This document shows, in pieces, positions 1 through 9,030 of a stretch of 9,030 nt of DNA. How positions within the stretch are numbered: the stretch's first letter is position 1; the number at the start of each line of letters is the position of its first letter. The translations under genes and the position numbers were made by a program. The notes beneath the pieces were generated by a model. That model was given only the letters and a program-made list of their open reading frames with translations. It did no database searches and was not told the origin of the DNA. The stretch lies in the IMG/VR virus record IMGVR_UViG_2706794687_000015; one strand, given 5' to 3'. The stretch is from a virus. Its lineage: Duplodnaviria > Heunggongvirae > Uroviricota > Caudoviricetes.

Positions 1-2562
1 ATGAGTGCAATAGAAAATTTCGACGCCCATACGCCCATGATGCAGCAGTATCTCAGGCTGAAAGCCCAGCATCCCGAGATCCTGCTGTTTTACCGGATGG
101 GTGATTTTTATGAACTGTTTTATGACGACGCAAAACGCGCGTCGCAACTGCTGGATATTTCACTGACCAAACGCGGTGCTTCGGCGGGAGAGCCGATCCC
201 GATGGCGGGGATTCCCTACCATGCGGTGGAAAACTATCTCGCCAAACTGGTGAATCAGGGAGAGTCCGTTGCCATCTGCGAACAAATTGGCGATCCGGCG
301 ACCAGCAAAGGTCCGGTTGAGCGCAAAGTTGTGCGTATCGTTACGCCAGGCACCATCAGCGATGAAGCCCTGTTACAGGAGCGTCAGGACAACCTGCTGG
401 CGGCTATCTGGCAGGACAGCAAAGGTTTCGGCTACGCGACGCTGGATATCAGCTCCGGGCGTTTTCGCCTGAGCGAACCGGCCGACCGCGAAACGATGGC
501 GGCAGAGCTGCAACGCACTAATCCGGCGGAACTGCTGTATGCAGAAGATTTCGCCGAGATGTCGCTGATTGAAGGCCGTCGCGGCCTGCGCCGTCGCCCG
601 CTGTGGGAGTTTGAAATCGACACCGCGCGCCAGCAGTTGAATCTGCAATTTGGCACCCGCGATCTGGTCGGTTTTGGCGTCGAGAACGCGCCGCGCGGAC
701 TTTGTGCTGCCGGTTGTCTGTTGCAGTATGCGAAAGATACCCAACGCACGACCCTGCCGCATATTCGTTCTATCACCATGGAACGTGAGCAGGACAGCAT
801 CATTATGGATGCCGCGACACGTCGTAACCTGGAAATTACTCAGAACCTGGCGGGCGGTGCGGAAAATACGCTGGCTTCTGTGCTCGACTGCACCGTCACG
901 CCGATGGGTAGTCGTATGCTGAAACGCTGGCTGCATATGCCAGTGCGCGATACCCGCGTGTTGCTTGAGCGCCAGCAAACTATTGGCGCATTGCAGGATT
1001 TCACCGCCGAGTTGCAGCCGGTACTGCGTCAGGTCGGCGACCTGGAACGTATTCTGGCACGTCTGGCTTTACGAACTGCTCGCCCACGCGATCTGGCCCG
1101 TATGCGCCACGCTTTCCAGCAACTGCCGGAGCTGCGTGCGCAGTTAGAAACTGTCGATAGTGCACCGGTACAGGCGCTACGTGAGAAGATGGGCGAGTTT
1201 GCCGAGCTGCGCGATCTGCTGGAGCGAGCAATCATCGACACACCGCCGGTGCTGGTACGCGACGGTGGTGTTATCGCATCGGGCTATAACGAAGAGCTGG
1301 ATGAGTGGCGCGCGCTGGCTGACGGCGCGACCGATTATCTGGAGCGTCTGGAAGTCCGCGAGCGTGAACGTACCGGCCTGGACACGCTGAAAGTTGGCTT
1401 TAATGCGGTGCACGGCTACTACATTCAAATCAGCCGTGGGCAAAGCCATCTGGCACCCATCAACTACATGCGTCGCCAGACGCTGAAAAACGCCGAGCGC
1501 TACATCATTCCAGAGCTAAAAGAGTACGAAGATAAAGTTCTCACCTCAAAAGGCAAAGCACTGGCACTGGAAAAACAGCTTTATGAAGAGTTGTTCGACC
1601 TGCTGTTGCCGCATCTGGAAGCGTTGCAACAGAGCGCGAGCGCGCTGGCGGAACTCGACGTGCTGGTGAACCTGGCGGAACGGGCCTATACCCTGAACTA
1701 CACCTGCCCGACCTTCATTGATAAACCGGGCATTCGCATTACCGAAGGTCGCCATCCGGTAGTTGAACAAGTACTGAATGAGCCATTTATCGCTAACCCG
1801 CTGAATCTGTCGCCGCAGCGCCGTATGTTGATCATCACCGGTCCGAACATGGGCGGTAAAAGTACCTATATGCGCCAGACCGCACTGATTGCGCTGATGG
1901 CCTACATCGGCAGCTATGTACCGGCACAAAAAGTCGAGATTGGACCTATCGATCGCATCTTTACCCGCGTAGGCGCGGCAGATGACCTGGCTTCCGGGCG
2001 CTCAACCTTTATGGTGGAGATGACTGAAACCGCCAATATTTTACATAACGCCACCGAATACAGTCTGGTGTTAATGGATGAGATCGGGCGTGGAACGTCC
2101 ACCTACGATGGTCTGTCGCTGGCGTGGGCGTGCGCAGAAAATCTGGCGAATAAGATTAAGGCATTGACGCTGTTTGCCACCCACTATTTCGAGCTGACCC
2201 AGCTACCGGAGAAAATGGAAGGCGTCGCCAACGTACATCTCGATGCGCTGGAGCACGGCGACACTATCGCCTTTATGCACAGCGTGCAGGACGGCGCGGC
2301 GAGCAAAAGCTACGGTCTGGCGGTTGCTGCTCTGGCGGGCGTACCGAAAGAGGTTATTAAGCGCGCACGGCAAAAACTGCGTGAGCTGGAAAGCATTTCG
2401 CCGAACGCCGCCGCGACGCAAGTGGATGGTACGCAGATGTCTTTGCTGTCAGTGCCAGAAGAAACTTCGCCTGCGGTCGAAGCACTGGAAAATCTCGACC
2501 CGGATTCACTGACTCCGCGTCAGGCGCTGGAGTGGATTTATCGCTTGAAGAGTCTGGTGTAA
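1..2562 (+). CDS. mutS: DNA mismatch repair protein MutS, complete 853 aa
   Basis: Single long ORF from ATG at 1 to TAA at 2560-2562. N-terminal mismatch-binding motif GDFYELF, Walker [10 protein letters not shown], downstream [12 protein letters not shown]. Matches E. coli MutS length and sequence as recalled. Confidence 0.97.
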
Positions 2563-2567
2563 TAACA

Positions 2568-2596
2568 ATTCCCGATAGTCTTTTGCTATCGGGAAT
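2568..2596. terminator. Inverted repeat just downstream of mutS stop; possible terminator
   Basis: ATTCCCGATAG (2568-2578), 7-nt loop TCTTTTG, CTATCGGGAAT (2586-2596): 11-bp perfect stem. Flanking sequence is AT-rich but has no clean U-tract, so terminator function is uncertain. Confidence 0.35.
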
Positions 2597-2667
2597 ATTA
2601 ACGACAACTGACGAATCAAATAAAAATACCCTGTATAATAGGAAAGCTTATTTTACAGGGTAAAACC

Positions 2668-3085
2668 ATGCCATCTACACGCTATCAAAAAATCAATGCC
2701 CATCACTATCGCCATATATGGGTCGTTGGTGATATTCATGGTGAATATCAGTTATTACAATCCCGTTAACATCAACTCTCTTTTTACCCTGAAACCGACT
2801 TACTTATTTCCACAGGCGATAATATTGATCGTGGGCCGAAGAGTCTTAACGTGCTGCGCCTGCTAAACCACCCCTGGTTTACGTCGGTTAAAGGCAACCA
2901 CGAAGCGATGGCGTTGGATGCATTCGAAACTGGCGATGGAAATATGTGGCTTGCCAGCGGTGGTGACTGGTTTTTCGATTTAAATGATTCAGAGCAACAA
3001 GAGGCAATAGATCTGTTGCTGAAATTCCATCACCTTCCACATATTATTGAAATCATTAATGACAACATAAAATATGCCATCGCAC
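2668..3085 (+). pseudogene. pphB: Serine/threonine protein phosphatase 2 (PPP family), inactivated by premature stop and 3' truncation at IS1
   Basis: ATG at 2668 with AGGG 7 nt upstream. Translation gives MPSTRYQKINAHHYRHIWVVGDIHGEYQLLQSR, then in-frame TAA at 2767-2769. The same frame continues ...GDNIDRGP...GNHEAMA... (PPP motifs GDxHG, GDxxDRG, GNHE) up to 3085, where the IS1 end begins. About 139 codons remain of an expected ~218. Confidence 0.85.
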
Positions 3086-3100
3086 GGTAATGACTCCAAC

Positions 3101-3604
3101 TTATTGATAGTGTTTTATGTTCAGATAATGCCCGATGACTTTGTCATGCAGCTCCACCGATTTTGAGAACGACAGCGACTTCCGTCCCAGCCGTGCCAGG
3201 TGCTGCCTCAGATTCAGGTTATGCCGCTCAATTCGCTGCGTATATCGCTTGCTGATTACGTGCAGCTTTCCCTTCAGGCGGGATTCATACAGCGGCCAGC
3301 CATCCGTCATCCATATCACCACGTCAAAGGGTGACAGCAGGCTCATAAGACGCCCCAGCGTCGCCATAGTGCGTTCACCGAATACGTGCGCAACAACCGT
3401 CTTCCGGAGACTGTCATACGCGTAAAACAGCCAGCGCTGGCGCGATTTAGCCCCGACATAGCCCCACTGTTCGTCCATTTCCGCGCAGACGATGACGTCA
3501 CTGCCCGGCTGTATGCGCGAGGTTACCGACTGCGGCCTGAGTTTTTTAAGTGACGTAAAATCGTGTTGAGGCCAACGCCCATAATGCGTGCAGTTGCCCG
3601 GCAT
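3101..3604 (-). CDS. insB: IS1 InsB frame (167 aa), expressed as InsAB' fusion by -1 frameshift
   Basis: [19 protein letters not shown]... overlapping the insA 3' end in the -1 frame; canonical IS1 organisation. Confidence 0.9.
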
Positions 3605-3798
3605 CCAACGCCATTCATGGCCATATCAATGATTTTCTGGTGCGTACCGGGTTGAGAAGCGGTGTAAGTGAACTGCAGTTGCCATGTTTTACGGCAGTGA
3701 GAGCAGAGATAGCGCTGATGTCCGGCAGTGCTTTTGCCGTTACGCACCACCCCGTCAGTAGCTGAACAGGAGGGACAGCTGATAGAAACAGAAGCCAC
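3523..3798 (-). CDS. insA: IS1 InsA (91 aa), transposition inhibitor / N-terminal part of InsAB' transposase
   Basis: [42 protein letters not shown]... recognised as IS1 InsA with its zinc-finger Cys cluster. Confidence 0.93.
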
Positions 3799-3853
3799 TG
3801 GAGCACCTCAAAAACACCATCATACACTAAATCAGTAAGTTGGCAGCATCACC

Positions 3854-3944
3854 NNNNNNNNNNNNNNNNNNNNNNNNNNNNNNNNNNNNNNNNNNNNNNN
3901 NNNNNNNNNNNNNNNNNNNNNNNNNNNNNNNNNNNNNNNNNNNN
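3854..3944. other. Run of 91 N (assembly or scaffold gap, or masked sequence) between two IS1 copies
   Basis: Literal N characters in the sequence. Flanked on each side by a complete IS1 copy. Confidence 0.95.
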
Positions 3945-3959
3945 GGTAATGACTCCAAC

Positions 3960-4463
3960 TTATTGATAGTGTTTTATGTTCAGATAATGCCCGATGACTT
4001 TGTCATGCAGCTCCACCGATTTTGAGAACGACAGCGACTTCCGTCCCAGCCGTGCCAGGTGCTGCCTCAGATTCAGGTTATGCCGCTCAATTCGCTGCGT
4101 ATATCGCTTGCTGATTACGTGCAGCTTTCCCTTCAGGCGGGATTCATACAGCGGCCAGCCATCCGTCATCCATATCACCACGTCAAAGGGTGACAGCAGG
4201 CTCATAAGACGCCCCAGCGTCGCCATAGTGCGTTCACCGAATACGTGCGCAACAACCGTCTTCCGGAGACTGTCATACGCGTAAAACAGCCAGCGCTGGC
4301 GCGATTTAGCCCCGACATAGCCCCACTGTTCGTCCATTTCCGCGCAGACGATGACGTCACTGCCCGGCTGTATGCGCGAGGTTACCGACTGCGGCCTGAG
4401 TTTTTTAAGTGACGTAAAATCGTGTTGAGGCCAACGCCCATAATGCGTGCAGTTGCCCGGCAT
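3960..4463 (-). CDS. insB: IS1 InsB frame (167 aa)
   Basis: Protein identical to the copy 1 InsB. Confidence 0.9.
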
Positions 4464-4657
4464 CCAACGCCATTCATGGCCATATCAATGATTTTCTGGT
4501 GCGTACCGGGTTGAGAAGCGGTGTAAGTGAACTGCAGTTGCCATGTTTTACGGCAGTGAGAGCAGAGATAGCGCTGATGTCCGGCAGTGCTTTTGCCGTT
4601 ACGCACCACCCCGTCAGTAGCTGAACAGGAGGGACAGCTGATAGAAACAGAAGCCAC
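4382..4657 (-). CDS. insA: IS1 InsA (91 aa)
   Basis: Protein identical to the copy 1 InsA. Confidence 0.93.
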
Positions 4658-4819
4658 TGGAGCACCTCAAAAACACCATCATACACTAAATCAGTAAGTT
4701 GGCAGCATCACCGAAGTGGTAAAGAAGATAATAAAGAATAATATTTAGGGTTATAGGTCTTAGCCCATTTTAAATGGAAGGCAGACATGCAGCCATGCAT
4801 ACTTCGCATGGCAACATAA

Positions 4820-5161
4820 TTATTTAGACAAACTATCTAATTTTTGCGTCGCTTTTTGTGTTAGGTCGCTGTAACTGATAAACCCTACGTTAGCACCTAC
4901 AATTAACACTAAGAACACTAAGCTGCATATGGATAGAGTGGCAGATTTATGCTTATGGAAAACAAAATATGCTACTATTGCACTTAATATGAAGGAAATG
5001 AATAGAAATATAGATGTTGATGTTTTTAGATATTTTTCAGGAAATAATGGGTGAGCAATAATGTATACAAGATTAAGTAGTATATAAATTGCTACCGGAA
5101 TGAAAATCATGCTCCAGTGTGTATCTTTTTTGGGAGGGATTGGCTGCAAATAATCAGACAC
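4820..5161 (-). CDS. Hypothetical small integral membrane protein, 3 predicted TM helices (113 aa from GTG at 5161, or 96 aa from ATG at 5110)
   Basis: Minus-strand ORF ending TAA (plus 4820-4822). Three hydrophobic stretches: IFIPVAIYILLNLVYIIA, IFLFISFILSAIVAYFVF, ICSLVFLVLIVGANVGFI. Very AT-rich codon usage. No family recognised. Start codon ambiguous: GTG at 5161 has a weak GGA upstream; internal ATG at 5110 has GGAG only 1 nt upstream. Confidence 0.55.
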   Translation of the reverse strand: MSDYLQPIPPKKDTHWSMIFIPVAIYILLNLVYIIAHPLFPEKYLKTSTSIFLFISFILSAIVAYFVFHKHKSATLSICSLVFLVLIVGANVGFISYSDLTQKATQKLDSLSK

Positions 5162-5243
5162 CGTTTTTCCATCAGTTTCAAGAAGAATTACTAGATCTCT
5201 TACTTCACCACTGACTTGAGTGCATCCTTAGTAGTAATGTTAA

Positions 5244-5621
5244 TCATTTTTTCCCTCCAAATACGATGCCCTCTACGTCTTTGGAAGCTTTTTGTGATGA
5301 CCACTCCTCTGAATCAGGTGATTTAATTAAAAATATTGTATCTCCATCAAAAATCGTATTTGTTCCGTAAAAATTCACATTTGATAGATCACCACCAAAA
5401 ACCCTCTGCCCACTCGAGGTAATTGCCTCACCTAATTTAGTAAAATTACCAGCAATAGATGATTTTCTTTTTCCACTTCTATTCAAAGTGGCTTTAATTA
5501 CACCACCACCATCCTTAGAGTTAAATAATTGAATGTCCACTCCAGCAGTTGGTTGTATATATTTTGAAAGCTCTTTCTTGAACTTGTTAATATATTTATC
5601 TTTGTTTTCTTTGTTGGTCAT
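5244..5621 (-). CDS. Hypothetical soluble protein, 125 aa, Lys/Gly/Ser-rich, no Cys or His
   Basis: Minus-strand ORF MTNKENKDKYINKFKKELSKYIQPTAGVDIQLFNSKDGGGVIK...IVFGGKK from ATG at 5621. No signal peptide or TM segment. AT-rich. Lies 82 bp upstream of the membrane-protein ORF on the same strand, which suggests a two-gene operon. No family recognised. Confidence 0.6.
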   Translation of the reverse strand: MTNKENKDKYINKFKKELSKYIQPTAGVDIQLFNSKDGGGVIKATLNRSGKRKSSIAGNFTKLGEAITSSGQRVFGGDLSNVNFYGTNTIFDGDTIFLIKSPDSEEWSSQKASKDVEGIVFGGKK

Positions 5622-5658
5622 TGGTTAGATCCATAGTTCTGGCTGTGATTAGGTGAAA

Positions 5659-5664
5659 GTATAC
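5659..5664 (-). promoter_or_regulatory. Candidate -10 element (TATACT on minus strand) for the two-gene cassette
   Basis: TATACT about 38 nt upstream of the ATG at 5621 on the minus strand. No convincing -35 found. Weak, by-eye prediction only. Confidence 0.2.
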
Positions 5665-5793
5665 AAGGTTTTTAAAGCGAAGATCACTGTTTTGGCTTCA
5701 AGATAGTTTTGATTTATCGTAATCAATCCGCCATAATCCTCTCATCGGAGCCTGAACAACTCCGGTGACTTCTGCGCATTTAAGGGGACTTAA

Positions 5794-5889
5794 ATGCGAC
5801 CACAATCTGAACTCATCACCTTGTCACAGATGCAGAAATGCACCTGCGATTTTCTGCATTCTGCGGTTTCCGTTAGGGAGGCCGTATGA
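5794..5889 (+). CDS. ylcH: Small ORF (31 aa) translationally coupled to ybcN; possibly ylcH-like
   Basis: ATG at 5794 preceded by AAGGGGA. Encodes MRPQSELITLSQMQKCTCDFLHSAVSVREAV. Its TGA (5887-5889) overlaps the ybcN ATG (5886-5888) as ATGA. Position matches ylcH upstream of ybcN in DLP12, but the protein sequence was not verified from memory. Confidence 0.4.
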   Translation: MRPQSELITLSQMQKCTCDFLHSAVSVREAV

Positions 5890-6341
5890 CTCTGCCAGTA
5901 GACGGCATCAAACTCCATCGCGGTAACTTCGCGGCCATCGGCCAGCAGATTCAGCCATTGCTGGATGCCGGGCAATGCTTACGCCTGCAGGTTAAGCCGT
6001 GGCGCGAGAAGCGCAGCCTGTCGCAGAACGCGCTCAGCCACATGTGGTACACGGAGATCAGCGAATATCTCATCGCCCGCGGCAAGACCTTCGCTACGCC
6101 TGAGTGGGTCAAAGACGCGATGAAGCACACCTATCTCGGCTACGAAAGCAAAGACCGTGTAGATGTCGTGTCCGGCGAGGTCACCACCGTCCAATCCCTC
6201 CGCCATACGTCAGAGCTGGAAACCGGCGAGATGTACATCTTCCTGTGCAAAGTCGAAGCCTGGGCGATGAATATCGGCTGCCACCTGACAATTCCGCAGA
6301 GCTGTGAATACCAGCAGCTGCGCGATAAGCAGGAGGCGTAA
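5886..6341 (+). CDS. ybcN: Lambdoid prophage NinB/Orf-family protein YbcN (151 aa)
   Basis: ATG at 5886 with AGGGAGG 5 nt upstream. Protein MTLPVDGIKLHRGNF...REKRSLSQNALSHMW... shares the RSLxQN core with lambda NinB (Orf). Matches DLP12 YbcN in length and sequence as recalled. Confidence 0.85.
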   Translation: MTLPVDGIKLHRGNFAAIGQQIQPLLDAGQCLRLQVKPWREKRSLSQNALSHMWYTEISEYLIARGKTFATPEWVKDAMKHTYLGYESKDRVDVVSGEVTTVQSLRHTSELETGEMYIFLCKVEAWAMNIGCHLTIPQSCEYQQLRDKQEA

Positions 6342-6511
6342 TGGCTACACCGCTTATTCGTGTCATGAACGGGCACATCTACAGAGTATCAAATCGTCGT
6401 AAGCGTAAGCCTGAGCTGAAGCCATCCGAAATACCAACACTGCTCGGATATACCGCTAGCCTGGTTGATAAAAAATGGTTGCGACTGGCAGCAAGGAGGA
6501 ATCATGGCTGA
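6341..6511 (+). CDS. ninE: Prophage NinE-family protein (56 aa)
   Basis: ATG at 6341 overlaps the ybcN stop (TAATG). Encodes [56 protein letters not shown]. Its TGA overlaps the ybcO start (ATGGCTGA). Below the length cutoff of the supplied ORF track. Confidence 0.8.
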   Translation: MATPLIRVMNGHIYRVSNRRKRKPELKPSEIPTLLGYTASLVDKKWLRLAARRNHG

Positions 6512-6794
6512 TTTGAGAAAAGCAGCGCGTGGTCGGGAATGCCAGGTAAGAATCCCTGGCGTATGTAATGGCAATCCTGAAACGTCAGTACTGGCACATA
6601 TCCGGCTGGCTGGATTGTGCGGTACCGGTATCAAACCGCCAGACCTGATTGCCACCATTGCATGTTCTGCCTGTCACGACGAAATCGACCGCCGCACATA
6701 TTTTGTCGATGCTGAGTATGCAAAAGAATGCGCGCTGGAAGGTATGGCGAGAACGCAGGTTATCTGGCTGAAAGAGGGGGTTATTAAGGCGTGA
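6504..6794 (+). CDS. ybcO: Prophage DUF1364-family Cys-rich protein YbcO (96 aa), putative zinc-binding nuclease
   Basis: ATG at 6504 with AGGAGG 4 nt upstream (the track ORF begins at an upstream in-frame ATG at 6465). Protein [23 protein letters not shown]...[11 protein letters not shown] has a Cys4 plus His cluster. Matches YbcO as recalled. Confidence 0.85.
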
Positions 6795-7153
6795 ATACCT
6801 ACAGCATCACATTACCCTGGCCTCCGAGCAATAACCGCTATTACCGCCATAATCGCGGGCGCACACACATCAGCGCAGAAGGGCAGGCATACCGCGATAA
6901 CGTCACCCGAATCATTAAAAACGCAATGCTGGATATCGGCCTGGCTATGCCAGTGAAAATCCGTATTGAGTGCCACATGCCGGATCGCCGTCGCCGTGAC
7001 CTGGATAATCTGCAAAAAGCCGCTTTTGACGCACTCACCAAAGCAGGTTTCTGGCTGGATGATGCTCAGGTCGTTGATTACCGCGTTGTGAAGATGCCTG
7101 TTACCAAAGGTGGGAGGCTGGAACTGACCATCACCGAAATGGGGAATGAATGA
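6791..7153 (+). CDS. rusA: Holliday junction resolvase RusA (120 aa)
   Basis: GTG start at 6791 overlapping the ybcO stop (GTGA). Protein [24 protein letters not shown]... contains the acidic catalytic region RRDLDNL ... [11 protein letters not shown]. Matches E. coli RusA as recalled. Confidence 0.9.
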
Positions 7154-7290
7154 TGTTTGAGTTTTATATGGCAGAACTTCTTCGCCACCGCTGGGGGCAT
7201 CTGCGCTTATATCGTTTCCCCGGTTCTGTTTTGACCGATTACCGAATACTGAAGAATTACGCCAAAACCCTGACAGGAGCAGGAGTATGA
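7150..7290 (+). CDS. ylcG: Small prophage protein YlcG (46 aa)
   Basis: Tandem ATGs at 7150 and 7153 overlap the rusA stop (ATGATG). Encodes [46 protein letters not shown], stop TGA at 7288-7290. Below the length cutoff of the supplied ORF track. Confidence 0.7.
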
Positions 7291-7375
7291 AGTCAGAGAT
7301 AACAATCAACTAATACTGTTTTGTTGATTTTTGCTTGTAATTGGCGTTCTGGTCTGATTTTTGTGGAGTAAGTTG

Positions 7376-7759
7376 ATGCGTGATATTCAGATGGTTCTTG
7401 AGCGTTGGGGAGCGTGGGCGGCTAATAATCATGAAGATGTGACCTGGTCGTCCATTGCCGCCGGTTTTAAGGGATTAATTACTTCAAAAGTAAAATCTCG
7501 CCCGCAATGTTGTGACGATGACGCGATGATTATTTGCGGGTGCATGGCCCGTCTGAAAAAGAACAACAGCGATTTGCACGATTTATTAGTAGATTATTAT
7601 GTAGTCGGTATGACATTCATGTCACTGGCAGGTAAGCATTGCTGCTCTGATGGTTATATCGGGAAAAGGTTACAGAAGGCTGAGGGCATAATTGAAGGGA
7701 TGTTAATGGCATTAGATATCCGGTTAGAGATGGATATCGTTGTTAATAACTCTAATTAA
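7376..7759 (+). CDS. quuD: Late-gene antiterminator Q (127 aa)
   Basis: ATG at 7376 with GGAG 7 nt upstream (the track ORF starts at an upstream TTG). Protein [24 protein letters not shown]...[16 protein letters not shown]... has the Cys-rich zinc-binding region. Matches DLP12 QuuD as recalled. Confidence 0.85.
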
Positions 7760-7793
7760 TATGCCAATTGTTTACTAAAAATTATTAAAAATG

Positions 7794-7811
7794 GGGCGTT
7801 GCAACGCCCCC
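7794..7811 (-). terminator. Perfect 18-bp palindrome GGGGCGTTGCAACGCCCC flanked by A5/T5 runs; likely intrinsic terminator for minus-strand (nmpC) transcripts, possibly bidirectional
   Basis: GC-rich hairpin. On the minus strand it is followed immediately by ATTTTTAATAATTTTT. On the plus strand it is followed by CAAAAATAAA, a poor U-tract. Confidence 0.4.
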
Positions 7812-7899
7812 AAAAATAAAGGGTAATATATAACAGAAGGTTTATATAGTTAGAAGCAAGGTTGTGCTCCTAAAGGAAGTGGCTTGAGGGAGCCACTTA

Positions 7900-7933
7900 T
7901 ATGTTGGGGAGGCAAAGCCTCCCGCAACATATC
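7900..7933 (+). terminator. Strong hairpin followed by CTTTT on the plus strand; candidate tR'-like terminator of the Q-controlled late leader, or nmpC 3' stem-loop
   Basis: Core stem GGGAGGC (7908-7914), loop AAA, GCCTCCC (7918-7924), extended by ATATGTTG / CAACATAT with a 1-nt bulge. Followed by CTTTTAG. A second hairpin AAGTGGCT-TGAGGG-AGCCACTT sits immediately upstream at 7878-7899. Confidence 0.4.
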
Positions 7934-7947
7934 TTTTAGTAATCAAA

Positions 7948-9030
7948 TTAGAACTGGTAAACCATACCTACAGCAACGATATCATCGGTAGCAACGCCAG
8001 ATGCTTTCGTGAAATCGCTCTTATCAATCAGGTTGATTTTGTAATCAACAAAAGTGGACATATTTTTGTTGAAGTAATAGGTTGCACCTACATCAATATA
8101 TTCAACCAGGTCCTGATCACCCCACGCACCCAAGTCTTTTCCTTTAGATTGCAGGTAAGCAACGGACGGACGCAGACCGAAGTCGAACTGATATTGTGCA
8201 ACTACTTCGAAGTTTTGTGCTTTGTTGGCAATATGGTTATTACCAAAAACAGTCATGTTCTGGGTTTCAGAATAGGTGGTAGCCAGATAGATGTTGTTCG
8301 CATCATATTTCAGACCAGCTGCCCATACTTCAGCATTTTGACCAGATGCATTCAGGCTGTTGTTACCGTAGATAACCTGATTATTAGTGCGGTCAGATTT
8401 AGCATAGGTTGCACCTACACCGAATCCTTCATACTCATAAGTAGTGGAGAAACCGAAACCATCACCATTAGCTTCAGTTACGTCAGTGCGGTCATTTTTA
8501 CCCTGATACTGAGCAGCAAAGTTCAGACCATCAACCAGACCAAAGAAGTCGTTGTTACGATAAGTTGCAACACCAGTGGTGCGACCAGTCATGAACACAT
8601 CTGTTTGAGTCCAAGTGTCACCACCGAATTCTGGCAGGACGTCAGTCCACGCACCGATGTCGTATGCTACACCGTAGTTACGGCCGTAATCGATGGAGCC
8701 GTAGTCACCGAATTTCAGGCCAGCGAAGGCAAGACGGGTTTTATCTTTGGAGGAACCTTGAGATTCAGCGCGGTTGCCTTTGAATTCATATTCCCACTGA
8801 CCGAAACCAGTCAGTTGATCGTTGATTTGGGTTTCACCTTTGAAGCCAAGACGGGCATAAGTAGTATCACCATCATCTGCATCATTAGAGGAGAAGTAGT
8901 GCTTAGCATTAACTTTCCCGTACAGATCCAGCTTGTTACTGTCTTTATTATAAATTTCAGCTGCCTGAGCAGACATCGCCATCAGTACTGATGCAGCTAC
9001 AGCAGAAATTGCCACTGTTAATTTTTTCAT
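7948..9030 (-). CDS. nmpC: Outer-membrane general porin of the OmpC/OmpF/NmpC family (360 aa), prophage-encoded, apparently intact
   Basis: Minus-strand ORF from ATG at 9030 (window edge) to TAA at 7948-7950. Signal peptide [23 protein letters not shown], mature N-terminus AEIYNKD, C-terminal ...VGMVYQF with terminal Phe typical of beta-barrel OMPs. Closely resembles NmpC/OmpD as recalled. No IS interruption inside the ORF. Confidence 0.9.

Follow-up and report, generated by a model that had tools for sequence, protein, structure and literature searches.

Genes on either side of the IS1 pair

The window, which is the whole 9,030-nucleotide stretch of DNA analyzed here, contains a mutS-pphB region and part of a lambdoid prophage, with two IS1 copies and a run of N between them. 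On the left, a complete mutS gene of 853 aa (1-2562, + strand) is seen as an ORF that annotated mutS in E. coli matches. The exact MutS protein occurs in tens of thousands of assemblies (>42,000 blocks), and the allele is not diagnostic. It is followed by the 5′ 418 nt of pphB (2668-3085, + strand), a pseudogene that has a TAG at codon 34 (2767-2769) and is then cut by IS1. The translation was compared with intact PphB, and intact E. coli pphB extends beyond window position 3085.

On the right, positions 4713-9030 come from a lambdoid prophage, of which they cover the nin/Q/porin segment, and are 99.6% identical to the prophage of E. coli ETEC1731. In the ETEC1731 alignment, the stop of phage replication gene P lies 29 nt past the position that aligns with window 4713, and the 29 nt at 4713-4741 (+ strand) are the 3′ end of this gene, truncated by IS1. 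Each IS1 copy therefore truncates a different gene, copy 1 at pphB and copy 2 at gene P. The idea that the prophage naturally sits beside mutS in E. coli was rejected, as the ETEC1731 prophage is integrated at icd.

The remaining prophage genes begin with a frameshifted gene of 113 aa (4820-5161, - strand), which is named as a hypothetical protein of Shigella sonnei. The nin/Q region (5244-7759) has seven genes: one of 125 aa (5244-5621, - strand), a ybcN-family gene (5886-6341), ninE (6341-6511), ybcO (6504-6794), rusA (6791-7153), ylcG (7150-7290) and quuD (7376-7759). The window closes with a prophage-borne OmpC/NmpC-type porin of 360 aa (7948-9030, - strand) that matches Pfam Porin_1 and Porin_4. 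The frameshifted gene has 142 aa (window 4820-5248, - strand) in ETEC1731 and in two S. sonnei chromosomes (L026, L028); the window and three other chromosomes (L029, L030, L033) have the 113-aa form. An apparent 1-nt indel is the cause of the shortening. Its match to Pfam 7TMR-DISM_7TM is weak and below threshold.

Junction-made ORFs of the window are deposited under Shigella sonnei, namely a 79-aa read-through from pphB′ into IS1 and the frameshifted 113-aa prophage ORF. With an alternative start, the pphB′ ORF has 60 aa, and its matches are in short drafts only. In this species, IS1 is the commonest IS, and IS21 occurs as well (PMC7373316). An exact scan of a genome contig collection for the pphB/IS1 junction found none. 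In that collection, Shigella is presumably merged into the E. coli species representative.

Two identical IS1 copies flank the only N run

The two IS1 copies lie at 3086-3853 and 3945-4712, and the 91 N between them (3854-3944) form the sole N run of the window. Recomputing the coordinates and the alignment bears out the first-pass annotation, which described both copies as full length (768 bp), identical and in the same orientation: there are 0 mismatches between them, and both encode the transposase on the - strand. Their identity ends precisely at the IS1 termini. A perfect 768-bp repeat is far beyond what chance can account for.

Both copies have the features of IS1. In addition to the size of ~768 bp, they end in imperfect ~23-nt terminal inverted repeats, IRL GGTAATGACTCCAACTTATTGAT and IRR GGTGATGCTGCCAACTTACTGAT, which agree at 18 of 23 positions. 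In copy 1, insA occupies 3523-3798 and insB′ 3101-3604, and the two are joined by a -1 frameshift, as in IS1, at the A6C motif TTAAAAAACTC (3539-3549, - strand). The InsA ORF matches Pfam Zn_ribbon_InsA and HTH_Tnp_IS1 (E 1e-21 and 5e-31), and the InsB′ ORF matches DDE_Tnp_IS1 (E 6e-78).

The 9 nt that flank the pair are CCATCGCAC on the left versus GAAGTGGTA on the right, and no target-site duplication around the pair can be fitted for any length between 7 and 14 nt. This upholds the earlier observation that the outer 9-mers differ and that the pair is not one insertion with a target duplication. The 8-9 bp duplication that accompanies IS1 is absent from the window.

Two direct, full-length IS1 copies are the architecture of Tn9 (IS1-cat-IS1), and the interior of the pair is hidden by N. 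The window could thus hold a real Tn9-like IS1-X-IS1 composite, with an interior concealed by the N run or longer than the nominal gap. In Tn9, a single duplication surrounds the whole unit and both IS1 copies are linked at one locus; the window pair lacks both a shared target duplication and demonstrated cargo. The nominal gap of just 91 nt would also be consistent with a true tandem dimer, in which one IS1 transposed beside another and left a short spacer, although short reads would normally assemble a unique spacer of 91 nt. We return to both structures below with the finished genomes, where the two copies come from different loci.

In finished genomes, the left junction belongs to a simple insertion of IS1 into pphB

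Gapless 4.8-Mb S. sonnei chromosomes were retrieved via a lineage-specific FlhA fragment upstream of mutS. Three of these (L037, L040, L043) were inspected, and there are 10 similar places besides. All three have one 768-bp IS1 at exactly the pphB position of the window, with the arrangement CCATCGCAC|IS1|CCATCGCAC-ATGCAGATTATCC, which is a perfect 9-bp duplication that leads into the remaining part of pphB. The gene order to the right is the rest of pphB, ygbI, ltnD and otnK. Because the insertion has its own 9-bp duplication and pphB continues beyond it, copy 1 represents a simple insertion, and its true right neighbor is the 3′ part of pphB. The window has the left copy of the duplication at 3077-3085, and the right copy is missing.

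This insertion resembles any ordinary IS1 in its 9-bp duplication, and the gene disruption that it causes is part of Shigella genome decay. In the finished genomes, its private SNPs are 126 G>A and 593 G>T. Copy 1 has neither of these; its junction with pphB is real.

In finished genomes, the right junction leads into an IS21-family element and the csc locus

For the prophage side, we compared eight gapless S. sonnei chromosomes (L025-L030, L032, L033). The junction IS1|GAAGTGGTAAAG is present in 8/8, and three of them match the window with 0 mismatches across the 4318-nt right flank. A 2130-bp IS21-family element interrupts the prophage-side IS1 after nt 537 in every one, and it is accompanied by a 4-bp duplication, ATAT. 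The order from the right flank outward is IS1 nt 538-768, the IS21-family element, IS1 nt 1-537 and the csc sucrose locus. Only IS1 nt 538-768, equivalent to window 4482-4712, therefore adjoin the right flank, with the IS21-family element beyond. The prophage junction of copy 2 is real, and the copy itself is uninterrupted in the window.

The IS21-family element encodes IstA/IstB and occupies 4463-6596 in L029, which is equivalent to a site between window positions 4481 and 4482; it is absent from copy 2, and its end sequence is TGTTGGGTGGAGCGGACAATCC. On the csc side (L029 2400-3925), there is an intact 415-aa cscB-type MFS transporter, and cscK is cut by IS1. The prophage-side IS1 of the finished genomes has one private SNP, 111 C>T, and the window lacks 111T.

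Even in the finished genomes, the prophage-side IS1 has no target duplication (...TGCAAGCG versus GAAGTGGTA), which implies a later or old IS1-mediated deletion or rearrangement. An old event of this kind at the csc/prophage IS1 is implied to have removed the int-to-P part of the prophage.

A third IS1 lies ~390 nt past window position 9030 in these chromosomes (L025-L033; 11536-12303 in L029), in the same orientation and between the porin and holin genes. It has its own 8-bp duplication, AAAATTGG. The 4.7-kb prophage remnant in finished S. sonnei is thus bracketed by direct IS1 copies and looks composite, and these are independent insertions.

The two flanks are not found together in finished genomes

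Both flanks occur at one place in 0 of 5426 complete E. coli genomes, and no linked flanks are found among the finished S. sonnei loci retrieved, in which the left and right loci were read in separate records. The adjacency of mutS-pphB to the prophage region had been called unproven, and the finished chromosomes agree with this caution: one side continues into the rest of pphB and ygbI, the other into IS21 and the csc locus. The proposal that the flanks belong to distant loci holds in so far as each runs for >5.5 kb into other DNA in relatives; it does not carry over to their distance within one genome.

These loci also bear on the two structures introduced above. The IS1 copies of a Tn9-type element would be linked at one locus, which is seen neither at the finished S. 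sonnei loci nor in the 5426 E. coli genomes. Instead, the outer junctions are independent insertions, the one in pphB with a 9-bp duplication of its own, and what lies inside the respective IS1 is the 3′ part of pphB or IS21/csc rather than cargo. Scaffold products with identical, consensus-like copies and N gaps of variable length are also typical of the sister drafts (see below). The Tn9-type cargo that the first-pass annotation had offered as its alternative is thus unsupported, since each junction belongs to its own insertion, and we regard a real composite as very unlikely. All of these arguments hold for the tandem dimer too. As neither finished locus shows a second adjacent IS1, we consider that structure the more improbable of the two, to the point of being negligible.

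The window copies carry the common IS1 sequence

The SNPs 126A, 593T and 111T are missing from both IS1 copies of the window, each of which has the common IS1 sequence. Assembly from collapsed-repeat reads is expected to yield identical copies of just this kind. The window's IS1 copies are therefore probably reconstructions of a repeat consensus rather than the individual elements at the two loci.

Sister drafts join the same contigs in conflicting ways

Draft assemblies related to the window reveal where contigs end. The pphB′ contigs end 103-125 nt into IS1 (three were inspected, and there are 21 similar places besides), and a contig of ~5 kb with IS1 at both ends usually makes up the prophage remnant. 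Past the position equivalent to window 4713, this 5-kb contig has three different continuations among sister drafts. In L019-L021 and about 20 similar contigs, 231 nt of IS1 are followed by the end of IS21, matching the finished genomes. In L018, the prophage contig is tied to the solA side via IS1(768)-1 N-IS1[125-768], an IS1-N-IS1 arrangement like that of the window but with another partner. In L017, it is tied to pphB′ by an apparently single, gapless IS1.

The gapless IS1 of L017 might be taken as proof that the two flanks are adjacent, and we rejected it as such because alignment reveals an IS21 60-mer inside. This "IS1" is chimeric: it consists of IS1[1-477], 60 nt identical to the very end of the IS21 element and IS1[538-768], with TGTTG microhomology at the join. 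The same 60-mer lies exactly 231 nt from the right flank in seven finished chromosomes. Its presence in L017 shows that IS21 interrupts the prophage-side IS1 even in the sublineage of the window, and that its pphB′ link arose as an artefact of gap closing.

The N runs of the sister drafts vary in length (1, 31 and 232-501 nt). These values indicate a scaffolder that works with estimated gap sizes, and the 91 N of the window fit this pattern.

L017 belongs to the sublineage of the window and has identical flanks, including C at position 2871. This base, which gives PphB Q68H, is found in the window and in the Sanger drafts L014 and L017; E. coli and the finished chromosomes L037, L040 and L043 show A at this position. 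The variant may mark a sublineage. Among 209 blocks with the variant ORF, there is no finished genome of the 2871C sublineage, and the longest contig is 142 kb.

That the prophage contig has the same partner, pphB′, in two drafts, the window and L017, exceeds what random mis-joining among many IS1 ends would give. A deterministic pipeline bias acting on closely related genomes may account for the shared wrong partner. A real adjacency would account for it as well: homologous recombination of the IS1 in pphB with that in the prophage, in the form of a large inversion, would leave one IS1 between the flanks, which the assembler then duplicated around a gap. IS-mediated rearrangements are frequent in Shigella, and the finished references at hand are all outside the 2871C sublineage. 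However, L017 is of the same sublineage, and its chimeric join still contains the IS21 60-mer, exactly 231 nt away from the right flank. A descendant of the pphB copy should also have 126A, but the window and L017 show the consensus G. Furthermore, L018 ties the same contig to solA, and about 20 further drafts lead into IS21. We thus consider a real adjacency through one recombined IS1 unlikely. Its lineage-specific version, in which an inversion by IS1-IS1 recombination within the 2871C sublineage brought the mutS-pphB′ arm next to the prophage remnant and the drafts capture this imperfectly, is in our judgment slightly less probable again.

A scaffold mis-join model for the window

Taken together, the conflicting drafts, the chimeric L017 and the finished loci indicate that the join at 3854-3944 is an unsupported scaffold link between two unlinked contigs. 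We conclude with high confidence that IS1-91 N-IS1 is a scaffolding artefact in an S. sonnei draft, built from two separate, ordinary IS1 insertions. The direct observations are how the two loci are organized in finished genomes, the conflict among sister drafts and the consensus sequence of the window copies. The simplest reading in the first-pass annotation, that two contigs ending in IS1 had been joined with N padding, is thereby confirmed, as each junction leads into other DNA in finished S. sonnei.

The exact scaffolding and gap-filling steps we infer from this pattern rather than from assembly logs. The source is a short-read, scaffolded Shigella sonnei draft, in which the scaffolder would have linked two contigs that ended inside IS1, one being ...mutS-pphB′ and the other the ~5-kb prophage remnant P′-nin-Q-porin. 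Gap filling may then have extended both ends along the collapsed repeat as far as the IS1 termini. There, the reads of many loci diverge and extension would have halted, leaving 768 + 91 N + 768 as the residue. The left junction derives from the simple pphB IS1 insertion, to the right of which the rest of pphB and then ygbI truly lie, and the right junction from the gene P-truncating IS1, which is split by IS21 and borders csc in finished genomes.

In the scaffold mis-join model, the outer junctions are real, and the unreal parts of the window are the link, the lack of an interruption in copy 2 and the base-for-base agreement of the copies. There is neither a composite transposon nor hidden cargo between them; the resemblance to Tn9 is produced by the scaffold.

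Comparison with ordinary IS1 insertions and collapsed-repeat artefacts

The window copies share with simple S. sonnei insertions of IS1 (IS1 family; RefSeq IS1A-like) the same 768 bp, the 23-nt repeats, insA/insB′ and the A6C site. There is no biological difference between them, although the window copies are consensus-built and each insertion site lacks its second half. With the collapsed-repeat artefacts of short-read, IS-rich drafts, the window shares contig ends that lie k nt inside the repeat, variable N gaps, consensus-identical copies and conflicting joins among sister assemblies, with one chimeric closure (L017).

The apparent synteny of mutS-pphB with the prophage nin-Q-porin genes is unfit for gene-context inference, rearrangement calls and mobile-element annotation, and so is the apparent pairing of two IS1 copies. 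The two underlying events, IS1 disrupting pphB and an IS21-hit IS1 truncating a lambdoid prophage, are already well documented for Shigella.

Further gene decay around mutS-pphB

S. sonnei chromosomes without the pphB IS1 (L039, L042, L044) have Leu at pphB codon 34. In L042 and L044, pphB is broken into ORFs of 48 aa and 138 aa, and L039 has one 138-aa ORF. Decay of pphB seems to have taken place independently in separate lineages of this species. The gene for the formate hydrogenlyase activator, flhA (fhlA), which lies upstream of window position 1, is a further decay marker, as it is split into three ORFs of 121, 170 and 387 aa in S. sonnei (L014 4397-6474; L037 9087-11164).

Follow-up and report, generated by a model that had tools for sequence, protein, structure and literature searches.

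Organization of the locus and the intact form of gene B

The window, which is the whole stretch of 9,030 nt analysed from record IMGVR_UViG_2706794687_000015 and to whose positions all coordinates refer, includes two adjacent minus-strand genes, here named A and B, on a prophage that is an IS1-truncated remnant. The locus is composed of the following features:

3945..4712, minus strand: IS1 copy with the insA/insB ORFs, truncating the prophage; left flank here, outside the cassette.
4713..4741, plus strand: last ~29 nt of replication gene P, delineated by alignment to E. coli 536 and convergent with gene B.
4742..4819, no strand: intergenic region between the convergent genes P and B, 3' of gene B; its two hairpins make it a candidate bidirectional terminator.
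4820..5247, minus strand: gene B (phrog_16940), a frameshifted pseudogene in the window, with a residual ORF at 4820-5161.
5244..5621, minus strand: gene A (phrog_18061), encoding a soluble, basic protein of 125 aa, intact in the window.
5622..5706, minus strand: A-B leader with a putative own promoter, predicted from a TATACT -10-like element at 5663-5658.
5707..5885, plus strand: conserved nin-region leader upstream of ybcN; flank, outside the cassette.

The initial annotation described two co-oriented minus-strand ORFs separated by 82 bp and encoding a soluble 125-aa protein and a ~100-aa protein with three TM helices. Indeed, both ORFs are found, at 5244-5621 (125 aa) and 4820-5161 (113 aa), the product of gene A is basic and devoid of any hydrophobic segment, and three hydrophobic helices are predicted in the second protein. 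However, the apparent gap and the ~100-aa size are both due to a 1-nt deletion in codon 9 of gene B. At 5223 the window copy has a single G in place of a GG pair, translation of the frameshifted gene ends after 15 codons, and the leftover ORF starts from a GTG; a second, independent IMG/VR record is identical. In E. coli 536 and most carriers, the intact B protein consists of 142 aa, and its start ATG, preceded by a GGAGG Shine-Dalgarno sequence, overlaps the stop codon of A (ATGA), an overlap of 4 nt found in 44 of the 46 complete E. coli genomes carrying the cassette. Because of the frameshift, the window ORF matches the phrog_16940 profile, which has 142 positions, only at positions 30-142 (E = 2.2e-74).

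The predicted parts of B are a conserved acidic N-terminal domain of ~36 aa, three TM helices with a short basic loop between TM2 and TM3, and a C-terminal amphipathic helix. These parts are best explained by an inner-membrane protein whose N-terminal domain is cytoplasmic (AF2 model, pLDDT 73). Between E. coli and Enterobacter alleles, the N-terminal extension displays 13 synonymous and no non-synonymous changes in 36 codons and, judged from this pattern, it is truly coding. Both genes are under purifying selection, with an overall dN/dS of 0.07-0.19, which, together with a pairing conserved across phyla, rules out that the ORFs are spurious. The A protein matches phrog_18061 over its full length (positions 1-125 of 125, E = 9.3e-85), and all 70 of the 70 diverse A homologues tested match this family. 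Residues Y10, G39, F84, G86, T87, K100, W107 and D115 are conserved and, from the sequences, look structural or binding in nature. The AF2 model of A, built on a shallow first alignment, is weak (pLDDT 58).

The boundaries of the cassette are given by comparison with intact prophages. On the left, the inverted repeat of IS1 ends at 4712, which is 107 bp past the stop of the membrane protein gene as initially described, and the alignment to E. coli 536 and to intact prophages starts exactly at 4713. As to the suggested loss of further components to IS1, intact prophages have the convergent replication gene P directly after B, with its end 78 bp from the B stop; the insertion took away the remainder of P and everything past P, but no cassette component. 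The intervening region 4742..4819 combines an inverted repeat at 4787-4817, downstream of gene B, with a plus-strand terminator-like site at 4748-4766, and its predicted RNA fold reaches -23.2 kcal/mol (z = -3.2); a search of the window against Rfam retrieved no RNA family. On the right, the boundary first placed at 5793 has to be moved inwards, the DNA from 5707 on being a widely conserved nin leader. Matches to positions 5707-5900 come from 2780 E. coli records as well as from phages HK639, HK225, phi80 and 82, and this leader contains a perfect 10-bp inverted repeat at 5775-5798.

Upstream of gene A, the TATACT element stands ~36 nt 5' of the ATG. It was not called by a consensus promoter scan; TATACT or TATAGT is similarly placed upstream of A in E. 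coli, Klebsiella-type and L010 cassettes, whose leaders differ in the remaining part. As already recognized, the DNA is AT-rich relative to its flanks: the GC content is 0.352 over 4713-5793 and 0.338 within the two genes, whereas mutS has 0.565, IS1 0.53 and the nin module 0.50. The linkage to mutS is a scaffolding inference, as an N run (3854-3944) separates two IS1 copies. The cassette, at positions 4742-5706, is best explained as a mobile operon of two genes, complete in itself, that a DLP12/Rac-like lambdoid prophage carries as a moron antisense to its early-right operon. As the prophage is truncated by IS1 and B is frameshifted, the copy present in the window is probably non-functional.

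Carriage in prophages and distant homologues

The cassette is carried by 46 of the 5426 complete E. coli genomes, including the uropathogen E. coli 536, whose intact copy corresponds to ECP_RS05855/ECP_RS05850. It is always antisense and located between the replication module and YbcN, NinB or DUF1367, a slot between replication gene P and ybcN that is the site of ren in lambda. The host prophages are mosaic and differ from one another in their replication and Q modules. Among lambdoid prophages, the P/ninB (ren) slot is documented as a cargo hot-spot, and A-B resembles ren and the other morons of this slot by its location and variable occupancy. It differs from ren, a single gene on the strand of the early operon, in comprising two genes on the opposite strand with a foreign base composition. 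The cassette is thus a discrete insert with its own GC content (0.338 versus 0.50), variable presence and a constant slot, which supports the view, already expressed in the initial annotation, of a horizontally acquired accessory cargo (moron) upstream of the ninB-like gene. A tblastn search of A against 50,697 GenBank phage records gave no match, so that all the enteric evidence comes from prophages. In one relative, the same slot is occupied by a colicin-like gene pair.

Far beyond Enterobacteriaceae, homologues of A are found in Deltaproteobacteria, Myxococcales, Acidobacteriota, Betaproteobacteria and Bacteroidota. The profile search retrieved 111 distant clusters (50% identity), nearly all of 120-135 aa, and distant loci were searched using a subset of the 70-sequence alignment of A homologues as query. 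Wherever the sequence extends past the end of an A homologue, a B-type gene comes next, in most cases overlapping it by 4 nt (L011, L012, L015-L026, L028-L038 and L040), confirming that the pair is conserved together. The B-type proteins have in common a short acidic N-terminal domain or motif, three TM helices and a C-terminal helix. Judged from gene order and sequence conservation, A-B is a real and strongly conserved two-gene operon, and its carriers are prophages, plasmids and defence islands of several bacterial phyla.

This distribution bears on the possibility that the operon mediates superinfection exclusion at the inner membrane, B blocking incoming phage DNA like SieA, Imm or Sim-type proteins and A being a cytoplasmic accessory. 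A small inner-membrane protein expressed from a moron position of the prophage, on the strand opposite to the lytic operon, would suit such a role, as would the presence of the exclusion-related lambda gene ren in the same slot. Known exclusion proteins are, however, phage- or receptor-specific products of single genes, whereas A and B form an obligate pair whose range takes in several phyla, plasmids and chromosomal islands devoid of phage context, and profile searches revealed no homology of either protein to an exclusion family. In addition, one A homologue, a single metagenomic case, has its A domain fused to an HNH nuclease, which suggests an intracellular effector logic, and superinfection exclusion is accordingly considered highly improbable.

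The neighbourhoods of the distant loci are diverse. In L018 the pair stands directly upstream of BrxA/BrxB, in L023 it separates the Mod gene of a type III R-M system from the Res gene, and it is found in unrelated temperate phages in four other loci (L034, L035, L028 and L040). Known defence systems are touched in ~2 of ~16 non-enteric loci, a raw count without background rate, and the support given by neighbourhoods to a defence reading is anecdotal. Several other loci lie amid ordinary genes, such as a response regulator and valS (L019), a CLC channel (L025) or smc-zipA-ligA (L031). With such neighbours, and since no catalytic or toxin motif is recognizable and the conserved residues of A look structural or binding, the operon could serve accessory membrane physiology or lysogenic conversion (stress tolerance, transporter regulation or envelope modification), its links to defence and TA loci merely reflecting co-residence on islands. 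This reading is distinctly unlikely given a compact, coupled, patchy pair borne by mobile elements, found between Mod and Res genes in one case, abutting BrxA in another and representing the sole non-backbone cargo called on a mobilisable-plasmid contig.

The latter contig (L011), of 4.8 kb and with a Rep-MobC-relaxase backbone, is among the observations that favour an addiction-type toxin-antitoxin (TA) system, in which B would be a membrane-depolarising toxin and A a labile protein antitoxin, the main role being to stabilise the prophage or plasmid instead of defending against phages. Other loci point in the same direction, the pair adjoining a ParE toxin with the ParE antitoxin (L026), DUF2442 (L020), or PIN, DUF4160 and DUF2442 (L017). 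The genes are small and translationally coupled with the soluble one first, their distribution is patchy and crosses phyla, and the window copy lost B and kept A, a common decay order of TA loci. By contrast, B is intact with A destroyed in two genomes, CV839-06 (IS1 inside A) and Es_ST80 (A frameshifted). Were A an essential antitoxin, cells of this kind should not be viable, although a polar effect or a sequencing error may lie behind the two cases. In profile searches, A showed neither an HTH nor an RHH nor any other DNA-binding domain of antitoxins, and neither protein matches any known toxin superfamily or TA family. Altogether, we regard the addiction reading as unlikely.

Relation to known families and systems

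Both proteins match only PHROG families without functional annotation (phrog_18061 and phrog_16940), and therefore membership names the pair and does not explain its function. The statement that neither belongs to a named family is borne out by profile searches. Nothing significant was obtained from Pfam and NCBIfam for A, B or their homologues. In PADLOC-DB 2.0.0, A has no match, the best E-value for B is 0.17, and the 70 A homologues yield scattered single matches only, with E > 0.002. A profile search of the PDB with these 70 homologues gave none below E = 0.025. The Pfam profiles of Colicin_im and holins do not match B or 18 B-type proteins, for which only generic TM matches below threshold are seen. 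At the structural level, Foldseek against BFVD retrieved none at E <= 1e-3, and fold searches with the weak models of A and B gave generic matches only. In these searches, no sequence or fold link to a known defence, toxin-antitoxin or exclusion protein was found.

Literature searches by accession and PHROG identifier found no published description of the pair, but their coverage was partial and an earlier description is possible; the old-style locus tags of E. coli 536 gave nothing useful. Neither the protein accessions of the pair, WP_000182282.1 and WP_000608370.1, nor the N-terminal peptides of A and B appear in the main text and supplementary tables of DefensePredictor. The Tai system was considered and found not relevant because Tai proteins have no TM segments.

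In terms of architecture, the closest comparison set includes the Rex-type systems lambda RexAB, P. putida RexABpp, Sbash gp30/gp31 and CarolAnn gp44/gp43. Like A-B, they are prophage-borne and would be active in the lysogen, and they associate a gene for a soluble cytoplasmic protein with a following gene for a small multi-pass membrane protein of ~140 aa. Growth arrest in Rex systems is brought about by the membrane protein, as the effector, which the soluble partner triggers (PMC12894663). Profile alignment with hhalign reveals no relationship to the lambda proteins, with a probability of 0.2% for B against RexB and of 0.04% (E = 0.92) for A against RexA. The proteins also differ in size and topology, since A has 125 aa and RexA 279 aa, and since B combines three TM helices with a soluble N-terminal domain that is conserved, unlike RexB with its four TM helices. 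Moreover, A-B occupies the P/ninB slot whereas RexAB is next to cI, and A-B extends across phyla and outside phages.

The mycobacteriophage Butters pair gp30/gp31 is likewise a prophage pair of a cytosolic and a membrane protein, likened to A-B by architecture, in a different host phylum. The sizes and numbers of TM helices of gp30 and gp31 differ from those of A-B. According to the summary given in PMC12894663, the roles are reversed in this pair: the soluble protein is the toxic effector, and its membrane partner sequesters it. By analogy, such a role reversal would be a live alternative for A-B.

Type II and type V TA systems with membrane toxins, such as GhoS/GhoT, resemble A-B in that a small soluble protein gene comes first and a membrane protein gene second, both being coupled, mobile and found among TA loci. 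GhoT is a protein of 57 aa with two TM helices, and GhoS is an RNase. The layout of type II TA systems, with small, adjacent and overlapping genes on plasmid, prophage and island DNA, is also that of A-B; the latter departs from type II systems by the nature of A, which matches no antitoxin family or domain, and possibly by the genomes in which A is disrupted and B intact, where a polar effect or a sequencing error may be involved.

Proposed function and significance

The reading of A-B as an abortive-infection, exclusion or toxin-antitoxin system comes from its architecture and its neighbourhoods (BREX, type III R-M, ParE, PIN, DUF2442 and plasmid cargo), with which it is consistent, but it is unproven. 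Within this frame, the preferred proposal, to which we give somewhat less than an even chance, is a mobile TA-like or abortive-infection moron operon expressed by the lysogen, in which A would sense or regulate and B would act at the membrane. As the operon is antisense to pR transcription, its own promoter would be active in the lysogen. Translation of B is coupled to that of A through the ATGA overlap and the GGAGG Shine-Dalgarno sequence. By analogy with RexA/RexB, the two proteins may act as a toxin-antitoxin-like, abortive-infection-type defence module in which B is the effector working at the membrane and A the cytoplasmic sensor or regulator, controlling B via the N-terminal domain of the latter. 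Across the basic N-terminal helix of A the mean charge is +3.3, against 0 to -6 for the acidic N-terminal domain of B. The A-HNH fusion, although a single metagenomic case, counts for this proposal as a sensor-plus-alternative-effector pattern.

A broader proposal goes further and considers the pair as a new cross-phylum immune module aborting competing phages, in which a new sensor/regulator fold of ~125 aa would be associated with interchangeable effectors, namely a dedicated 3-TM protein in trans or, rarely, an HNH nuclease in cis. Its carriers would be temperate phages, plasmids and defence islands. This generalization is possible but rather doubtful.

The copy in the window is a decayed remnant in which automatic gene calls would mis-size the membrane protein gene. 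Thanks to the strict two-gene conservation, the N-terminal domain of B and the existence of natural knock-outs, by frameshift in B here and by IS1 insertion or frameshift in A elsewhere, the pair is directly testable. If it is a defence or TA module, A-B would add a compact system of ~0.8 kb made of two proteins without homology to known families. Such a system, missed by PADLOC 2.0.0, Pfam and NCBIfam, would reach from enterobacterial prophages to Bacteroidota and Myxococcota.

Boundaries of the cassette and its place in enteric prophages

The cassette comprises gene A, encoding a 125-aa soluble protein, and gene B, encoding a membrane protein, within the following layout.

1-2562: mutS (ORF map)
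downstream of mutS: pphB fragment, interrupted by the first IS1 copy (ORF map)
3086-3853: IS1 copy 1, in the same orientation as IS1 copy 2
3854-3944: run of 91 N between the IS1 copies
3945-4712: IS1 copy 2, left flank of the cassette
about 4742-5706: cassette proper, two minus-strand ORFs
5886-6341: ybcN, then ninE, ybcO, rusA, ylcG and quuD, a DLP12-type late-early module past the cassette (ORF map)
7948-9030, minus strand: porin gene, last feature, reaching the window edge

Because the 91 N stand for a scaffold gap flanked by IS1 copies, it is the assembly that joins mutS to the prophage remnant, and this adjacency across a gap between repeats may be false. The porin (nmpC/ompC-like, 360 aa, OmpC in annotated relatives) is intact up to the window edge; its homologue in the DLP12 of E. 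coli K-12 is broken by IS5.

The GC content of the two cassette genes is 0.338, versus 0.565 for mutS, 0.53 for IS1 and 0.50 for the nin module (composition count in the window), in agreement with the AT-richness described in the initial annotation. By alignment, the match to intact prophages begins exactly at 4713, within the final ~29 nt of the replication gene P, which converges on B and, in intact prophages, has its end 78 bp from the B stop. Thus, P and everything to its left were lost to IS1, whereas no part of the cassette was, and the suggestion that IS1 may have removed further components does not hold, the next gene after B being P. The right boundary also has to be moved from the 5793 first proposed, since 5707-5900 is the widespread nin leader upstream of ybcN, common to 2780 E. 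coli records and phages HK639, HK225, phi80 and 82. Within this leader, a perfect 10-bp inverted repeat (CGCATTTAAG / CTTAAATGCG) lies at 5775-5798, and the ~190 bp around it are conserved in the same records and phages; the region is annotated as IR4 in phi80 and as a possible regulator-binding site and promoter in phage 82. Stable hairpins follow B (inverted-repeat, terminator and RNA-fold analyses). Upstream of A, a TATACT or TATAGT element is kept at a similar distance in leaders that have otherwise diverged, and is not called by the consensus promoter scan.

In every intact enteric prophage compared, A-B occupies the interval from the replication module to the NinB-position gene, in antisense orientation. 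This holds for E. coli 536, CV839-06, Es_ST80, six Klebsiella/Enterobacter-type loci and one more divergent locus. These prophages differ in their replication genes (O/P, DnaB-type or IstB-type), in the NinB slot (YbcN, NinB or DUF1367) and in Q type. As the equivalent slot holds ren in lambda, and a colicin-like and an immunity-like gene alongside A-B at locus L010, the cassette is a moron in a variable slot, as first proposed from its position upstream of the ninB-like gene. Since pR transcription crosses it antisense, expression in the lysogen is expected from its own promoter. At L010 (5665-7348), the 377-aa protein with a weak match to the pore-forming Colicin domain is encoded directly beside A-B, between the replication genes and NinB, and adjoins a convergent 174-aa gene with a weak Colicin_im match, possibly forming a prophage-borne bacteriocin module.

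The gene B frameshift and decay of the cassette

Gene A (5244-5621, minus strand) is intact in the window. Read as it stands, the second ORF (4820-5161, 113 aa starting at a GTG) covers only positions 30-142 of the 142-position PHROG profile. The cassette occurs at ≥99% identity in 46 of 5426 complete E. coli genomes (megablast); in E. coli 536, A (WP_000182282.1, 125 aa) and B (WP_000608370.1, 142 aa) overlap by 4 nt. Direct alignment reveals a missing G at 5223 in the window, within codon 9 of B (GGATGGCA becoming GGATGCA). The true start of B is the ATG within the ATGA overlap, with GGAGG ahead. The 82-bp intergenic gap and the ~100-aa size initially given for the membrane protein are therefore artefacts of this 1-nt frameshift.

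Window 4482-9030 recurs at 100% identity in another IMG/VR record (L045), deletion and IS1 junction included; the lesion is therefore probably genuine and not an isolated mistake, provided that the two records do not share an assembly. Reading of B stops after 15 codons, and any re-initiation product would be devoid of the conserved N-terminal domain. With B frameshifted and the prophage an IS1-truncated remnant, the A-B copy of the window is probably non-functional.

Gene A is independently broken elsewhere, by IS1 in E. coli CV839-06 (L001:12831-13528) and in IMG/VR contig L058 (~4880), and by a 1-nt frameshift in Es_ST80 (L003:8617-8862). Cassette decay seems recurrent in IS1-rich lineages. 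B is intact wherever it is sequenced beside a broken A (CV839-06, Es_ST80), the L058 contig ending in IS1 ahead of B. That two genomes keep an intact B with A destroyed weakens the reading of A-B as a pure addiction toxin-antitoxin pair.

Conservation of the A and B families

Both genes are under strong purifying selection, with dS of 0.6-2.5 and dN/dS of 0.07-0.19 among E. coli, Enterobacter, Klebsiella-type and L010 alleles. Within B, conservation peaks in the N-terminal domain: over its 36 codons, the E. coli and Enterobacter alleles differ by 13 synonymous changes and 0 non-synonymous ones.

Profile searches of Pfam, NCBIfam and PADLOC gave no match for A or B, and only PHROGs of unknown function (phrog_18061 for A, phrog_16940 for B) are hit, so that neither protein belongs to a nameable family, as first stated. 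Close homologues are confined to Enterobacteriaceae, and none was found in GenBank phage records. When 1.84 billion representatives were scanned in full with HMMER, the A profile retrieved 111 clusters, nearly all of 120-135 aa, matching over their full length at 20-40% identity and carrying the motifs YINNFRR..L.P.IG, GGA(I/V).E, Q.AFGGNL.G..F.GTN, RI.LIKD and EWS..A..DV. All 70 members tested match phrog_18061, with no convincing match in Pfam, PDB or PADLOC; family members are labelled "hypothetical protein" in source records. Their hosts include Deltaproteobacteria, Myxococcales, Acidobacteriota, a betaproteobacterium, Mariniflexile, Bacteroides and Flavobacterium. The structure predicted for A, modelled from a shallow alignment, is poor (pLDDT 58, α-ββ-α-ββ-α topology). 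In a single homologue, P0104 (447 aa), the A domain is fused to an HNH nuclease. This metagenomic protein (L013:246-1589) carries the A-family domain at residues 7-119, HNH at 191-231 and an uncharacterised C-terminal ~200 aa, on a 1.7-kb contig too short to hold a B gene besides.

The two genes are conserved as a pair well past Enterobacteriaceae, the gene after the A homologue being B-type in every locus with downstream sequence available (L011, L012, L015-L026, L028-L038, L040). B-type genes usually overlap A by 4 nt and encode 125-154 aa, with one of 211 aa. Their products begin with an acidic soluble segment of ~30-45 aa bearing the motif strand-G(T/D)-helix "EEIKNF"-G-"DY(L/F)". Three hydrophobic helices come next, the loop between TM2 and TM3 being basic, and an amphipathic helix stands at the C-terminus. 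In the AF2 prediction for B (pLDDT 73), a β-hairpin and a helix likewise precede three long helices, in line with the three TM helices initially predicted. A is net basic (N-terminal helix mean +3.3) and the B N-terminal domain acidic, charges that would fit a contact between them without proving it.

Genomic contexts and a candidate mechanism

Outside Enterobacteriaceae, A-B is found in the following contexts.

L011: small plasmid contig of 4.8 kb (Rep, A-B, MobC, relaxase), on which no non-backbone gene other than A-B was called
L018: directly upstream of BrxA-BrxB
L023: between Mod and Res of a type III R-M system, itself after an SNF2 helicase and a DUF4391 gene
L026: adjoining a ParE toxin and antitoxin
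L020: adjoining DUF2442
L017: adjoining PIN, DUF4160 and DUF2442
L022, L015: between IS elements
L034, L035, L028, L040: in unrelated temperate-phage genomes
L019, L025, L031: beside ordinary genes

L023 (16-9922) is a Bacteroides contig, where methyltransferase and Res/endonuclease genes of the type III R-M-like cluster flank A-B. Taken as one pool rather than locus by locus, the neighbour proteins match the PADLOC candidate systems PDC-S22, PDC-S05 and mad3; matches to DrmD-like and HKD+Snf2 models also occur in this pool. As an anecdotal set, these neighbourhoods are what one would typically expect of mobile defence or toxin-antitoxin cargo. A membrane exclusion system is less likely, as the soluble partner is obligate and A-B also occurs in non-phage contexts. 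A non-conflict accessory function is possible.

The reading we favour, at slightly under an even chance, is that A-B is a toxin-antitoxin-like, abortive-infection-type module, in which B would act as a membrane effector and A, as a cytoplasmic sensor or regulator, would work through the N-terminal domain of B. RexAB-type systems pair a small membrane effector with the soluble trigger that switches it on (PMC12894663), an arrangement resembling the one proposed here, but the protein sizes, TM count and genomic position of A-B are not those of RexAB. Nor does hhalign place A-B in the RexAB family (probability 0.04% for A versus RexA and 0.2% for B versus RexB). By analogy with Butters gp30/gp31, in which the roles of the soluble and membrane partners are reversed (PMC12894663), those of A and B could be reversed as well.

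No paper mentioning the accessions or families of A and B was found, in a literature coverage lacking one directly relevant E. coli prophage-defence study. The only catalogue entries for the pair are the two PHROGs of unknown function. Two-gene modules of a soluble plus a membrane protein are known from mobile elements; the present one would differ in that its proteins lack detectable homology to every described example. While the window itself carries a broken copy, A-B constitutes a coherent, testable candidate family, paired across phyla.

What the first reader, a model, noticed from the sequence alone, without database searches (positions are those of the whole stretch)
4820..5161. Small 3-TM membrane protein with ambiguous start codon, possible effector or immunity component
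The ORF has three clear hydrophobic helices separated by short charged loops (PEKYLKTSTS, HKHKSATLS) and a polar C-terminal tail (SDLTQKATQKLDSLSK). Size and topology resemble small inner-membrane proteins that act as pore-forming or immunity components. The start is uncertain: GTG at 5161 gives 113 aa with a weak RBS, while the first ATG at 5110 gives 96 aa but sits 1 nt after GGAG, which is too close. This may indicate unusual translation initiation or coupling.
Basis: seen in the sequence. Interest (0 to 1): 0.5.

Follow-up and report, generated by a model that had tools for sequence, protein, structure and literature searches.

The report
Frameshifted membrane gene of prophage cassette
The ORF is the tail end of a 142-residue membrane-protein gene broken by a one-base deletion, which explains its odd start codon; the intact gene always travels with a 125-residue partner as an uncharacterised two-gene cassette in prophages and small plasmids of enteric bacteria.

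Summary
The ORF (4820-5161, minus strand) and its three hydrophobic helices are real. The "ambiguous start" comes from a mutation. In all 46 complete E. coli genomes that carry this DNA, the gene is 429 nt (142 aa, WP_000608370.1). It starts at an ATG (window 5247) that overlaps the stop of the upstream 125-aa gene and follows a GGAGG ribosome-binding site. The window lacks one G at about 5223. The true start now yields a 15-codon peptide, and the rest of the gene is stranded without the N-terminal domain, the most conserved part of the family. The 113-aa product of this allele is annotated on at least 100 Shigella sonnei contigs, so the deletion is real. It lies in a prophage remnant bounded by IS1.

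The intact 125-aa and 142-aa genes form a fixed, translationally coupled pair under strong purifying selection (dN/dS about 0.07-0.13). The cassette is AT-rich and antisense to the phage early operon, between the replication and nin genes of mosaic lambdoid prophages. It also occurs on small ColE1-type plasmids. Neither protein matches any Pfam, NCBIfam, PADLOC, PDB or viral-structure entry.

Function is unproven. My best guess is a cytoplasmic regulator plus a membrane-acting effector, working like an abortive-infection or toxin-antitoxin module. In this window the module is dead.

The parts
4820..5247 (-). Frameshifted (pseudogenised) gene for the 142-aa protein with an N-terminal cytoplasmic domain and three TM helices. 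It is the orthologue of WP_000608370.1 / ECP_RS05850 of E. coli 536. The true ATG is at 5247-5245 and the stop at 4822-4820.
   Evidence: Apart from one missing G, the DNA is identical across the aligned stretch to the 429-nt gene annotated in complete E. coli genomes. It matches PHROG 16940 at E = 2e-74, covering profile positions 30-142 only.
5223..5224 (-). Site of the 1-nt deletion (GATGGCAC -> GATGCAC) in codon 9 (Gly9).
   Evidence: Alignment A1. All 46 complete E. coli genomes carrying the cassette have the extra G. The deletion allele is also in L028, and its 113-aa product is annotated on at least 100 Shigella sonnei contigs.
5200..5247 (-). Residual 15-codon ORF (MINITTKDALKSVVK*). 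This is all the true start codon can now produce.
   Evidence: Read directly from the sequence.
4820..5161 (-). TM1 is at 5051-5113, TM2 at 4955-5017 and TM3 at 4871-4939.
5254..5258 (-). GGAGG Shine-Dalgarno sequence of the membrane-protein gene, 6 nt before ATG 5247. It lies inside the partner's C-terminal GGKK codons.
   Evidence: The partner's C-terminal Gly-(Gly/Ser)-(Lys/Arg)-Lys motif is conserved in the 125-aa members, and the plasmid-borne 128-aa partners keep a related LGRK followed by a short extension.
5244..5621 (-). Intact 125-aa partner gene (WP_000182282.1 / ECP_RS05855; PHROG 18061). It has a charged N-terminus, no hydrophobic signal-like segment and a predicted alpha+beta fold. 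Its stop codon overlaps the membrane gene's ATG (ATGA).
5658..5663 (-). -10-like box (TATACT), 37-42 nt upstream of the partner's ATG. It is conserved as TATGAT or TATAAT in diverged copies of the cassette and is a candidate cassette promoter element.
   Evidence: Alignment A5; coordinates. The consensus promoter scan did not call it, so it is only a candidate.
4792..4812 (-). Conserved hairpin (GCCATGC-N7-GCATGGC) starting 8 nt after the stop codon. It travels with the cassette but has no U-tract, so it may be a non-canonical terminator or an mRNA-stabilising stem.
   Evidence: Alignment A6. The MFE of the 82-nt region downstream of the stop codon (4741-4822), which contains this stem, is -23.2 kcal/mol.
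4713..4741 (+). Last ~30 nt of the lambdoid replication gene P, the left edge of the prophage remnant. Everything upstream is replaced by IS1.
   Evidence: The match to complete genomes starts at window 4712. P ends 30 nt into that match.
3945..4712 (-). Complete 768-bp IS1 copy that truncates gene P.

Best explanation
SHOWN. The ORF is codons 30-142 of a gene inactivated by a 1-nt deletion in codon 9. The intact gene encodes a 142-aa protein with a ~45-residue N-terminal domain followed by three TM helices; the first 36 residues are nearly invariant. The predicted topology is N-terminus in the cytoplasm and C-terminus in the periplasm. The gene is the second gene of a fixed two-gene cassette whose first gene encodes a 125-aa soluble protein. 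The two genes are translationally coupled: their stop and start codons overlap (ATGA) and a GGAGG site lies inside the first gene. The cassette is AT-rich and sits antisense between the replication genes and the nin genes of mosaic lambdoid prophages. It also lies directly downstream of the replicase on ~3.6-kb ColE1-type plasmids, and beside mobilisation genes on one short metagenomic contig. In the window, most likely from Shigella sonnei, it lies in a ~4.3-kb prophage remnant bounded by IS1 and is a pseudogene.

INFERRED. The cassette is a self-contained accessory ('moron' or plasmid cargo) module expressed from the repressed prophage or the plasmid. The 125-aa cytoplasmic protein regulates or senses, probably through the conserved cytoplasmic N-domain of the membrane protein. 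The 3-TM protein, probably an oligomer held together by the invariant membrane-embedded Asn59 and Asn120, acts on the inner membrane as the effector. The outcome would be protection of the carrier element, by abortive infection or exclusion of incoming phage, or by post-segregational killing in the manner of a toxin-antitoxin pair.

My confidence in the 'shown' part is about 0.95, and in the inferred function about 0.4-0.45.
For: Frameshift and true start.

The allele is real and typical of S. sonnei.

N-domain conservation: the N-terminal 36 residues are nearly invariant, with pN = 0.00 against pS = 0.52 for L001 vs L029.

Purifying selection on both genes: dN/dS is 0.07-0.13 in unsaturated pairs.

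Obligate pairing: both genes are present, adjacent and co-oriented in 32 of 32 loci, down to 34-36% (membrane protein) and 35-49% (partner) identity.

Moron features: 32-37% GC against 52-58% in the flanks. The cassette is present in only 46 of the 2,186 E. coli genomes that share the flanking DNA. A -10-like box and a hairpin are conserved with it while the flanks diverge. These match the definition of a moron in PMC3594210.

Plasmid carriage: L010 and L011 have a PF03090 replicase and Rop, and L015 has MobC/NikA genes. A related plasmid carries other cargo downstream of its replicase, including a DUF4433 protein; from my own knowledge that is the DarT toxin domain.

Topology and invariant Asn59, Asn120 and Gly122 in TM1 and TM3.

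Decay pattern: the membrane gene is frameshifted with the partner intact in three independent lineages, namely the window plus L028 (codon 9), L032 (about codon 53), and L037 plus L038 (A-run at codon 41). This is what is expected if the membrane protein is the costly component and the partner is harmless alone.
Against: There is no functional data of any kind.

Neither protein matches any PADLOC defence model, Pfam or NCBIfam family, PDB sequence or viral or PDB fold. The partner's structural model is poor (pLDDT 58.5).

No canonical sigma-70 promoter or intrinsic terminator was called for the cassette strand, so expression in the lysogen is assumed.

One locus (L036) has a broken partner with an intact membrane gene, which argues against the membrane protein being lethal alone. 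That locus is a single short-read unitig with two frameshifts within ~100 nt.

The cassette was not found in 50,697 sequenced phages or 72,556 PLSDB plasmids. The phage and plasmid contexts therefore rest on prophage regions and short assembly contigs.
Confidence: 0.55

Rival explanations
1. Non-lethal superinfection exclusion. The 3-TM protein sits in the inner membrane of the lysogen and blocks genome entry of incoming phages, like HK97 gp15, P22 SieA or T4 Imm. The 125-aa protein is an accessory or stabilising factor. No toxicity or sensing is involved.
For: It has a moron-like location and composition, and it is a small inner-membrane protein encoded antisense to the lytic operon. Precedents for moron-encoded inner-membrane exclusion proteins are described in PMC3594210 and PMC10883804.
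Against: Known exclusion proteins of this type act alone. Here a cytoplasmic partner is obligately coupled in 32 of 32 loci, and the most conserved part of the membrane protein is its cytoplasmic N-domain. The module is also carried on ~3.6-kb plasmids in the replicase operon. Repeated loss of only the membrane gene fits a cost better than a neutral shield. There is no sequence similarity to the YebO/gp15, SieB or Imm families.
Confidence: 0.2
2. A maintenance or physiology function unrelated to conflict. Examples are membrane tethering or regulation of the replicon it sits next to, or a lysogenic-conversion trait affecting envelope physiology.
For: In both backbones the pair is next to replication genes. 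It is convergent with P, DnaB or DnaC-type genes in prophages, and it overlaps the end of the replicase gene on the ~3.6-kb plasmids.
Against: It is present in only 46 of 5,426 complete E. coli genomes and absent from most related prophages and plasmids with the same replication genes, so it is dispensable for replication. On a 3.6-kb plasmid every gene is 'next to' rep. The replication modules beside it are of at least three unrelated types.
Confidence: 0.13
3. In this window an intact 113-aa (GTG 5161) or 96-aa (ATG 5110) three-TM protein is the native product, made by unusual initiation or coupling.
For: The ORF is open from 5161, and annotation pipelines call it a hypothetical protein in many S. 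sonnei assemblies. Re-initiation 39 nt after the stop of the 15-codon leader cannot be excluded.
Against: Both candidate starts are internal codons (Val30, Met47) of a 142-codon gene that is intact in all 46 complete E. coli genomes carrying the cassette and in every other lineage examined here apart from three frameshift alleles. The missing N-domain is the most constrained part of the protein. GTG 5161 has only a weak GGA upstream, and ATG 5110 is 1 nt from GGAG. The surrounding prophage is a decayed remnant bounded by IS1.
Confidence: 0.07
4. Bacteriocin plus immunity pair. The 125-aa protein is a toxin or microcin-like product, and the 3-TM protein is its inner-membrane immunity protein, as for E1-type pore-forming colicins.
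For: Three-TM immunity proteins of about 110-140 aa are typical for E1-type colicins (my own knowledge). Small ColE1-type plasmids often carry bacteriocin cargo. In L008 a colicin-like gene and a Colicin_im gene lie next to the cassette.
Against: The partner has a charged N-terminus and no hydrophobic signal-like segment or leader, and no export or lysis gene accompanies it. It has no similarity to colicin, microcin or immunity families. If the membrane protein were the immunity factor, its loss with the 'toxin' intact would be self-killing, yet this has happened in three independent lineages. The L008 colicin pair is a separate, complete unit.
Confidence: 0.04
5. The single-base deletion is a sequencing or assembly error, and the gene is intact in the organism.
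For: The window contains a 91-nt N-run between two IS1 copies, so it comes from a draft, scaffolded or masked sequence.
Against: The same allele is in an independent assembly with a different IS structure (L028). Its exact 113-aa product is recorded on at least 100 contigs from many S. sonnei isolates. GG -> G is not a typical homopolymer error.
Confidence: 0.01

Closest known systems
Lambda RexA/RexB abortive-infection (exclusion) pair
   Same: It is a prophage-encoded, lysogen-expressed two-gene module with a cytoplasmic protein and a small (~140 aa) polytopic inner-membrane protein that is thought to act on membrane potential. RexB is 144 aa against 142 aa here. This comparison rests on my own knowledge of the Rex system.
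   Different: There is no sequence similarity; no RexB family appears in the Pfam scans. RexB has 4 TM helices and no conserved N-terminal soluble domain. RexA is 279 aa against 125 aa here. rexAB sits in the immunity region with cI, not between the replication and nin genes. The present pair is also plasmid-borne.
Toxin-antitoxin pairs with a small membrane toxin encoded downstream of a small soluble antitoxin (type V GhoS/GhoT; type IV CptB(SdhE)/CptA(YgfX))
   Same: The gene order is the same (soluble protein first, membrane protein second), both proteins are small, and the pair is carried on mobile elements. The membrane gene is preferentially lost while the soluble gene remains intact.
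   Different: There is no sequence or fold similarity. GhoT is 57 aa and CptA has 2 TM helices. Toxicity and neutralisation are untested here. One locus keeps the membrane gene while the partner is broken.
HK97 gp15 moron / P22 SieA / T4 Imm superinfection-exclusion membrane proteins
   Same: They are moron-type accessory genes of temperate phages that encode small inner-membrane proteins expressed from the prophage (PMC3594210; PMC10883804).
   Different: Those proteins act as single genes. Here the partner is obligatory and the N-domain is cytoplasmic. There is no sequence similarity.
PHROG 16940 and PHROG 18061 (phage protein families of unknown function); RefSeq WP_000608370.1 and WP_000182282.1 'hypothetical protein'
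   Same: These are the families to which the two genes belong by sequence (E = 2e-74 and 9e-85; 100% identity apart from the frameshift).
   Different: The window's copy covers only profile positions 30-142 of PHROG 16940 because of the frameshift. Neither family has an assigned function.

Membership tests
PHROG 16940 / WP_000608370.1 family (142-aa N-domain + 3-TM protein) | Full-length sequence match to the family profile | tested here: met
   E = 2.2e-74, but the match covers profile positions 30-142 only. The DNA is identical across the aligned stretch to the 429-nt gene except for one deleted G.
PHROG 16940 / WP_000608370.1 family (142-aa N-domain + 3-TM protein) | Intact reading frame from the coupled ATG through the conserved N-terminal domain | tested here: not met
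   A 1-nt deletion in codon 9 means the window copy is a pseudogene.
PHROG 18061 / WP_000182282.1 family (125-aa partner) | Full-length sequence match and an intact ORF immediately upstream with overlapping stop and start | tested here: met
   E = 9.3e-85 over profile positions 1-125. The protein is 100% identical to the E. coli protein, and the ATGA overlap is present.
Moron (independently transcribed accessory cassette of a temperate phage) | Base composition differs from the flanking phage genes | tested here: met
   32-37% GC against 52-58% GC in the flanks. Definition from PMC3594210.
Moron (independently transcribed accessory cassette of a temperate phage) | Present in some and absent from other closely related phages, and found in unrelated backbones | tested here: met
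   Present in 46 of the 2,186 E. coli genomes that share the flanking DNA. Found beside at least three types of replication module and different nin genes.
Moron (independently transcribed accessory cassette of a temperate phage) | Own promoter and terminator | tested here: inconclusive
   A -10-like box and a hairpin are conserved with the cassette. The consensus scan called no promoter or terminator on the cassette strand, and the hairpin lacks a U-tract.
Moron (independently transcribed accessory cassette of a temperate phage) | Expressed from the repressed prophage | not testable with these tools
   Needs RNA-seq or Ribo-seq of a lysogen such as E. coli 536.
Known anti-phage defence systems (PADLOC-DB v2.0.0) | Significant match of either protein to a defence-system model | tested here: not met
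   The best hit was E = 0.17 to a generic 4-TM effector model. Six diverse members gave no hits.
RexB-like / holin / colicin-immunity / Hok-GhoT-CptA membrane toxin / YebO-gp15 / SieB / Imm families (Pfam) | Sequence match to the family HMM | tested here: not met
   Pfam scans at E <= 0.1 and E <= 1 list only sub-threshold generic TM matches, none of them to these families. NCBIfam gives none.
Toxin-antitoxin or abortive-infection module (functional class) | The membrane protein is toxic when expressed and the partner neutralises or gates it; or the module gives a phage-resistance phenotype | not testable with these tools
   There is only indirect support: three independent losses of the membrane gene with the partner intact, against one unitig with the reverse pattern.
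Pore-forming colicin immunity (E1 type) | A cognate pore-forming colicin gene is adjacent | tested here: not met
   Among the loci where neighbouring genes were listed, a colicin-like gene is nearby only in L008, where it has its own Colicin_im gene.

The most novel reading that the evidence does not exclude
The intact 125-aa and 142-aa pair is a previously unrecognised, very compact (~0.9 kb) two-gene conflict system, either anti-phage abortive infection or exclusion, or an addiction module. It would have a new family of membrane effector, with a 36-residue near-invariant cytoplasmic N-domain, three TM helices and invariant intramembrane Asn residues, gated by a new small cytoplasmic protein. 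It shuttles between lambdoid prophages and ColE1-type plasmids of Enterobacteriaceae. The S. sonnei allele would then be a natural N-domain knockout.
Probability: 0.4. Interest if true: 0.55.

Novelty: new member of a known kind. Interest (0 to 1): 0.3.

Why it matters
For this window, the result corrects an annotation. The ORF that pipelines call a 113-aa "hypothetical protein" in Shigella sonnei is a frameshifted remnant. It is not a gene with unusual initiation, and it adds one more example of IS-driven and mutational decay in that species.

More broadly, the intact pair is a tightly conserved, strongly selected, mobile two-gene module with no recognisable relatives. It occupies the accessory slot between the replication and nin genes of lambdoid prophages, and the cargo slot of very small plasmids, where space is scarce. 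Modules with this profile have often turned out to be defence or addiction systems. This one is small and easy to test. A positive result would add a new membrane-effector family, and a negative result would cheaply remove a candidate.

Tried and rejected
1. Unusual initiation at GTG 5161 or ATG 5110: rejected. Both are internal codons of a frameshifted gene.

2. Programmed frameshifting: rejected. There is no slippery sequence at AAG GAT GCA, and the intact allele is found in every other lineage examined here apart from two other frameshift alleles.

3. Sequencing error: rejected.

4. Family assignment by HMM libraries gave nothing above threshold. Pfam. NCBIfam. PADLOC. PHROGs gave only families of unknown function.

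5. Remote homology. A profile search of 1.84 billion representative proteins gave 7 hits, all family members except a weak repeat match to a 571-aa helical-repeat protein, P0036 (E = 7e-5). I judged that match to be a helix-turn-helix-like pattern coincidence. A partner profile search of 5.8 billion proteins returned family members only. PDB sequence profiles gave nothing meaningful.

7. Collections with no match: sequenced phages, PLSDB plasmids and GTDB species representatives.

8. Literature. No paper mentions either accession. Neither is in the DefensePredictor supplements. Brenes and Laub 2025 is not held. General searches found no description of this pair.

9. Holin: rejected. The gene is antisense, lies in the early region far from the lysis cassette, and is also plasmid-borne.

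Full report
**1. What is in the window**

The window starts with mutS (1-2562, +). A fragment annotated as pphB in E. coli follows (ORF 2851-3090). Two complete 768-bp IS1 copies (3086-3853 and 3945-4712) flank a 91-nt N-run at 3854-3944. Next come the last ~30 nt of a lambdoid replication gene P (4713-4741).

Two minus-strand ORFs follow: the finding (4820-5161) and a 125-aa ORF (5244-5621). After them come plus-strand ybcN/ninB-like, ninE, ybcO, rusA, ylcG and quuD (Q antiterminator) genes, and a minus-strand OmpC/NmpC-type porin gene (7948-9030). This is the right half of a DLP12-type lambdoid prophage.

**2. Checking the observation**

The 113-codon GTG-start ORF exists. Kyte-Doolittle analysis gives three peaks of 2.4-2.5, and AlphaFold2 models three long helices with block pLDDT of 82-90. 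The three-TM observation is correct.

The start-codon puzzle has a simple cause. PHROG 16940 matches the ORF at E = 2e-74, but only over profile positions 30-142 of 142. In complete E. coli genomes the orthologue is annotated as a 429-nt gene, WP_000608370.1, whose ATG overlaps the stop of the upstream gene WP_000182282.1.

A DNA alignment shows that the window is identical to those genomes across the aligned stretch except for one missing G (GATGGCAC -> GATGCAC, about window 5223) in codon 9. The true ATG at 5247 has a GGAGG site 6 nt upstream (5254-5258). It now yields only MINITTKDALKSVVK* (5247-5200). GTG 5161 and ATG 5110 are simply Val30 and Met47 of the intact protein.

**3. Is the deletion real?**

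- All 46 complete E. coli genomes that carry the cassette have the intact allele.
- The deletion allele recurs in IMG/VR contig L028. That contig is 100% identical to window 4482-9030, but its IS1 is interrupted by an IS21-family element, so it is an independent assembly.
- The exact 113-aa product is annotated as "hypothetical protein [Shigella sonnei]" on at least 100 contigs from many isolates.

The mutation is therefore real and typical of S. sonnei, which is very probably the source of the window. In S. sonnei drafts the remnant is usually a ~5-kb contig. Where flanking sequence is available it ends in IS1, and different assemblies join different neighbours across that IS1.

**4. The intact protein and its partner**

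The membrane-protein family is very small. It has 17 clusters at 90% identity among 5.8 billion proteins and 7 hits among 1.84 billion representatives with a profile search. All named members are from Enterobacteriaceae, and nearly all full-length members are 142 aa.

The N-terminal 36 residues are nearly invariant. Between E. coli and an Enterobacter-type copy, this segment has pN = 0.00 at pS = 0.52. The window's allele cuts off the first 29 of these residues.

In seven sequences diverged to about 35% identity, the following features hold:
- The three TM segments are almost entirely uncharged.
- The short TM2-TM3 loop is always net positive (+2 or +3).
- The TM1-TM2 loop is net neutral or negative in 5 of 7 sequences.
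- Asn59 (TM1) and Asn120 and Gly122 (TM3) are invariant.

With a 45-residue N-terminal domain and no signal peptide, this predicts an N-in, C-out topology. Membrane-embedded Asn residues are classic drivers of helix association (my own knowledge), which suggests an oligomer.

The 125-aa partner is equally restricted, with 13-18 clusters. It has a highly charged N-terminus with no hydrophobic signal-like segment. Its predicted alpha+beta fold is of low confidence (pLDDT 58.5). Both genes are under strong purifying selection, with dN/dS of 0.07-0.13 in unsaturated comparisons.

**5. The pair is a mobile unit**

Both genes are present, adjacent and co-oriented, with the partner first, in 32 of 32 loci examined. 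This includes lineages where the partner is only 35-49% identical and the membrane protein only 34-36% identical.

In prophages the pair always lies antisense to the early-right operon, between the replication genes and the nin region. The neighbours vary: lambda O/P, DnaB-type or DnaC-type replication genes on one side, and NinB or DUF1367 on the other.

Several features mark the unit:
- It is 32-37% GC against 52-58% GC in the flanks.
- It occurs in only 46 of the 2,186 E. coli genomes that share the flanking DNA.
- A -10-like box about 40 nt upstream of the partner's ATG, and a GCCATGC...GCATGGC hairpin just after the membrane gene's stop, are conserved with it while the flanks diverge.

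These are the features that define a moron (PMC3594210). No canonical promoter or terminator was called, however.

The same pair, in diverged form, lies on ~3.6-kb ColE1-type plasmid contigs, directly overlapping the end of a PF03090 replicase gene and next to rop (L010, L011). It also lies next to MobC/NikA mobilisation genes in L015. A related small plasmid carries other cargo downstream of its replicase, including a DUF4433 protein; from my own knowledge that is the DarT toxin domain.

**6. What it does**

The supporting observations are these:
- The module is compact, self-contained and strongly selected.
- It rides on two kinds of mobile element.
- It is placed where it can be expressed in the lysogen.
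- It combines a cytoplasmic protein with a membrane protein whose most constrained part faces the cytoplasm.

This fits best a regulator or sensor plus a membrane effector. It would work like lambda RexAB or like membrane-toxin TA pairs (GhoST, CptAB), and it would serve phage exclusion, abortive infection or element maintenance.

One weak line of independent support is the decay pattern. The membrane gene has been frameshifted, with the partner left intact, in three independent lineages:
- the window and L028, at codon 9;
- L032, at about codon 53;
- L037 and L038, in the A-run at codon 41.

The only clear reverse case is a single unitig with two frameshifts (L036). This is expected if the membrane protein is the costly component and the partner is harmless alone. 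It argues against the membrane protein being an immunity factor for a toxic partner.

Non-lethal superinfection exclusion, a replicon-related role and a bacteriocin/immunity pair are less well supported rivals (see the rival explanations).

**7. Verdict**

The "ambiguous start" is a frameshift, and in this window the gene is a pseudogene within an S. sonnei prophage remnant bounded by IS1. That is an ordinary finding.

The intact two-gene cassette is an uncharacterised, mobile, strongly conserved module and a reasonable candidate for a new small conflict system. There is no functional evidence for this yet. Interest is 0.3. The cassette is best filed as a new, uncharacterised member of the known kind [quoted passage not shown].

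Noticed in passing
window 3086-4712: Two complete, identical 768-bp IS1 copies (3086-3853 and 3945-4712) flank a 91-nt N-run (3854-3944). The join between the mutS/pphB side and the prophage remnant therefore runs through a gap or mask inside repeated DNA. Other S. sonnei assemblies join the remnant to different neighbours across IS1: L040 to pphB'-mutS through one IS1, L041 to a DAO/bssS region through two IS1 copies, and L028 to an IS1 interrupted by an IS21-family element. The adjacency may depend on the assembly.
   Followed up: partly
window 2563-3090: pphB, downstream of mutS, appears degraded. Only an ORF of 79 codons (2851-3090), matching the middle of PphB as I recall it, is left before IS1 cuts it at 3086. 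The 5' part (2563-2850) does not give a continuous ORF. Pfam gave no hit for the fragment.
   Followed up: no
window 4713-4741: IS1 has removed everything of the prophage to the left of the last ~30 nt of replication gene P (int, recombination, immunity and O/P genes). S. sonnei therefore retains only a ~4.3-kb piece running from P' to the porin gene, and L028 has a further IS1 copy beyond the porin gene.
   Followed up: partly
window 5248-5258: The partner's C-terminal Gly-(Gly/Ser)-(Lys/Arg)-Lys motif, conserved in the 125-aa members, is encoded by GGAGGGAAAAAA. The same bases supply the GGAGG Shine-Dalgarno sequence and spacer of the downstream gene, so the stretch is under dual coding and translation-signal constraint.
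   Followed up: partly
L008 5297-6980: In one prophage, a colicin-like pore-former gene (377 aa, weak PF01024 hit) and a Colicin_im gene (174 aa) sit immediately next to the cassette, and a DndB-domain gene lies on the other side. The slot between the replication and nin genes looks like a hotspot for conflict genes.
   Followed up: no
P0036 (571 aa), residues ~290-480: This is the only non-family hit of the deep profile search. It is a helical-repeat protein whose ~37-residue repeats (…NVRDLVKKFENEGLTVEDYLHKACLKQ…) resemble the N-domain motif EVRDLVILLETDGKTVSDYLQP (E = 7e-5, four stretches). This may be chance, or a hint that the N-domain is a helix-loop-helix interaction motif.
   Followed up: no
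L033 (CP037447.1) 655-3363: A related small ColE1-type Klebsiella plasmid carries, downstream of its replicase gene, a 143-aa hypothetical gene that overlaps the replicase gene, a DUF4433 gene (the DarT toxin domain, from my own knowledge) and a 233-aa hypothetical gene. This suggests that the cargo region downstream of the replicase is exchangeable.
   Followed up: partly
window 7948-9030 and 1-2562: The window is cut exactly at gene boundaries. Base 1 is the mutS ATG and base 9030 is the ATG of the minus-strand OmpC/NmpC-type porin gene. The porin gene is intact here, whereas from my own knowledge nmpC of E. coli K-12 DLP12 is disrupted by an IS5 insertion.
   Followed up: no

Follow-up and report, generated by a model that had tools for sequence, protein, structure and literature searches.

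A conserved orphan protein family tied to a small membrane partner, carried as antisense cargo in a decayed lambdoid prophage

Results

We analysed 9,030 nucleotides of a viral record (IMG/VR IMGVR_UViG_2706794687_000015), hereafter the window, which contain a gene of 125 codons that we call A. A represents a conserved orphan family with a confident, unmatched predicted fold, and this family is tied to a membrane partner, B, across bacterial phyla. A and B form a mobile two-gene cassette found in prophages and in genomic islets of several bacterial phyla.

The window holds the right-hand remnant of a lambdoid prophage

The window is a piece of enterobacterial chromosome that consists of mutS (1-2562), two identical copies of IS1 (3101-3830 and 3960-4690) and the right-hand remnant of a lambdoid prophage, whose genes encode NinB, NinE, YbcO, RusA, YlcG, the antiterminator Q and an OmpC/NmpC-type porin. 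Between the IS1 copies, 91 N (3854-3944) mark an assembly or scaffold gap, and thus the number and arrangement of IS1 copies here are uncertain. E. coli CV839-06 and 536 have the portion from the integrase to gene P; in the window IS1 stands in its place (4690-4712), and the nin-Q-porin portion is kept (5886-9030). Downstream of mutS, an ORF of 79 aa (2851-3090) ends at the IS1 boundary and matches no Pfam family; it looks like part of the PphB/PrpB phosphatase gene, the usual neighbour after mutS, in which case IS1 would have truncated it. The same arrangement, with the same lesion in B, occurs in many assemblies, and identical proteins are mostly named Shigella sonnei. The prophage that carries the operon is a decayed lambdoid remnant of the Shigella type, with A-B as its antisense cargo.

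Both genes lie in a segment of low GC content. On the left it abuts IS1 in the window and, where the prophage is intact, the end of gene P; on the right it stops where a widely conserved region upstream of ninB begins. Scans of the cassette with Rfam and for repeats gave nothing relevant. The features of the segment are as follows.

4712-5707, no strand: low-GC cargo segment, ~34% GC versus ~50% in the prophage; limits from composition and alignment
4748-4766, plus strand: terminator-like site, from a sequence scan
4757-4817, minus strand: two stem-loops directly after the stop codon of B (RNA fold -23.2 kcal/mol, z -3.0)
4820-5161, minus strand: remaining ORF of B, 113 aa from a GTG at 5161
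5200-5247, minus strand: original 5' end of B, ATG at 5247-5245, placed by alignment to E. coli CV839-06
5244-5621, minus strand: gene A, intact, 125 aa, ATG at 5621 and TGA at 5246-5244
5253-5258, minus strand: Shine-Dalgarno sequence GGAGGG for B
5658-5687, minus strand: weak candidate sigma-70 promoter for A-B (GTGATC, 18-nt spacer, TATACT; 8/12 positions)

Gene A is a real gene under purifying selection

A preliminary description of this DNA had presented the product of A as a Lys/Gly-rich protein of 125 residues with a basic N-terminus and without Cys or His. Recomputing the ORF and its composition confirmed all of this: the product has 13.6% K and 12.0% G, zero Cys and zero His, a pI of 9.5 and a GRAVY of -0.62, and its N-terminus, KENKDKYINKFKK, is basic. 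The composition describes this orthologue and does not extend to the family, whose means are 7% G, 9% K, 1.3% H and 0.4% C. The product has no hydrophobic segment; it is a soluble protein, for which we propose a cytoplasmic location. A protein of E. coli 536 (WP_000182282.1) is 100% identical to it, and the profile of phrog_18061 matches it end to end (residues 1-125 on profile positions 1-125, E 9.3e-85). Pairwise comparison with orthologues at 92% and 76% identity gave dN/dS values of 0.07-0.08. Gene A is a real gene under strong purifying selection, far beyond a chance ORF.

A word-indexed search for A returned close enterobacterial relatives only (Enterobacter, Klebsiella, E. coli and Shigella). 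When 1.84 billion representatives were searched exhaustively with a profile, the family comprised 111 representative clusters at E below 1e-3, nearly all of them 120-135 aa long and aligned over their full length. In an alignment of 79 sequences K100 is invariant, and Y10, G39, F84, G86, T87, N88, W107 and D115 are nearly so. The preliminary description had seen no recognisable catalytic residues; this stands as regards known motifs, and the family nonetheless has its invariant lysine. All 79 aligned relatives match phrog_18061 and no other PHROG, and by these profile matches A appears assignable to phrog_18061 alone, a family with no ascribed function. Neither A nor the 79 relatives match a Pfam family above the cut-off, A has no NCBIfam or PADLOC match above the cut-off, and a sequence-profile search of the PDB with A gave only noise. 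The remote-homology check that had been proposed for A thus revealed no Pfam, PDB-sequence or known-function relative, and clear homology to a fragment of a phage structural or replication protein, which would have spoken against a regulatory role, was looked for and is absent.

With the family alignment as input, AF2 modelled A with a pLDDT of 93.9 and a pTM of 0.87. The model consists of a helix (4-19), three strands (27-35, 40-47 and 53-60), a helix (63-70), a long loop, two strands (87-92 and 95-100) and two helices (104-107 and 109-124), in the order a-b-b-b-a-b-b-a-a. Comparison of the model with solved protein folds gave no significant structural neighbour, and a Foldseek comparison with viral models gave one uncharacterised protein and nothing else. 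Since neither sequence nor structure yields a match, A is predicted to be compact and of the alpha/beta type, with no relative of known function recognisable by sequence or structure.

A is followed by the gene of a small membrane protein

The stop codon of A and the start codon of B overlap as ATGA (5247-5244), and the Shine-Dalgarno sequence of B lies inside the last codons of A; the same junction is found in locus L002. By this junction the two genes are translationally coupled, and A comes first in a two-gene operon, as had been described. Upstream of A the best signal is the weak candidate promoter listed above, and a stricter consensus scan of the same strand found none. The two stem-loops after B are a possible, putative transcript end, a clean U-run following neither of them; the second is common to the convergent P operon in intact prophages.

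In lambdoid prophages of Enterobacteriaceae, A and B occur together wherever the region is present, with a 4-nt overlap (1 nt once). Likewise, distant homologues of A, at 30-35% identity, are directly followed by a gene for a protein of 123-153 aa built like B. We compared the gene downstream of A with an HMM of the B family at 37 distant loci (33 metagenomic, 4 genomic). The downstream gene matched in 34 of them (E 1e-9 to 1e-49), mostly with the ATGA overlap; there, as in Enterobacteriaceae, its product has 125-142 aa. At the other three, B is replaced by another small protein that has one or two TM helices and an N-terminal region unlike that of B, which suggests effector replacement. These partners are encoded at L043 6376-6756, L078 2117-2497 and L079 1309-1548, and the first two have the same protein sequence.

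The relative P0110 (447 aa) joins an A domain to an HNH nuclease in one protein, a single case seen on two short contigs. The nuclease comes with a C-terminal region of ~210 aa that has no assigned type. Stand-alone homologues of this nuclease half exist, and one of them lies directly downstream of SIR2_2 and adjoins two integrases. The loci of the HNH fusion and of the nuclease are L009 246-1589 (P0110) and L049 3838-5759. The HNH fusion and the swapping of membrane partners would fit a regulatory or sensor domain.

The partnership of A and B is, from these gene neighbourhoods, strongly supported. A had been suggested to be the partner of the downstream membrane protein, and the conserved adjacency, from Enterobacteriaceae to Cyanobacteria and Betaproteobacteria, upholds this; what has to be corrected is the partner itself, as the 113-aa ORF of the window is only a remnant.

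The partner gene is frameshifted in the window

Compared with the intact B of E. coli CV839-06, the window is without one base at 5222/5223, which turns GGC into GC at codon 9. The frameshifted reading is MINITTKDALKSVVK*, 15 codons with a premature stop at 5202-5200. The 113-aa ORF that remains corresponds to residues 30-142 of the intact protein of 142 aa (WP_000608370.1, phrog_16940), which is present in E. coli 536, where the intact pair is ECP_RS05855 and ECP_RS05850; the ORF matches positions 30-142 of 142 of the phrog_16940 profile (E 2e-74), the first 29 being lost by the frameshift. It keeps three TM helices, and most of the cytoplasmic N-terminal head is missing. Among the 46 cassette copies in complete E. 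coli genomes, 45 are 1 nt longer than the copy of the window. The assembly collection contains the truncated B in 150 blocks, and in the places read it stands in the same mutS-IS1-cassette context, indicating a lesion of the lineage and not a read error. Since the frameshift leaves B with no start, coupling or head, the two genes probably do not function together here. The A-B module of the window is probably dead or crippled, and A may persist as an orphan.

Intact B is built of a cytoplasmic head of ~35 residues, three TM helices and a short C-terminal tail. The head is hydrophilic and conserved (M-K-[IVL]-G..E-G-T-x-E-E…N-G-L…D-Y). The loop between TM2 and TM3 is basic and rich in K/R, and positive charges are found there and on the N side of TM1. 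From these features B should be a small polytopic inner-membrane protein, its conserved head toward the cytoplasm. Its dN/dS of 0.07-0.19 indicates purifying selection. None of five B orthologues matches a Pfam family above the cut-off, transporters and holins included, and the matches below threshold vary among the orthologues, as plain hydrophobicity would give. For the B of the window, the best PADLOC hit was the '4TM effector' model, at an E of only 0.17.

The cassette occupies a cargo site of lambdoid prophages

The cassette is found in 46 of 5,426 complete E. coli genomes (0.85%), including 536, F11, M-17 and A0 34/86, and in 18 prophage contigs of IMG/VR. In lambdoid prophages it is flanked by the replication genes (O/P or DnaB-type) on one side and the nin region on the other, and its reading direction is opposite to that of the early operon. 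The flanking stretch upstream of ninB (~5707-5869) is present in 2,778 of the 5,426 genomes. This non-coding stretch, conserved in 2,779 E. coli records, also occurs in phages 82, phi80, HK639 and HK225, and it is annotated as a regulator-binding site with -35/-10 signals in phage 82 and as 'IR4' repeats in phi80.

The interval between P and ninB holds ren in lambda, and T5orf172 is among its cargo in related prophages. At locus L007 the interval (5665-7348, 9118-10971) contains colicin-like, colicin-immunity-like, DndB-like and HNH genes. Given this varied cargo at L007, the interval behaves as a cargo hotspot.

The named hosts of the A family are Enterobacteriaceae, Photobacterium, Nitrosomonas, Synechococcus and a Planctomycetota MAG. 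The settings of the pair differ. It lies between early and lysis genes in another temperate phage, and beside ligA, near a ParS/Xre antitoxin, on a contig resembling a marine gammaproteobacterium; elsewhere it adjoins PIN and DUF4160/DUF2442 genes (one setting), a transposase (one setting), or an integrase and a WCX protein (another). Several metagenomic loci have the pair flanked by metabolic genes (EgtB/EgtD, isocitrate lyase), and with such neighbours this small sample of loci displays no clear enrichment in defence islands. Searches by tblastn with A and one distant member returned zero matches in 50,697 deposited phage genomes, phi80 included, and zero in 72,556 plasmids of PLSDB.

Decay of the cassette is repeated. 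IS1 is inserted in codon 48 of A in L001 (E. coli CV839-06, 12831-13528) and in L039 (an IMG/VR contig, 4735-4878), with B intact. The B frameshift of the window type is also present in L026, and L034 has a different one. The insertions in codon 48, together with the IS1-mediated deletion in the window, indicate that IS1 has repeatedly reshaped this locus.

Comparison with known systems

We compared the cassette with PADLOC-DB v2.0.0 (2023; 5,027 models), which gave no match for A, intact B or the distant A member P0146. The supplements of DefensePredictor contain neither the accessions nor the sequences of A and B. Searching the literature by accession, PHROG id and topic, we found no description of A-B, though an earlier one may exist.

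A-B resembles a known layout, the two-gene module of a soluble and a membrane protein carried as prophage cargo. Judged by logic and layout, its nearest analogue is RexA/RexB of lambda, to which neither protein is related. Both are prophage-encoded units in which a soluble protein is followed by a small polytopic inner-membrane protein, nearly equal in size (RexB 144 aa, B 142 aa). Expression independent of the lytic programme, and a cytoplasmic sensor that controls a membrane effector, are features of RexA/RexB that we propose for A-B. The two differ in that A has 125 aa and RexA 279 aa. RexB has four TM helices, whereas B has three predicted ones and a cytoplasmic head. A-B lies in the P-ninB interval and RexA/RexB in the immunity region, and the taxonomic spread of A-B is wider. 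Homology was rejected for both proteins, as hhalign with the family profiles gave a probability of 0.04% for A and RexA, with no Pfam match, and of 0.5% for B and RexB.

Toxin-antitoxin (TA) pairs of the GhoS/GhoT type likewise have a soluble protein first and a small membrane protein second. GhoT has ~57 aa; B is much larger and has a conserved cytoplasmic head. Panacea is a promiscuous antitoxin domain (PMC8832971). It resembles A in that one soluble domain goes with varied effectors, which for A are the B family, another small TM protein and a fused HNH. A-B differs from both in that neither Pfam nor PADLOC links it to those families.

The ren gene of lambda shares with A-B the P-to-ninB interval, whose cargo is non-essential and differs among the related prophages examined. 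It is a single gene of 96 aa on the strand of the early operon, whereas A-B is two genes in antisense; as a homologue of Ren, A was rejected (hhalign probability 0.14%). Lambdoid prophages of the phi80 type carry the Tai (tail-assembly-inhibition) systems (PMC11364771), immunity genes that resemble A-B in being small, moron-type and paired with a second gene. A was rejected as a Tai system, the locus being different and tblastn giving no match in the phage records that include phi80.

Discussion

We tentatively read A-B as a conflict module of the phage-exclusion or addiction type, made of a sensor or regulator and a membrane effector, with a confidence that falls somewhat below even. A would be the cytoplasmic control subunit, either a sensor or an antitoxin-like regulator. 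It may bind the cytoplasmic head of B and either hold B inactive or switch it on. The effector would be B, which on release may damage or gate the inner membrane. A promoter of its own would drive the pair in antisense to the early operon of the phage, and the prophage would gain an abortive-infection, superinfection-exclusion or addiction-type function. Physical contact between the two proteins, a toxic B, the trigger and an effect on phages are what we infer.

This conflict-module reading draws on the swapped TM partner and the HNH fusion, the antisense moron position, the patchy distribution and the repeated decay. The near-obligate pairing, the coupling, the purifying selection on both genes and the character of the cassette as low-GC cargo on the opposite strand, rare beside a common junction, also speak for it, as do the topology of B and neighbours such as PIN, DUF4160/DUF2442, ParS/Xre, an integrase and a WCX protein or, for the stand-alone nuclease, SIR2_2 and integrases. 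Against it stand the lack of tblastn matches to A and one distant member in 72,556 plasmids and 50,697 deposited phage genomes, which is unusual for a classical addiction module, and the facts that there is no PADLOC match, that the loci sampled are not clearly enriched in defence islands, that no strong promoter precedes A and that the HNH fusion is single. A bolder version, in which A-B is an undescribed anti-phage or abortive-infection system that prophages and islets spread among Proteobacteria, Cyanobacteria and Planctomycetota, with A as a sensor or regulator domain whose fold is absent among solved structures and interchangeable effectors (three-TM, other TM, HNH), is possible and on the whole doubtful.

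Could the pair be a pure TA cassette, in which B is a membrane toxin and A its protein antitoxin, selfish and with no dedicated anti-phage role? A and B are an adjacent, co-oriented and coupled gene pair, as TA modules are, with the soluble gene before the membrane gene. Their cassettes are tiny, isolated and patchy across phyla, some copies adjoin PIN, DUF4160/DUF2442 or ParS/Xre genes, and in the lineage of the window B was lost and A retained. However, the tblastn search with A and one distant member found no copy in plasmids. Neither A nor B matches a described TA family in Pfam, NCBIfam or PADLOC, models of the GhoS/GhoT type included. Furthermore, E. coli CV839-06 has an IS1-split A beside an intact B, which would be tolerable only if polarity also abolishes expression of B. 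Many TA modules act in phage defence, and this explanation overlaps largely with the conflict-module reading; as a separate account we consider it unlikely.

Non-abortive superinfection exclusion, in which an A-B complex of the inner membrane would block the DNA of incoming phages and the cell would survive, as with the entry blocks SieA of P22, Imm/Sp of T4 and gp15 of HK97, is in our judgement quite improbable. Prophage cargo antisense to the lytic operon is typical of genes expressed in lysogens, and a small polytopic inner-membrane component is present. Yet many copies are found not in prophages but in chromosomal islets of marine and soil bacteria, and the fusion of A to a cytoplasmic HNH nuclease is a better fit to control of an effector than to an entry block. 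Among the family models of Pfam and PADLOC, those of exclusion proteins included, none matches.

A role outside conflict, be it as a lysogenic-conversion or housekeeping accessory (a transporter or stress protein with its cofactor or chaperone) or as a holin/antiholin-like pair, is very unlikely: metabolic genes are among the neighbours, B carries the label 'VIT1/CCC1 family predicted Fe2+/Mn2+ transporter' in one source and has, like class I holins, three TM helices, but no Pfam transporter or holin family reaches the cut-off, the sub-threshold matches are inconsistent across B orthologues, the cassette runs counter to the lytic operon at a long distance from the lysis genes, and it is confined to 0.85% of E. 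coli genomes and repeatedly inactivated.

For the window, gene A is real and undamaged, but it has been orphaned in a prophage that has decayed, and the two genes there probably do not work as a pair. Elsewhere, uropathogenic and probiotic E. coli strains (536, F11, M-17 and A0 34/86) have the cassette in their prophages. If A-B is a working conflict module, it would be a very compact system of ~0.8 kb, with a soluble subunit that has no known structural relatives and a swappable effector, and the P-to-ninB interval of lambdoid phages would be a place to seek such cargo.
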